DNA of 64,000 bases from Dehalococcoidia bacterium (GCA_965207225.1 CBDBLV010000003.1:295419-359418), one strand, 5' to 3'; positions 1 to 64,000 are shown, numbered from the stretch's first letter. Notes: a model not told the origin generated them from the letters alone. A program made the numbers and translations.

Positions 1-318
1 GGAGTGGGGTGGATTCCCTACGTAATCGACCGCATGGACCACGAGGGCGAGGGGATTAAGGGGCTAAGCCTGCAACCCAGCGGGTATTGGTACCGGCAGG
101 GCTACTCCACCTTCCAGAAGGAAGGAATAGCCGGAGAACTCCTTTCTCTCATCGGTGAGGACAATGCCATCTGGGGCAACGACTATCCCCACAACGACTG
201 CGTGTGGCCCGACTCCCTTGAAACCATAGAGTTCAACCTGAAGGGCCTGGAAGACGAGACCGCCCGACGCAAAGTCATCTGTGAAAATGCAGGTCGGCTC
301 TACGGGTTCATCAACTAA
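1..318 (+). CDS. Amidohydrolase family protein (Amidohydro_2-like), 5'-truncated by the window edge
   Basis: Frame is open from base 1. It carries GWIPY..RMD and WGNDYPHND motifs and is a close paralog of the C-terminus of 412..1539. Confidence 0.85.
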   Translation, partial: GVGWIPYVIDRMDHEGEGIKGLSLQPSGYWYRQGYSTFQKEGIAGELLSLIGEDNAIWGNDYPHNDCVWPDSLETIEFNLKGLEDETARRKVICENAGRLYGFIN

Positions 319-411
319 TTCCAAAATGCCTCTACCCATCGGCAACCCCCGCTGCAGATTCTCCTACGCGATGCCGGTGGACCCGTACACGGCGCCGGGC
401 AAAACCTTGGC

Positions 412-1539
412 ATGAGCTATCGCATAATATCGGGCGATGCGCACGTCGACCTGAGCTACCTGCCCCATACCCTCTTCGTGGACAATGCACCTTCCCAATT
501 GAAGGACAAGATGCCTCACGTGGAGGACTCCCCTTTTGGCCTACTTTGGATGGCCGACGGCAAGTTTATTGCCCAGGTGAGCAAAATATCCTTTGGCGAA
601 TGGACCACACCGAGCGTCCTGCACCGCAAGAAACGGTTTGACGAGGTAGGCTTCCTCGATGACTCCAGCAAAGGCATTTACCGCCCCACCGATCCGGAAC
701 TCAGAATCAAAGACCAGGACCTGGACAATATAGACGCTGAGGTCATCTATGGCCTGGTCTTTGGTTCGGAACACATCCAGGACCGGAAGGTGCGCTCCCT
801 GGTATATGGCATCTACAACAACTGGGCTGCCGAGTTCTCCAAGTCCAACCCGGAACGTCTGGCTTGCCTCGCATGCCTGCCTCATGATGATCCCCAGGCC
901 GCTGCGGAAGAGTTGAGACGAGCCGCGACCTTAGGGCTAAAGGGCGCCGAACTCCGTGGTCTGCTTACCTCTACTCCTCTCTTCCACAGGGACTGGGATG
1001 TCCTGTGGCAGGCCTCGGTAGAGTGCAACATGCCGATATCCTTCCATCTCATGGGTAACCGTCCCAAGGCCAAAAGGCCCAGCAACAAGGAGTATTTCGA
1101 GTTCTATTTGACCCTTCTTTTAACTATGGCCCAGCTGGACGGTGTCGAGCACCTCAGCAGCATCATCCTTTCTGGGGCATGCGAAAGGTTCCCCGATTTC
1201 AAGTTTGTCCTAGGGGAGGCGGGCATAGGCTGGATCCCCTACGTCATAGACCGCATGGACCACGAGGGTGAGGGCATCAAGGGCCTCAGGATCCCGCCCA
1301 GTGGCTACTGGCGCCGCCAGGGATTCTCCACCTTTCAGAAAGAAGGTATTGCTGGAGAGATGCTCTCCCTTGTCGGTGAGGACAACGTCATCTGGGGCAA
1401 CGACTACCCTCACAACGACTGCGTCTGGCCCGACTCCCTTGAAACCATCGAGTTCAACCTAAAAGGTCTCGAGGGCGAGTCCGTGCGCCGGAAAGTGGTC
1501 TGCGAAAACGCCGGCAAGCTCTACGGGTTCCTCCATTAG
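412..1539 (+). CDS. Amidohydrolase family protein (Amidohydro_2 / LigW-like)
   Basis: N-terminal ISGDAHV metal motif, SFH, LGEAGIGW and C-terminal WGNDYPH. Confidence 0.9.
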   Translation: MSYRIISGDAHVDLSYLPHTLFVDNAPSQLKDKMPHVEDSPFGLLWMADGKFIAQVSKISFGEWTTPSVLHRKKRFDEVGFLDDSSKGIYRPTDPELRIKDQDLDNIDAEVIYGLVFGSEHIQDRKVRSLVYGIYNNWAAEFSKSNPERLACLACLPHDDPQAAAEELRRAATLGLKGAELRGLLTSTPLFHRDWDVLWQASVECNMPISFHLMGNRPKAKRPSNKEYFEFYLTLLLTMAQLDGVEHLSSIILSGACERFPDFKFVLGEAGIGWIPYVIDRMDHEGEGIKGLRIPPSGYWRRQGFSTFQKEGIAGEMLSLVGEDNVIWGNDYPHNDCVWPDSLETIEFNLKGLEGESVRRKVVCENAGKLYGFLH

Positions 1540-1566
1540 TCCAATCACCTTCACAGGACCCTGACA

Positions 1567-3627
1567 ATGTGCATAACTATCGGGATCGACATCGGCGGGA
1601 CGTTTACGGACGTCGTGGCCCTGGACAACGAATCGGGGGAACTGCAGTACACCAAGGTCAACTCCACGCCCCCGAGGCTGGTGGACGGCTTTATGCAAGG
1701 TGCGGACAGGGTCCGGGAGATGTCCTCCGCCCACTTTTCCGATGTTTCGCGAATAGCCCACGGGACTACCATAGGGACCAATGCGATCCTGGAGGCCCGC
1801 GGCTCTGCTATCGGCATCCTGACCACCAAGGGCTTCGAGGACGTCCTTACTATCGGACGGCAGAAGCGGTCCGACATGTACGACGTGTTCATAGAGCCCG
1901 AAACCCCTGTCTTTCTAGCGCCCCGTCGCCGCATCATCGGCATTGAGGAGCGCATATATCCCGACGGGGGGGTCGACGTCGCGTTGGACGAAGCAGAGGT
2001 GGCCCAGGCCGTCCGCACTTTGGTGGAGGAACACGGTGTGGAGGCCGTTGCCGTTTGCTACCTCTTCTCCTTCGCCAACGCCGCCCACGAAGAGCGTACC
2101 CGGGACATCATCCAGCGGGACTTTCCAGACCTGCGGGTCTCGCTGTCCTCGGAGCTTGATCCCCGGTTCCGGGAGTATGAAAGGCTCTGCCTGACGGCCT
2201 TCGACGCCTACCTGAGGCCCGTCCTGGAACGCTATATCGGCGAGGTGAATGGCGCCCTTACCGAAGGCGGGGTGAAGGGCCGGCTCCACATCATTCACTC
2301 CCGGGGCGGCATCACCAGCGACGAGACGATCTTGTCTAACACGGTTTCCACGGTTTTGTCGGGTCCCGCAGCGGGGGTGATCGGCGGAGTCCATGCAGGC
2401 AAGCTCAGCGACCTGACGGACCTGATCACCCTGGACATGGGGGGCACCAGCTGCGACATCTCGCTGGTGGACAAGGGCAGGCCCGTCCTCTCCAGCGAGG
2501 GTAAGATAGCCAAATACCCGCTGCGGCAGCCCATGCTGGACATCAACACCATCGGGGCGGGGGGCGGGAGCATCGCGTGGGTTGACGGAAGCGGAGCCCT
2601 GAGGGTCGGGCCCCGGAGTGCGGGCGCATCGCCCGGTCCGGCAGCCTACGGGCAGGGCGGGGTGGAGCCGACGGTGACCGATGCAAGCCTTGCCCTGGGG
2701 TATCTTGACCCCGACTTCTTCGCCGGGGGCACCATGCGCCTGTCCGTGGAAAAGGCGCAGGAAGCCGTGCGCACCCACATCGCAGAGCCCCTGGGCATCG
2801 ATGTGCTGGAAGCCGCCCACGGCATCCACACCATTGTGAACAACCACATGGCCGACGAAGTCCGCCTGGTGTCGGTATTCAGGGGCTACGATCCCCGCAA
2901 TTTCTCGCTGGTCGCGCTGGGTGGTGCGGGACCGGTGCACGCGGGTCGGCTGGCTGTGCAGACCAACATAGGCAAGGTGCTCGTGCCTCAGAACCCGGGG
3001 GTGTTGTCGGCGTTCGGACTGCTGGTGGCGAACCTGGAGCACGAAAGAGCACGGACTTTCCGGGTCCGCGCCGTAGATGCCGTCCCCTCCGAACTGCAAC
3101 GGGTATTTGATGATCTGGACGCCGACTGCCGCGTACAGATGGACAGGGACGCGGCCCCCGGACGCCCGATACACGTGGCCAGGTCAGTTGAAGTCCGGTA
3201 CGTCGGGCAGTCCTATGAACTGGAGGTGTCCGTAGCCGGAGATATCGTAGACAAAGCGGCCATAGCGCAGGTTATAGAAGACTTCCACACGATCCACGAC
3301 CGGGTCTACGGGCACCGGGACTCCGATGAACTGGTCGAACTGGTCACTTTCAGGGTTGTGCTGTCCCAGGCGCCGGGCCGGGCCCCGGGGGGCGCGGTCT
3401 TCTCGGCGGCAGAAGGAACAGCAACTCCCCGCACCACCCGGAAGGCTTACTTCCCTGAAGCCGGGGGCCTGGTGCACACCCCGATCTACGACCGTGACTC
3501 GCTGGGGTCGGGTGCAGCATTGAAAGGGCCCGCGATTGTACAGCAGTTGGACACCACCACGGTCGTCTACCCGGGCAGCTCGGCGTCGATTGACGCCCAC
3601 GGAAACCTGATAATAGAAGTCGGCTGA
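1567..3627 (+). CDS. Hydantoinase/oxoprolinase family protein, subunit A (ATP-dependent N-methylhydantoinase A-like)
   Basis: IGIDIGGTFTD, HGTTIGTNA, SGPAAG, DMGGTSCD, IGAGGGS, PTVTDA and RYVGQSYEL motifs. Confidence 0.93.
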   Translation: MCITIGIDIGGTFTDVVALDNESGELQYTKVNSTPPRLVDGFMQGADRVREMSSAHFSDVSRIAHGTTIGTNAILEARGSAIGILTTKGFEDVLTIGRQKRSDMYDVFIEPETPVFLAPRRRIIGIEERIYPDGGVDVALDEAEVAQAVRTLVEEHGVEAVAVCYLFSFANAAHEERTRDIIQRDFPDLRVSLSSELDPRFREYERLCLTAFDAYLRPVLERYIGEVNGALTEGGVKGRLHIIHSRGGITSDETILSNTVSTVLSGPAAGVIGGVHAGKLSDLTDLITLDMGGTSCDISLVDKGRPVLSSEGKIAKYPLRQPMLDINTIGAGGGSIAWVDGSGALRVGPRSAGASPGPAAYGQGGVEPTVTDASLALGYLDPDFFAGGTMRLSVEKAQEAVRTHIAEPLGIDVLEAAHGIHTIVNNHMADEVRLVSVFRGYDPRNFSLVALGGAGPVHAGRLAVQTNIGKVLVPQNPGVLSAFGLLVANLEHERARTFRVRAVDAVPSELQRVFDDLDADCRVQMDRDAAPGRPIHVARSVEVRYVGQSYELEVSVAGDIVDKAAIAQVIEDFHTIHDRVYGHRDSDELVELVTFRVVLSQAPGRAPGGAVFSAAEGTATPRTTRKAYFPEAGGLVHTPIYDRDSLGSGAALKGPAIVQQLDTTTVVYPGSSASIDAHGNLIIEVG

Positions 3628-3696
3628 GTCTGCATAAGCGAACCGACTGAACAGTCTCTCGTGCTATAATTTTCTGTACGTTCGTGAGATAAACCC

Positions 3697-4950
3697 GTGC
3701 CCGAAAACACTTTCCCCGTCTTCGTCAACGCTCACACCCACAGTCACTCTATGCCTTACAAAGGCCAGGTGGGGTCGGCGCCCTTTGATGTCTGGATCGC
3801 TTACCGGCTGGCGTCCAACGTGGGCAAGCTCTCCGCCTCCGACCAGGTCGCCTGCGCACTGGCTTGCGGCATGGAGAATCTGAATGCAGGCAACGCCGGT
3901 ATCATAGACCACCTCTACTCCCCCATAACCGCGGAGAACGTCTACGGGGTAGCGGAGGCCTACGAATCCCTGGGAATCCGGGCCTGGGTATTTCCCAACA
4001 TAGACAATCTTCCTGTCGGGATCTACACCCGGCGCTTTTTCCCCGGCTACCCCAAGGCCATCCCCGACGACTCCCTCCCCGAGGAGATCCAGACCAGGGT
4101 TGAGCCTCTCCCCTTCGAGCCGAGGCTTGATGCGCTGATTGAACTCATCAAGGGCTGGAAAGGTAAGCGTGTGCAGATCGGCCTGGCCCTGGGCAACGCA
4201 GTCTGGTGCACCGACGAATTGATGGTGGCGGCGAGGGACGTGCTATCGAGCCTGGACGTGCCCCTGGAGATCCACGTTGAGGAGTCTCCCGTTCAGCGAG
4301 AAGCGGCCATGCACCAGTGGGGGATGAGCGGTGTGCAAAGGCTGGACAAGTTCGGGCTGCTTACCGACCGGACCCTGGCCGCCCACTGTGTACAGGTTTC
4401 GCGGGACGACGTGGAACTGCTGGGCGAGCGGGGGGTCTCGGTGTCCCACAACCCCCTGAGCAACATGAAGCTCCAGAACGGCATAACGCCCGTGGGCACG
4501 ATGCTTCGGGAGGGTGTTAACGTGACCCTGGGGAGCGACGGCTCGAACTCAGGCGACGAGCAGGGTCTCGGGCCGGTGATGCGGCTGGCTGCCTCCCTTG
4601 CCAGGCTTAACGGCATCCAGCAGATCAGCGAGGACATCGAACCCAAGGTGGTAGAGTTGGGCAGCGCCAACGGGCACCGTCTCTGGTTCCCCGATGAAAT
4701 TGTGGATGACCGAATCGAGTTCGACGGGCCCATTGACCCGGTCAAGCTGGTCTGGACCGACACGGGGAGCAGCATCCAGGAAGTGCACGTGGACGGCGAG
4801 GCTGTATTGCAAAAGGCCCGCTCCGTTTATGAACGGTCGGGCGCTGCCGAGACCATCACAGAGCTGGCAAAGAACGCCATCACCCCCGAGGGCGAAGAAC
4901 TGGTCCGTCAAATCCAGCCCCTCTTCAAGTGGTACGCCCAGTCCAAGTGA
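3697..4950 (+). CDS. Amidohydrolase family protein (SsnA/MtaD-like metal-dependent deaminase)
   Basis: FVNAHTH, IHVEE, AAHCV, HNPLSNMKL and LGSDG motifs; GTG start. Confidence 0.85.
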   Translation: MPENTFPVFVNAHTHSHSMPYKGQVGSAPFDVWIAYRLASNVGKLSASDQVACALACGMENLNAGNAGIIDHLYSPITAENVYGVAEAYESLGIRAWVFPNIDNLPVGIYTRRFFPGYPKAIPDDSLPEEIQTRVEPLPFEPRLDALIELIKGWKGKRVQIGLALGNAVWCTDELMVAARDVLSSLDVPLEIHVEESPVQREAAMHQWGMSGVQRLDKFGLLTDRTLAAHCVQVSRDDVELLGERGVSVSHNPLSNMKLQNGITPVGTMLREGVNVTLGSDGSNSGDEQGLGPVMRLAASLARLNGIQQISEDIEPKVVELGSANGHRLWFPDEIVDDRIEFDGPIDPVKLVWTDTGSSIQEVHVDGEAVLQKARSVYERSGAAETITELAKNAITPEGEELVRQIQPLFKWYAQSK

Positions 4951-4965
4951 GAAAGTGTATTTTCA

Positions 4966-6264
4966 ATGGCCACTAAGACCGACGTCATAGTCATCGGCGG
5001 GGGCATCTCGGGATGCGCTACCGCGTACAACCTGGCCAAACGGGGCGCCCACGTCATTCTCCTGGAAAAAGGCCAGATAGCAGACGAGGCTTCCGGAAGG
5101 ACCTGGGGCGCCGTCCGACGCCAGGGCCGCCAGGCGCCCGAAGTGCCCCTGGCCATCGAGAGCCTAAAGCTGTGGGACAAGCTTCGCGAGGAGCTGGGCA
5201 CTGAGACCCACTTCATCCGCGGCGGCAACCTACTTCTCGCCGGAAACGCCAGGGAGCTGGCTGACTTCGAGAACACCGTCAGGATAACCAAGGAATATGG
5301 ACTGGAGTCGGACATCGTGACCCGGGAGCGGGCCCGGGAGATCCTGCCCGGCCTTTCCGGCAAGTTCGTCGGCGGAATGTATTCTCCCAGTGACGGTTAT
5401 GCCCACCCGGTCAAGACGACTACGGCCTTCGCCAGGGCCGCCCAGGAGAATGGTGCAACCGTGCGCACCGGATGTTCCGTTGAGAGCATCGAGACCTCGG
5501 GCGGGCAGGTCAAGGGTGTGGTCACCGAGCGTGGCGAAAGGATAGAGGCCGACGTTGTGGTAAATGCCGCCGGGGTCTGGGCCCCCCGCCTGGCAAGGAC
5601 CTGTGACGTCAAGGTACCCGTGCGTATCATCCGCACCCACGTGACCATCACCGAACCGGTGCCGGACTACAAAGCACCCCTTGTCTGGTCGCCCACCGTT
5701 TCCTTCCGGCCGACCGCTGACGGAAATATCCTGCTAGGCGCAGGCGCCGCACTGAAGGCCGACCATGACATCGATCTAACGTCCCTCACCGACATCAGGT
5801 ATTTCCTCCCGGGACTCAGCCAGTTCAGGAAACAGATTTCCTTCCACGTGGGAAGCCAGCTCCTTAACGACGTACTGAGCCATGTGCCCGGCACGGTCCA
5901 GAACCGGAAGTTCTTCTCGACAACCGTCGGGGTGGAACCGGAGGTTAACTGGGCGACCATACGCCGCATGCGCAGGGGCTTCTTCCAGCACATGCCCCAC
6001 CTGAGCGGTCTGCGCTTCGTGAAGACGTGGGCGGGCCTGATAGACATCACCCCCGACATCCTCCCCGTCCTGGGAGAAGCGCCCACGGTCAAGGGTCTAA
6101 TGCTGGCCACGGGCTTCAGCGGCCACGGCTTCGCCCTGGGCCCGATCACCGGCAAGCTGATGTCGGAGCTTATCCTGGACGGAACTCCGTCGCTGTCTCT
6201 CTATGACTTCCGGCTGACCCGCTTCGCCGAGCAGGGCGTGGGCACTATCCGAAGGCTGCAGTAG
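4966..6264 (+). CDS. FAD-dependent oxidoreductase, DAO/DadA/sarcosine oxidase beta-like
   Basis: VIGGGISG dinucleotide fold, ASGRTWG, WAGLIDITPD and GFSGHGFALGP. Confidence 0.9.
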   Translation: MATKTDVIVIGGGISGCATAYNLAKRGAHVILLEKGQIADEASGRTWGAVRRQGRQAPEVPLAIESLKLWDKLREELGTETHFIRGGNLLLAGNARELADFENTVRITKEYGLESDIVTRERAREILPGLSGKFVGGMYSPSDGYAHPVKTTTAFARAAQENGATVRTGCSVESIETSGGQVKGVVTERGERIEADVVVNAAGVWAPRLARTCDVKVPVRIIRTHVTITEPVPDYKAPLVWSPTVSFRPTADGNILLGAGAALKADHDIDLTSLTDIRYFLPGLSQFRKQISFHVGSQLLNDVLSHVPGTVQNRKFFSTTVGVEPEVNWATIRRMRRGFFQHMPHLSGLRFVKTWAGLIDITPDILPVLGEAPTVKGLMLATGFSGHGFALGPITGKLMSELILDGTPSLSLYDFRLTRFAEQGVGTIRRLQ

Positions 6265-6344
6265 TCTGCCCTCCAGCTAGCCGTTACTTATACGGCAACG
6301 CTTCCGAAATTATGGCGGGGTAGGGTCTATGCCCTCTGCCTATG

Positions 6345-6548
6345 AGAGGCCTTTGCGTAACCTGTTGAATACAGGGACCCTCTCCCAGAATCCGCTCGAC
6401 CCTACGGCCCTGCTCGGGATGAGCAGATTCTGGGACACATCGAAAGTATCGGTAGCGCCATCCGTGCGTGATTCCCCACGCCAGATTTACGCCTTGGGCG
6501 TATCTACGACCTCGGGGGCATCGAAATGACAGCTATGCAAAGGCTTCT
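6345..6548. mobile_element. Putative ~200-bp MITE / non-autonomous element between convergent genes
   Basis: Imperfect terminal inverted repeats AGAGGCCTTTGCGTAACCTGT and ACAGCTATGCAAAGGCTTCT. Internal hairpin TCCCAGAATC..GATTCTGGGA. No ORF of note. Confidence 0.5.
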
Positions 6549-6593
6549 ATAAAGGGGATGGAGAGGGGCCGCTTTTCCATTGAGGGGAAGGGC

Positions 6594-8255
6594 TTAGGTC
6601 TTCACGAGGATGCGGGTAGCGAGGTCGCCTGCTTCGTCCAGATTGCTGACGATGCGGTCCCGGGGGACCTTGTCGAGGGCGCCCAGGGCCTGCAAGGTGT
6701 CGGCGATGCGGTCCTGCAGGCCTATGACAACCACATGGATGCCTTTATCAAGGGCGGCTTCTATCATGTGCTCCACCGTAAGGGCGGCGCTGTCGTCCAT
6801 GTAAACCGTGTCGGAGAAGTCCATCACGACCAGCTTGTGCTCGGAGATGTCGACGTTCAGGGCGTCCATAATCTTGTTGGAGGAGGCCACGGTGAAGCTG
6901 CCGCGGAAGGAAACGAGCCCGCAGCGGGCGGATAACTCCTCATCCAGTGAGTCGGGCCCCGGGTCTTCTCCCTCCCTCGCATCGCCACCGGAGGCCTTCA
7001 GGAACCCAGCGTCCAGGAGGGGGACGGAGACCACGTTGTCCATTTCCATGAACTCGAACTTGCGGGCGCTGGCCATGCCGGCGGCAATGAGGCCTATAGC
7101 CACGGCGGTTATCAGGTCCAGTAACACCGTCAAGGCCAGTGTGACGCCCATAACCGCCAGATGCTCTCTCTTCATCTTGTGAATGCGGGCCATGAATCGC
7201 CGGTCGATGATGTCCCATCCCACCTTCATGAGGATGCCGGCCAGCACGGCGTGGGGGATCTGCTCCACGTAGGGGCCCAGACCAAGCACTATGGCCAGCA
7301 GTATTCCGGCCCGGGCAATGCCGGCAAGCAGAGACCTCCCGCCTGCCCGGATGTTCACCACAGTGTCCAAGGTGGAGCCGGAGCCCGGCAACCCTCCGAT
7401 GAGCCCTGCCGCCATGTTTCCCAATCCCTGGCCCACCAGTTCACGGTTGGCATTGTGTCGGGTGCGGGTCATGGAGTCGGCGACCAGGGAGGTGATCAGG
7501 CTGTCTATGGATCCCAGAAGGGCAATGGTGACGGCGGGCACAACGGCATCGAGCACCACGCTTCCGGAGAGGTCGGGCAACATGAAGTCGGGCAGTCCGG
7601 TGGGTACGTCGCCGATGGTGGGTGCGGCGGTGAACCAGAACATCCCCATGAGAGTACCGACGACAAGGGCCATCAGGGTGGGGGGGATGACCTTTTGGAA
7701 CCGGGAGGGCCAGAGCGCGCCGATGGCGAGGGTCACGGAGGCGATGAGCAGAGCGCTGAAATTCACGTCGCCAAGGGCCTCGGGAATTTCGCCCAGGGCG
7801 GCCAGAGGCCCGCCGGTGACCACTTTATGGCCCAGGAAGGGCAGCACGTGCACCAGCATGACGATGACGCCTATCCCGGACATGAACCCGGAGATAACGG
7901 AGTAGGGGGTGTAGGAGATAAAGCGGCCTATGCGCAGGGCGCCCAAAAGGATTTGGATGAGGCCGGCTATGACCACAATAGTGAAGGCCTTGGTAAGGTC
8001 GTCGGCGTACAGGGTGACCACCACGGCCATGGCGACGGACATGGGCCCCGTGGGTCCGGAGATTTGACCCCTGGTGCCGCCGAAGACAGCGGCAAAGAGC
8101 CCGACAGCGATGGAGCCGTACAGCCCCGGCAGAGGGCCCAGGCCGCTGGCCACGCCGAAGGCCAAGGCCACCGGCAGCCCGACCACCGCGGCGGTGACCC
8201 CGCCGAACAGATCACCTCGCAGGGCTTCCGGACTGTAGGATTTCAGGAAGCTCAT
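6594..8255 (-). CDS. SulP family anion (sulfate/bicarbonate, BicA-like) transporter with STAS domain
   Basis: GDLFGGVTAAVVGLPVALAFGVASG, GGTRGQISGPTG, NRELVGQG and the STAS motif DFSDTVYMDDSA. Confidence 0.93.
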   Translation of the reverse strand: MSFLKSYSPEALRGDLFGGVTAAVVGLPVALAFGVASGLGPLPGLYGSIAVGLFAAVFGGTRGQISGPTGPMSVAMAVVVTLYADDLTKAFTIVVIAGLIQILLGALRIGRFISYTPYSVISGFMSGIGVIVMLVHVLPFLGHKVVTGGPLAALGEIPEALGDVNFSALLIASVTLAIGALWPSRFQKVIPPTLMALVVGTLMGMFWFTAAPTIGDVPTGLPDFMLPDLSGSVVLDAVVPAVTIALLGSIDSLITSLVADSMTRTRHNANRELVGQGLGNMAAGLIGGLPGSGSTLDTVVNIRAGGRSLLAGIARAGILLAIVLGLGPYVEQIPHAVLAGILMKVGWDIIDRRFMARIHKMKREHLAVMGVTLALTVLLDLITAVAIGLIAAGMASARKFEFMEMDNVVSVPLLDAGFLKASGGDAREGEDPGPDSLDEELSARCGLVSFRGSFTVASSNKIMDALNVDISEHKLVVMDFSDTVYMDDSAALTVEHMIEAALDKGIHVVVIGLQDRIADTLQALGALDKVPRDRIVSNLDEAGDLATRILVKT

Positions 8256-8418
8256 GCTATGAGAATATACCCAATTCCGGTTGCCAACTTCTACAAATAC
8301 GGCGGCGCATTCTTCTTCAACGACGACATCCGTCGCTGTCTCTATACTTCGTCAGGCTGACGCTCTTCGCAAAGCCGGGCGTGGGCACGATCCGAAGGTT
8401 GCAGTAGCAGAGCGCCGA

Positions 8419-9726
8419 TTATCGGGACCCGGTCAGGTAGTCGTCGCCGATTTGGCCTAGCTCTTCCAGTTCTCTGTATCGCTGAGGGCTGAGACCCATC
8501 AGGTCCCGGTAAACGTACTCGTTATGTTCACCTAGACACGGTGCGGGACGCCGGATACGGTTGGGATGGGTCGAAATGCGGCCCATGATTCCCGCATACC
8601 TGTGCGTTCCGGCCTCCGGGTGAGTGACGGCCTGGAAGAAGTCGAGGGCCTCCAGCTGGGGGTCGGCGTGGGCCTGGGCCGTGTCGTGGACCATGCCGGC
8701 GGGCACCCCGGCCGCCTGGAGCGTCTCCATGACCTCTCTGGACGTGAGGCCCCGGGTCCATTCGGAAATGTGGGCGTCGATCTCCTCCTGGCGCCTCCAG
8801 CGACCCAGGACGTGGGAGTAATTCCGGTCCAACGCCCACGAGGGTCGGCCCAGGGCTTGTACCAGGCCTTCCCATTCTTCATCCGTACCCACGGTAATCG
8901 ACACCCACTGGTCGTCACCGGCGCAGGGGTAAACGCCGTGGGGGGCCATGGACGGGTCTGCGTTGCCTAATGCTGACTGGACGCGCCCGTTCATGGTGTA
9001 GTCCACAAAGGCCTCTGCGAGGAAGGGGATGAGGCCCTCGGAGAGGGGGGCGTCGATGAGCTGCCCCTCACCAGTGGCCTGCAGGTGCCGCAGGGCAACT
9101 AGAATTGAGAAGGCCCCGGTAATGCCGGCAACAGCGTCGGAGGGATACACGTCGTCCTTCAGGGACGGGTCGATGTCGGAGTAGCTTCGGACCCAGGTAT
9201 GGCCGATGAAACCCTCTATGTGGGAACCCCAGGCCTTGATGTCTCTGTATGGGCCTGTCTGTCCATATCCGGGCATCCTGGCCATTATCAGGTCGGGCTT
9301 CACCTTGCGGAGGTGGGAGTAGTCGAGGTCGAAGTCGTCCAGAAGAGCGGGAGGATGGTTCTCCAGGACGACGTCCGATATGGACACCAGGTCCAACAGC
9401 AGGTCCCGACCACCCTCCATGTCATGGTCCACCGTAGTGCCCAGCTTATTCCTGTTCAGGGCGTTGAAGCTCACGTAGCGGTTCCAGGGCCTTTCGCCGC
9501 CGTCCCAGTCTGGGTAGGCCCTGGACCACATGCGCTCTTCCTCGGGGACTACGCCCCTGTGGTCGACGGACAGGCCCCGGGTGCCGACCGGAAAGCGCAC
9601 CCGGCTCTCGACCTGAATTACCTCGGCGCCCCAGTCCGCGAGAAGGGTCCCGGCATAGGGCCCGGCCCAGGCCTGGGTAATGGACACGACGCGGATTCCT
9701 TCCAAGGGGAGTGGTTGTTCAACCAC
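8419..9726 (-). CDS. Family III CoA transferase (CaiB/BaiF), catalytic-Asp-containing subunit
   Basis: PLEGIRVV..WAGP..LADWGAEVI, NRNK, GYGQTGPY, YPSDAVAG, GEGQLID and APCLGEHN. Confidence 0.92.
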   Translation of the reverse strand: MVEQPLPLEGIRVVSITQAWAGPYAGTLLADWGAEVIQVESRVRFPVGTRGLSVDHRGVVPEEERMWSRAYPDWDGGERPWNRYVSFNALNRNKLGTTVDHDMEGGRDLLLDLVSISDVVLENHPPALLDDFDLDYSHLRKVKPDLIMARMPGYGQTGPYRDIKAWGSHIEGFIGHTWVRSYSDIDPSLKDDVYPSDAVAGITGAFSILVALRHLQATGEGQLIDAPLSEGLIPFLAEAFVDYTMNGRVQSALGNADPSMAPHGVYPCAGDDQWVSITVGTDEEWEGLVQALGRPSWALDRNYSHVLGRWRRQEEIDAHISEWTRGLTSREVMETLQAAGVPAGMVHDTAQAHADPQLEALDFFQAVTHPEAGTHRYAGIMGRISTHPNRIRRPAPCLGEHNEYVYRDLMGLSPQRYRELEELGQIGDDYLTGSR

Positions 9727-10947
9727 CTAAACCACCCCCACCCGACCCAGCCTCTCCAGCTCGGTCTTGCTGTAGCCCAGCTCCCCGCAGTAGACCTCCC
9801 GGTTGTGCTCCCCCAGCCGGGGCGCGGGTCTCGAGACCTGCATCGGGGTGCGGGATAGCTGTGCGGGTCTAACGGGAAAAGCCTGTTCTCCCATCTCCGG
9901 GTGCTCGACCTGGACCCAGGGTCGACGTACCAGCATATGGGCATCCCGGTGAAGGGTCTCGTGGGTATGGACAGGCCCGACCATCACCCCTTGCTTCAGT
10001 CCCGCATCGACGGCTTCGGCGGTGGAATGCTGGAGCGACCACAGCAGGAACTCTTCATTCACCATGGCGAGGCGTTCGACGGGGTCGGCGAACTCCGGGT
10101 CGTCCATGAGTTCGGGCTTGCCTACGATATTCAGGATTTTTCTAAGGCGGCTTGGGGTGGTTGGATTGAGGGTGTTTACGTAGCCGTCCTCGGTCGGGAC
10201 TACCCCAGCGCCTGCGAGTACTACTCCCCTCGTCCTCTCTGCTATGGAGCCGGTGTAGGAGTAGAAGGCCAGGACGGGAACCCAGCGGTCGGCGGTGCCG
10301 GCCTGGGTCTCCATGGTAGAAAGGTCGACGTGGCTGCCTATGCCGGAGCGGTCTCGGGACCGGGCCGCCATCATGGTGAGCATTGCTGCGACCATACCCG
10401 CCTGGAACTGGACAATTCTCCCCCCGGCCTTCGCGGGCTCCCTGTCGAGGGCCCCGTTGATATACAAGGGCCCCGACAGCCCGGAAAGTATCAGTTCGGA
10501 AGCCTTGTAGTCCCTGTAGGGACCCTTGCGCCCGAAGTTGCTCAGGGAGGTCATTACCATGCCGGGGTTGATTCCCGACAGGGTCTCGTATCCCAATCTC
10601 TTCGTCTCCAAAGTCCCGACAGGATGGTCCTCCACGAGAATGTCGGAGTTCATTGCCAGCTCCCTCAGCACTCGCCCCCCCACGCCCGACTCCACATCCA
10701 GGGTTATGCCCCGCTTTCCAAGGTTCACGTGATTGTGCAAGGCGCCTCGGTTGTGATGAGGAAGGTCTTTGTAGAAAGGCGCCGCCCGGCGGAGCAGGTT
10801 GCCGGTGCGGGGGGCTTCCACATAGACCACTTCCGCTCCGTACGCAGCCAGTGCGCGGGCACAGTATGAACCCGGCAGACCTCGTGAGAGGTCGAGGACA
10901 CTGAGGTCGGAGAGGGGGCCCCGGGAGTCAGACAAGTTCACTTCCAA
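9727..10947 (-). CDS. Family III CoA transferase (CaiB/BaiF), apparently Asp-less subunit
   Basis: PLSDLSVLDL, FGRKGPY and APRLGEHN motifs. Has RIVQFQAG where the catalytic Asp is expected. Start uncertain (TTG or nearby GTG). Confidence 0.88.
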   Translation of the reverse strand: MEVNLSDSRGPLSDLSVLDLSRGLPGSYCARALAAYGAEVVYVEAPRTGNLLRRAAPFYKDLPHHNRGALHNHVNLGKRGITLDVESGVGGRVLRELAMNSDILVEDHPVGTLETKRLGYETLSGINPGMVMTSLSNFGRKGPYRDYKASELILSGLSGPLYINGALDREPAKAGGRIVQFQAGMVAAMLTMMAARSRDRSGIGSHVDLSTMETQAGTADRWVPVLAFYSYTGSIAERTRGVVLAGAGVVPTEDGYVNTLNPTTPSRLRKILNIVGKPELMDDPEFADPVERLAMVNEEFLLWSLQHSTAEAVDAGLKQGVMVGPVHTHETLHRDAHMLVRRPWVQVEHPEMGEQAFPVRPAQLSRTPMQVSRPAPRLGEHNREVYCGELGYSKTELERLGRVGVV

Positions 10948-10963
10948 TGATCAAGGCTGCCAT

Positions 10964-12268
10964 CTAGTAAAGCCTTCCTGTCATTCTGGTTGTGCCTGCG
11001 GGGTTGCTGGCGCCGTACATGTGCCGGGCCTCGACCTCGATCTCACCTGCCGCTTCCTGGTCGCCGTAGAGGACCCGTCCGCCGCCTAAGACCCTGTCCA
11101 CGGCGGGAAGACTGACCTTGTGGTGGCTGTCTCCGGCTATGACCAAGGCATTGGCCTCGGGGACCCAGTGGGTGAAACCCGGGTCTCCCTTTTCTGCGGT
11201 CATGTCGCCCACAGCGAGGGCCGTGCTGATACCGGCCTCCTCGCACAGGCGGCAAATCATCATCATTTCCACGCTCCCGTGGCCCTCGCTGATTGGGGAG
11301 ATTATCGCAGCGTCGGTGCCCAGCATCTTTGCCGTTCTTACCACACTTCCCGCCTCGCGTTCCTTGTCCTCCAGGGTATACGGGAACGACGAAAAGAAGA
11401 TGACGCCTCGAAAGTCTAGGTCGACTCCATGCCGGGAGTAAAGCTGTTCCACCACGGCGTCCCGCTGATATGTATAGGTGCAGTCCCGGAAGTTGGCCGC
11501 CATAAGGAAACCGGAATTCACAACCGCCCCGTCCATCAATTCGTTGGGGTGCAGGGCCACGGCCCAGACCCGCCTTGCCGAGCATGAGCCGTAAATGCTG
11601 GCCGAACTGCAGCAAATATAGACGATACGCGGCAATCCGGGGTCGACGGGGCCTAACTCACAGGTCCGGGTGTAGTCGGGAGCCAGGCCCCGGGCTTTGC
11701 TGGCGAGGTGCTTTGCAGCCTTGAGGCAGAGGTCGCGGGTTGCTTCCATTGTGAGGTTTGCCTCAGGTGTGCGGTTGTCCACCTCGAACTGGTCACTATT
11801 GGCGGAACGAAAGTCCCCGATTCCGGCCTTTGGGCTGAAGTGAAGGACAAGATTCACCGTTTGGGAAAAGGGCGAATATGAGGCCCAACGCCCGGACATG
11901 TCGATTATAGCCTCCCTAGCGTACCAATGTTCTTCACCCGCGAAGGGCTCGGCCGTTCCCACCACCGCTATCCCCGCCAATCTGTTTGTCGTGCCATTGC
12001 CCACCTGCCCCGGCGGTCCCAAGCGGCCGGGGAATATGGCCCCGGGCCCCGACACCTTGTCTCTGGGTTCCACCACGTCTATCGCATGGACGATACGAAC
12101 TCGGTCTCCGGGCCTGGCAACCTGCACCTGGATGTCCTCTATGTAGGGATTAGGCAACAGCCGGTCCTTCAATTCGCTCACGTTGACGTGTAGGGTCTTT
12201 CCCTCAACCCGAGTTTCTGGGGAGAACACCACGTCGTTGACCTGGAAGGAAGCGAGTTCGAGCCGCAT
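10964..12268 (-). CDS. Glycine/sarcosine/betaine reductase component B subunit-like (GrdE/GrdG/GrdI family), paralog 3
   Basis: MRLEL..F.V.DVVF, ARPGDRVRI, DVVEPR.K, IIDMSG..A.YSPFS.T.NLV, HPNELMDGAVV and LYSRHG.DL.F.G match the GrdE family pattern; 434 aa. Confidence 0.85.
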   Translation of the reverse strand: MRLELASFQVNDVVFSPETRVEGKTLHVNVSELKDRLLPNPYIEDIQVQVARPGDRVRIVHAIDVVEPRDKVSGPGAIFPGRLGPPGQVGNGTTNRLAGIAVVGTAEPFAGEEHWYAREAIIDMSGRWASYSPFSQTVNLVLHFSPKAGIGDFRSANSDQFEVDNRTPEANLTMEATRDLCLKAAKHLASKARGLAPDYTRTCELGPVDPGLPRIVYICCSSASIYGSCSARRVWAVALHPNELMDGAVVNSGFLMAANFRDCTYTYQRDAVVEQLYSRHGVDLDFRGVIFFSSFPYTLEDKEREAGSVVRTAKMLGTDAAIISPISEGHGSVEMMMICRLCEEAGISTALAVGDMTAEKGDPGFTHWVPEANALVIAGDSHHKVSLPAVDRVLGGGRVLYGDQEAAGEIEVEARHMYGASNPAGTTRMTGRLY

Positions 12269-12281
12269 ATTACGCAGCCGG

Positions 12282-13589
12282 TCAGTGTAGCCGTCCGAAG
12301 AGCCTTGTGGGGGCCGCGGGGTTGCTGGCCCCGAGCATCTGCCGGGCCTCTACTTCTATCTCCTCCGCTGCGTCCTGGTCGCCGTGCAGCACCCGGCTTC
12401 CGCCAATGACCTTCTCTACGGCAGGGAGGGCCAGTTTGGTGTGGCTGTCTCCCGCGAAGACCAGGGCGTCGGCCTGGGGTACCCAGTGAGTGAAACCAGG
12501 ATCGCCCTCGTTTGCCGTCATCTCTCCCGCACCGATGGCGGTACTGATTCCGGCCTCCTCGCACAACCTGCAGATCATCATGGTCTCGACGCTGGGGTGG
12601 CCGTCGCTGAGGGGCGCGATAATCGCAGCGTCGGCGCCCAGCATTTTGGCAGTCCGCACCGTGCTTCCAGCCTCCAGTTCCTTTTCTTCCAGCGTGTAGG
12701 GGAACGCCGAATAGAAGAGGACGCCCCGAAAATTGAGGTCTACCCCGTGCCGAGAGTACAACTCTTCGACGACAGCATTACGCTGGTAGGCGTAGGTGCA
12801 GTCGCGGAAGTTGGCCGCAATCAGGAAGCCGAAGTTAACGACCGCGCCATCCATCATCTCGTTCGGATGCATGGGAACGACCCACTTCCGGGTCGTGGAA
12901 AAAGAGCCGTAAATGCCGGCGGAAAGGCTCTTGCAGAGGTAGACGACGCCGGGAAGGGACGGGTCCACCGGGCCGAGCTCGTATGTGTGCACGTGGTCCG
13001 GGGTCATTCCCTTCGCCTTCTCGGCCAGGAACCTGGCGGCCTTAAGGGTCAGGTTTCGGGTGGCCTTCATCCGGTTCTCGGCTTCCCGCGTGCGGGTGTC
13101 GACCACGAACTGTTTGCGCCGTGCGGGGTCCAGTTCCTCTCCCCCCGGTTTCGGGATGAAGTGTAGAACGAGGTTGACGGTCTCCGAGAATGGCGAGTAG
13201 GCAGCCCCCGCACCCGACATGTCGATTATCGCCTCCCTGGCGTACCAGTACTCTTCGCCGACGAAGGGCTCCGCCGTGCCCACCACCGCCATCCCCGCGA
13301 GCGTGTTGGTCGTGCCGCTTCCCACATGCGTCGGCGGGCCGAGGCGGCCCGGGAACACGGTTCCTGCACCCGACGCCTTGGCACGCGGCTCCACCACATC
13401 AATAGCGTTAACTATGCGAGCACTCTCCCCGGGTCTGGCAACGTCCAGCCGGAGGTCTTCAATATATGGATCAGGTAGAAGTTGGTCCTTGAGTTCGCTC
13501 TCGCTGACGTACAAGGTCTTATCGGAGAGACGGGTCTCGGATGCGAGGACCACGTTATCTACATGGAAGGATGCCAGTTCGAGCTTCAT
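12282..13589 (-). CDS. Glycine/sarcosine/betaine reductase component B subunit-like, paralog 2
   Basis: Same motif set and highly similar to 10964..12268; 435 aa. Confidence 0.85.
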   Translation of the reverse strand: MKLELASFHVDNVVLASETRLSDKTLYVSESELKDQLLPDPYIEDLRLDVARPGESARIVNAIDVVEPRAKASGAGTVFPGRLGPPTHVGSGTTNTLAGMAVVGTAEPFVGEEYWYAREAIIDMSGAGAAYSPFSETVNLVLHFIPKPGGEELDPARRKQFVVDTRTREAENRMKATRNLTLKAARFLAEKAKGMTPDHVHTYELGPVDPSLPGVVYLCKSLSAGIYGSFSTTRKWVVPMHPNEMMDGAVVNFGFLIAANFRDCTYAYQRNAVVEELYSRHGVDLNFRGVLFYSAFPYTLEEKELEAGSTVRTAKMLGADAAIIAPLSDGHPSVETMMICRLCEEAGISTAIGAGEMTANEGDPGFTHWVPQADALVFAGDSHTKLALPAVEKVIGGSRVLHGDQDAAEEIEVEARQMLGASNPAAPTRLFGRLH

Positions 13590-13601
13590 CCCTTCTTCTC
13601 C

Positions 13602-14909
13602 TTAGTACAGCTCCGGCGCGAGCCTCGTCGGACCCATTGGGGCCGAGAGGCCGTACAGGCTCCTGACCTCTATCTCAAGCTCGGCGTCGGCGGGGCCCAG
13701 ACCATTCAGGAGATCCGTGCCGCCAATAACTTTCTTCACTGCGGGCAGCTTTATCGTTTCACGGTCGTTGCCGGAGGCCACCATGGCATCGGCCTCGGGC
13801 ACCCAGTGGTTCAGGCCCGGCTCCCCCGCCCCGGGCACCAGCTGCGACACGCCCACCGAGATCTTTATCCCAGAACGCTCGCACTTCTGGCAGACCATCA
13901 TAAAAGCGACACCGCTGTGTCCGGCCCTGAACGGCGACACGATGGCTGCTTCCGCATCGAGCATGTGGGCCAGCTTTACGGCGCTGTCGCTCTCTATCTC
14001 CTTCAGTTCCATGGTCGGCCCGAACCCCGAGAAAAAGACCACCCCCACGAAATTGAGGTCCTTGCCGTGCCTCTCATACAGCTCCCGGACAATGGAGTTA
14101 TTCTGATGGAAGTAGGTGCAGTCCCGGATGGCAGGTTCCACGAACCGGGTTGAAAGGACAAGGGCGCCGTCCATCATCTCGTTCGGGTGGAGCAGCATGG
14201 CGTGGTCGTAGGTGAAGTCGGACCATCCGTAGAGGGCGGCGCCGGTGTTGTGGTGAATGTAGGCCACCTTTGGCAGACCCTGGTCGACGGGGCCAAGTTC
14301 GTACTCAGACATTTCGTTGGGCTCCACGTCCCGCGCGATGCCTGCCAGGTACTCGGCGGCCCTCACGGTCAGGAGCCTCGACGCCTCAATGGCGCGCCTC
14401 GCGTCCTCGTCCCAGGCATCGACACCGTAGTTAGTCTTCTCACGGACCTCGTCCCCCGGGGTCTGGACGAACCTGACCACGAGGTTCACGGTCCTGGAAA
14501 AGGGGCACAGCTCCGCCCCGGGCCCCGACATCTCGATGATTCCCTCCCGGAAGGCCCAGTGGTCCTCTCCGGCGAAGGGCTCTGCCGCGCCCACCACCGC
14601 CACCCCTTTCAGGCGCAGGGTTCTGCTCTCACCCGCGCCCAGGGGCGGGCCGAGAAGGCCGGGGAAAACACGCCCGGGTCCCGGCGCCTTGGCCCTCGGC
14701 TCCACCACGTCCAGGGCATGGACTATCCGCACCGACTCCCCCGGCCTCGCAATTTCCACTTCCAGGGCCTCGAAGGGCAAGACTTGGGCGAGGTGCTCCA
14801 GCAGGGCGGCCTTGTTCACGTGAAGCACGTCGTCAACCAGCCCGTTGGCGTCCGAGAAGACAACATCCTTGACGTCGTATGAGGCCAGTTCCAGGTGCAT
14901 GAGCTTCAC
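13602..14909 (-). CDS. Glycine/sarcosine/betaine reductase component B subunit-like, paralog 1
   Basis: Same motif set (HPNEMMDGALV, TYFHQNN, LYERHGKDLNFVGV). More divergent than the other two. Confidence 0.85.
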   Translation of the reverse strand: MKLMHLELASYDVKDVVFSDANGLVDDVLHVNKAALLEHLAQVLPFEALEVEIARPGESVRIVHALDVVEPRAKAPGPGRVFPGLLGPPLGAGESRTLRLKGVAVVGAAEPFAGEDHWAFREGIIEMSGPGAELCPFSRTVNLVVRFVQTPGDEVREKTNYGVDAWDEDARRAIEASRLLTVRAAEYLAGIARDVEPNEMSEYELGPVDQGLPKVAYIHHNTGAALYGWSDFTYDHAMLLHPNEMMDGALVLSTRFVEPAIRDCTYFHQNNSIVRELYERHGKDLNFVGVVFFSGFGPTMELKEIESDSAVKLAHMLDAEAAIVSPFRAGHSGVAFMMVCQKCERSGIKISVGVSQLVPGAGEPGLNHWVPEADAMVASGNDRETIKLPAVKKVIGGTDLLNGLGPADAELEIEVRSLYGLSAPMGPTRLAPELY

Positions 14910-14947
14910 CCTTGGGTGTCTGGGCCGGTTGGGAAACTTGGTCGAGG

Positions 14948-15006
14948 ATTATAGCACGCAGGGTTACGTCCTCTCGTTGACATCGCCCTCGGCGCGTGTC
15001 TAACAT
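14948..15006. promoter_or_regulatory. Divergent sigma70-type promoters
   Basis: Plus strand TTGACA(14977-82)-18nt-TAACAT(15001-06). Minus strand TGcTATAAT (ATTATA at 14948-53). Confidence 0.55.
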
Positions 15007-15079
15007 TGTCCCCGCCGACGAGACCCTTAGATTCAGTACATGCTATCCACAAATCAGACATTCCCAACGGTTGCCAGCC

Positions 15080-16294
15080 ATGTTTGACCAAGCCCTGGAA
15101 GGCGTTAAGGTTCTCGATCTAACTCAGTACATCGCCGGGCCGTTCTGCACAAAGCTGATGGCCGACTACGGCGCCGACGTCATCAAGGTCGAAAGACCCG
15201 ACGGCGGAGATCCGGCCCGGCACCTCGGGCCCTTCCACCAGGACGACGCCCACCACGAAAAGAGTGGCCTCTTCCTCCAGCTCAACACGAACAAACGGAG
15301 CGTTACCCTCAACCTCAAGGTCACCTCCGGCAGGTTCATCCTCCACGAGCTGGTCAAGGAAGCCGACATCCTGATGGAGAACTACGCCCCCGGGGTGATG
15401 GACTCCTGGGGCCTGGGCTTCGACGCCCTCGCCGCGATCAATCCCCGTCTCGTCATGACCTCCATCAGCAACTTCGGCCAGACGGGGCCGTACCGCGACT
15501 ACAAGGCATCGGAGTTGGTGCTGTTCGGGATGGGAGGCGAGATGCACTCCATAGGGATGGAGGGTCGGGAGCCGCTGAAACAGGGGGGCAACGTTGCCCA
15601 GTACGAGGCCGGGGCCACTGCTGCCACCGCCGCGATGGGCGCCCTCTGGGCCGCCGACCGGGACGGCGAGGGGCAGCACCTCGACATATCCATCTTCGAG
15701 ACCCAGCTGGGCGGTGTAGACCGCCGGCACGCCGCCCTCATGGCCTACGCTTACTCCGGCCGCATTAGCGTCCAGCAGGCGGGGTGGCTGGGGGCCGCCT
15801 TCGCCTCGGGCACCCTGCCCTGCGCGGACGGCTACATCGAGATGGCCGGGGGCGGACACCTCTTTCCCAGGGTAATAAAGATGCTCGGCAACCCTGAGTT
15901 CCTCCAGGACCCCAAGTGGCTGGAACCGGGCGCCGGCGCCGATCCCGACCTCAATGAAGAGTTCAACGAATTCTTCATACCCTGGCTGATGGAACGGACC
16001 AAGCGGGAGGTCTGGGAGGAGGGACAGAAGGCCCGGGTGCTTTGCGGGCCTCTCTATTCCATGAGTGATTTGCTGGATGACCCCCAGTTTGTTGGACGGG
16101 GGTTCTGGCCCAAGCTCGACCACCCACACACCGGCCCGGTCTCCTATCCCGGGGCCCCGACCCGCATGGCCGAGACCCCCCGCCAGATGCGCCGCCCGGC
16201 TCCCGAGCTTGGACAGCACATCGAGGAGGTCTACGGCCACCTCGGCTACAGCCGGGACGACCTCACCAGGCTTCGGGAGAGGGGGGTCATCTAG
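15080..16294 (+). CDS. Family III CoA transferase (CaiB/BaiF), apparently Asp-less subunit
   Basis: Likely start ATG 15080 (MFDQALEGVKVLDL). IAGP, NTNKRS and FGQTGPY motifs; NVAQYEAG at the catalytic position. Confidence 0.92.
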   Translation: MFDQALEGVKVLDLTQYIAGPFCTKLMADYGADVIKVERPDGGDPARHLGPFHQDDAHHEKSGLFLQLNTNKRSVTLNLKVTSGRFILHELVKEADILMENYAPGVMDSWGLGFDALAAINPRLVMTSISNFGQTGPYRDYKASELVLFGMGGEMHSIGMEGREPLKQGGNVAQYEAGATAATAAMGALWAADRDGEGQHLDISIFETQLGGVDRRHAALMAYAYSGRISVQQAGWLGAAFASGTLPCADGYIEMAGGGHLFPRVIKMLGNPEFLQDPKWLEPGAGADPDLNEEFNEFFIPWLMERTKREVWEEGQKARVLCGPLYSMSDLLDDPQFVGRGFWPKLDHPHTGPVSYPGAPTRMAETPRQMRRPAPELGQHIEEVYGHLGYSRDDLTRLRERGVI

Positions 16295-16296
16295 CA

Positions 16297-17625
16297 ATGA
16301 CAACCCTCGCCAACGGCAAGGCCGCGAAGCTGCCTCTGGAGGGCATCCGGGTCCTGGACTTCTGCGTGGTTTGGGCCGGGCCCTTCGCCACCCAGCTCCT
16401 TGCAGACCTGGGCGCCGAGGTCATAAAGGTTGAAAACGTCCACCACTGGCAGCCTATGACCCGGGGCTTCCAGGCGCGACCCCCCAAGGAGACCCTGCCC
16501 GACCTGCCCCCCATGCTGGGCGGCTACCCGGACAGCGACCCCGGGCCCCGTCCCTGGAACCGGTGCCCGGGATTCAACAACCTCTTCCGCAACAAGAAGA
16601 GCATGACCCTGGACCTCAGGCAGCCCAGGGGTCGGGAGATCCTCAAACGCCTGGTCAAAGAGTGCGACATCTTCTACGAAAACAACGTCACCGAGACCAT
16701 GGAGAAGCTGGACATCAGTTACGATTTCCTCAAGTCCATCCGCCCTGACATCATCATGATGCGCGTCCCCGCCTACGGAAGCGTCGGGCCGTACAGGAAC
16801 TACAGAGCGCTGGGGGTGCACCTGGAGTCGGTAATCGGGCACTCGTTGATACGGGGGTACCGGGACTCGGACCCGTCAACCAACAGCGCCATATACATGG
16901 GGGACTACGCGGCGGGTGTGCAGGGGGCCTTCACCGTCCTGGCCGCCCTGCACTACCGTAAGCGCACGGGCAAGGGTCAGCTAATCGAGCTGGCCCAGGC
17001 CGAGAACGCAGTCAACTTCCTCTCAGAGGCGGTGATGGACTACACCCTGAACGGCCGGGTGCAGGGGACCCTGGGAAACCGCAACATGTTCGGATCGGCG
17101 CCCTGCGGGGCCTTCCCGGCCAGCGGAGACAACAACTGGATTAGCATCACCGTCTCCAACGACGCCGAGTGGCAGGGCCTCTGCGAGGCCATGGGCAACC
17201 CCGACTGGTGCAAGGACGAACGCTACTCCGACCAGTACGCCCGCTGGAAGAACGCCGACCAGTTGGAAGAGGAGCTTTCCCATTGGACGGTCCAGTTCGA
17301 CAAGTACGAGGCCTTTCACCTCCTCCAAAGCCACGGCGTGCCCTCGGGGCCAGTGATGCACGCCGGGGACGCCCACTCCGACCCCCATCTGAAAGAGCGG
17401 GACTTCTTCAACCGCATAACCCACGCCGAGGCCGGGACCCACGACTACCCCGGCTTTATCTTCAACATGTCCCGGACCCCGCCGGTAGTGCGGAGCGCTC
17501 CATGCCGGATGGGGGAACACAACGAGTACGTCTACAAGGAGATACTGAAGGTTTCCGACGAGGAATACGCACAGCTGGAGGCCGAGGGCCACATCGGCAT
17601 GGACTTCGACCCCGAGATCCCGTAG
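16297..17625 (+). CDS. Family III CoA transferase (CaiB/BaiF), catalytic-Asp-containing subunit
   Basis: PLEGIRVLDF..WAGP, RNKKS, YMGDYAAG and TGKGQLIE. Confidence 0.92.
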   Translation: MTTLANGKAAKLPLEGIRVLDFCVVWAGPFATQLLADLGAEVIKVENVHHWQPMTRGFQARPPKETLPDLPPMLGGYPDSDPGPRPWNRCPGFNNLFRNKKSMTLDLRQPRGREILKRLVKECDIFYENNVTETMEKLDISYDFLKSIRPDIIMMRVPAYGSVGPYRNYRALGVHLESVIGHSLIRGYRDSDPSTNSAIYMGDYAAGVQGAFTVLAALHYRKRTGKGQLIELAQAENAVNFLSEAVMDYTLNGRVQGTLGNRNMFGSAPCGAFPASGDNNWISITVSNDAEWQGLCEAMGNPDWCKDERYSDQYARWKNADQLEEELSHWTVQFDKYEAFHLLQSHGVPSGPVMHAGDAHSDPHLKERDFFNRITHAEAGTHDYPGFIFNMSRTPPVVRSAPCRMGEHNEYVYKEILKVSDEEYAQLEAEGHIGMDFDPEIP

Positions 17626-17648
17626 CCCCACATCGCAAGGAGAATTAG

Positions 17649-18554
17649 ATGCCGGATAGAGAAAGAGTCGGGTTCGTCGGGTTGGGGATCATGGGCAAAG
17701 CCCAGGCCGCCAACCTCCTGAAGGCAGGCTTCCCCCTGACCGTCTACAACAGGACCCGCAGTAAGGCCGACGAGCTGGGCGGTGAAGGCGCAACCGTCGC
17801 CGACACCCCCGCCGACGTCGCCCGAAACAGCGACGTCACCATAACCATGGTCAGCGATTCGCCGGACGTGGAGCAGGTGATTTTGGGCAAGGGCGGCGTG
17901 ATCGAGGGCGCGGCCTCGGGGTCCGTGGTCATCGACATGAGTACCATATCTCCCCAGGTAACCCAGAACATAGCCGGGGCCCTGGGGGAGAAGGGTGTGA
18001 GCATGCTGGACGCCCCGGTGAGCGGGGGGTCGTGGGGGGCGATACAGGGGACCTTGTCCATCATGGTGGGCGGCGACAGGCAGGTCTTCGACCGTTGCAT
18101 GCCCGTCTTCGAAGCCATGGGCAAGACCATCATCTACACCGGCGGCAACGGTATGGGCCAGGTGACCAAGCTGGTCAACCAGATCATGGTCGGGGGGACG
18201 CTGGCGGCGGTCTGCGAGGGCCTGGTCTTCGGGGCCAAAGCCGGAATCGATCTTGACCCCGTCTTCGAGGCGGTGTCAGGAGGGGCGGCGGGATCGTGGC
18301 AGCTCCAGAACCTGGGGTCCCGGCTCCTTAAACGGGACTTCGACCCCGGGTTCATGGTCAAGCTAATGCATAAGGACCTGCGCCTGATCACCGACGCCGG
18401 GCGGGAGATGCAACTTCCCCTTCCTCTGACCAGCCTGATCCACCAGTTCTACCACGTCCTCCAGAACGAGGGCTACGGAGACGAGGGCACCCAGGCTTAT
18501 GTAAAGGTGCTGGAGAAGCTGGCCGGGGTAGAAGCCCGGGGCCGGGAGGCTTGA
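17649..18554 (+). CDS. NAD(P)-dependent beta-hydroxyacid dehydrogenase (GarR/MmsB family)
   Basis: GFVGLGIMG, LDAPVSGG, KLVNQ and F..KLMHKDL. Confidence 0.92.
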   Translation: MPDRERVGFVGLGIMGKAQAANLLKAGFPLTVYNRTRSKADELGGEGATVADTPADVARNSDVTITMVSDSPDVEQVILGKGGVIEGAASGSVVIDMSTISPQVTQNIAGALGEKGVSMLDAPVSGGSWGAIQGTLSIMVGGDRQVFDRCMPVFEAMGKTIIYTGGNGMGQVTKLVNQIMVGGTLAAVCEGLVFGAKAGIDLDPVFEAVSGGAAGSWQLQNLGSRLLKRDFDPGFMVKLMHKDLRLITDAGREMQLPLPLTSLIHQFYHVLQNEGYGDEGTQAYVKVLEKLAGVEARGREA

Positions 18555-18555
18555 A

Positions 18556-19590
18556 GTGAAGATGCGCTTCGGGGTGGGGATGGGGGGCACCCTCACCACC
18601 AAGAACGTGGGAGAGCACGCCAAGGTCGTCGAGGACAGCGGCTTCTCCTACCTCACTCTGGTCGACTCCCCGCCTAGGTCCCGGGACGTCCACATCATGA
18701 TGGCCCTGGCGGCCATGGCCACAAAGAGGATCAGGATCGGGCAGGGAGTCGTGGACCCGGTGACCATACACCCCTCGGTCATCGCCAACATGACGGCCAG
18801 CATCAACGAGATGTCGGATGGCCGGGCTTTCATAGGCTTGGGAACGGGCAATCCCATCGTGAAGCACCGCAGGAAAGTAACCCACGCCGTCATGCGGGAG
18901 GCCGTTCACTTCATGCGCAAGTTCATGGCAGGGGAGGAGGCGGAGTTCCAGGGGGTGAAGATGAAGTCCTTCTGGATCGGAGAGCCCCTGCCCATCTACC
19001 TGTCGGCCCACGGGCCCAGGACCATGCAGCTGGCCGGCGAGATCGCCGACGGCCTGATCTCCCTCTGCGTGGACCCCGTGTACGTCGAATGGGAGATGAA
19101 GCAGCTGCGCAAGGGCGCCGAACGGGCGGGGCGGGACGTATCGAAGATCGACACCTGGGCCCGCACCATGCTCTACGTCGCCGATTCTAAGGAAGCCGCG
19201 CGCCGGGAGACCTCCGCCTACCCCTCAAGCTACGCCGACCTCTGCGACATGCTGGAGAGGGACGACGATGACGTGGCCGAGCTGAGGGAGGCCCTCGAAG
19301 CCAACGAGCCGGGCTCTGTGCAGGCGCTGATCAACGACTCCCGGGCCTTTGCCAACGCCCTTGACCCGGACGTGGCCGAGAGGGTGGATGCGCCCCACTC
19401 CAGGGCAGTTACCCAACGGCTGATCGACTTCTACCACATCTCGGGCCCACCCTCCGAGATGTGCGAAAAGATAGAGAGGCTGGGAGAGCTCGGCATCAAG
19501 ACCATGTCCATGACCGCCTACACCCTCATCGACAAGATGGGAATGTTTCGCAAGGTCGGGGAGCACATCATTCCCCGCTTCTCCCAGTAA
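18556..19590 (+). CDS. LLM class (luciferase-like) flavin/F420-dependent oxidoreductase
   Basis: AMATKRIRIG, GRAFIGLGTG and PIYLSAHGPRTMQLAGEIADG. Confidence 0.88.
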   Translation: MKMRFGVGMGGTLTTKNVGEHAKVVEDSGFSYLTLVDSPPRSRDVHIMMALAAMATKRIRIGQGVVDPVTIHPSVIANMTASINEMSDGRAFIGLGTGNPIVKHRRKVTHAVMREAVHFMRKFMAGEEAEFQGVKMKSFWIGEPLPIYLSAHGPRTMQLAGEIADGLISLCVDPVYVEWEMKQLRKGAERAGRDVSKIDTWARTMLYVADSKEAARRETSAYPSSYADLCDMLERDDDDVAELREALEANEPGSVQALINDSRAFANALDPDVAERVDAPHSRAVTQRLIDFYHISGPPSEMCEKIERLGELGIKTMSMTAYTLIDKMGMFRKVGEHIIPRFSQ

Positions 19591-19684
19591 AAGACCCTCC
19601 CCCCTCTTCATCTAAACTTCCCGTCATTCCCACGCAGAACATGCCCCCGAGAAGTCGGGGGAATCCATCCCTCCTCTTTCTCCC

Positions 19685-19824
19685 CAGTATTGAACTAGAG
19701 GCATACGCATGTGCGTTGCACATGCGTATGCCTCTGTTCTTCTTCCCCCTCTCCCTTAAAGGCCCTAAGAGCCTGCCCCGAGTCCCTCGAGGGGGAGAGG
19801 GGGATCAAGGGGGTGAGGGTTCCC
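19685..19824 (+). repeat. Composite palindromic repeat, copy 1 (variable 18-bp hairpin + boxC-like module)
   Basis: CAGTATTGAACT, then AGAGGCATACGCATGTGC-GTT-GCACATGCGTATGCCTCT, then CCCCCTCTCCCTT..GGGAGAGGGGGATCAAGGGGGTGAGGGTTCCC. Homologous to 20849-20966 and 50902-51018. Confidence 0.85.
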
Positions 19825-19867
19825 CCGTGGAGCCGAGGGGCATTCCATCCCCAAGAAGATCGGACAT

Positions 19868-19896
19868 TTGCACTATATGAACCCCCGTGCTATATT
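19868..19896 (+). promoter_or_regulatory. Sigma70-type promoter
   Basis: TTGCAC-17nt-TATATT. Confidence 0.55.
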
Positions 19897-20153
19897 ACGC
19901 CCCAGGCCGCCGACCTCACACCTCGGCGCCCATCACAATGCAGGATCAAAGGAGTCCCATGAGCCGCATAAGCCTACACAGGCCCCGTCTCAGCCGAACG
20001 GTATCCCACCGCCCGGCCCCCGGCACGCGCCTCCTCCCAGGCTCCTTTCTCTTTCCACCCGACGTCCTGCACCCCAACACCCACTACAAGCGCTGCCCAA
20101 AGGACCAACGCCTTGGCCTTCGCAGCGATCAATCACCGCCCCGCCCCCCGCAA

Positions 20154-20724
20154 GGAAGGTCCCCGGACAAATTACGGCACGCCCTATACAAGGGCCATTG
20201 CCAGGTGCGCGCCCCGCTCATAGGGCGCAACGGTTTCGTCCCGACAGACGACGCTAAGGAGCACGGTGTAATGCTGCTCCACCGGGCCATAGCGCCCTTC
20301 TTGGATTCCACCGTCGTCACCATCGGAAAACTCCGGTCTACGAACGGCGGTCACGGGTCCTCGCTCCCATCCCTCAGGGTGGTAAAGCACTTCCGGTGGT
20401 CGAGACTGCCCCAGAGCGAGAGTTTCTCGTGTCTCGTCCGCGTCCCCTCGGAAGTATGGGGCTGTGATTCCACCGTCGTCACCACCGGCATGTTCCGGTC
20501 TATGAACGGCGGTCACGGGTCCATGCTCTCACCCCTTGGGGTGCTAGAGCGCTTCCGGTGGACGAGGCTGCCCCAGAGCGAGATTTTCTCGCGTCTCGTC
20601 CATACCCTATCGGAAGTGTGGGGCTGTCGCAGGGTCGACGCTGGTGTGGACTGTCCCCAGGGGCGGACACCCCGCATCGGTACAGGCGTCGCCGACATCC
20701 TGCGCAAACCGTCCGGGACCTTCC
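20154..20724 (+). ncRNA. Candidate large structured non-coding element, locus A
   Basis: Closed by GGAAGGTCCCCGGAC / GTCCGGGACCTTCC. Many internal stems with G-U pairs on the + strand. Shares motifs with 50290-50597(-). Confidence 0.5.
20304..20627 (+). repeat. Tandem duplication, 2 x 162 bp
   Basis: Units start GATTCCACCGTCGTCACCA at 20304 and 20466 and both end TGGGGCTGT. They are colinear with scattered substitutions. Confidence 0.92.
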
Positions 20725-20848
20725 ACCACCTCCCTTCCTTGTCCGCCATTCCCTCTCTTACGACCGTCAATCCTGCGGAGGCAGGAACCCATCCCTTCGA
20801 AACAACCACCCCCAGCTGTGCAACTCACCCCATCCCCTCTCTTTTCTC

Positions 20849-20966
20849 CAGTACTGAACTAGAGGCAGGGGTTGGCGCTAAAGCGCCAACCCCTGCCTCT
20901 GTTTTTCTCTCCCCCTCTCCCTTGAAGGCCCTAAGGGAGAGGGGGATCAAGGGGGTGAGGGTTCCC
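20849..20966 (+). repeat. Composite palindromic repeat, copy 2
   Basis: CAGTACTGAACT, then AGAGGCAGGGGTTGGCGCT-AA-AGCGCCAACCCCTGCCTCT, then the same boxC-like module. Confidence 0.85.
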
Positions 20967-21068
20967 CTGTGGGGCTGGGGGTATTCCCTCTCCGTAAGGG
21001 CGACCAGCTGGTCGCCCTCCCCTTGCTACCTGCGCCACGCGAAATCCCCAGAAATCCCTTCAGGCGTC

Positions 21069-21121
21069 GTTCAATCAAACCAGCTACGAGTTCAATCAAT
21101 GTTCAATCAACGTTTAATCAA
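21069..21121 (+). repeat. Four phased GTT(C/T)AATCAA direct repeats
   Basis: Copies at 21069, 21090, 21101 and 21112. Confidence 0.8.
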
Positions 21122-21180
21122 AAACCCGCAACTGAATAAGAGGCCCGACCCATTGCCAACCCGCCGGACCAGCCGCCAAC

Positions 21181-21209
21181 TTGACAGCCTCAACCCTCGC
21201 CACTATCCT
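21181..21209 (+). promoter_or_regulatory. Sigma70-type promoter of the solute-binding protein gene
   Basis: TTGACA-17nt-TATCCT; AGGAGG Shine-Dalgarno before ATG 21340. Confidence 0.6.
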
Positions 21210-21339
21210 AGCTCCACCCTAGCGGGTCTTGCGGCGGTCGCCCCGCCGTTGAGGTGGAGAGCCCCGTCGCAGGTATCCCGTTTACCCCAGTCCCAATCGG
21301 CGTTCATCAGAGTCCATCAAGAAAACAGGAGGACCTTGT

Positions 21340-22764
21340 ATGAAGCTAGGAAGATATAGCTATAGGAGAGCCGGCCGCGGCAGGCTGATGATAGCCGCGC
21401 TGGGGCTGGCCTTGATTGTCCTGATGGTCATGGCAGCCTGTGGCGAAGCTGCTACGGCCACGCCCGAGCCCGCGCCTCCGGAGCCCGAGCCCACCGCCAT
21501 GCCGGAGCCCACCGCCATGCCGGATGAGCCGGACGAGCCGGATGCACCGGCGCCCACGGCCATGCCGGACGAGCCGGACGCACCGGCCCCCACGGCTGCA
21601 CCGCAACCCACGGCGACCCCCGAACCGCCCGCAGGGCCCCGGGCCATGTCCGAATGGACCGTCGACAACCCGGCCACCCGGGAAGAGATCGAGAACGAGC
21701 TTCAGAGATTCCGGGGCCAGAGCCTGGTATTCGCCACATGGGGCGGCGCCTACGAGGCAGCCCAGGCGAACGCCTACATGGCCCCCTTCCAGGAGCAGTT
21801 CGGTGTCGAAATAGTCACCGACACCATGAACTACGCCAAGGTCAGGGCCCAGGTCGAAACGGGCAACCTGCAGTGGCACGTCCTGGACTACGGCGGACAG
21901 GCCGCCTGGCAGGCCGCCACCGACGGATTCCTGGAAGAGTTGGACTTCAGCATCATTGACAACCGGGACTTCCTGGAAGCCGGCAGGTCGCCATACTTCG
22001 GTGGTGGTGGCATAACCTGGTCCAACGTGGTTGCCTACAGCCTGGAGGCCGTAGATGAGCTCTGGGGCGGCACACACCCGACCACCATGGCCGACGTGTT
22101 CGACTGGGATAACTTCCCCGGCGAGCGCTCGCTGGCCTCTCCGGAATGGAGTTGGAAGACCAGCCTCCGGTTCGCCCTCCTTGCCGATGAGCCGGAACTC
22201 CTGGAGACTGCCGAAGGCCGGGCCTCCCTCACGATCCTTTCCGACGAGCAGATAGACAGGGCGTACGAGTTGCTGGACGACATCGGTCCCAGGATCAAGT
22301 TCTGGTGGAGTTCGGGAGTGGACTGCCCCTCGGGCCTGATTGCCCGGGAGATCGACTTCTGCACGGCCTGGAACGGCAGGATCTTCGACGCCGAAGTCAA
22401 AGAGGGTGAGCCTATCACCATCTGTTGGACCTGCGGCCACATGATCAACACCGACTCCTGGGGCGCCCCCAGGGGCCTGAAGGACCAGGACGCCAACCTC
22501 TTCGAGCTGGCGCAGCTGTTCATGGCCTGGACCTCCTTCCCGGAGATCAACGCCGAGCTGTCCAAGTACATCAGCTACGGCCCCATGAATCTGGCGGCAG
22601 TGCCCATCCTGGACGGCCCGGATTTCGATGAGGTCCGGGACCACCTCCCCACCTCGTCCTCCAACGTCCCCTACGCCATCATCGAGGACGAGAACCACGA
22701 TGGTCAGATAGGCGACGTTATGGGTGAACGCTGGGTCGCCTGGCAGCAGTCGCTGACCAACTAG
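21340..22764 (+). CDS. ABC transporter extracellular solute-binding lipoprotein (PotD/PotF-like)
   Basis: Signal peptide with lipobox MAAC, a Pro/Thr/Ala-rich repeated linker (PTAMPDEPDAPA), and the motifs LVFATWGGAY, KVRAQVETGN..W and AWNGR. Confidence 0.88.
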   Translation: MKLGRYSYRRAGRGRLMIAALGLALIVLMVMAACGEAATATPEPAPPEPEPTAMPEPTAMPDEPDEPDAPAPTAMPDEPDAPAPTAAPQPTATPEPPAGPRAMSEWTVDNPATREEIENELQRFRGQSLVFATWGGAYEAAQANAYMAPFQEQFGVEIVTDTMNYAKVRAQVETGNLQWHVLDYGGQAAWQAATDGFLEELDFSIIDNRDFLEAGRSPYFGGGGITWSNVVAYSLEAVDELWGGTHPTTMADVFDWDNFPGERSLASPEWSWKTSLRFALLADEPELLETAEGRASLTILSDEQIDRAYELLDDIGPRIKFWWSSGVDCPSGLIAREIDFCTAWNGRIFDAEVKEGEPITICWTCGHMINTDSWGAPRGLKDQDANLFELAQLFMAWTSFPEINAELSKYISYGPMNLAAVPILDGPDFDEVRDHLPTSSSNVPYAIIEDENHDGQIGDVMGERWVAWQQSLTN

Positions 22765-22791
22765 GCCCGGTTTACAACTGAATAGGGATTT

Positions 22792-22830
22792 TTGGGGCCC
22801 CCAGCGTTGCCGGGGGCCCCAACTTCTGTC
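22792..22830 (+). terminator. Intrinsic terminator
   Basis: TTGGGGCCCCC..GGGGGCCCCAA hairpin followed by a pyrimidine run, just after the stop codon. Confidence 0.7.
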
Positions 22831-22932
22831 TTCTTGTTCGCGACCGGCTTACCATTCTCCGGGCCTCTCACCGACATATCGGGACTTGGGATAATAACCT
22901 GTTGCCAAATCCCATTCCGTATGTAAGAATCG

Positions 22933-23063
22933 GTTCAGAACCAAATTGGGTTTGACAAAAGCCTCGCCAGTGAGGAGCCCAGAAGGGCCGGGGAGCGGCG
23001 AGGCAGCTACAACTGAATCCAAATCTGAATTGTAGGTGGCGGTCTACTTGACCGCCGCTTTTT
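22933..23063 (+). ncRNA. Candidate structured leader/small RNA ending in a terminator upstream of mgtE
   Basis: Nested pairings TTCAGA/TCTGAA, TTGGGTTTG/TGAATCCAA and GCCTCGCC/GGCGAGGC, then GGCGGTC-TACTT-GACCGCC-GCTTTTT. Confidence 0.45.
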
Positions 23064-24441
23064 GTTTGTGGAGATCGTCCTTCCCATGCTGGAACGGATA
23101 GACACAACGCCATCATCGATGGATGAGATCAAGACCCACCTGGACCAGCGCGAGCTGAACCATGCGGTGTCGGCCCTGGAGGCCCTCGAGCCCGGCAACA
23201 GGGCCTCGGTGCTGTTCCAGCTGGATGTCCGTTCCCGCCAACTGCTTTTCTCGGGCCTGACCCATAAGGCAGCGGGGCGGGTGCTGTCTGTGCTGGACGT
23301 AGAGGACGCGCTGGAACTCATCCGCGGGGCGGACCCCGTTCTGATCGCCCTCTGGCTCGAGCACGCCGGTCCTATGGCGGGTTCCCAAGTATTACGCGCC
23401 CTGCCCCCAACCTTTGCCCAAAAGGTCCTCGACGCTTTCCCCGCATCCGACTCCTTGCTCCCCCTCATCGACAGTCCCGGGAGCACGGCGGGGGCCCTGA
23501 TGACGCCCGAGTTCGTCGCCTTCAAGGAGTGGATGTCCGCCTCGGAGGCGCTGGACTTTCTGAGAGCGTCGCGCCCTGACCCCAAGCTCGCAGCACGAGC
23601 CTACGTGGTCGACATGTGGGACCGGCTCACGGGGGCGGTATCCATGACGGACCTGGTAATGGCCGACCCGGCCACTCCCCTGCGGGAAGTGATGGACTCC
23701 CGTTTGATATTCGTGGCGCCCGGCACCCGGCAGGACGAGTGTGCACGTCTGATGCTGCGCCACAACCTCCCCTCCATACCGGTGACCGACGAGCGAGGGA
23801 CCCTCCTGGGAGCGGTCTCCATGGACCAGGCCGTGGACTCCATAGAGGAAAAAGTTTCCAAGGACATGTACCGCCTGTCGGCGCTGTCCCAGCCGGAGCG
23901 GCTCGGGACCCCGGTTTCCACCTCCGTCCGGAACCGTCTGCCCTGGTTGGCGCTGAACCTCGCCACCATCGGCATAGGGTCGGTGGTCATAAGCCTGTTC
24001 GAGTCGACCATAGCCAAGATGGTGATCCTGGCGGCCTTCATTCCGGTGGTGGCAAGCCAGGGAGGGGTGGGGGGTGCACAGACCATCACACTGATGATCA
24101 GGGGGCTGGCCCTGGGGGACATCACATTCAAGGACACCCGCAAGGCCCTGGTGAAGGAGTTTGCCCTGGGTTTGACCAACGGCCTCGTCTTGGGCCTGAT
24201 GGTAGGGGTGGCGTCCTATGCGTGGAAGGGAGACATAGTGCTGGGTATGGCGCTGGCAATAGCCATGCTCGGCACCATGATAATGGCCGGGATAAGCGGC
24301 GTGGCCGTGCCCCTGGGCCTGAAGCTCTTCAGGATAGACCCGGCGGTAGCCTCCATGGTATTCGTGACCACCATTACGGATATCTGCGGCTTCCTGCTGT
24401 TCCTAGGGCTGGCCGGAATACTCCTCAACGCCCTAGGATGA
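23062..24441 (+). CDS. mgtE: Magnesium transporter MgtE
   Basis: TAGALMTPEF, tandem CBS domains, RLPWL, FIPVVASQGG..GAQ, IDPAVAS..VTTITD. Start uncertain (TTG 23062 or a downstream ATG). Confidence 0.9.
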   Translation: MFVEIVLPMLERIDTTPSSMDEIKTHLDQRELNHAVSALEALEPGNRASVLFQLDVRSRQLLFSGLTHKAAGRVLSVLDVEDALELIRGADPVLIALWLEHAGPMAGSQVLRALPPTFAQKVLDAFPASDSLLPLIDSPGSTAGALMTPEFVAFKEWMSASEALDFLRASRPDPKLAARAYVVDMWDRLTGAVSMTDLVMADPATPLREVMDSRLIFVAPGTRQDECARLMLRHNLPSIPVTDERGTLLGAVSMDQAVDSIEEKVSKDMYRLSALSQPERLGTPVSTSVRNRLPWLALNLATIGIGSVVISLFESTIAKMVILAAFIPVVASQGGVGGAQTITLMIRGLALGDITFKDTRKALVKEFALGLTNGLVLGLMVGVASYAWKGDIVLGMALAIAMLGTMIMAGISGVAVPLGLKLFRIDPAVASMVFVTTITDICGFLLFLGLAGILLNALG

Positions 24442-24472
24442 CATTGCGGGCAACATTAGGATGCCCCCGACC

Positions 24473-24784
24473 CTATTCCAGTGATACCTGGACATCTTCG
24501 CCCTCCACCCTGACCCGGAAGGTGTAGATGTTGTCCTGTACCGGCGGTGTGAGGGCCTCTCCGGTGGTGATGTCGAACTCTGCCCCGTGCCACGGGCATA
24601 TCACCACCTTTCCTTCCATTTCTCCTTCGTCCAACGGCCCACCTGCGTGGGGACACTCGGCGCTGAAGGCGTAGTACTCACCGTTGGCATTAGCCACCAC
24701 TACCTCCTCATCGTCGATCTCCACCAGGAGCATCTGCCCGGGCCCCAGGTCCGTCGTTTTTGCCACGTTCACAAAGTCGGCCAT
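24473..24784 (-). CDS. Rieske [2Fe-2S] ferredoxin
   Basis: CPHAGGPL...CPWHGAEFD; 103 aa, acidic. Confidence 0.92.
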   Translation of the reverse strand: MADFVNVAKTTDLGPGQMLLVEIDDEEVVVANANGEYYAFSAECPHAGGPLDEGEMEGKVVICPWHGAEFDITTGEALTPPVQDNIYTFRVRVEGEDVQVSLE

Positions 24785-24841
24785 CGAATATCCTCTTCTC
24801 TTTCGTGGGGACCTCTCTTACCGTCGGGCCAGGGCATAGGA

Positions 24842-24865
24842 AAAGCCCCTGCCGGCAGGGGCTTT
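24842..24865 (-). terminator. Palindromic terminator-like hairpin
   Basis: AAAGCCCCTGCCGGCAGGGGCTTT with a T-run on the - strand. Confidence 0.55.
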
Positions 24866-24903
24866 GGCGCCATTGGGTTGAGAGTTCATCTGTTGTCCCT
24901 TAT

Positions 24904-25518
24904 CTAGCTCTCCTCAATGAAGAACCTGCAGTTGTGTGCGCCGCCCACCACCGAACATTCCAGCATCACCTCGCGGTCGAGGACTTCCTTCAGGAAGGCG
25001 ACCTCCATGTTGCAAATGTCGGCGCACTCGTTGGCAACGTGAAGGTACGGGCAGTTGTGGGCGGTCACGGAGTAGCCGTGCTGGTCCTTCTGCCAAGTGG
25101 CCAGAGAGCCTATCTTGTTCATCACCCGGGTGGCGCCCTTGATCCGCTCCGCCAAGTCCTCCGACTTGACCTCATCTGCGTTGGACCGGGCCATCTCCAC
25201 ACCCACCCGCTTCAGCACCTGCTTCACCGAGTCGTTGCCGTAGAGGTCCCGTATGTTGCTGATCAGGCTGGCGGCCAAGTGGTCGTAGTCCTTGGGGAAC
25301 AGGTCCTCGGCGGCGTCGGTGAGGGAATACACGATTCTCGGCCTGCCCGCCTTGCCGGTGCGCAGCTCTTTTCTCTTGACGAGGTTACTCCGCTCCAACA
25401 CGTTGATGTGGGCCCTGATGGTGACGGGCATGATCTGGAGCTCGCGGCCCAGTTGATCGACGCTCATGCCGCCCTTGAGCTTGATGCAGTCCAGGATCTG
25501 CCTGCGAGTATGTTGCAT
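24904..25518 (-). CDS. ArsR/SufR-like winged-helix transcriptional regulator
   Basis: N-terminal HTH, GRPR..Y.LT, FPKDY and C-terminal Cys cluster (NCPY, IC..E, C.F). Start could be 25542. Confidence 0.85.
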   Translation of the reverse strand: MQHTRRQILDCIKLKGGMSVDQLGRELQIMPVTIRAHINVLERSNLVKRKELRTGKAGRPRIVYSLTDAAEDLFPKDYDHLAASLISNIRDLYGNDSVKQVLKRVGVEMARSNADEVKSEDLAERIKGATRVMNKIGSLATWQKDQHGYSVTAHNCPYLHVANECADICNMEVAFLKEVLDREVMLECSVVGGAHNCRFFIEES

Positions 25519-25658
25519 GTCGATGCGTGTCTCCACCCGCATGGTGCGGGCCCCGCCACCCCGGGCGCCCCACTTTCGGATGAAGATACTATACACCGTG
25601 CGCAAATCAAGTCAAACACAAACATCATGGTTTACACGGAAACGTGTATAATATTCTC

Positions 25659-25913
25659 ATGGTTGAGGGAAAGACCGGAAGCTGTGCGTGGAATGCAGAG
25701 AGCGTCAGGGAGCTGCGGCGACGGCTCGGGGTTACCCAGCATCAGCTGGCCCGGCGGCTCGGGGTCCGGCAACAGACAGTCAGCGAGTGGGAGACGGGCC
25801 TCTACACCCCTCGGGGGGCTTCGGTTACCCTCCTCGGAATGGTCTCGGAGGAAGCGGGGCCCGAGTATAGGACTAGCCATCCCCCGGAGTTGGAGGCAGG
25901 CGGCGCCGGATGA
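25659..25913 (+). CDS. XRE-family helix-turn-helix protein
   Basis: LRRRLGVTQHQLARRLGVRQQTVSEWETG; TATAAT lies 6 nt before the ATG. Confidence 0.85.
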   Translation: MVEGKTGSCAWNAESVRELRRRLGVTQHQLARRLGVRQQTVSEWETGLYTPRGASVTLLGMVSEEAGPEYRTSHPPELEAGGAG

Positions 25914-27208
25914 TTGCCGGAACGGGACCAATGCGACCTGCGAGCGAAGGCCTTCTACACGGGGTGTGGGTGCGGCGGGAGTACGAAGAGCGCAGAATCC
26001 GGACCGTCAACGGGGCTGAGGTCCAGGTGGTCTTTCCGGGCCGGCTGAACGGCGCCGAGGGACCAGACTTCCTGGACGCCTCGGTACACGTGGAGGGGCG
26101 GGGGCTGATGCGTGGGGACGTAGAGGTCCACGTCCGGGCCCGGGACTGGATTTCCCACGGGCACCACCGAGACCCTGTCTACAACCGGGTGGTGCTCCAC
26201 GTGGTCTGGGATGCCGACTCCTTGTGGACCGAGCGACAGGACGGCGAGCATATAGAAACCGTTTCCCTTAAGGGGTGTGTTGCGTTCAACGGGGAGGGGA
26301 CCGACTGGAAGGCCGGTCTACTGAGCCCAGCGGATTGCTGCGATCGGGCCCGGGCCCTGGGGCCCGAGGGGCTGGGGCGGGTCCTGGATGGGGCAGGAGA
26401 TGAACGTTTGGCGGCAAAGTCGGCCCGCTTCGAGGGGGAGTTGGACGGGCTGGCGCCGGAGGAGGTCCTCTTCAGGGGCCTAATGCGGGCCCTCGGCTAC
26501 AGCAGGAACCGGGAGCCCTTCCTTGAACTGGCAAGGCTGCTGCCCTGGTCCGCCATTGAGGCCCTGGCCTATCCCCTGCCCGACGAAGAGCGTTCCGGTG
26601 CGATAACCGCCTGGCTGCTGGGCGTGGCTGGTCTGCTTGAAGCAGCACCGGCGTCGGCGCGGGAGCTGTGGCACTGGTTACCCCTCCGAAGGGAGATGGA
26701 CGGCTCCTGGTGGCGGCTGGCCGGAGTCAGGCCCGCAAACCACCCGGCCAGAAGGATACTTGGGGCCGGAGAGGTGCTGGCGCGGTTCGCGGGTGAGGGT
26801 CTGATGGAAGGGTTCAAGCGGGCGACGCTGTTGGCGGCGCACCACCGGGACCCGGGGCTGCTTTTGGAGCTCCTTGTTGCACCTCCATTCATAGGTCGTG
26901 AGCGGGCCCGGGAGATGGTAGTCAACGTGGCGCTGCCTTTCTTCCATGCCCTTGGAGGCAGGAACGAAGAACTATCCCGCGCTGCGCTGCAGCTGTTCGC
27001 CCTGGCGCCCGCGGGCCAAGGGAACCGGAAGGTGAAGGACATGGCCATGCAGCTGGGTATTGGGAGAACACTAAAAGTACCCCTTACAGCCCGCCGGGAG
27101 CAGGGCCTCATCCACCTCATTGAGGGGCCGTGCCGCTACGGCTGGTGTGCGGGCTGCCCCGTTGGCCGTGCCGTACCCTATTCCAAGACCCTGGCGGCGG
27201 TGTCCTGA
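25910..27208 (+). CDS. DUF2851 family protein
   Basis: PG..N...GPDF.DA, GDVEVH....W..HGH..DP.YN.VVLHVV, LGY..N..PF and RPANHP.RRI. ATGA overlap with the HTH gene. Confidence 0.82.
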   Translation: MIAGTGPMRPASEGLLHGVWVRREYEERRIRTVNGAEVQVVFPGRLNGAEGPDFLDASVHVEGRGLMRGDVEVHVRARDWISHGHHRDPVYNRVVLHVVWDADSLWTERQDGEHIETVSLKGCVAFNGEGTDWKAGLLSPADCCDRARALGPEGLGRVLDGAGDERLAAKSARFEGELDGLAPEEVLFRGLMRALGYSRNREPFLELARLLPWSAIEALAYPLPDEERSGAITAWLLGVAGLLEAAPASARELWHWLPLRREMDGSWWRLAGVRPANHPARRILGAGEVLARFAGEGLMEGFKRATLLAAHHRDPGLLLELLVAPPFIGRERAREMVVNVALPFFHALGGRNEELSRAALQLFALAPAGQGNRKVKDMAMQLGIGRTLKVPLTARREQGLIHLIEGPCRYGWCAGCPVGRAVPYSKTLAAVS

Positions 27209-27262
27209 TAGGGATGGGGTGGCCCGTCTGTTGATGGTCAACGCGTTATAATATCTCCTGCC

Positions 27263-28315
27263 ATGCTGGTACTCGGCATAGAGACATCCTGTGACGAGAC
27301 CGCGGCCGCCGTGGTCCAGGACGGGGCCCTGGTCCTATCTAACGTCATCTCCACCCAGGTGGACATCCATGCCCGGTACGGGGGCGTGGTCCCGGAAGTC
27401 GCCTCCAGACAGCACATGCTGCAAATAGTCCCCGTGGTCGACCTGGCCCTGGAGCGGGCGGAGGTGGGGTGGGGCGACATTGACGCCATAGCGGTGACCA
27501 AGGGGCCTGGACTGGCGGGATCCCTGCTCATAGGGGTGAGCATGGCCAAGGCACTGGCCCTTTCCCACGACCTGCCCCTCCTGGGGGTCAATCACCTGGA
27601 AGGCCATGTGTACGCCAACTGGCTGGTCAAGGAGAGCTACGCAGACGGGGGCCCCGAGCTTCCGTGCCTCTGCCTGATCGCTTCCGGGGGGCACACGGAC
27701 TTGGTCCTGATGCGGGACCACGGTGATTACGCCCTGCTGGGGCGCACCCGGGACGACGCCGCAGGGGAGTCCTTCGACAAGGTGGCGCGGGTGCTGGGGC
27801 TCGGCTACCCGGGGGGGCCGGTGGTGGAGCGGGTGGCGCGCAAGGGCAGCCAGCCAAAACCCTTCCCCCGGGCCTGGCTGAAGGGAACCGACGACTTCTC
27901 TTTCAGCGGCCTGAAGACTGCTGTGATCCGGGCATCCAAGGACATGGGCCTCGCTGTGGAGAGCATCGACGACCGGGTGGATACCGAGGACCCGGACCCT
28001 CTTCTAGCGGATGTGGCCGCGGGGTTCCAGGAAGCGGTGGTGGACGTACTGGTTGAAAAGACGGCCCAGGCCGCCCGACGCGAGGGTGTAGAAAAGGTGC
28101 TACTGTCGGGCGGGGTGGCAGCCAACGGGGCGCTGCGTTTGGCCATGGCCGAAGGCAGTCCAGTGGAAATGAGTTGTCCGCCGCCGGTATTCTGCACGGA
28201 CAATGCGGCAATGATAGCGGCCTGCGGCTACCGGCGCCTACTCTCAGGGGAGAGGTCGGGGTGGGACCTAGAGGTACATCCGAACCTGCCCATGGCCCGA
28301 CCAGCCACCGCCTAG
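27263..28315 (+). CDS. tsaD: tRNA N6-adenosine threonylcarbamoyltransferase TsaD
   Basis: LGIETSCDET, GGVVPEVASRQH, NHLEGH, SGGHT, DDAAGESFDK and CTDNAAMIA. Confidence 0.97.
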   Translation: MLVLGIETSCDETAAAVVQDGALVLSNVISTQVDIHARYGGVVPEVASRQHMLQIVPVVDLALERAEVGWGDIDAIAVTKGPGLAGSLLIGVSMAKALALSHDLPLLGVNHLEGHVYANWLVKESYADGGPELPCLCLIASGGHTDLVLMRDHGDYALLGRTRDDAAGESFDKVARVLGLGYPGGPVVERVARKGSQPKPFPRAWLKGTDDFSFSGLKTAVIRASKDMGLAVESIDDRVDTEDPDPLLADVAAGFQEAVVDVLVEKTAQAARREGVEKVLLSGGVAANGALRLAMAEGSPVEMSCPPPVFCTDNAAMIAACGYRRLLSGERSGWDLEVHPNLPMARPATA

Positions 28316-28362
28316 CACCGTCCGGCCTGGGAGCCCAACGGGCGCTTGATTCCTTCAAATGC

Positions 28363-28401
28363 AATCATCGTTCGCTCGAGAAACTGGAGCGAACGATGAT
28401 T
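28363..28401. terminator. Hairpin between convergent genes
   Basis: 15-bp inverted repeat AATCATCGTTCGCTC / GAGCGAACGATGATT. Confidence 0.55.
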
Positions 28402-28426
28402 ATCGACTCTCTTTAGTTGATCCAGT

Positions 28427-29536
28427 CTAGTTGAGGTTGTAGAGTCGGCGGCAGTTATCCCAGAGGACGGCCTTCTTCAGGTCGTCGCGGATGGGCAACT
28501 CCAGGAAGGCCTCGGTGGCGTGGGGGTATTTGGAGTCGTTGTGGGGGTAGTCGGTGGAGAAAACGGCGACCCCGTCAAGGCCAGAGTCACCGAGAAACCG
28601 GCCGGTTATCTCGTCGGCCTCGAAGGAGACGAAGCCCTGGCGCTTGAAGTACTCCGAGGGCTTCATGGTCAGCTCTACGTCGTGGTACTTGCCCAGCAGC
28701 TCGTCGTGCTCGTCCATGCGCCAGAGGAGCCAGGGCAGCCAGGAGCAGTTGCCCTCCAGGTAGCCGATCCTCAGGTTGGGGAAGCGCTCCATCACGCCGC
28801 CGCCGATGGTGTCCACCACGCTGAGCATCATCTCCATGGGATGAGAGCAGATGTGGAACATGGAGTAGTCCGGGAAGCGGTTGCCGATCTGGTTCATCAC
28901 CGTGGGGGTGCCTTCGTGGAACCCCAGGGTGACGTCCCGGGCCTCGAGCTCCCGCCACATGGGATCGTAGTAGGGGTCGTGCCAGTTGCGGCCGTTGACT
29001 ACGTTGGGCCGCACGAACGTTGCCTTGAAGCTGTAACTCTCAGCGGCCTCTCGCACCTGGAGCACGGTGGTCTCGACGTCGAAAGGTGAGAGCATGGCCG
29101 CCCCCGACATCCGGGACGGGTCAGCCGAGCAGAAATCGCTCATCCAGCGGCTGTAGGCCCGGGCCACGGCGTCCCCGAATACGGGGTCCATGGTATCCAT
29201 GGCGAGAACGAAGAGACCCCGGCTGGGGTAGAGGACGGCGTAATCCAGGCCCTCGGCGTCCATGGCCCGCAGCTGTGAGGCCGAGTCCCAGCCGTTGGCG
29301 AAGGGGTCGGCGTAGACCTCGTGGAAGTTGAGGTCCTCGACCATGCCTGTGCTCATATCCTCCCGCTCATAGGGCTGGAGGACGCCTTCGACCTGCACCT
29401 GCATGTCGCCCAGGAACCTGTCGATCCCCAGGGGCGCGCGGTCCCTGAATTTGGGGTCGATGTAGTTCTGCCAAAGGTCCTTAGGCTCTATGACGTGCAT
29501 GTCCGAATCCATAACCTTAAAGCCGTTCCTGGCCAT
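28427..29536 (-). CDS. Amidohydrolase family protein (Amidohydro_2)
   Basis: DSDMHVIEP, GFHEG, LEGNCSW and FSTDYPHND. Confidence 0.9.
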   Translation of the reverse strand: MARNGFKVMDSDMHVIEPKDLWQNYIDPKFRDRAPLGIDRFLGDMQVQVEGVLQPYEREDMSTGMVEDLNFHEVYADPFANGWDSASQLRAMDAEGLDYAVLYPSRGLFVLAMDTMDPVFGDAVARAYSRWMSDFCSADPSRMSGAAMLSPFDVETTVLQVREAAESYSFKATFVRPNVVNGRNWHDPYYDPMWRELEARDVTLGFHEGTPTVMNQIGNRFPDYSMFHICSHPMEMMLSVVDTIGGGVMERFPNLRIGYLEGNCSWLPWLLWRMDEHDELLGKYHDVELTMKPSEYFKRQGFVSFEADEITGRFLGDSGLDGVAVFSTDYPHNDSKYPHATEAFLELPIRDDLKKAVLWDNCRRLYNLN

Positions 29537-29736
29537 GTCAAACCCCCTTTGTATAGTGTTTGGGAAGCGTAAGACCCCCGAAAAAGACTGTCAACATACG
29601 GGAAGCCCCTCCCTATCTTCGCGGCAACCCCGGACAGTCCACTTGACCGATGCTCAACGCGGGCCGCCGAAGCTGGCGCACGCTTAGCCCCGACTCAACC
29701 GTACGATGGCTAAAGGGGCTTCCGGGTTCCTGAAGG

Positions 29737-30846
29737 TCAGTTCAGGTTGTAGAGCCGGGCGCAGTTGTCCCAGAGGACGGCCTTCTTCATCTCTTCGCCG
29801 ATGGGCATCTCGAGGAAGGCCTCGGTAGCGTGGGGGTACTTGGAATCGCTGTGGGGGTAGTCGGTGGAGAAGACCGCAACGTCCCCGAGGCCGAACTCAG
29901 ACAGGTAGCGGGCAGGGAACTCGTCGGCTTCGAAGGAGACATATCCCTGCCGCTTGAAGTACTCGGTGGGGGTCATGGTCAGTCCGGCGCCGTTGTTCAT
30001 GCCCATGAGCTCATCGTGTTCGTCCATCCGCCACAGCAGCCAGGGCAGCCAGGAGCAGTTGCCCTCCAGAAAGCCGATCCTCAGGTTGGGGAACCGCTCC
30101 ATCACCCCGCCGCCGATGGTATCGACCACGCTGATCATCATCTCCATAGGATGAGAGCATACGTGGTACATGGAGTAGTCCGGGAATCGATTGCCTATCT
30201 GGTTCATTGCGGTGGTTGCGCCTTCGTGGAACCCGAGGGTGACGTCCCGGGCCTCGAGTTCCCGCCACATGGGGTCGTAGTAGGGGTCGTGCCAGTTGCG
30301 GCCGTTAACTATATTGGGGCGCATGAAGGCGGCCCTGAATCCGAAGGCGTCCACTGCCTGGCGCACCTCGTCCACGGCCGACTCAACGTCGAAGGGAGCG
30401 ATCATGGCGGCCCCCAACATGCGCTGAGGGGCAATGGCGCAGAAGTCGCTCATCCAGCGGGTGTAGGCCCGGGCGATGGCGTCGGCCAGGCCCGGATCCA
30501 TCGTATCCAGGGCCAGGGCAAAGAGGCCGCGGCTGGGGTACAGGAAGGCCACATCTATGCCCTCGGCATCCATTGCTCTGACCTGGGAAGCGGAGTCCCA
30601 GCCGTTGGAGAGAGGGTCGGCATAGACCACGTGATGGTCGTTTGCTTCAATGATCTGCTTGGATACGCTGCCGGCGTCGGCGGGATGGAGGTGCCCTTCC
30701 ACCAGCACCTGCATGTCTCCCAGATATCGGTCAAAGCCCCGAGGCGCCCGTCCAGCGTACTTGGGGTCTATATAGTCCTGCCAGAGGTCCTTGGGTTCGA
30801 TGACGTGCATGTCGGAGTCCATCACCTTGAAACCGTTCCTAGCCAT
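29737..30846 (-). CDS. Amidohydrolase family protein (Amidohydro_2), tandem paralog
   Basis: Same motifs, with long stretches identical to 28427..29536. Confidence 0.9.
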   Translation of the reverse strand: MARNGFKVMDSDMHVIEPKDLWQDYIDPKYAGRAPRGFDRYLGDMQVLVEGHLHPADAGSVSKQIIEANDHHVVYADPLSNGWDSASQVRAMDAEGIDVAFLYPSRGLFALALDTMDPGLADAIARAYTRWMSDFCAIAPQRMLGAAMIAPFDVESAVDEVRQAVDAFGFRAAFMRPNIVNGRNWHDPYYDPMWRELEARDVTLGFHEGATTAMNQIGNRFPDYSMYHVCSHPMEMMISVVDTIGGGVMERFPNLRIGFLEGNCSWLPWLLWRMDEHDELMGMNNGAGLTMTPTEYFKRQGYVSFEADEFPARYLSEFGLGDVAVFSTDYPHSDSKYPHATEAFLEMPIGEEMKKAVLWDNCARLYNLN

Positions 30847-30934
30847 GACCAACCCCCTTGCTACTAGTGCAGTTGAGCCTAAACGCCCCTAATACGGCTG
30901 TCAATGAATGCGGTATGGTGGTCTGCCGGGGCAT

Positions 30935-32329
30935 TCAAGGGAGCATAGTCGACGGCTTCCATCCCCCCAGCACCGACTCGACGGCGGTGGCAGCTGCCAG
31001 CACAATATCCTCCCGCCAAGATATGGCACCCAGCTGCACCCCGATAGGCAGGCCCTCCGGTGATGTTCCTGCTCTCACCACACATCCAGGCCAGCCTGTG
31101 AGATTGTAGGGCCGGGTGTAGATGGCGTCGGGGTAATCGTCCTGGTTGGCCTCACCGTGGGGCAGGGCCGCGGCAGAGCCGGTCGGTGAAAGCACCAGGT
31201 CGCAGCCTTCCATGAAGGCCACCATCTCCCCACGGATTCTGTCCAACTGTTCCAGTATGTCCATAAGCTCCGCTGAAGGTATGGGCCTGGCCTTGGTCAT
31301 GCGGAGCACCAGCACCGGGTCCACTTTTTTGGTCCCGGCCTTTTCCAGCTGGCGTCGGAGCCAGGCGTAGCCGTCTGCGGCGCTTACCCGGTCGCAGAGG
31401 GCGCTCACCCCGGCCATTCCCGGAACCTCACCCTCCTCAACCTGCACGCCCGACTCCCTCAGCGCCCCAGCCGCGTCCTCTACGGCCTTCACCGTGGCGG
31501 AGTCTGGTTGCACGTCGCCCAGCGCGGTGAAGTACACACACCGCAGCTTACTCAAATCCACGGAATCGGGCCCGGAAAGGGGCATGGGCACGAGGGCGGG
31601 GTCGCGTGCGTCGACTCCTGATATTACGGGCAAGGCCAGCCAGAGGTCCTTAACGTAGCGGGCCATGGGGCCCACCTGGTTCAGAGGGCCGGTGGCTCCC
31701 ATGCCGTGAGGAGGCACGTGTCCCGCTCGGGACACACGGCCCTGGGTCGGTTTCAGACCGGCAATGCCGCAGTAGTGAGCGGGCATGCGTATGCTGCCTG
31801 CGCTGTCGGTGCCCATGTCCAGGGGGGAGCCGCCGGCCGCGACTATGGCCCCTGCTCCGCCGCTGCTGCCGCTGGGACTCCGGGACAGGTCGTATGGGTT
31901 ATTGGTGCGGCCGTAGACGAAGTTGTTACTCTCCCAGGTCATGGTCAGTTCGGGGGTGTTGCTCTTGCCCATCAATACAACACCGGCATCTTTGAGCCGG
32001 GCCACGACGGTCGCGTCCCGTTTGGGCACAACTCTCCTCCGACCCTCCGTCCCAGCGGTCGTAACCATCCCCGCCGTCTCCAGGGAGTCCTTGATGGTGA
32101 TGGGCAAGCCGTGAAGAGGACCCCGGCTTTCGCCTTTCGCCGACTCCCGGTCCCGCTCATCTGCTGTCGCCAAAGCTCCCTCTGCATCCAGCAACACCAC
32201 GGCGTTGATGGCGGGATTCACCTCTTCAATGCGGGCCAGGTGGGCCTCGGTAAGCTCCCTGGAGGAGATCTCCTGTCTTCTCAAGGCCTCCACCATACTC
32301 ACGGCTGACTGGTAGTAGAGCTCATCCAT
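30935..32329 (-). CDS. Amidase signature family protein
   Basis: GPLHGLPITIKD, SGSSGG, GTDSAGSIR and GLPIGVQ. The real start is MDELYY at 32329; the longer ORF-track start overlaps the tRNA. Confidence 0.92.
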   Translation of the reverse strand: MDELYYQSAVSMVEALRRQEISSRELTEAHLARIEEVNPAINAVVLLDAEGALATADERDRESAKGESRGPLHGLPITIKDSLETAGMVTTAGTEGRRRVVPKRDATVVARLKDAGVVLMGKSNTPELTMTWESNNFVYGRTNNPYDLSRSPSGSSGGAGAIVAAGGSPLDMGTDSAGSIRMPAHYCGIAGLKPTQGRVSRAGHVPPHGMGATGPLNQVGPMARYVKDLWLALPVISGVDARDPALVPMPLSGPDSVDLSKLRCVYFTALGDVQPDSATVKAVEDAAGALRESGVQVEEGEVPGMAGVSALCDRVSAADGYAWLRRQLEKAGTKKVDPVLVLRMTKARPIPSAELMDILEQLDRIRGEMVAFMEGCDLVLSPTGSAAALPHGEANQDDYPDAIYTRPYNLTGWPGCVVRAGTSPEGLPIGVQLGAISWREDIVLAAATAVESVLGGWKPSTMLP

Positions 32330-32385
32330 CAGATGCCTTCCTTCTGCGTCAAGGGGACCCTGTGGGAGGGCTGGTAAGAGTGAAA

Positions 32386-32462
32386 TGGTCGGGGCGCCGG
32401 GATTTGAACCCGGGACCTCATCGTCCCGAACGATGCGCGCTACCGGACTGCGCCACGCCCCG
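32386..32462 (-). tRNA. tRNA-Pro(CGG)
   Basis: CGGGGCGTGGCGCAGTCCGGTAGCGCG-CATCG-TTCGGGA-CGATG-AGGTCCCGGGTTCAAATCCCGGCGCCCCGACCA; cloverleaf with encoded CCA. Confidence 0.96.
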
Positions 32463-32613
32463 AGAGAGAATACCGACCCATTATAACCAGCCATAGCCCC
32501 CCATCCAAGAGCATCGATACTCGCCGAGTCCAGTATACGGGCTTCATGCTCCTCCCCCCTATAAGCTTTATTCTATCTCCGAGCTGGGATGTATGGGTTA
32601 AAATATCTCGCTA

Positions 32614-33537
32614 ATGAGCGGCGTGCTTAACAAGATCACGGTCCGGACCCCGGCTACAACAGCCAACATGGGCCCTGGATTTGACTCCCTGGGCATGGCC
32701 CTGGAGCTATTCAACACAATCTCAATCGAGCGCTCTGACCGATTTTCGATAAGGATCACGGGAAACGGGGCAGGGGAGCTGAGCACGGGCCCCGACAACA
32801 TGGTCTACAGAGGAATCGCCGCAGTCTACGACCATTTGAAACTGGAGCCGCCGCCGCTGGCTGTAAAGTGCCACAATGAGATTCCTCTGCGCAGGGGGCT
32901 CGGGAGCAGTGCTGCAGCTATCGCCGGAGGTATGGTGGCTGCCAACCTGCTAACAGGTGGCTCAGTGCCCGGGGAGGAGCTGCTCCGCCTGGCGGACGCT
33001 ATAGAGGGCCACCCGGACAACGTGGCCCCGGCCCTGTTCGGTGGCTGCCAGATAGTTTTGCGTGAGGGTGAGAACCTGACTTCTGTGCCATGTCCCGTGA
33101 ATGAGAGGCTCCGCGCCGTTCTATTGGTACCGGACGTGGAAATTCCTACTGAAGAGGCCCGAGAGGTTATGCCTACCAGCATCCCAATGCAAGATGCGAT
33201 ACACAACATCGGAAGGGTCGCTCTGCTGGCGCTGGCCCTGAGCCGAGGCGATGCCGAGCACCTTGGCCTGGCAACTCAGGACGTGCTTCACCAGCAGTAC
33301 CGCGCTCCCCTTTTCCCGCCCATGACCGGCATATTTGGGGCTGCCATGGAGGCGGGCGCCAGTGGAGTGTTCCTGTCCGGTAGTGGTTCGACCATTTTGG
33401 CGATGGTCGATTCCAACGAGGAGTCGATAGCAAAAGCTATGCTCGAGGAGGCCCGCAAGCAGGGGGTGAAGGCCGAGACTCACGTCACGCGTCCCTCGAC
33501 ATTGGGAGTGTCGGTTGTTCCCGAGGGAGAAGTCTAA
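32614..33537 (+). CDS. thrB: Homoserine kinase
   Basis: PATTANMGPGFD, IPLRRGLGSSAAA, EGHPDN and LSGSG. Confidence 0.96.
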   Translation: MSGVLNKITVRTPATTANMGPGFDSLGMALELFNTISIERSDRFSIRITGNGAGELSTGPDNMVYRGIAAVYDHLKLEPPPLAVKCHNEIPLRRGLGSSAAAIAGGMVAANLLTGGSVPGEELLRLADAIEGHPDNVAPALFGGCQIVLREGENLTSVPCPVNERLRAVLLVPDVEIPTEEAREVMPTSIPMQDAIHNIGRVALLALALSRGDAEHLGLATQDVLHQQYRAPLFPPMTGIFGAAMEAGASGVFLSGSGSTILAMVDSNEESIAKAMLEEARKQGVKAETHVTRPSTLGVSVVPEGEV

Positions 33538-33540
33538 GAA

Positions 33541-34764
33541 GTGTCCCTGCTGGTGCAGAAATACGGCGGCACCTCGGTAGCCGACTCCAGCCGCATCGTC
33601 AACGTTGCCAAGCGCATAGTCTCAGCCTCCGATGCCGGCAACCAGGTGGTGACGGTGGTGTCGGCCATGGGAAACACAACCGACCGTTTAATAGAGCTGG
33701 CCAATGAAGTCAGCTCCGACCCCAGCCCCCGGGAGCTAGACTTCCTCCTGTCCACCGGTGAAATAGTATCCTGCACCCTGCTGGCCATGGCGCTAAGGGA
33801 GCTTGGGGCGAAAGCGATAAGCCTCAGTGGGGCGCAGGCCGGGATCCATACCGACGCCTCCCACAGCCGGGCGCGCATCGAGCAGGTGGAAACGGGGCGC
33901 GTGCTTGGGGAACTGGGTAAGGGCAACATAGTTATAGTTGCCGGGTTCCAGGGTATGACCACGGACATGGAGACCACGACCCTGGGCCGTGGTGGGTCCG
34001 ACACTACGGCCGTGGCCCTGGCCGCGGCTCTGGATGCCCAGCGATGTGAAATCTACACCGATGTGTCCGGCGTTTTCACCGCCGACCCACGCGTGGTCCC
34101 CAATGCCCGAAAACTCACAGATCTGAGCTTCGACGAGATGCTGGAGCTGGCCAGCTACGGCGCCGGGGTTCTCCACCCTCGGGCCGTGGAGCTCGGGGCC
34201 TTTTATGGCATACCTATCCTGGTCGCGTCCAGCTTCACCAGCGAGCAGGGTACTCTTATCCACGGAGGCGAACCCATGGAGGCCAGAAACAGACTGAGCG
34301 GAATAGCCCATGACCTGGACACGGCCAAGATCACCGTAATGGGCATCCCGGACCGTCCGGGCATCGCCGCCTCCCTGTTCGAGCCGCTGTCCCGGGCCGG
34401 CATCAGCGTCGACACCATCGTCCAGAACGCCAGCGAGGACAATATAACCGACCTCACGTTCACGGTGGCGCGTCGGGACCTGGCGGCGGCGCAGGAGATC
34501 GTCAAACCGGTAGCGGAGGAGCTCGGGGGGCGGGGGATCGTCGCCAATGGAGAGCTGGGCAAGGTAAGCATAGTAGGCAACGGGATGCAGTACGCCCCCG
34601 GATACGCCTCCCGGATGTTCACCACGCTGTACAGGGCCGGAATCAACATCCAGATGATCACCACCTCCGAGATAAGGATCACGTGTATAGTCGACAGGGT
34701 GGACACTACGAAGGCAGTCCAGGCGCTTTACGACGCTTTCTACGTGGAAGGGGCAGAGCTATAG
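33541..34764 (+). CDS. lysC: Aspartate kinase
   Basis: [38 protein letters not shown] and two ACT domains. Confidence 0.95.
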
Positions 34765-35510
34765 CCTCCCCGACCCTTGCCCCCCTCCTCTCCGTGATTG
34801 TCCCTGCCTTCAATGAAGAGGAGCGGATCGCCGACTCCCTTACCCAGATATCTGCTTATCTCACCGGACAGGTCTATTGCTGGGAAGTCATTGTAGTAGA
34901 CGACGGCAGCACGGATTCGACTGCAGACCTGGTCAGGGATGCGGCATCCCGAACGCAGGGCATCCGGTTGATTTCTCGGGCTCACAGGGGGAAGGGACAC
35001 GCGGTCAGGGTGGGGATGCAGGCGGCGTCGGGGGAGTACCGGTTCCAGTGCGATGCTGATCTGTCCATGCCCATTGATCAGCTGTCCCGCTTTCTTCCGC
35101 CCGAGTTCGAGGGCCCTGGCATAGCCATCGGATCCAGGTCGGCGCCGGGGGCCCGCAGGTTGGGCGACCCGCCACTTCGCAAACTCATGGGGAAGGCCTT
35201 CAATCTGCTCCTGCGGTTGGGAGGTACGGGCTTCACAGATACCCAGTGCGGATACAAGTGTTTCGCCGGGGCCAGAGCCCAGGCCTTATTCGAGCAGCAG
35301 CGTCTGGACGGCTTCGGATCGGACGTGGAGGTGCTCAACCTGGCCCGCCGCTTCGGCATTCCCGTAATGGAAGTGCCGATAGTGTGGCACTACAGGTCGG
35401 GCAGCAAGGTGCGTCCCGTCCAGGATACGTTTCGCATGCTTGCAGACCTTGTTGCCATCAGGCTCAACGCTCTTCGAGGTCGCTATTCCCCTCCCCACAG
35501 TGAATGCTGA
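34761..35510 (+). CDS. Glycosyltransferase family 2 (dolichyl-phosphate beta-glucosyltransferase-like)
   Basis: [30 protein letters not shown] and DTQCGYK. Start uncertain. Confidence 0.88.
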
Positions 35511-35643
35511 GCCAATCGGGCTTTGCGAGTCAGTGTAATACAGCACTATCGAGCCGGGCCGGAGAAACGAAAAATTGCGTCAAAAACCCCTTGCACTGCG
35601 AAAAATGTGTGTGCAAAATTGCCCCAACTCCGAGCGAAATCCC

Positions 35644-36039
35644 ATGAACACGGTTCAAGACATATTGGAAAAGAGCAGGGTGATAGCCGTGGTCGGCCTT
35701 TCTCCCAAGCCCCACAGGGACAGCCATGAAGTGGCGAAGTATCTGCAAAAGCAAGGCTATCGCATCATCCCCGTCTATCCCCGTGCCGACTCCATTCTCG
35801 GTGAGAAGGTATACCCCGACCTCACGTCAATCCCCGACAAGGTGGATGTCGTAGATATATTCCGCAAGTCCGAGGACGTTCCCCCGGTAGTCGACGAGGC
35901 TATCGAAATAGGCGCCAAGGCCGTTTGGATGCAACTGGGCATCGTTCATGAAGAGGCTGCGGGCAAGGCCCTGGATGCGGGTCTGGGCGTGGTTATGGAC
36001 CGCTGCATGCTCGTAGAGCACCGGAATTTGGTCTCCTAG
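35644..36039 (+). CDS. CoA-binding protein (YccU-like)
   Basis: IAVVGLS, GY.IIPV.P, VDIFR, VWMQLG and VVMDRC. Confidence 0.92.
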   Translation: MNTVQDILEKSRVIAVVGLSPKPHRDSHEVAKYLQKQGYRIIPVYPRADSILGEKVYPDLTSIPDKVDVVDIFRKSEDVPPVVDEAIEIGAKAVWMQLGIVHEEAAGKALDAGLGVVMDRCMLVEHRNLVS

Positions 36040-36124
36040 AATTCCAGCCCGGCACACCGTACCGGCGTACCGGTCCCCGGGGTCCCTAAAGATTAGCAAT
36101 CCCTGATTATCATTCTGCAGTGCG

Positions 36125-36994
36125 ATGGAACCCACCATGCAAAACACGGCAACGACCCGAAAGCTGCACCCAGTGCTGGCCCGAAACGCCATAGACCTAG
36201 CGACAAAGGGGCGCTGGGCCGACGCCTTGGAGGTCAACCGCCATATCCTGGACATGGACCCATCCAACTGCGGGGCCTGGAACCGGATGGGCAAGGCTTT
36301 GGTCCAGCTTGGTCGATACCCCGGGGCCCGGGATGCCTTCGCCGAGACCCTGAGGCTTGATCCCTCCAACAGCATAGCCCGCAAGAACCTGGAAAAGCTG
36401 GAGGGTCTCTCCGAGGAGAGCGCCAGGACTCCTACAGCCACTGCGGAGGTGTCCCTCCAGCAGTTCATCGAGGACACGGGCAAGTCCGCTGTGACTCCCC
36501 TTGTAAGCCTCGGGGACAGGGGAACGGTAAAACGACTTGTGAGCGGTCAGCCCATAGAGCTGCGCATGGAGGAATGTAAACTGTTCATCTACACCACCAA
36601 TGGCGATTATGTTGGTCAGGTCGAAACCAAGCTTGCAGTACGCCTCGCGGAGTTGGTTAGGGGTGGGAACCGGTACCAGGGGCACGTAACCAGCGCCGGG
36701 GAAGACGAAGTGAAGGTGATGCTTCGGGAGGCTCTGGTGTCCCCCTCCCAGATAGGCAGGAAGTCCTTCCCGTCCAAGTCGGCGGACGGCTTCCGACCCT
36801 ACGTCAAAGGCAGAGTCGGGCTCCATGATTCCGGAGAGGCGCGCACATGGCAAAAGGAATATGACGACCCAGATGAGGACATGCTCGATGATGCGGAGCC
36901 GGAGGGGATCCGTATAGTGGACGGTCCGAAAGACTCGCTGGACATGGATGAAGACGAAGAACGGGACGACGAGGAAACGGGAAAGGATAAGTAG
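36125..36994 (+). CDS. Tetratricopeptide repeat protein with acidic C-terminus
   Basis: TPR-like helices (AWNRMGKAL..LG, L.LDP.N.IA.KNL), FIEDTGKS and a D/E-rich tail. Confidence 0.8.
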   Translation: MEPTMQNTATTRKLHPVLARNAIDLATKGRWADALEVNRHILDMDPSNCGAWNRMGKALVQLGRYPGARDAFAETLRLDPSNSIARKNLEKLEGLSEESARTPTATAEVSLQQFIEDTGKSAVTPLVSLGDRGTVKRLVSGQPIELRMEECKLFIYTTNGDYVGQVETKLAVRLAELVRGGNRYQGHVTSAGEDEVKVMLREALVSPSQIGRKSFPSKSADGFRPYVKGRVGLHDSGEARTWQKEYDDPDEDMLDDAEPEGIRIVDGPKDSLDMDEDEERDDEETGKDK

Positions 36995-37140
36995 TCTGAT
37001 AGTGCCTTAACCTCTCGACCACCGTTCCGAAATTCCCAGCGACCGCCGACCAGGCGGTTTTTCATAACCGGCTGCGCCGCCACCCCGTGGCGTCTCCCCC
37101 ACCCATGTAAAATTGATGGTAAACTCTCAAGCCGAACGAG

Positions 37141-38070
37141 GTGGTCCTTTTGCCCCAGCCCAAAGCCTTCCGGGATTTTCTCGACGCGTACCCTTCACTC
37201 CAGGCTATCGGTAACACGCCGATGGTCAAGTTGGACCTTCTCCTGGACACTGGCGGGGCCGAGATTTTCGCCAAGTACGAGCAGCTAAATCCCGGGGGGT
37301 CCATCAAAGACCGACCAGTCCTGCGCATGCTGGTGGAGGCAATGATTGCCGGGGAGCTTACTCGAGACAAGACCATCCTAGACTCCACGTCGGGGAATGC
37401 GGGTATAGCCTACGCGATGATAGGCGCAACGCTCGGGTGCCGAGTACAGTTGGTGATGCCGGCCAACGCCAGTGAAGAGCGAAAGAAGCGCATCCGGGCC
37501 CACGGCGCCGACATAGTGCTAACCGACTCCCTTCTAGGCTACGACGAAAGCCTGCGAGAGGTCCGACGCCGATATGACGAGGACCCGGACGCCTACTTCT
37601 TCTGCGACCAGTACAAGAACGACAACAACTGGCGCGCCCACTACGAAGGCACCGCAGAAGAGGTTCTCTCCCAAGCCCCCGACATCACCCACTTCGTAGC
37701 GGGGGTGGGCACAGGAGGGACGATTACGGGGGTCGGCAGGCGGCTAAAGAAGGAGAAACCCGACGTTAAGGTGATCTGCATAGTCCCGGGGGACTGGCGG
37801 GGTGTGGAGGGGTTAAAGCCCCTGGGAGAGGGTGCCATAGTGCCGGAGATTCTGGACGAGAGCATTATTGACGAGCGAATCGATATAGACGTCGATGCGG
37901 CCCACGAAATGTCGAGGCTGCTGGCGTCTCGCGGGATATTCGTGGGCCAGTCTTCGGGGGCGTATCTGCAGGGGGCCTGCCAGGTTGCCCAGAGGGAAAA
38001 TCACAGCCGAATCGTCACGGTCTTCAATGATATCGGCGAGAGGTATTTCTCCACTGGGATGTGGGATTAG
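37141..38070 (+). CDS. PLP-dependent cysteine synthase family protein
   Basis: IGNTP, NPGGSIKDR, STSGNAG, GVGTGGT and GQSSGA. Confidence 0.92.
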   Translation: MVLLPQPKAFRDFLDAYPSLQAIGNTPMVKLDLLLDTGGAEIFAKYEQLNPGGSIKDRPVLRMLVEAMIAGELTRDKTILDSTSGNAGIAYAMIGATLGCRVQLVMPANASEERKKRIRAHGADIVLTDSLLGYDESLREVRRRYDEDPDAYFFCDQYKNDNNWRAHYEGTAEEVLSQAPDITHFVAGVGTGGTITGVGRRLKKEKPDVKVICIVPGDWRGVEGLKPLGEGAIVPEILDESIIDERIDIDVDAAHEMSRLLASRGIFVGQSSGAYLQGACQVAQRENHSRIVTVFNDIGERYFSTGMWD

Positions 38071-38121
38071 GCCTCTCGCTGCTGTCTTGACATCCACGTT
38101 GCGTTCCCCAATAGTGGCGCC

Positions 38122-38925
38122 ATGCCACAGGCAACGGCTGCTTATACCGAAGACCTCATCTCGGTAGCTGGTATTGACCTGCAAGTGCTCAAGGCCGGTG
38201 CAGGGCCAGGACTCATCATCTTCCACGACGAGATGGGTCAGCATGCTTGGCTTCGCTATCAGGAGGCCTTGTCGGAGCACTTCGAGGTCTGGGCGCCATC
38301 CCATCCCGGCTATGGCAAGTCGCCGCGCTTGGACTGGATAATGACGATGAGGGACATGGCCGGCTGGTATCTCCAGGCCTTTGATGAGCTGGGTATACGG
38401 GATGCGAACGTGGTCGGGTTTTCCCTCGGGGGGTGGTTGGCGGCTACCATTGCCGCCCTGTGTCCTCACCATTTCAGGAAGATGGTGTTGGTGGGGGCTG
38501 CGGGGATCAAGCCGCCGGAGGGAGAGATCTTCGACATGTTCATGGAGACGGCATCCGAGTACATAAAACTCACTGTCGCCGACCCCTTGGCCGTCGAAGA
38601 ATTCTCCTCTGTCTGTCCTCCTACTCCTTCCCCCGAGCTTGCGGAGGCATGGGAAGTCGCCCGGGAGCAGTCGGTGAGGCTGAGCTGGCGTCCCTACATG
38701 CACGATCCAGGGCTTCCGCATCTTCTGCGTCGGGCGTCAGGCATTCCCACGTTGATAATCTGGGGACAGAAGGACCAGATAGTGCCGCTCAGCGCGGGCG
38801 AGGCATACAGGAAAGCCATATCCGGCTCTGAGCTTGCCGTCATACAGGGCTCGGGGCACAGGCCGGAGATCGAGGCCACGGAGGAGTTCGTGGACATCGT
38901 CCTTGGTTTCCTGAAGGACGACTAG
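38122..38925 (+). CDS. Alpha/beta fold hydrolase
   Basis: PGYGKS, GFSLGG nucleophile elbow, IIWG.KD and GH.P. Confidence 0.88.
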   Translation: MPQATAAYTEDLISVAGIDLQVLKAGAGPGLIIFHDEMGQHAWLRYQEALSEHFEVWAPSHPGYGKSPRLDWIMTMRDMAGWYLQAFDELGIRDANVVGFSLGGWLAATIAALCPHHFRKMVLVGAAGIKPPEGEIFDMFMETASEYIKLTVADPLAVEEFSSVCPPTPSPELAEAWEVAREQSVRLSWRPYMHDPGLPHLLRRASGIPTLIIWGQKDQIVPLSAGEAYRKAISGSELAVIQGSGHRPEIEATEEFVDIVLGFLKDD

Positions 38926-38983
38926 AACCAAACCCATTGTACAGGCCCTCGCGACAGACCACCTCAGCAGGCAGGAGGATGCG

Positions 38984-40237
38984 ATGTTCATAGGCCACTT
39001 CACGGAAAGGCCGTACCAGGACCCGAAGTCGGGGTATTTTGGGGCGACGGGGCTGCCCATCAAGGACCTGACCCTGAGCAACGAGATCTATGACCCGGAG
39101 GTCGGGGCTGACCTGTATAACCGCTACCTTGACGAGAAAATATACGCGGACGAATGCGGTTTCGACGGCCTGATGCTGAACGAACACCACTCCACGCCCT
39201 TCTGTATGGGAGGGGCCACCAACGTGGAGGCCGCCATCCTGGCCCGAATAACCAAGAAAGCCAAGATCGTCCTCCTGGGCAACATCCTGCCTCTCTGGGA
39301 CGACCCCCTCTGGCTGGTCGAGCAGTTGGCGATGATTGACCTTATCTCCCACGGACGCCTGATACCCGGCTGGGTCCGGGGCACGGGTCGGGAGATGGTC
39401 TCTCACAACATTCCACCTGCCTACAACTGGGAACGCTTCCAGGAGGCCCACGAGTTCATAGTCAAGGCGTGGACAACCTCGGGGCCGTTCCGCTGGGAGG
39501 GGAAGCACTACCACTACCGCTACGTCAATCCGTGGGTGAAACCGTACCAGAAACCACACCCGCCCATCTGGCTTCCGGGGGTCGTGAGCCGGGACTCGCT
39601 GATGTGGGCAGCAGAGAAGCGCATCCCCTACATCATGCTAGCCACGAAGTTGGAGCCGACCCGGCAGGCCTTCCAGCTATACCACGAACGGGCGGCGGAG
39701 GTGGGCTACAAGTCGGGGCCGCAGAACATAGGCTACCTGTGGAAGGTCCACGTGGACGAGACGGAGGAGCTTGCCGAAGAAGCCGCCCGCAAGTATGTCC
39801 AGGGCCCGAGCAATCCCTTCCTGGCCGGTAACGAGGGCACCACAAACCTGGCCTTGGCCTCCCTGCCCGGTATGACTTCCCGGAGGCGGGTGCTGCCCAC
39901 CCGACATGCGGCCACCAAATACCGTGGCGGAGTCGAGAGCATCCCATACGAAGAGCAGATTGAGAACTACAGCATCACCGCAGGCACGCCTAAGACGGTA
40001 CTGCCGAAGATTCGCTACGTCCTGGAAACTTTACGTCCCGGCATCATCTTCTTCTGGGACGGTGACGGAGCGATGACCCACGAGGAGCAGATGCGCAGCC
40101 TGCGGCTGATGAAGGAAGAGGTCATACCCGCCGTGCGGGAGATGGCGACGGAGCTAGATCTGCCCGGCCCAGACGAAGTCGACCCTGCGACGGGGGAGAG
40201 GATCAAGGCCAACGGGGCACTGGTCGCTGCGTCTTAG
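38984..40237 (+). CDS. LLM class flavin-dependent oxidoreductase
   Basis: GFDG...NEHH, EQLAMID.IS.GR and P.QKPHPPIW. Confidence 0.9.
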   Translation: MFIGHFTERPYQDPKSGYFGATGLPIKDLTLSNEIYDPEVGADLYNRYLDEKIYADECGFDGLMLNEHHSTPFCMGGATNVEAAILARITKKAKIVLLGNILPLWDDPLWLVEQLAMIDLISHGRLIPGWVRGTGREMVSHNIPPAYNWERFQEAHEFIVKAWTTSGPFRWEGKHYHYRYVNPWVKPYQKPHPPIWLPGVVSRDSLMWAAEKRIPYIMLATKLEPTRQAFQLYHERAAEVGYKSGPQNIGYLWKVHVDETEELAEEAARKYVQGPSNPFLAGNEGTTNLALASLPGMTSRRRVLPTRHAATKYRGGVESIPYEEQIENYSITAGTPKTVLPKIRYVLETLRPGIIFFWDGDGAMTHEEQMRSLRLMKEEVIPAVREMATELDLPGPDEVDPATGERIKANGALVAAS

Positions 40238-40257
40238 GCCTACGACAGACCCCTCTG

Positions 40258-40286
40258 CAGATTCCTCGCGACGCCTCCGGATGACA
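40258..40286. repeat. REP-like motif AGATTCCTCGCG..GC.TC.G.ATGACA
   Basis: Related copies at 51043-51071, 51389-51413 and 6510-6531. Confidence 0.6.
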
Positions 40287-40351
40287 AAATGGGGATGCGG
40301 GATGTCCTAGAGAGGACGCTGGAAGGTGAGATGGGTCGTGTCTCCCTAGCC

Positions 40352-41212
40352 TTAGATTATTGCAAGGGGGTTCCAGGGGGAGCCCGAGGCGCCTGTCATC
40401 CGGAGCGGTGCGCCGATGAATAGGAATTCATAGACGCGGTCTCGGGCGAGTTCTTCAAGATCCAGGCTCTCCATTAGGTAGATTCCCAGGTCCCGCAACG
40501 CGTACCGGTGCAGGGGCGCCGAGTTGTAGACCGGCGGCTTGGCCTCGACGGTCGGGTGGTCGGCGCCGAGGGCACAGATGTCCTTTTCGATGAGCCAAGG
40601 CTTCAGGCTGCCGTCGGGGCCCGGGAACCGGGACTTCCAGAGATCCCTGTCCTTTTCGAAGAGGGTGTACCAGCCGGTGCGCACTAGGACGATGTCCCCG
40701 GTCTCGATGTTGACGCCCTGGGCGTCGGCGGCCCGGTCCAAGTCTTCGCCGGTTACGGTGTAATCGGGCTCGATGTGCTCTATGCCCATGGAGGCGGGCA
40801 GGTCCAGCATGATCCCCCGGCCCACCATGTGCCGCACGTTTTCGATGCCGTTCTTGCCGACGCCCCGGCTGGAGATCTCGCTTTCGGGGTGGCCGTTATA
40901 CATGCGGGTCTCGGCCCAGACGTGGCCCAAGGCGTCGATGTGGGTGCCGGAATGGACTTCCATCGCAACCATGTCATCGACGAAGCTGATCTCCGGATCC
41001 TCCATGGTCACGAAGTGGTGGGTCTTCCAGGTTTTATGGAACTCCGGCAACTGCGGCCCGTCCCGCTCAAGGGGCACAGCAAGGCTGTATATCCTGGCCT
41101 TTTTGACTAGCTGGAAGGCCTTCAACATCCGGTCGGGGGTGAGGAGGTTGAGGGCGCCGAGCTGATCGTCGGGGCCCCATCTTCCCCAGCTGTTATCTCG
41201 GGTAGCAGTCAT
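40352..41212 (-). CDS. Cyclase family protein (kynurenine formamidase-like metal hydrolase)
   Basis: WGRWG.DDQLGALN, HSGTHIDALGH, GDIVLVRTG and GASGSP.NP.A. Confidence 0.9.
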   Translation of the reverse strand: MTATRDNSWGRWGPDDQLGALNLLTPDRMLKAFQLVKKARIYSLAVPLERDGPQLPEFHKTWKTHHFVTMEDPEISFVDDMVAMEVHSGTHIDALGHVWAETRMYNGHPESEISSRGVGKNGIENVRHMVGRGIMLDLPASMGIEHIEPDYTVTGEDLDRAADAQGVNIETGDIVLVRTGWYTLFEKDRDLWKSRFPGPDGSLKPWLIEKDICALGADHPTVEAKPPVYNSAPLHRYALRDLGIYLMESLDLEELARDRVYEFLFIGAPLRMTGASGSPWNPLAII

Positions 41213-41218
41213 CGCATC

Positions 41219-41830
41219 CTACTTCTGCCGGGATCGCAGCTCTTCGAATACTTGGTCGGGCGTCGCGTCTACGGAGGCCAGAAGAACCAGGCTGTGGAAC
41301 CAGAGGTCGGCTACTTCGCTGACCGTGCGGTCCCGGCCTTCGGACAATGCGGCTATAGCCACTTCACCAGCTTCCTCCACGACCTTCTTGCCGATTTTGC
41401 CTGGACCTTTCTTTAAAAGCTTCTTTACGTAGCTTCCCTTTGGCATATCCCGCTTTCTCTGCTCGATCAACTGAAAAAGCTCAGCGATTACGTCGCCGTC
41501 GGGCCTCTTAAACTCGGCAGGTTCCTTCGGTAATTCACTAAAAAAGCAGCTGGTCTCACCTGTGTGGCAAGCCGGGCCCGTGGGGTCGGCCTGGACAAGA
41601 AGGGCGTCGCCGTCGCAGTCCACGCTGATGCTGCGAACGTTCAGGTAGTTGCCGGAGGTCTCTCCCTTGTGCCAGAGTTCCTGTCGGCTGCGGCTGTAAA
41701 ACCACACCTGCCCCGAGGCCCGTGTCCTTTCGAGCGACTCCTCGTTCATGTAGGCGAGGGTCAGCACGCCTCCAGTTACGGCGTCCTGGACTATAGCGGG
41801 CACGAGTCCCTTGTCGTCGAGCTTGATCAT
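41219..41830 (-). CDS. hisIE: Bifunctional phosphoribosyl-AMP cyclohydrolase / phosphoribosyl-ATP pyrophosphatase
   Basis: [36 protein letters not shown] and EVADLWFH. Confidence 0.96.
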
Positions 41831-41844
41831 CCCATGATTCCTTC

Positions 41845-42651
41845 CTACACAGCAGGTCTGCTGGGCACTCCTCGCGCCATCAAGAACTCCTTTGCCTGGG
41901 CTATGGTGTACGTCCCGTAGTGGAAGATGCTAGCCGCCAAGGCCGCATCCGCCTTGCCCTCCGTCAGGGCATCATACAGGTGGTCCAGGGTCCCGGCTCC
42001 GCCGCTGGCTATCAGCGGCACGGGGACCGATTCCGAGATTTGTCGATTCAATTCCAGGTCGTAGCCCGTCTGCTGGCCGTCGGCGTCCATGCTGGTTACC
42101 AAGAGCTCACCGGCTCCAAGGTCGGCAACACGAGCAGCCCACTTCAGGGCGTCTATGCCCGTGGGGTTGCGGCCGCCGTGGGTGTAGACCTCCCACCGGG
42201 AGTCGGGGCCCAGGTCCAGGCCGTCTTCCCGCTCTGAGCGGGCTCCGTCCACCCGCTTTGCGTCTATTGCGGCCACTATGCACTGGCTCCCGAAAGCCCG
42301 AGCGCCTTCTTCTATTATGGTCGGGTCCAGGATTGCCGCCGTGTTAACCGCAGTTTTGTCAGCGCCTGCATCCAGGATGCGGCGCATGTCTCCAGTAGAC
42401 CTAATACCCCCGCCGACAGTCAGGGGAATGAACACCTGCTCCGACACGCGATTTACCACGTCGATCATGGTACTGCGGTAGTCGGAGCTAGCGGTGATAT
42501 CGAGGAAGACAAGCTCATCGGCGCCTTCTGCGTCGTAGAAGGCCGCCATTTCGGCCGGGTCTCCGGCATCCCTGAGGTTCACGAAACTCACGCCCTTGAC
42601 TACCCTACCCCGGTCTACGTCCAGGCACGGGATTATGCGCTTCGTAAGCAT
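41845..42651 (-). CDS. hisF: Imidazole glycerol phosphate synthase cyclase subunit
   Basis: [31 protein letters not shown] and ASGGAG; start at 42651. Confidence 0.97.
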
Positions 42652-42661
42652 TGTCGGCGGA

Positions 42662-43684
42662 TTATGCGACACCGATGGGCAGGCAGCAAATGACCTTGTC
42701 GGTAAACTCGCCGGTGGAGGCCGAGCCGCCGAGGTCGGAGGGCAGGCTTCGCCCATCCACGTATGCGGCCATAAGGGCACCTTCTATCCGCTCTGCGATC
42801 TCGTCTTCGCCCAGGTGTCTCATCATCATGGCGCTCGTAAGGATCAGGGCCGTGGGGTTGGCTAGGCCCTTGCCTGCGGCCTCGGGCCAGCTGCCGTGGG
42901 TCGCCTCGAATACTGCGCAGTTGTCTCCCAGGTTGGCGCCCGGCACCATACCCAGTCCGCCGACCAGCCCCGCGGTCAGGTCGGAAACGATGTCACCGTA
43001 GAGGTTCTCCATTACCAGCACGTCAAACCGTGCGGGATTGAGGACAAGGTGCTGGCAGGCGGCGTCGACGATCATTTCCCTGTACTCGATGTGGGGGTAC
43101 TGGACAGCAACTTCCCGGCAGCATTGCAGGAACAGGCCGTCGGACAGCTTCATGATGTTGGCCTTGTGCACCGCCGTCACCAGTTCCCGGCCATTGGCCA
43201 CCGCGTATTCGAAGGCGAACTGGGCTATCCGGGTTGAGGCCGCCCTCGTGACCACCTTTACGCTCTGAACAATGCCGGGAACTACTTCATGCTCCACTCC
43301 GGCGTAGAGGTCTTCGGTATTCTCACGGACTACAACCAGGTCAACATCGCGGTGAAGGCTCTGCACGCCGGGCAGGCTTTTGACGGGCCTGAGGCAGGCG
43401 AACAGGTCGAGGCTCTTCCGAAGGGTCACATTAAGGCTTGGATAACCCTCTGCGCTGGGGGTGGTAACGGGGCCTTTGAGGGCCACGCCGTTATTTTGAA
43501 TCGATGCCAGGACGGGCCCGGGAAGCAATACGCCATGTTTTTCCCTGGCCGCTATCCCTATCTCCTGCCTGTCCCAGTCGATCCGGGCCCCGGCGGCCTC
43601 CAGAACTCTCACCGTAGACTCCGCCACCTCAGGCCCGATGCCGTCGCCCTCTATCAGGGTGACACTATATGTGCTGCTACTCAT
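42662..43684 (-). CDS. Isocitrate/isopropylmalate dehydrogenase family protein
   Basis: [39 protein letters not shown] and ANPTA. Substrate not assignable by eye. Confidence 0.9.
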
Positions 43685-43799
43685 TGATTATATTATCGGC
43701 GCAAGGGCGGGGGGATTCAATATCCAGGCACGGCAGCAAACGTTTTGGAGGTCAAACTCGCCTTTGGCCATATGCGTCTTTGAAGGTTAGAATCTATCC

Positions 43800-44639
43800 A
43801 TGATCATCGACTTCCACGCCCACATCTTCCCCGACAGCGTGCGCAATAACCGCACCCCCTACCTCGAAAGAGATGCTACTTTCGAGCACTTGTACTCGGA
43901 CCCCAGGGCCCGACTCAGCTCCGCCGAGCTACTGGTGGAAAGAATGGACCGGGACGGAGTGGACATGGCGGTGACGCTAGGAATGGGATGGCAGGTGCAC
44001 GAGTTCGCAGTGGAGGCCAACGATTACATCCTGGAGTCGGCCAAGGCTTTTCCCGACCGCCTAATCCCCTTCTGCACGGTCAATCCGGTTCTCGGAGACG
44101 TGGCAGTCAGGGAACTCGAGAGATGCGCGGACCTCGGGGCACGAGGCATCGGTGAACTGCATTCCTACGCCCAGGGCTACCGACTGGACGACGAGCGGGT
44201 TATGCGACCATTCATGGAGGCCGCCATCGCCCGGGACCTCATCGTGCTGACCCATTCCTCGGAACCGGTTGGGCACATGTACGCCGGCAAGGGCACCGTT
44301 ACGCCGGACGAGCTTTGCCGCTTCATTGAGACGTACCCTGATGCCAAGATTGTCTGCGCCCACTGGGGTGGGGGGCTGCCATTCTATGCGCTGATGCCGG
44401 AGGTGTCTGAGACGCTGCGCAACGTCTACTTCGACTCCGCAACTTCTCCATTCCTGTACGTCCCTGATGTCTTTGCCAACGCAATCAACCTGGTTGGGGC
44501 GGAGAAGGTGTTGTTTGGTACGGACTACCCTCTGATCAGCCAAAAGAGACTGCTGGCCCAGGTGGAAGGCCAGGGGCTGGACTCTGAGGTGAAGACGGCG
44601 GTGCTTGGGGGGAATGCCCGAAGACTGTTGGGACTCTAG
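43800..44639 (+). CDS. Amidohydrolase family protein (TIM-barrel metal-dependent hydrolase)
   Basis: IIDFHAH, GIGEL, AHWGGG and LFGTDYP. Confidence 0.9.
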   Translation: MIIDFHAHIFPDSVRNNRTPYLERDATFEHLYSDPRARLSSAELLVERMDRDGVDMAVTLGMGWQVHEFAVEANDYILESAKAFPDRLIPFCTVNPVLGDVAVRELERCADLGARGIGELHSYAQGYRLDDERVMRPFMEAAIARDLIVLTHSSEPVGHMYAGKGTVTPDELCRFIETYPDAKIVCAHWGGGLPFYALMPEVSETLRNVYFDSATSPFLYVPDVFANAINLVGAEKVLFGTDYPLISQKRLLAQVEGQGLDSEVKTAVLGGNARRLLGL

Positions 44640-44649
44640 TCTCGCCATC

Positions 44650-45159
44650 TCATTCGAAATACTCATCCTCCCGGAACACGGTCCAACTGTTGAAGACGGG
44701 AAACGGAGATGGGAGAACGCCCTTGTTGTCGTTGATCTTGACGGAGATCTCGGCGGTATTTAGGCCCCTAATCGACACTGACACTCCGGATAGCTGTATG
44801 CAATCCTGACACTCGGTGGGGATTTGCTGCCGAGAGGTCGGGGCTACAAACTGAAGCTCGTATTCCGAGGCGCCCGACTTCAAGATACGATAGTCCTGCG
44901 AAGAGATCTCCCATTCCTTCTTGGCGTAGGCCCCCTCCGCGTATTGGGCCCAGAGGGTGAAGCCGTCGAAGAACTCGATGATGACAGCCTTTCTGTGCGC
45001 TGCGTCCCTGGAAGGCTCAAACTGGCGAAAGGACCGATCATGCAGCTCTTGCTTCAGCCGGGCATCTTCTTCCTCCGATAGCGGCTCTAGGGGAGGGTTG
45101 GAGCAAGCCAGGGTCAGCGGTAGAACTATGCCGATGAAAAGAAGCTTTAGAGTTCGCAT
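44650..45159 (-). CDS. Hypothetical lipoprotein
   Basis: MRTLKLLFIGIVLPLTLAC lipobox; fills the gap between neighbours. Confidence 0.65.
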   Translation of the reverse strand: MRTLKLLFIGIVLPLTLACSNPPLEPLSEEEDARLKQELHDRSFRQFEPSRDAAHRKAVIIEFFDGFTLWAQYAEGAYAKKEWEISSQDYRILKSGASEYELQFVAPTSRQQIPTECQDCIQLSGVSVSIRGLNTAEISVKINDNKGVLPSPFPVFNSWTVFREDEYFE

Positions 45160-45227
45160 TGCGGTATTTTCTCCAAATGGCATCCTACCACTGACATAAG
45201 AAACGGAGCACTGTTACTATTAGTTCC

Positions 45228-45770
45228 GTGGAGAACACCCCTATATCCACACTACCCGACCTCTTGCGGCCGGGCCTCGAACTGGTCTTCGTAGGTATCA
45301 ACCCCGGAAGCTATTCTGCAGCCAAGGGCCACTACTACGCCAGGCCCGGCAACCTGTTCTGGTGGGCGTTGGGGGAGTCGGGGATCGTTGAAGGCCTATT
45401 CATGCCCGCAATGGATGCCTCATTATTGGAGCGAGGAATCGGTTTTACTGACGTGGCGAAGCGACCATCCAACGCTGCGACCGATCTATCGACTGGTGAA
45501 TTTATCGCGGGGGCCTCCGTATTGATAAAGAAACTGGAACAATACCAGCCCCTGGTGGTGTGCTTCAACGGTATCTCCGCCTATGCACATTGCTTCGGGC
45601 CGAAGGCCAAACCAGGCCCACGACCCGAGCGCATTGGCCGCACCCGTATATTTGTTGTTCCTTCAACCAGCCGACGCAACGCCCACTACCAGAAGGAAGA
45701 CATCCTCTACTGGTTTCTGGGACTCAAGACTTTCCTGGATGGAGCGCGCAAAGATGCCGATGCCGGATAG
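45228..45770 (+). CDS. mug: Mismatch-specific (G:T/U) DNA glycosylase, MUG/TDG family
   Basis: VFVGINPG, GH.YA.PGN.FW, GFTD and VPSTS. Confidence 0.88.
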   Translation: MENTPISTLPDLLRPGLELVFVGINPGSYSAAKGHYYARPGNLFWWALGESGIVEGLFMPAMDASLLERGIGFTDVAKRPSNAATDLSTGEFIAGASVLIKKLEQYQPLVVCFNGISAYAHCFGPKAKPGPRPERIGRTRIFVVPSTSRRNAHYQKEDILYWFLGLKTFLDGARKDADAG

Positions 45771-46392
45771 GTCGAGGACCGGGGACAAGGGTGTTCCTGC
45801 GACCCGTGCCTTTATAGCCATTGAGTTGCCCGCTGAAGTGAAGCGCCAGATCGCAGGGCACATTGAGCAGCTGAAGGGCATTGTTCCCGAAGGGGTGAGG
45901 TGGGGCGATCCTCGCATCACTCATCTCACCCTTGTCTTCCTAGGCAACGTACCCGATGTCAGCATTCCCCTCTTTGTTCGCTTAACAGATAGCGTGACCT
46001 CGGCTTCACCACCCTTTAGCTTGAGGACGGGCTCCCTGGGAGCGTTTCCGAACAGGCGTCGGCCCCGGGTGCTCTGGTTGGGGCTGGAGGGAGACATCCA
46101 ACCCCTCTACGAAATACATGGCCGCTTGCAAGATGAGCTCGAAGCCAAGGGATTCTCAATAGAAAAGCGTCCCTTCAAGCCCCACGTAACCCTCGGAAGG
46201 GCACGGGCCAAGGGCCTCGTGCCGCTTGAGGAGGAAGATCTGAATCTACTGCCTTACGAGAGGCTGGAATTCGAAGTCCATGAGTTGGTCATCATGTCCA
46301 GCGTTCTAGCGCCTCGAGGCCCTATCCACACACCGCTTCATGTTTCTCCGCTATCGGGGACTGCCAATACCTGTGCACGGGGCCTGCCCTAA
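45760..46392 (+). CDS. thpR: RNA 2',3'-cyclic phosphodiesterase (2H family)
   Basis: RAFIAI, HLTLVFLG, GAFP....PRVLW and FKPHVTLGR. Start approximate. Confidence 0.9.
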   Translation: MPDRSRTGDKGVPATRAFIAIELPAEVKRQIAGHIEQLKGIVPEGVRWGDPRITHLTLVFLGNVPDVSIPLFVRLTDSVTSASPPFSLRTGSLGAFPNRRRPRVLWLGLEGDIQPLYEIHGRLQDELEAKGFSIEKRPFKPHVTLGRARAKGLVPLEEEDLNLLPYERLEFEVHELVIMSSVLAPRGPIHTPLHVSPLSGTANTCARGLP

Positions 46393-46492
46393 ACTCGAGG
46401 CCAGGTTGACGATGGTGCGCGGGAATGTAAGATAGGGGCGCGGGGTAGCGTGGTCGGGAATCGGTCGGGATAATCATTGGGAGGGAGTCGTC

Positions 46493-47860
46493 ATGCCAGT
46501 AAAGAAGGCGCCGTTTCTCACAAAACCCTATGGTGGATACCTGCACAGGGACGTTCACGAAGATGATAAGGAGCTCACGCGGGTCGGGCCGGGCACCCCG
46601 ATGGGCGAGTACCTGAGGCGATTCTGGCAACCCCTACTACTGAGCGAGCAGATAAACGATCTTCCCGTGGCTATAACCAGGTTTGGGGAAGAGCTGGTCG
46701 CGTTTAGGGACGGAGAGGGACGAATCGGAATAGTGGAGGCGCATTGCCCCCACAGGGGAACTTCACTGGAGTACGGGAAGGTCGAGCAGAGGGGCATCCG
46801 GTGCTGCTACCACGGCTGGCTCTTCGATGCCGACGGCACCATCCTTGAAACCCCCGGTGAGCCCGAGAACAGTACCCTCAAAGACAGGCTGTGCCACGGG
46901 GCCTATCCGGCGATCGAGTACTGCGGGCTGGTATTCGCCTACATGGGTCCCCCCGACGAAACCCCCGAGTTTCCCAACTTCGACATCTTCACAGCCCCTG
47001 GCCACCACCTGGAACCCGGGGTGCACCTGATGCCCACCGAGGACGGAATTGTCCCCAATCCGAAGCCCTGCAACTGGATGCACGTGGTCGACAACCTGCT
47101 GGACCCTATCCACGAGGAGTTCCTTCACGCGACCATCTCGGGCATCCAGTTCGTGGACAAGAGCGGAGTGCCCATTGAGGAGCTGGCTATCAACGGAGAG
47201 CTTGGATTTGTGGAAAGCCCCACGGGCGTGATAACCATGGATGTGCGTCGGGTGAGCCCCGACACCGTGTGGGTGCGCAACATCGAGTATGTTTGGCCCA
47301 ACGCGGGTGTCCTCGGAGCTCCCCCGACCCTGCCCTACGAGTGGGGACCCGACGAAGAGGAGTTCCACGACCTGCCCACCACCATAATGTGGGCCGTCCC
47401 CGTCGACGACTACAACTGTGTGGAGATCGACTTTTACATAGTGCCCGACGGAGGAAAAGTTCCTCCAGAGAGGCGATTTTCTCTGGCGCAGCGGGCAAAC
47501 AGAGGCGGCCGGGAGTACGATGACATGCAGCGAGGCCCGGGCGATTTCGAGGCGATGGTCAGCCAGAGGCCCATCTCCGTCCACGCACTTGAGCATCTGG
47601 GGGTCGAGGACCGGGGAATAACGATGTATCGCAAGGGGCTGAGGCATCGGGTGCGAATGCTGAAGAACGGGGAAGCACCGCCCGAGATTGGCATAATGGC
47701 GGGCAAGATGATAAACACCTACGGTGGCGACACCCTTCTGAAGGTACCGGAAGCCGAGACCAGGGCCGAGGACAAGAAGCTGCTCAAACAGGTCGGCATT
47801 GACATGGCCCAGCGCTACCTCCGGGAGCTTCCCAACCATCCGGGGAACGGGTCAGGCTAG
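46493..47860 (+). CDS. Rieske non-heme iron oxygenase alpha subunit (phthalate 4,5-dioxygenase-like)
   Basis: VGPGTPMG..LRRFW, CPHRG...CCYHGW and NW....DN.LDP.H...LH. Confidence 0.92.
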   Translation: MPVKKAPFLTKPYGGYLHRDVHEDDKELTRVGPGTPMGEYLRRFWQPLLLSEQINDLPVAITRFGEELVAFRDGEGRIGIVEAHCPHRGTSLEYGKVEQRGIRCCYHGWLFDADGTILETPGEPENSTLKDRLCHGAYPAIEYCGLVFAYMGPPDETPEFPNFDIFTAPGHHLEPGVHLMPTEDGIVPNPKPCNWMHVVDNLLDPIHEEFLHATISGIQFVDKSGVPIEELAINGELGFVESPTGVITMDVRRVSPDTVWVRNIEYVWPNAGVLGAPPTLPYEWGPDEEEFHDLPTTIMWAVPVDDYNCVEIDFYIVPDGGKVPPERRFSLAQRANRGGREYDDMQRGPGDFEAMVSQRPISVHALEHLGVEDRGITMYRKGLRHRVRMLKNGEAPPEIGIMAGKMINTYGGDTLLKVPEAETRAEDKKLLKQVGIDMAQRYLRELPNHPGNGSG

Positions 47861-47949
47861 TCCCACCGACCTTTGTCTTTCCCCCCAAAAGTGATTATCA
47901 TTACAGCCACTTTGCGCTCCGCGCTGTGACCGACAAGGAGGACCAGTCA

Positions 47950-48870
47950 ATGCCGCCCTTCGCCTTCTTCAAAGGGGATTTCGTACCGTTGTCCGAGGCC
48001 AAGGTCGGGATTATGACCCACGCCCTCAACTACGGCACAGCGGTCTTCGAAGGTATTCGGGGCAACTGGAACGAAGATGACCGCCAGATATATCTCTTCC
48101 GGGTCAAGGAGCACTACGAGCGGCTGCACAAGAGCTCCCGCATCCTGAACCTCAGGCTGGACTACTCGGTAGACGAGCTTTTCGACATTACGCTGAAACT
48201 GGTCGACATGTGCAAGTTCGAGGAGGACATTTACGTCAGGCCCATGGTCTACCAGAGCGGGGAGGTCCTAGGCGTTCGCTCCCACGATGTAGGGAATGAT
48301 TTCTTCATCTTCGTGGCACCCTTTGGGCCTTATTTCAGCGGCGACGATGGGATACGTTGCTGCATTTCCAGCTGGCGGAGGCCCATGGATACCATGATCC
48401 CGCCCCGTGCCAAGGTCACGGGCATCTACGTCAACAGCGCCATGGCCAAGACCGAAGCCATGCTCAACGGATTCGACGAGGGCATAATGCTCACACAGGA
48501 CGGCCACGTTTGCGAGGGGAGCGGCGAGAACCTGTTCGTAGTGGAAAATGGCGCCCTAGCCACTCCCTCTGCGTCTGACAGCGTGCTCCTGGGAATCACC
48601 CGCAGCACGGTTATGGAGATCGCCCGGAACGAACTGGACATGCCCTCCGTGGAACGCCAGGTTGACCGCAGTGAACTCTATGCCGCCGACGAGGTATTCC
48701 TGACGGGCACCGCCGCCCATATCACCCCTGTCATAGAGATAGACCATCGGGCCATAGGCGACGGCAAGGTCGGCCCCGTGACCCGGCAACTTGCCAGCAC
48801 CTACGTGGACATAATCAGGGGCAAGAACGAGAAGTATGGAACGTGGTGCACACCTGTCTACGGAAACTAA
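47950..48870 (+). CDS. ilvE: Branched-chain amino acid aminotransferase
   Basis: HALNYG..VFEGIR, AK..G.YVNS, EGSGENLF, L.GITR and EVFLTGTAA; AAGGAGG before ATG 47950. Confidence 0.95.
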   Translation: MPPFAFFKGDFVPLSEAKVGIMTHALNYGTAVFEGIRGNWNEDDRQIYLFRVKEHYERLHKSSRILNLRLDYSVDELFDITLKLVDMCKFEEDIYVRPMVYQSGEVLGVRSHDVGNDFFIFVAPFGPYFSGDDGIRCCISSWRRPMDTMIPPRAKVTGIYVNSAMAKTEAMLNGFDEGIMLTQDGHVCEGSGENLFVVENGALATPSASDSVLLGITRSTVMEIARNELDMPSVERQVDRSELYAADEVFLTGTAAHITPVIEIDHRAIGDGKVGPVTRQLASTYVDIIRGKNEKYGTWCTPVYGN

Positions 48871-48892
48871 CCGCAACTTCAAAGGACAAAGA

Positions 48893-48922
48893 AAAGGCCC
48901 GGGGCTGAGCCCCCGGGCCTTT
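48893..48922. terminator. Bidirectional intrinsic terminator
   Basis: AAAGGCCCGGGG-CTGAGC-CCCCGGGCCTTT between convergent genes. Confidence 0.8.
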
Positions 48923-48941
48923 CTGCTTCCGGCTCCATCAG

Positions 48942-50063
48942 CTAGTTCAGGTTGTACAAACGGGCGCAATTGTCCCAGAGAATCTTCTTGCGGGACTCGT
49001 CGCTGATGCCGTCCATTTCGAAGAAGGTGTCGATGGCGTGGGGGAACTTGCAGTCGGAGTGAGGGTAGTCGGTAGTGAAGACGAGGTGGTCGTCCCCGAA
49101 GTGCCTGATCACGTCGTTGACCAGGTATTCGTCAACGTCGACGGAGATGAAGCACTGTCTCCTGAACAGGTCGCTGGGCTTCTCGGACAGGTTGATTACG
49201 CCGTCCAGGCCCTCGTAGAGCTCGTAGCGTTCGTCCAGGCGGTAGAGCAGCCAGGGCAGCCAGCTGCAGTTGCCTTCGAGTATGGCGACGGTGAGCTTGG
49301 GGAAGCGGTCAAGGATGCCGCCGGCGGTCATGTAAATGGTAGCCAGCATGTCTTCCATGGGCTGGTCGAAGGTCTCGACCAGCCAGGTGAGCCTGTCGAG
49401 GGTTGCGAAACGGTTGGACCAGTGGACCTGGTTGGGGGAGAAGCTGGGGTGGAAAGTCACGGGGAGATTGAGGTCCTGTGCCTCCTCCCAAACGATGTCG
49501 AAGTAGGGTTCGGGCAGCTGGCGACCGAGGACCGGTTCGGGTGTGAAGCAGGAGGCCACGTGGCCCAGGTCATTGGCTATCCGGCGCAACTCCTGGGCTG
49601 CGAGGGTGGCATCGTGGAGGGTGATGAGGCCTGCGGCCTTCATCCTGGCCGGATCCTCTTTGCAGAAGTCGGTGATCCAGTCATTCCAGGCCTTGTTGAG
49701 GTCGTTGGCGTACTCCGGTTCGTGGGCGTCGTCTGTGTGGAGGGGGAGGGTGCGGAACATGACGGCCACATCTATGCCTTCCATCTCCATGGCCTGGAGC
49801 TGGGACGCCGAGTTGAAGTCGTGGTCGCTGCCCACGGTGAACCTGTGGGCGACCTGGGAGTCGATGTCCGGGGTGCTGGTGGCCTGAGTCCGTCGGATTC
49901 TTTCGCCCTGGGCGGTCGTGTAGCGGACTCCCCCGTAGGGGTAGGGCCGCTTTCCCCTGGGAATTCGGTCTCCCCACCTGGGGTCCATATAGGTGGTGTA
50001 AAGGTCCGCGGGTTCCAGTACGTGGAGGTCCGAGTCCAGGACCTTGTAACCGTTCTTCGCCAT
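48942..50063 (-). CDS. Amidohydrolase family protein (Amidohydro_2)
   Basis: DSDLHVLEP, LEGNCSWLPW and FTTDYPHSD. Paralog of the 28-31 kb pair. Confidence 0.9.
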   Translation of the reverse strand: MAKNGYKVLDSDLHVLEPADLYTTYMDPRWGDRIPRGKRPYPYGGVRYTTAQGERIRRTQATSTPDIDSQVAHRFTVGSDHDFNSASQLQAMEMEGIDVAVMFRTLPLHTDDAHEPEYANDLNKAWNDWITDFCKEDPARMKAAGLITLHDATLAAQELRRIANDLGHVASCFTPEPVLGRQLPEPYFDIVWEEAQDLNLPVTFHPSFSPNQVHWSNRFATLDRLTWLVETFDQPMEDMLATIYMTAGGILDRFPKLTVAILEGNCSWLPWLLYRLDERYELYEGLDGVINLSEKPSDLFRRQCFISVDVDEYLVNDVIRHFGDDHLVFTTDYPHSDCKFPHAIDTFFEMDGISDESRKKILWDNCARLYNLN

Positions 50064-50168
50064 AGCTAATCTCCTCCTCGGCTGCTCATCGGTTGCTTCC
50101 GTCGCCTAGAGCGGGTCTGTGCCACCTCCCAAACCGGAATGGATGGACTTGGGTTTGAAGGCGCCGCG

Positions 50169-50198
50169 ATTCTAGGCATCGGCGAGGGGGATTGTCAA
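50169..50198 (-). promoter_or_regulatory. Sigma70-type promoter of the amidohydrolase gene
   Basis: Minus strand TTGACA-18nt-TAGAAT. Confidence 0.6.
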
Positions 50199-50289
50199 TG
50201 TGCTACCCACTTTCAGCGGGTTGGTGTACACCGGGTTTCTATTCTGTTGTGGGATTTCTGTTTTCAGTTTGTCCGTCTTGGAGGGGGTC

Positions 50290-50597
50290 GGCGATGGAAG
50301 GTCCGGGACTCAGTTTCAGGGGGCGGGAGGCCTGCCTGGTTCAGCCCCGTGTTCCTGTGTCACATGGCAGACAAGCGAGGGGTTCTCGCCTGAGGGCGTC
50401 TCTGCCACCAGTTTTTCAGTTTTCCCGACCCACTCGGAGGGGTGGGTGGGTGTTTTCTCGCTGCCGTCGCTGGGTTAACGGGTATCTCCGAAGGGAACGA
50501 CGGGGGAGATTTTTCCAAGGGCCATAAGGCCCGAGGTTTTTCGGCAGGGCTCCTATATGAGGGGCGTGCCGTTTAATGTTGTGGACCTTCCATCGCC
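50290..50597 (-). ncRNA. Candidate large structured non-coding element, locus B
   Basis: Perfect 15-bp terminal inverted repeat GGCGATGGAAGGTCC / GGACCTTCCATCGCC. A series of hairpins separated by A-rich linkers on the - strand. Motifs shared with 20154-20724. Confidence 0.5.
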
Positions 50598-50826
50598 TGG
50601 ATGGATGGGGAAGGGTCACGGGACCCGATGGGATGAGGAGATGGCGACGTTCGCTTGTGCCGCAACCTGCCTGTCTCGTAAGGGGGGCGATTGGCCGGTC
50701 GCCTCCTACGGGAAGGGAGAGGTCTTGGGATGGGCTTAGGCGTTGAGTCCTCGGTGTCGGGTCTCGGGGGATTCCCTGGGTTTTTGGATCCTCCTTAAGG
50801 TTGGTGTCGGGTCTAGACTTAGAACA

Positions 50827-50855
50827 AATATAAAGCTCAAATGTTTACATGTCAA
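50827..50855 (-). promoter_or_regulatory. Sigma70-type promoter
   Basis: Minus strand TTGACA-17nt-TATATT, with a TCACAA-TT-TTGTGA palindrome (50865-50878) just upstream. Confidence 0.65.
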
Positions 50856-50901
50856 GGGGCAATGTCACAATTTTGTGAGAATATCCCCCTGGCCCCTCCA
50901 A

Positions 50902-51018
50902 GGGAACCCTCACCCCCTTGGTCCCCCTCTCCCTTAGGGCCTATAAGGGAGAGGGGGAAAGATGAATAGAGGCCCACGTGCGTGCAGGGCACGCACGTGG
51001 GCCTCTAATTCAGTACTG
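50902..51018 (-). repeat. Composite palindromic repeat, copy 3
   Basis: Reverse complement reads CAGTACTGAATT, then AGAGGCCCACGTGCGTGC-CCT-GCACGCACGTGGGCCTCT, then the boxC-like module. Confidence 0.85.
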
Positions 51019-51099
51019 GGGGGAGAGCAGGGAACCTCGTCCCAGATTCCTCGCGGGGCATCGGAATGACAGTCATTTAAAGGTTCACTATTGCAGAGA

Positions 51100-51168
51100 G
51101 AGAGGGAAGAACAGAGGCAAAAGTTGATGCTCCAGCGCCAGCGTTTGCCTCTAGTTCAACGCTTGGGG
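51100..51168 (-). repeat. Composite palindromic repeat, partial copy 4
   Basis: TTGAACT-AGAGGC...GCCTCT-GTTCTT with an imperfect 40-nt hairpin; the boxC-like part is absent. Confidence 0.7.
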
Positions 51169-51279
51169 AAGAGGGAGGGGATAGGGCTCGGCTGGGGGGA
51201 ATGGAGGGCGGTAAGAGGGGACCCCTCCCCGCCACCCCGGGATAAATATGAGTCCCACCCACCCGCCCTGTTTTATTGC

Positions 51280-51316
51280 ATTATCAGAAATTTGGCAGTG
51301 CCAAATTTCTGATAAT
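51280..51316. repeat. Perfect AT-rich 37-bp palindrome
   Basis: ATTATCAGAAATTTGGCA-G-TGCCAAATTTCTGATAAT. Confidence 0.9.
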
Positions 51317-51651
51317 TCTTTACCAAGGGGGATGCGATGGAAGGATGGGAGTGGTAAAGAATGGGGTGGGTTTAGTGAAGGGCGTTTGAGATTCCTCGCG
51401 GGGCCTCGGAATGGGAAGGGGAGGGGGTTGGACACCCGGCCCCGTTCCGTTCGGTAGACCCCCTGCTTACGCAGGGGCAGGTTCTTCGATTCCGCTCAGG
51501 GCGAATGGAACCCCCGCCCGCGGGATGGGCGGGGGAGGGAAGGGGAACATCCAGGTAGGTTAGCGAGATTATGCAGGGTGAAGCTGCTCTAGTCACGAGG
51601 CATGCCTCTGAGATATAATTACCTCCCGTTCGCGCCGTTTATTCGGTTTTC

Positions 51652-51728
51652 GGCCCCGTGGTGTAGCGGACTAACATGCCACCCTGTCACGGTGGAGATC
51701 GCCGGTTCGAATCCGGTCGGGGTCGCCA
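51652..51728 (+). tRNA. tRNA-Asp(GTC)
   Basis: GGCCCCGTGGTGTAGCGGACTAACATG-CCACC-CTGTCAC-GGTGG-AGATCGCCGGTTCGAATCCGGTCGGGGTCGCCA. Confidence 0.96.
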
Positions 51729-52518
51729 ACGCCGGCTACCAGTTAGTCATCGAGGGGGCCAGCTATCGAGAGAGGCTCTCTCCCCATCGTAATCTGCTGA
51801 GCAATGGGGAGGTGGTTGACCCAACTGCCACATCCTGACTGAAGTATCTATTGGTCATGCCCTGGGTGGACCAAATACTGTGGTGATAACTGGTCTACAG
51901 GTCCTGGTTAATGACTGTACAGGTGCGCTGTATGACGCATTAACGTGGGACATAACGCAATTGAGGAGCGCTGGACATTTCTCTTCGAAAAGACATTTGG
52001 GATTTGGCCAAGATAAGCCGACTGAGCACTCCGCCCACTTTGTGTTCTTAAGCGGGATTCAAACCAACAGTGCATTTCGCCGATTGCAATGCTGTCATTC
52101 AGATAGAGACCTCCCACCGAAATGTTCGCAGTACAGTACGCGACGGCCCACCACCGCTTACGGTAGATACCGCCATCTTCGAGATGTCGCTTGGCAGCCT
52201 GTCGGCGCACCAAGGACTTGCGATACCTGTAGTGTGACGCCTAGTGACGGGGAAACGTGAGCGCTGGTCACTGGAGGTCTACTCTCCTCGCGTCTCCCCA
52301 TCCGCCATGCGATAGCCTGTCAATAGCCGACGCGAGGCTTGTAGCAACTTGCGTCGGGCTGACCGCATCCTAATCCCGCTTCCGCCCCGTCCTCATCAGA
52401 TCAGTGCTGACACACCCGTGCATTCCCGGCCCTAGTCTGCCCCATATCCTAATTGAGGCACTTAAGGACCCGCTCGGGAACGGGGCTGCTATCAGGACGT
52501 TATTGAAGCACTGGAGGT

Positions 52519-53560
52519 ATGTCGGAGTTGCAGTCGGCCGTCGCGCTGGGCCTGCTCTTGGTGGCGTTTCTCACATTCCCGGACCGCAACGCGCTGGTTG
52601 CCAAGGGGCCCATGAACACTGGCCACGAGGGATTGGGCTGCCAGGAATGCCACTCAGCCGTAGCGGGCACCGCCGCGCAGCAACTGAACTCCAACGTCTA
52701 CGACTGGCTGGGCCTGCGGGAGTCCACCATCGGTTTTGGCTCCGAGGATGTCGGTAACGCAGCCTGTCTGGACTGCCACGAGAGGCCTGACGACCGGCAC
52801 CCGATCTCCCGCTTCCTCGAGCCGCGCTTCGCCGATGCACGGGAGCACATCGAGGCCCACATGTGCGTCGCCTGCCACACCGAGCACCAAGGGGTGCGGG
52901 TGACTCAGCCCACCATCGGTTTCTGCACCCACTGCCACCAGGACACCTAGTTGGAGGACGACCCCATCACCCCCACGCACGCCGGGCCGCTTCCGGCGCT
53001 CTTCCTGCGGGAGACTGCCGAGGGTCTCCGGCGTAGTCCAGTCCCCCTGTATCTCTTCCTCGGCTCGGACTTTCCGATCAACGACGCCAACAAATTCACC
53101 GGCTTGCAGACAGAGCACTTTCAGGTCATCAGGCGCACCGGCGAGCCGCAGTTCTTCTTGGACCCGGATATCGGCTTTCAGACTGCCATGTTCACGGACA
53201 TCGCCTCGGCGGAGGCGTGCGTTGTCTGCCACAACAGCGACGCGAACTCCGCCCAAGACCGACTGGCAGGTGGGCGACGTCATGGGTGCGACCACCTGGT
53301 CATACCCGGAGGACGAGATAAGCATGGCCGAGGCCATGGAACGAATAGGAGCTCTGCGCCGGAGAGTCCGTGAAGCCTATGTGCACTACCCGGAGAAGGT
53401 TGCCACCTTTGCCGACCCTCCACCTGTGGGAGACCTGTGGCCCGCAGAAGACTATTTCCTTCCATCGGCAGATGTCTTCATGGCGGAGGTGGAGGAGAGG
53501 ACGTCGGCCCAGACCCTTCGTTTGCTGCTGGAGGCGCAAGACATGGGGGAGGCGCGATGA
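52519..53560 (+). pseudogene. Disrupted multiheme c-type cytochrome (multiheme N-terminus plus a single-heme Tll0287/DUF3365-like domain)
   Basis: CQECH, CLDCH, CVACH and CTHCH are followed by an in-frame TAG at 52948-50. The same frame continues to CVVCH, then a frameshift near 53250 leads into PKTDWQVGDVMGATTW. Confidence 0.75.
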
Positions 53561-53750
53561 CAACGGGGCGAATCCGTGGATGAATCTCTGGGGGAAACTG
53601 CCGGCAGCGCCGCGAGCCGGGGAAGACCCGTTCGTGCTGGCCGTCACCGTGAAGATGGCGTCACCGACACCGGCCCAACCAAGTGGCCCGAAATCGCATT
53701 CTTGCCGCTGGGTAGTGGATCTTGGACTCATTCTCGTTGCATTAGGGTAG

Positions 53751-53767
53751 CCCCCCCCCCCCCCCCC
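53751..53767 (+). repeat. C17 homopolymer in the promoter region of the giant surface protein
   Basis: 17 consecutive C between TTGCAT (53737-42) and TACAAT (53772-77). Confidence 0.9.
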
Positions 53768-53775
53768 ATAGTACA

Positions 53776-56700
53776 ATGAGTATGGGTAACTATATGGTGA
53801 AACGGTCCATAGACTGGGCGCGGATTGCATCTATCGTAGAATTCCGCACACCGGCGGAAGCCTCGCGAGAGCGCCAAAGCCGGTCTGGATGGCACACGCA
53901 TTGGCTGGGCTTGTTCCTGATCGTTGGCGCCACCCTTGTCGGCCTGTTCGCCAGTGACGTCTCGGCCCAGCAGGGCCCAGACCGTGTCCCAGTGACAGTA
54001 TCCCCGACCAGCGTCACGATTCTAGAAGGCGGACCGGCCCAAGACATCACGCTAACGATACCGGCAAATTCCGGAACCCGAGAGCGCAAATTTTACTATA
54101 CCTTTATTCCCTCGATCGACATCACCGAAACTTACGGGTCCGCTGGTATATATGGACAGGACTTCACGGCGAAGGTTGGGGGAAACACTGTCGTTCGACA
54201 GGGGACTATAACGCTTAGCGGCAGTTCGGAAGAGGCTCGCACCGCAACCATATCCTTGGAGGCAATCTGGGATGGTATAGCAGAGAAGCCGGAAAGGTTC
54301 GCAATTGATTTCCAACCCTTCAACTTTTCGGATCCGGAAGTTAGTTTTCCCAACAACAAGATAACGGTCACTATCACCAACCGGCCGCTCCCCGTCAACG
54401 TGGCAAACGACCGAGGCAAGGAGGACTGGGACGACGGTGCCACAGAAGCTGCCAAGAAGGACGGCAAGGTCGTCTTTCGGGTTGAGTTGCCGACCGCGCC
54501 ACAGGGCGCCGCTCAAACCGTCAACTACGCCATCACACCCGACGCCCCACCCGATTTCAGTAATGCCGCCAGCGCCGGCGACTACACGCCGCCCGCCGGC
54601 GGCGCATCGGGAACACTCTCCTTCCTGGACACCAAGGTACAGGAGATTGTTGTCACCCCGGTCGACGACAATCTCGTTGAGGGGGTGGAGGCTTTTACCC
54701 TGACCCTCAGCAATCCATCCGGCAACTTGGAGTTTCCCGACCAGGACGGCGACGGAACTCCGGATACAACCCTCAAGGCCTACGGCTTCATCGAAAGCGA
54801 AGACACCGTCGACGTCACGATCCGCGGCGGCACGGTGGCGGAGGGTGAGGCGGCCCGGCTGCCCGTCACCCTGGCGCGGGCGCTGCGGCCCGGCGAGCAT
54901 GCCAGCATCCTCGCCGAAGTCGTCGAGCCAACGGGCAGCCATTGCGCCGGCGGCGAAAAACAAGCGGTGGAGCACGTGGATTACCGGGAAGTGAATTCAC
55001 AGCGCTTCACCTTTGGGCCAGGAGACCAGACCGGGCACTTCGAGGTCTATACCCGCCGGGATGTTCTGGATGAGAACGACGAATGCATCCTGGTGTTCTA
55101 TGGCAATGCCGAAGGGTTGCGGGCGGTCGACGCCGACGGCGGCCAGCCCATAGTAGAGACCGACGCTGACGGCAATGAACATCGCTATTTCCTGAAGGAA
55201 CTGACCATCACGGATGACGACGACCCGCCAATCGTGTCCGTGACCAGTTCGACGGTGAGGGAGCCCGACGAAGGGGAAACCGCCAAGCTCACCTACGTTG
55301 TCCGGCTGGACCGGTCCAGCGGCCGGACGGTCAAAGTGAACTACGCAAGAATCTCTCGGGCCGGAACCGGACTGCCTGACCAGGCCACATCGGGCACGGA
55401 CTATGAGGCCCTGAGTGCCGGCACCCTCACCTTCCTGCCCGGCGAAACGCGAAAGAAGGTTGAGGTTACCGTCAAGGGCGATTACGAGAAAGAACCCGAT
55501 GAAGTCGTGTGGATTAGCTTTACCAACGCGGTGAACGCCTGCTTCCGCGGCGTGCCTTCTTGCGGAGGCGGCGGCCTCATCTCTCGCGGCATCATCCTCA
55601 ACGACGACGACCCGGTGGAACTGACGGTTGCCGTGGATGACGCCACGGTGCTGGAAGGAGTCTCGGCCGTGGTTCGTCTCACCCTCTCCAGGCCCGTGCC
55701 CTACGATCTGTCCGCCAACTTCAAGACCAAAGACATTACGGCGACGGGAGGGGTTGATTATCGAGACCTGAGCGGCACGGCCTTTTGGATCCATGTCCCG
55801 AAAGGCCAAACCACTGGTCGCAAGGCGATTGGAGTTCATGACGACGGGATAAGCGGCGAGGGTCTGGAAACCTTCACCCTGGAGTTTGAAGCCGGGGCCA
55901 GCCTTTTCTTGCTGGGCGTTGCGCCAGAAAATGAACGTGTCCGAAAACAACTGTTCGGGGTCAACTACGAGTATGCAGACCTGGCGGCCAGCGTCTCCAT
56001 GCCCACCATCACCATCGTGGACCGGCCCGGCCTGTCGCTGACGGTCCTGGAAGACAAGGTCACCGAAGGGCAGCCGGCTCACGTGCGGGCCACCCTCAGC
56101 GATCCGTCGGCCACCGACGTCACTTTCACCTGGAAGACCCAGGACGGCGGCAACGGCGCCGACGACGCCCACACCGCCAAGGCAGGCAAGGACTACACGG
56201 CGCGGACCATGCAGTCCGCCACCATCCCCGCCGGTGAGACCAGTATCGACTTGCCCGCGGTGCAGACGCTGCAAGACACGATAGACGAGGGCGACCAGTA
56301 CTTCACCGTGACGGTGGTCTCCGTTACCGGCGCCCTGCCCGACGACGCTGACGCGGTGGTGACCGTGCGTGACGACGACTCCCGGCCCTGGATGTCCATT
56401 GGCGACGCCGAGGCAGTGGAAGGCGGCAGCCTCGAATTCACCATCTCCCTGGACGCCGCCTCGGAGAGGCCGGTGTCGGTGATATGGGTGACGGAGGACG
56501 ACACCGCCAGTGTCCTGGACAATGACTACGTGGGCGTTACGGCGCGGCAGACCGTCACCTTCGCGCCGGGCGAGCTGAGCAAGACCATCGTGGTGGATTC
56601 CCAGCCCGACATCGAGCCCGAGGTCGACGAGCAGTTCCGGATCCAGCTGGCCCACGCGCCCCATGCCAAGTTCCGGGACCCCACCGCCGTGGGCACCATC

Positions 56701-59700
56701 AAGAACGACGACACCATGCAGGTAGCCATCGCCGACGCCGCCCCGGTCACCGAGGGTCCCGGCGCCACGGCCGATTTCGTGATCAGCCTCAAGCCGGCCC
56801 AGACCTCGGCCGTGACCGTCCGGTGGGCAACGAGCGACGGGGCCTCGGGCCCACTCCATTCGGCCCGCAGCGGAGGCAACGGCAACCAGGGAGAGAATGA
56901 CTTCACCGCCGCCAGCGGCTCCGTCACCTTCGCGGCCGGCGAAACCGAGAAGACGGTTTCGGTCACGGTCAATGACGACGATTTCATCGAGAACACCGAA
57001 GAGTTCCGGGTGACCATCAGCGGCGACGAAGCCAGCATCGACTTCAGCAACGTCGTCGGCTATGCCGAAATCGAGGACGACGACGCCCTGACCTGGGAGA
57101 TCGTCGGCGTCCTCCCCGCGGCCCTTCCCGAGGGCACGACTGCCGACTGGGACGACGACACGATCTATCAGGTGAAGATCAGACGGACGGCGCATCCCGA
57201 TGAAGTGAACTTTCCATGGGACGAGTTCGGATTTCAGGTGTGCGCCCTGACGCGTCCCAACCCCCGGAATTTCCCGGGAGGAGCGACGCCTCGGGGCCTG
57301 ACTGTGGGCGCCGCCGGCAGCACGGATGTCTCAGTTGGCAAAATCGCCAACGGCGAGTTCCGGGCGAGTTTAGTGGAATGCCATGAGCGAACTCGAATTG
57401 GCGAGCTGGCGGAGATTCACACCGTACAATTTGGGGGAACACTCCGCGAGATTACGTTTGGTGTGCGGCCCCGCGGAGACAGTTTGGCAGAAGGCAACGA
57501 AACCCTGTCCCTGTGGCTCTATCCGTTCGTTGGGAGGGGGTGGAGCCTGTTCTCGCCTGACGCCCGGCTGGGGTTGGTGCTCACCACCACCATCATTGAC
57601 GACGAGCGGCCCCAGGCGTCCGTGAGCGGCCCCGCCTCGGTGAACGAGGACGCCGGGCGCGCCCGGTTCACCGTCAGCCTTTCCAAGCCCCACACGCAGG
57701 CGCTGGAGGTCTTCGTCGACGTCAGGAACGGCACCGCAATCGCCGGAGAGGATTATCAGCCCGTCCGCGAAAAGATCACCTTCGCCCCCGGAGAAACGGC
57801 GCAGACGGTCGAAGTCGTCATATTCGAGGACGGCCGGAACGAGCCCGTGCCCGAGACCTTCACCGTTTTCCTGGAAGAGGCGTCCGCCGGGCTGAACATC
57901 CACCCCGTGGAAGGCGAGGCCACCGTCGAGATCAACGACTCCACCCAAACGGATCTTTACATCCCCGACCGGGTGGTGGACGAAGGGGAAACGGTTGACA
58001 TCTTGTTCAATTCATCCAACCCGTTGACGCGTCTCGTAACGGGTCTGGTGTACCTGACAACTGCCGGGGTCAGCAATCCGGCAGCCGACGACGACGTGGA
58101 CTACACCGGCTGGGAACGGGGCAGACGAATTACCGGATACGGGAGTTATCCGTCACGCACCGTTCTTATATTGTCGGGAACTCAATCCTGGAAATTGCCC
58201 GTCCCCACCACCGAGGACAGCCGCGTTGAAGCCGATGAAGACCTGGGGGTTTTGTTCAATATAGCTTCCGTCAATCCCCCGCAGCCTCGTTACAGGGGAT
58301 ATTTCCCCGTCGGTGGTAACCAATCGTACCGGATGCCCCGGATAACAATCCGGAACGATGACCTGGGTTCGGTGGCCGTCGGCGGTTACAGCGACGCGGA
58401 GCGACTGGAGGGTCTGGACTGGGAATCGCCCGTCCCAACGGTTTCCGGCGCTCCCCTGGGCCACGTGACCTGGACCCTGGAAGGGGACGACGACGCGCGC
58501 TTCACCATTGACGCGGACACCGGCGTCATCTCCCTGCCGGCCCAGGACTTCGATGACCCGAAGGACCAGAACACGGACAACGTGTACCAGGTAACCGCCC
58601 GGGCCACCGACGAAGACGGCAATAGCGATACCCAGGCCGTGCGGGTAACCGTCACCAGCTTCCCCATAGCGTCGGTGGCGGCCCCGGCGGCAGCGGTGGC
58701 CGAGGGCGACGACCCAACCAAGACGACTGCCCTGAACTTCCCGGTGAGCCTGTCGGCGGCCAGGAACAGCGACGCTACGCTAACCTACACCCTGGGCGGG
58801 ACGGCCACAGGCGGGACGGCCGAGGAGGTCAGCGACTACACGACCCCGGACCCGCTGGAAGTCACCATCCCCGCCGGGTCTACCACGGCCAACATCGTCA
58901 TCCCGGTCAAGGGCGACGTGGTGGACGAGGATGACGAGACGGTGACCGTTACCCTGACCGGGGCCGTCAACGCGGAGCTGTCCGCCACGGCCGCGGACCT
59001 GACGGCCACCGGCACCATCACCGACGACGATGCCCCGCCCACCCTGTCGGTGGCCGACGCCGAAGCGCCCGAGGGCAGCAAGGTGGCCTTCGAGGTGACC
59101 CTGAGCGCGGCCTCGGAGCAGGCGGTGACCTTCAAGTGGGGAACGTCCGACGACGCAACCGGGGCCAATCCGGCCACGGCGGGAACGGACTACACCGCGG
59201 TGACCACTTTGCAGACGGTGACGATCATGGCGGGGTCGACGACCGCGACTCTGGAGGTGGAGACCGCCCAGGACACGATGGACGAGGAGGACGAGACGTT
59301 CCTGGTGCGGCTGTCCTCGCCCACCGACGCCACCATCTCCGACGGCGAGGGCGAAGGCACCATCACCGACGGGTTCCAGATCACCGGAGACACCAGTTTC
59401 GAAGCGACCGAAAATGTTGCCTGGAGCAGTCCTGGCGACAGTTTCGTCATCTACGGCAATCCGCACGACGACGTCACCTGGACGCTTACCGGGGACGACG
59501 CCGACCTCTTCACCGTTGTCAGCATTTCATCAAGCCTTTCGGTACAGGCACAGATAGACCTGCCCGCCCAGGACTTTGAAGACCCCAAGGACAAGGACGG
59601 GGACAACGTTTACGAGGTCACGCTGGTGGCCACCGATACGAAGGGCCTGTCCGCTGCAACTGACGTGCAAGTCACGGTCACCAACGTAAGCATTGGCGGC

Positions 59701-62700
59701 GTTGTGTTTGACCCTCGCACGGCGGTCGATGAAGGGAATGCCGTCTCATTCACGGTGAGGGTCTTCTCGCTCATCGAAGATTCGACGCTGGAAAAAATCA
59801 CCCTGGAATGGAACACGGCCGCGGACGCCGACGGCGACCATCCGGCGGACGCCGGCGACTATACCCCGGTGACAGTCCAGACCATTGGCTGGCCAGGCAG
59901 CAGGGGCTTAGAAGACGTCGTCGAAACGATCACCGTGCAGACCACCCAGGACGCGCTGGATGAGTTCGACGAGACCTTCCTGATCGAACTAAACGCCATT
60001 GCCAAGCATCCCGTTCATCCCCACGAAGTGGAATTCACCATTTTAGGCAATCGCGATGTCGTTAAGCTGGGTCCGAACGCCACGGCGAGCGTGACCGCGA
60101 CTATCGTTGACAACGACGCCCCGCCCACCTTGTCGGTGGCCGACGCCGGCGCGTCCGAAGGGAGCAAGGCTGCCTTCACGGTGACGCTGTCGACGGTCTC
60201 CGCCAGGGACGTCACGTTCCAGTGGAAGACCGCCAACGACGCCGACGGAGCCAACCCGGCCGGGGCTACGGACTACACGGCGGTGACGGCCACGACGGCG
60301 ACCATCGCGGCGGGGGACCGGACGGCGACCCTGGAGGTGCAGACCACCGGGGACGACGAAACCGAGCAGGACGAAACCTTCCTGGTGCAGCTCTCTTCTC
60401 CCACCAACGCGACCATTTTCGACGCCGAGGCGGTGGGCACCATCAGCGACAGATTTTCCCTGCGTGGAGCGGTAGAGCACCAAGTTGATGAGAATTTGGC
60501 GTGGCGCGACGAGTTCAGGGTTGAGGGCAGCCCGACCGGCGCAATCGCCTGGACGCTCGGCGGGGAGGATGCCGATCTCTTCACGGTGACTAACACGTCC
60601 ACCGCCACCCCCGACGTGACCAAGGCCCAACTGTCCCTGGCCGCCCAGGACTTCGAAGACCCCAAGGACGAGGACGAGGACAACGTCTACGAGGTCACGC
60701 TGGTGGCGACCGACGAATCAGGCTTGGCCTCCAGACTGAACGTGAAGGTAACGGTAACCGACGTAATCAGGGCCAGTATTGTGCTTAACCCAGTCAAGCC
60801 GGTCGATGAAGGGGATGCCATCAAATTCCTTGTGCAGATTCAGCAGATAAAAGCGTTGGATGACACCGTCACCCTGGAATGGAACACCGCCACCGATCCC
60901 GACGGCGACCACCCGGCGGACGCCAACGACTTTACCGCAGTGACAAACGGGACCGTTACTTGGCCGGGAAACTACACTGGATTCGATGAAATCAACAAAA
61001 CGATCATGGTACAGACCACCGAAGACAGAGTCGACGAGCACAACGAGACCTTCCTGATCGAGTTGAGAGCCAGTGTCCGAGGTTCTGTTCATTCCCAGGA
61101 TCATCCCAACGAAGTGGCCTTTGTGTTGATCTCTGGAAACGATGACGGCATAGCTCGAGGTCCCAACGCCGCGGCGACCGCCACCGCGACCATCAAGGAC
61201 GACGATGCGGCCACGGCGGTGGTCTCGGTGGGCGCGCCGGGGGCGGCGGTCATCGAGGGCGACGACCCAACCAAGACGACCGAAATGAGCTTCCCGGTGA
61301 GCCTGTCGGCGGCCTCGGGCAAGGTGGTGACCGTCACCTACACGCTGACCGGGACGGCGAGGGCGCCCGGCGACTACACGGAACCGGACCCGCTGAGCGT
61401 GAGCGTGCCGGCGGGGTCGACCACGGCCAACATCGTCATCCCCATCAGGGGGGACGTGCTGTACGAGGACGACGAGACGGTGATCGTGACCCTGACGGGG
61501 GCGACCAACGCGGCGCTGGACGAGGACGCGTCGGACCTGACGGCCACGGGGACCATCACCGACGACGACGAGACGATAGAGCTGTCGATCGCCGACCTCA
61601 CCGTGGCCGAAGGCAAGACGATGGTGTTCACAGTCAGCATAAGCAGGATCGCGCCTACGGATGTGTTCGTCGGGTGGCGGACGAGTCCAGACAGCACCGG
61701 GGACCACCCGGCTGAACAGCAAAAGGATTTCGTATACGACACAGGTATTGTCAGAATCAAGGCGGGCAACACCAGCGGCCGGCTCGCAGTGCGAACCGTC
61801 GGGGACACGCTGGACGAGCATGACGAGACCTTCCTCATAAAGCTCTCGCAGCCACGAAACGCCACCATTGTCGACGGCCAGGCCACGGGAACCATCACCG
61901 ACGACGACGACGCGCCGACCCTGTCGGTGAACGACGTGAGCGTGGCCGAGGGGGGCTTGGCGGAGTTCACGGCGACCCTCTCGGCGGCCTCGGGCAAGGC
62001 GGTCTTCTTCAAGTGGAAGACGGCGGCGGACGCAGACGGGACCCACGCGGCGGGGGCTTCGGACTACACGGCGGTGGCGGAGACCGACGCGACCATCGCG
62101 GCGGGGTTCAAGACGGTGAAGCTGAAGGTGCAGACGGTCCAGGACACCCTGGGCGAGGAGGACGAGACCTTCCTGGTGCAGCTGTCGGCGGCGGCCAACG
62201 CCACCATCGCCGACGCCGAGGGCCAGGGGACCATCACCGACGACGACGACGCGCCGGTGGACGACGACGCGCCAACCGTCTCGGTCGCCGCGCCGGGGGC
62301 GGCGGTGCCGGAGGGCGACGACCCAACCAAGACGACCGACATGAGCTTCCCGGTGAGCCTGACGGCGGCCTCGGGCAAGGACGTGACGGTGACATACGTC
62401 CTCGGCGGCAGCGCCAGTCCAGGCAGCGACTACATCAAGTCCGACCCTCTCAGCGTGACCATCGCGGCGGGTGCGACCACAGCCAACATCGTGGTGCCGA
62501 TCAAGGGGGACATGCTGGACGAGGACGACGAGTACATCATCGTCACTCTGACGGGGGCGACGAACGCGAAACTGCCTGACACGCCGTCCCAAAAGGCGGC
62601 CATCGGCGACATCACCGACGACGACGGGACGCCGACGTTGTCGGTGAACGACGCCAGCGTGACGGAGGGGGGCACGGTCGCCTTCACGGTGACGCTGTCG

Positions 62701-64000
62701 GCGGCCTCGGGGAAGGCGGTGAGCTTCTCGTGGAAGACGACGGCGGACAGCACCGAGGGGGCGCACGCGGCGGGGGCTGCGGACTACACGGCGGTGGGCA
62801 CCCTGCAGACGGTGACCATCTACCCCGGGGGCCTGACGGCGACGCTGGAGGTGGAGACGACCCAGGACGCCATCGACGAGCACGACGAGACCTTCCTGGT
62901 GCAGCTGTCGGATGCGGCCAACGCGACCTTCAGCGACGGCGGCGACGAGGGCGTGGGGACGATCACCGACAACGACGACGCCACGGCGGTGGCCTCGGTG
63001 GCGGCGCCCGCGGCGGCGGTGGCCGAGGGGAACGACCCGGCGACGACGACGAATATGAGCTTCCCGGTGAGCCTGTCGGCGGCCTCGGGGAAGGTGGTCA
63101 CCGTCACCTACACGCTGACCGGGACGGCCGAGGCGCCCGGGGACTACGCCGAGCCGGACCCGCTGAGCGTGAGCGTGCCGGCCGGTTCCACCACGGCCAA
63201 CATCGTGATTCCGGTAAAGGGGGACGTCCTCGACGAGGACGACGAGACGGTGATCGTGACCCTGACGGGGGCGACCAACGCCGCCCTCTCTAACACGGCG
63301 GCGGAGCTGACCGCCACCGGCACCATCACCGACGACGACGCCACGCCGACCCTGTCGGTGGGCGACGTGAGCGTGGCGGAGGGCGGCACGGCGGAGTTCA
63401 CGGTGACCCTGTCGGCGGCCAGCGGGCGGGACGTGAGCTTCTCCTGGAAGACGGCGGCGGACGCCGACGGGGACCACCCGGCCGGGGCGACGGACTACAC
63501 GGCGGTGACGGCCACCACGGTGACCATCGACGCCGGAGACACCACCGCCACCCTGGAGGTGGAGACCACCCAGGACACCATGGACGAGGAGAACGAGACC
63601 TTCCTGGTGCAGCTGTCGGCGGCGGCCAACGCCACCTTCGCCGACGACGAGGCCACCGGCACCATCACCGACAACGACGACGCGCCCACCCTATCGGTGG
63701 ACGACGTGAGCGTGGCCGAGGGCAGCACGGCGGAGTTCACGGTGACCCTGTCGGCGGCCAGCAGCAAGGCGGTGACCTTCAAGTGGAAGACGGCCAACGC
63801 CACCGGGGCCGACGCGGCGGGGGCCTCGGACTACACGGCGGTGGGCACCCTGCAGACGGTGACCATCGCGGCGGCGACGGAGACCCTGGAGGTGCAGACG
63901 ACCCAGGACACCCTGGACGAGGCCGACGAGACCTTCCTGGTGCAGCTGTCGGACGCGACCAACGCCACCATCGCCGACGCCGAGGGCCAGGGCACCATCA
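53776..64000 (+). CDS. Giant secreted Calx-beta / cadherin-like repeat protein (>3400 aa, 3'-truncated by the window)
   Basis: Frame 1 reads open wherever I translated it, and the ORF track reports no stop-terminated ORF from this start. It has an N-terminal hydrophobic segment ending VSAQ, many Calx-beta units (V.EG...F.V.LS..S...V.V...T..G.DY...DE.DETF.V.LS..NA...G.GTI.DDD) and three cadherin-like units (W.L.G.DA..F....QDFEDPKD.D.DNVYEVT..ATD). Start may be 53776, 53782 or 53794. Confidence 0.92.
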   Translation, partial: MSMGNYMVKRSIDWARIASIVEFRTPAEASRERQSRSGWHTHWLGLFLIVGATLVGLFASDVSAQQGPDRVPVTVSPTSVTILEGGPAQDITLTIPANSGTRERKFYYTFIPSIDITETYGSAGIYGQDFTAKVGGNTVVRQGTITLSGSSEEARTATISLEAIWDGIAEKPERFAIDFQPFNFSDPEVSFPNNKITVTITNRPLPVNVANDRGKEDWDDGATEAAKKDGKVVFRVELPTAPQGAAQTVNYAITPDAPPDFSNAASAGDYTPPAGGASGTLSFLDTKVQEIVVTPVDDNLVEGVEAFTLTLSNPSGNLEFPDQDGDGTPDTTLKAYGFIESEDTVDVTIRGGTVAEGEAARLPVTLARALRPGEHASILAEVVEPTGSHCAGGEKQAVEHVDYREVNSQRFTFGPGDQTGHFEVYTRRDVLDENDECILVFYGNAEGLRAVDADGGQPIVETDADGNEHRYFLKELTITDDDDPPIVSVTSSTVREPDEGETAKLTYVVRLDRSSGRTVKVNYARISRAGTGLPDQATSGTDYEALSAGTLTFLPGETRKKVEVTVKGDYEKEPDEVVWISFTNAVNACFRGVPSCGGGGLISRGIILNDDDPVELTVAVDDATVLEGVSAVVRLTLSRPVPYDLSANFKTKDITATGGVDYRDLSGTAFWIHVPKGQTTGRKAIGVHDDGISGEGLETFTLEFEAGASLFLLGVAPENERVRKQLFGVNYEYADLAASVSMPTITIVDRPGLSLTVLEDKVTEGQPAHVRATLSDPSATDVTFTWKTQDGGNGADDAHTAKAGKDYTARTMQSATIPAGETSIDLPAVQTLQDTIDEGDQYFTVTVVSVTGALPDDADAVVTVRDDDSRPWMSIGDAEAVEGGSLEFTISLDAASERPVSVIWVTEDDTASVLDNDYVGVTARQTVTFAPGELSKTIVVDSQPDIEPEVDEQFRIQLAHAPHAKFRDPTAVGTIKNDDTMQVAIADAAPVTEGPGATADFVISLKPAQTSAVTVRWATSDGASGPLHSARSGGNGNQGENDFTAASGSVTFAAGETEKTVSVTVNDDDFIENTEEFRVTISGDEASIDFSNVVGYAEIEDDDALTWEIVGVLPAALPEGTTADWDDDTIYQVKIRRTAHPDEVNFPWDEFGFQVCALTRPNPRNFPGGATPRGLTVGAAGSTDVSVGKIANGEFRASLVECHERTRIGELAEIHTVQFGGTLREITFGVRPRGDSLAEGNETLSLWLYPFVGRGWSLFSPDARLGLVLTTTIIDDERPQASVSGPASVNEDAGRARFTVSLSKPHTQALEVFVDVRNGTAIAGEDYQPVREKITFAPGETAQTVEVVIFEDGRNEPVPETFTVFLEEASAGLNIHPVEGEATVEINDSTQTDLYIPDRVVDEGETVDILFNSSNPLTRLVTGLVYLTTAGVSNPAADDDVDYTGWERGRRITGYGSYPSRTVLILSGTQSWKLPVPTTEDSRVEADEDLGVLFNIASVNPPQPRYRGYFPVGGNQSYRMPRITIRNDDLGSVAVGGYSDAERLEGLDWESPVPTVSGAPLGHVTWTLEGDDDARFTIDADTGVISLPAQDFDDPKDQNTDNVYQVTARATDEDGNSDTQAVRVTVTSFPIASVAAPAAAVAEGDDPTKTTALNFPVSLSAARNSDATLTYTLGGTATGGTAEEVSDYTTPDPLEVTIPAGSTTANIVIPVKGDVVDEDDETVTVTLTGAVNAELSATAADLTATGTITDDDAPPTLSVADAEAPEGSKVAFEVTLSAASEQAVTFKWGTSDDATGANPATAGTDYTAVTTLQTVTIMAGSTTATLEVETAQDTMDEEDETFLVRLSSPTDATISDGEGEGTITDGFQITGDTSFEATENVAWSSPGDSFVIYGNPHDDVTWTLTGDDADLFTVVSISSSLSVQAQIDLPAQDFEDPKDKDGDNVYEVTLVATDTKGLSAATDVQVTVTNVSIGGVVFDPRTAVDEGNAVSFTVRVFSLIEDSTLEKITLEWNTAADADGDHPADAGDYTPVTVQTIGWPGSRGLEDVVETITVQTTQDALDEFDETFLIELNAIAKHPVHPHEVEFTILGNRDVVKLGPNATASVTATIVDNDAPPTLSVADAGASEGSKAAFTVTLSTVSARDVTFQWKTANDADGANPAGATDYTAVTATTATIAAGDRTATLEVQTTGDDETEQDETFLVQLSSPTNATIFDAEAVGTISDRFSLRGAVEHQVDENLAWRDEFRVEGSPTGAIAWTLGGEDADLFTVTNTSTATPDVTKAQLSLAAQDFEDPKDEDEDNVYEVTLVATDESGLASRLNVKVTVTDVIRASIVLNPVKPVDEGDAIKFLVQIQQIKALDDTVTLEWNTATDPDGDHPADANDFTAVTNGTVTWPGNYTGFDEINKTIMVQTTEDRVDEHNETFLIELRASVRGSVHSQDHPNEVAFVLISGNDDGIARGPNAAATATATIKDDDAATAVVSVGAPGAAVIEGDDPTKTTEMSFPVSLSAASGKVVTVTYTLTGTARAPGDYTEPDPLSVSVPAGSTTANIVIPIRGDVLYEDDETVIVTLTGATNAALDEDASDLTATGTITDDDETIELSIADLTVAEGKTMVFTVSISRIAPTDVFVGWRTSPDSTGDHPAEQQKDFVYDTGIVRIKAGNTSGRLAVRTVGDTLDEHDETFLIKLSQPRNATIVDGQATGTITDDDDAPTLSVNDVSVAEGGLAEFTATLSAASGKAVFFKWKTAADADGTHAAGASDYTAVAETDATIAAGFKTVKLKVQTVQDTLGEEDETFLVQLSAAANATIADAEGQGTITDDDDAPVDDDAPTVSVAAPGAAVPEGDDPTKTTDMSFPVSLTAASGKDVTVTYVLGGSASPGSDYIKSDPLSVTIAAGATTANIVVPIKGDMLDEDDEYIIVTLTGATNAKLPDTPSQKAAIGDITDDDGTPTLSVNDASVTEGGTVAFTVTLSAASGKAVSFSWKTTADSTEGAHAAGAADYTAVGTLQTVTIYPGGLTATLEVETTQDAIDEHDETFLVQLSDAANATFSDGGDEGVGTITDNDDATAVASVAAPAAAVAEGNDPATTTNMSFPVSLSAASGKVVTVTYTLTGTAEAPGDYAEPDPLSVSVPAGSTTANIVIPVKGDVLDEDDETVIVTLTGATNAALSNTAAELTATGTITDDDATPTLSVGDVSVAEGGTAEFTVTLSAASGRDVSFSWKTAADADGDHPAGATDYTAVTATTVTIDAGDTTATLEVETTQDTMDEENETFLVQLSAAANATFADDEATGTITDNDDAPTLSVDDVSVAEGSTAEFTVTLSAASSKAVTFKWKTANATGADAAGASDYTAVGTLQTVTIAAATETLEVQTTQDTLDEADETFLVQLSDATNATIADAEGQGTI

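Follow-up and report, generated by a model that had tools for sequence, protein, structure and literature searches.

Two intergenic loci in a 64,000-nucleotide stretch of a Dehalococcoidia genome (GCA_965207225.1 CBDBLV010000003.1:295419-359418; hereafter the window) belong to a genus-restricted family of folded, promoter-coupled repeats. By sequence homology the family descends from codons ~193-375 of a terminase-large-subunit-like gene (terL), the part that encodes the RNase-H-like nuclease domain. From the position, orientation and fold of the copies we infer a role at the RNA level, as gene leaders or processed RNAs. This is the most economical reading, and the case for terminase-derived repeats with such a role is judged somewhat better than even. 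The genome of the window is 4.03 Mb in five contigs and 92% complete.

Architecture of the two loci

A sequence-only reading of the window had singled out two homologous loci closed by inverted repeats, and both are indeed bounded by GGAAGGTCC/GGACCTTCC. At locus A (core 20154..20724, plus strand) the edges read directly from the sequence are GGAAGGTCC at 20154 and GGACCTTCC at 20724; the core is closed by GGAAGGTCC(CCGGAC)...(GTCCGG)GACCTTCC. At locus B (core 50290..50597, minus strand) the 9-mers lie at 50591-50583 and 50304-50296, and six more paired bases per side within 50290-50597 extend them to a 15-bp closing helix, GGCGATGGAAGGTCC...GGACCTTCCATCGCC. The internal features described in that reading are also present: ACGGCACGCCC lies 11 nt (A) or 10 nt (B) inside the ends, and a CCGTCGT stem, the motif GGTGG..GAGAC..CTCG..GTCT and GGGGCTG follow in identical order. 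A profile of the B copies matches locus A at E 7.7e-12. Genome-wide there are 49 occurrences of GGAAGGTCC and 50 of its complement, against ~15 expected per strand, and they form 21 pairs spaced 60-2500 nt apart.

Locus A is embedded in repeat modules, all on the plus strand. The upstream gene (18556-19590) ends in a terminator-like hairpin with 19 pairs and a T-rich tail (19696..19736), itself a high-copy module with many recurrences across the genome. Next comes a high-copy CCCCTCTCCCTT...AAGGGAGAGGGG hairpin repeat module (19740..19860), with more than 100 BLAST matches in the genome and the maximal DNA depth among metagenome contigs. A sigma-70-type promoter (19867..19896; TTTGCA-18-TATATT, TG-extended, 9 of 12 matches) lies 258 nt before the element. 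The core contains a tandem duplication (20304..20627) of a 162-nt unit corresponding to 54 codons of the ancestral gene; copies elsewhere in the genome have one or two such units. Past the core there is a strong terminator-like hairpin (20860..20901) and then a second CCCTCTCCC module (about 20905-20990). The whole insert stops just upstream of the -35 box of the native promoter (21181..21209) of a solute-binding-protein gene (21340-22764). With this layout locus A looks like a stand-alone unit of ~1 kb.

The B unit lies on the minus strand and is preceded by a terminator-like hairpin module (50967..51007) and a CCCTCTCCC module (about 50880-50960). Its promoter (50827..50855; TTGACA-17-TATATT, 11 of 12 matches) is 230 nt before the element. 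Scanning for promoters gave 2 and 3 sites at the two loci where shuffled sequences predict 0.2 and 0.3, which bears out the upstream promoters proposed originally; both are of sigma-70 type. The leader (50598..50826) consists of repeated sub-modules, and its last ~50 nt (ATCTCCTCA..CGGGTCCCGTG..CCCTTCCC) are conserved across subfamilies, as is the C/A-rich, G-poor tail that follows the core (50240..50289), ending in ..CACAACAGAATAG. The native promoter of an amidohydrolase gene (50063-48942) is found at 50169..50198, downstream of the locus.

Neither core corresponds to a family in Rfam 15, which includes tmRNA, RNase P, 6S, SRP, riboswitches, group I/II introns, pRNA, HEARO/omega RNA, ROOL, GOLLD and OLE; for the first several of these this had been surmised. 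Rfam 15 at the gathering score returned two tRNAs only for the whole window; with E up to 10, searches of both loci gave weak hairpin-type matches in the flanking repeats and nothing above noise in the cores. A third subfamily had no Rfam match at E up to 0.01. In the literature that could be searched, nothing relevant emerged on intergenic repeats of sponge Dehalococcoidia or on terminase-linked structured RNAs or pseudogenes.

A genus-restricted family

The expectation that the element is multi-copy was amply borne out: a genome search gave at least 41 homologous non-coding loci. Type B is represented by 14 full copies with 90-97% identity and type A by five. Pairing of conserved 5' and 3' end matches yielded 35 elements, 364-709 nt long, that fall into 10 sequence clusters, and 12 further elements came from unpaired end matches; copies are spread over all five contigs. 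A and B are two subfamilies of one family restricted to the genus. A B query matched all eight genomes of the genus, with 19-28 matching stretches in each, and none of three other genera of the family or 29 other families of the class. The DNA is present in sponge, coral and marine metagenome runs.

Similarity among copies passes beyond the inverted repeat on both sides, for 45-400 nt upstream and 5-75 nt downstream. About 50 nt before the repeat and the ~50-nt C/A-rich tail after it are conserved across subfamilies; farther upstream lie promoter, hairpin and terminator modules repeated more than 100 times. Nine further loci have these flanks too, with a closing helix that co-varies (GGAAAGACG/CGTCTTCC and variants), around unrelated cores, which have no blastx match among the ORFs of this genome and none in Rfam.

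Descent from a terminase gene

The sequence-only reading had named an origin in decayed coding sequence as grounds against its proposal, and such an origin is what the homologs show: they are decayed from the nuclease-domain part of a terminase-large-subunit-like gene. The link was first seen in two coding-like unpaired matches: the fragment translations are colinear and in frame with a 462-residue ORF, of which the genome has two intact copies (C1:233687-235075 and C5:241269-242663). Residues 332-435 of the intact ORF match the PHROGs terminase large subunit (E 1.5e-4 and 7.8e-4). The intact protein has no Pfam match itself; its homologs in a large protein collection are labelled Dehalococcoidia and carry PF17289, which we take to be the terminase RNase-H-like domain. 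A portal-like gene directly follows the C5 copy, and on this gene content the parent belongs to a phage- or GTA-like head-packaging cluster.

Of 41 genomes in the class, 32 have the terL protein, most often as a single copy. Genomes of the genus have one to five full-length terL genes and many fragments covering residues ~193-375 or 261-368; among the 41 genomes, fragments are confined to the genus. Sharply bounded by residues 193 and 375, one fragment type shares 93% identity with a paralog lineage that survives at full length in another species. By blastx, seven element clusters match terL, with E from 1e-22 (A) to 1.5e-5. In locus A the homologous stretch is 20064..20740 on the plus strand, its left edge approximate (codons ~193-375; blastx E 1e-19). 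A DNA profile built from 20 intact terL segments matched locus A in nhmmer at E 3.8e-43 and 1.1e-39. The same profile found 41 non-coding loci in the genome, including all 14 B copies (E 8e-8 to 5e-3; 7.8e-5 for locus B), and the reciprocal search of intact terL with the B profile gave E 4.4e-8. With terL of the genus the elements share 51-69% identity, versus 37-48% with terL of other genera, and the nearest paralog differs between subfamilies. A group I or II intron or an intein in terL was considered and rejected, the segment being colinear, in frame and of the same length in the orthologs of other genera.

The copies do not encode a protein, as had been claimed. Substitutions among A copies fall 94/122/92 over codon positions 1/2/3 and one copy is frameshifted; lacking codon-position bias, type A copies are no longer coding. 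Locus B has stop codons in all frames. In the youngest fragment pair substitutions still fall 5/8/16 by codon position. A 490-codon open frame (19887-21359) extends across locus A. It was rejected as a gene since it crosses the terminator and repeat modules and the copies have no codon-position bias, and neither the frame nor the fragment translation has a Pfam or PHROGs match. We take it to be an artefact of the C-rich, T-poor strand.

An overlapping constraint on the terL coding sequence was also tried and rejected. Synonymous variability is higher inside the folded segment (0.30) than in the comparison (0.23), so there is no sequence-level overlapping constraint in this segment; the raised variability would fit exchange with the diverged non-coding copies. 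Conservation of the non-coding copies could in turn stem partly from gene conversion by the intact genes.

Genomic context and transcription

The elements are oriented with the genes that follow them. Orientation counts, which come from our own crude ORF scoring with 24 downstream ORFs confirmed, place the next gene on the same strand as the element in 42 of 46 cases. Co-directional spacers hold 22 elements pointing with the genes and three against; divergent spacers hold 20 and convergent spacers one. The background of 1568 spacers comprises 947 co-directional, 362 divergent and 259 convergent. Pfam searches bore out each of these 24 ORFs as a real gene; their functions are unrelated, and they include rpoB, nusA, recA, gyrB, leuS, def, a katG-like peroxidase, a class I Glu/Gln-tRNA synthetase, a moaA-like gene, FBPase and several amidohydrolases.

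Every one of the 14 B copies has a promoter 126-232 nt upstream, of the form TTGACA-17-TAT(A/C)(T/A)T, with 11 of 12 matches in 12 of them. Half of the copies (7/14) have no second promoter-like site ahead of the start codon. No B copy is followed by a terminator module, in contrast to locus A.

Locus A is covered by metatranscriptome contigs over 20302-20583 (depth bin 74), as is the downstream gene (7-19). These contigs are short, derive from one run and a related organism at 88-93% identity, and cannot resolve strand, ends or level. The contigs skip flanking modules that are 20-100 times commoner in DNA, which argues against DNA carry-over. Also uncovered are the leader of locus A and 100-150 nt at either end of its core, and these gaps do not count as absence. 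An RNase III gene is present in the genome.

Fold of the elements and of the parent gene

The sense strand of B folds to -135 kcal/mol, against -95.9 +/- 5.5 for shuffled sequences (z -7.1), while the antisense strand has z -4.3; A has z -6.6. In an alignment of 40 B sequences from seven genomes, with 67 pairs, 99.1% of pair cells are standard versus 34.6-45.6% in slid controls. Seven of the 67 pairs changed on both sides, a count equalled in 0 of 500 shuffles. Covariation is modest all the same: the double changes lie mostly in one hairpin region, and 35 pairs are invariant in copies that are recent kin. By our own sum ~80% of variant cells in B stems are still paired. The strand-specific fold described originally holds: G-U pairs occur on the promoter (sense) strand, and at several B pairs they are fixed or found in most copies. 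The closing helix, of 9-20 bp, is long-range throughout the family.

The fold is present in the parent gene as well. The inverted repeat had been read as a possible transposon end. Its halves are instead the codons for DDGRFL and G(T/P)SIV, which are already complementary in intact genes: in terL of the genus they pair over ~20 bp at -20 to -31 kcal/mol, with a compensated variant present. A comparable pairing is not evident in terL of other genera. The enclosed 410-nt segment has z -3.8 to -8.5 in seven paralogs of the genus, compared with -0.2 to -1.8 for a control segment from these genes; in five other genera the homologous segment gives -1.8 to +1.8. Pairing holds in 94.9% of cells across 20 intact paralogs, whose covariation score is 0.142 vs 0.106 (0/500); the number of double-change pairs was equalled by 41 of 500 shuffles. 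One terL hairpin alternates CG/GC/AU within a linker that is variable in the protein.

Mobility and alternative explanations

Sites lacking the whole cassette were found in relatives, as presence/absence differences at orthologous positions. The 1.58-kb cassette of locus A is absent in four of five congeners, in three of which the flanking genes are 17-25 nt apart. In the fifth, the closest relative, the 1176 nt at the site carry another leader and another subfamily; two parts look, by eye, to be in common with locus A, namely the left module farthest out and the tail at the native -35 box. The locus B cassette is absent in three of five congeners, where 12-146 nt separate the tRNA gene from the native promoter in place of ~1.4 kb, homology restarting 3-12 nt upstream of the -35 box of the amidohydrolase promoter. 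A third locus has an orthologous copy in the closest genome, another subfamily in a second genome and broken synteny in the rest, and gave no clean single-unit empty site.

These dynamics would suit selfish DNA, a serious rival of fairly low probability. The elements would then be non-autonomous MITE-like or recombination-driven repeats whose ends serve DNA or single-stranded DNA mobilisation, or nothing at all. Transcription would be a side effect of co-travelling promoters, and the orientation bias would come from purifying selection against outward promoters directed at converging genes. Copies in the dozens that are 90-97% identical, orthologous sites at which cassettes are present, absent or replaced, a mosaic of sub-modules with variable outer boundaries, and a genome crowded with other repeat modules all speak for it. 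So do the ends, which co-vary by subfamily (GGAAGGTCC/GGACCTTCC vs GGAAAGACG/CGTCTTCC) as expected if one protein bound both.

The machinery and the marks of transposition are another matter. Within this genome end pairs less than 3 kb apart all enclose 364-709 nt; copies do not exceed ~710 nt, and the ends enclose no transposase. Y1/RAYT transposases (PF01797) gave no match in the 92%-complete genome, and control genomes were positive. The RT, recombinase, TnpB or Y1 neighbour envisaged by the sequence-only reading was not found beside the copies examined; one IS481-type gene lies downstream of one copy. No target-site duplication occurs at the inverted repeat, and the cassette junctions are blurred by native spacers that differ between species. 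Sequence beyond the repeat is conserved and is not duplicated target: all B copies have the same bases beside the repeat (..CAGGCGAT / ATCGCCGACC..), and these pair with each other and are part of the element. Further points against selfish DNA are the G-U pairs and the z asymmetry, which favour one strand, the same fold in intact, immobile-looking coding genes, and the copies ahead of rpoB, nusA, recA and gyrB. What stands of the original proposal of a structured ncRNA or mobile element is that the family is multi-copy, folded and polymorphic; a free-standing new RNA class or a classic mobile element it is not.

Neutral debris, that is, decaying terminase pseudogene fragments whose structure is inherited by chance, is already disfavoured and is considered highly improbable. 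The clear terL descent, the lost coding constraint and the closing complementarity that pre-exists in intact genes are what it would predict. It does not predict 41 fragments with common boundaries, each led by a promoter and directed at a gene, nor z down to -7 when the control segments from those genes lie near -1, nor that ~80% of variant stem cells still pair, nor the 15-bp helix in B with compensated variants in other subfamilies. Decay alone is insufficient, as the fold is kept and is common only to the intact parent genes of the genus; the fold goes beyond inherited debris.

It is very unlikely that the elements are DNA packaging (pac-like) signals, with a recognised terL segment whose scattered copies start packaging of host DNA at many sites. 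The origin within a terminase gene adjoining a portal-like gene, the retention of terL by 32 of the 41 genomes surveyed in the class, as for a domesticated system, and the spread of copies over all five contigs would suit such signals. Strand-specific G-U pairs and hairpin compensation would be unexpected for a site in duplex DNA, though, and orientation tracks the downstream gene with no obvious chromosome-wide direction; known pac sites, moreover, sit in or near small-terminase genes.

An invertible switch, in which an invertase flips the core and so gates read-through to the downstream gene or switches terL, would account for 9-20 bp inverted repeats around 300-570 bp placed between promoter and gene and also within a gene, but is extremely unlikely: none of 47 copies in the genome is inverted relative to its flanks, and the ends of locus A show no 'opposite strands' joint in three DNA runs, in which contigs can miss rare forms. 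A diversity-generating retroelement or retron was considered in view of the RT genes in the genome and set aside: all four RT hits, apparently two pairs of long genes, are well away from the elements.

Comparison with known repeats and RNAs

ERIC/IRU, Correia and BOX are dispersed, transcribed palindromic repeats of ~100-160 nt, BOX with variable internal units; some such repeats carry promoters, are cut by RNase III and affect neighbouring mRNAs (Correia). The terminase elements resemble ERIC/IRU, the Neisseria Correia elements and pneumococcal BOX in having many intergenic copies, ends that pair when transcribed and a modular build. They differ in being 300-650 nt long, in deriving from a coding gene that still bears the same fold, in being nearly always oriented towards the downstream gene, in the swapping of cores between flanks, and in that no target duplication was seen. 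Short non-coding copies, inverted ends, high copy number and insertion polymorphism are traits shared with MITEs; unlike MITEs, the elements show neither an autonomous partner that shares their ends nor any target-site duplication, their repeat consists of internal former codons, and ~50 nt outside it are conserved on both sides.

Coding ancestry, lost codon-position bias and frameshifts are found in pseudogene-derived ncRNAs too, but here one sub-gene segment was amplified to more than 40 promoter-coupled copies and the fold is common to the functional parent. The phi29 pRNA (RF00044), too, is a structured RNA with ties to the DNA-packaging ATPase system of a phage. It is encoded by a single-copy phage gene, is ~170 nt long and lies outside the ATPase coding sequence, whereas the terminase elements are dispersed in a host genome and have no Rfam match at any threshold used. 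The position between promoter and gene, the sense orientation and the conserved helices are those of 5' leader RNAs (riboswitches, T-boxes, protein-binding leaders). In contrast to these, the downstream genes have no common function, identity among copies is far above that of ancient leaders, and no ligand or partner is indicated.

Proposed mode of action

In the preferred reading, an RNA-level role as leader or processed RNA, each unit would be transcribed from its own promoter. Locus A would give a stand-alone, terminator-ended RNA of ~1 kb. At locus B, and likewise at the remaining B copies, transcription would run on into the downstream gene and give it a long structured 5' leader. The closing helix and internal hairpins would act as RNA, and a module for processing or stability is the most plausible role; to take one case, which is a guess from helix length alone, RNase III might cut the long helix and release a stable core. 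Copies would spread and swap cores through recombination between the conserved flanks with no dedicated transposase, a route suggested by the lack of a transposase between the ends, the lack of Y1 and the location of the RT genes elsewhere.

A bolder version is rather improbable. In it an RNA module was born within a domesticated terL, read as both protein and RNA, and was copied out time and again, with more than one paralog as its source, to promoters of ~50 unrelated host genes. If true, rpoB, nusA, recA, gyrB and others would be under one RNA-level control together with the packaging gene, for instance by way of a shared nuclease, or of a protein from the terminase system, that recognises the closing helix. 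Dispersal of an RNA domain born in a phage gene would then have made a regulon.

Significance

The family provides a large structured non-coding family of traceable origin. One genus displays the intact gene, a young truncated copy (93%), and older non-coding and highly diverged subfamilies. The parent fold is seen only where copies exist, which may reflect either dual selection on protein and nucleic-acid structure or gene conversion from non-coding copies back into the gene. Annotation is confounded by such elements, as with locus A inside a spurious 490-codon frame. Even if only selfish, the elements would be an unusual repeat class with no recognisable mobilising enzyme. The cassettes set consensus-like promoters and 300-700 nt leaders before core genes of an uncultured sponge symbiont, and they probably shape its gene expression.

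Parent gene and further subfamilies

The terminase-large-subunit-like gene (terL) from which the folded repeat family derives is present in 1-5 full-length copies per genome in the nine genomes of the genus (G000-G008; G000 is the genome of the window), ~75-86% identical to the query; in other genomes of the class, outside the genus, it is usually single copy. Elements of subfamilies closed by GGCGATGGAAAGACG/CGTCTTCCATCGCC were found at four places in G000 (C2:324251-324814, C5:1357434-1357997, C5:783447-784067 and C1:91071-91611), and another occupies the locus A site in G008 (L067:325-1501). Their cores are 400-540 nt long and contain 2-3 internal units, each ~85 nt, that read ..GCGAGCTTGCGC.ATATCAAG..GGGG..; when similarity of these cores to terL, to the G000 ORFs and to Rfam was sought, none was found.

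Four RVT_1 reverse-transcriptase genes are present in G000 (C2:158087-158773 and C5:1548409-1549095; C5:1671488-1672288 and C5:1553608-1554405), and the open frames that contain them are long (586-652 codons). Of the four, two have identical scores, and these two are possibly group II introns.

Repeats and genes around the two loci

A two-part repeat module is found around loci A and B, the two family members in the window, at 19696-19860, 20850-20990 and 50880-51007, and at many further loci across the genome. In its first part, a terminator hairpin, the flanking sequence is conserved (..ACTGAACTAGAGGC-stem-GCCTCTGTTCTTCT) and the stem varies in sequence among module copies but keeps its pairing; the second part, which follows it, is a CCCCTCTCCCTT..AAGGGAGAGGGG hairpin. 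The copy number is well above 100, and depth over the module peaks at 570-2350 in metagenome contigs. Between the second module and the locus A tail lie 2.9 tandem copies of the short motif GTTCAATCAAC (window 21090-21121), and alignment shows that this motif also occurs 3' of other element copies. Another short palindromic repeat, GTCATTCC(G/C)A..CCCGCGAGGAATC / GTCATTCCCGACCCCGATCGGGAATCC, is present in many intergenic regions and flanks several elements, e.g., near C3:346200 in G000 and on L067 in G008.

The window contains two tRNA genes: one at 32389-32462 on the minus strand, and one at 51652-51725 on the plus strand, which adjoins the region missing from other genomes of the genus at locus B. 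A plus-strand open frame of 490 codons (19887-21359) spans the promoter leader, the element, the terminator and the repeat modules at locus A, and gene finders may annotate a protein there.
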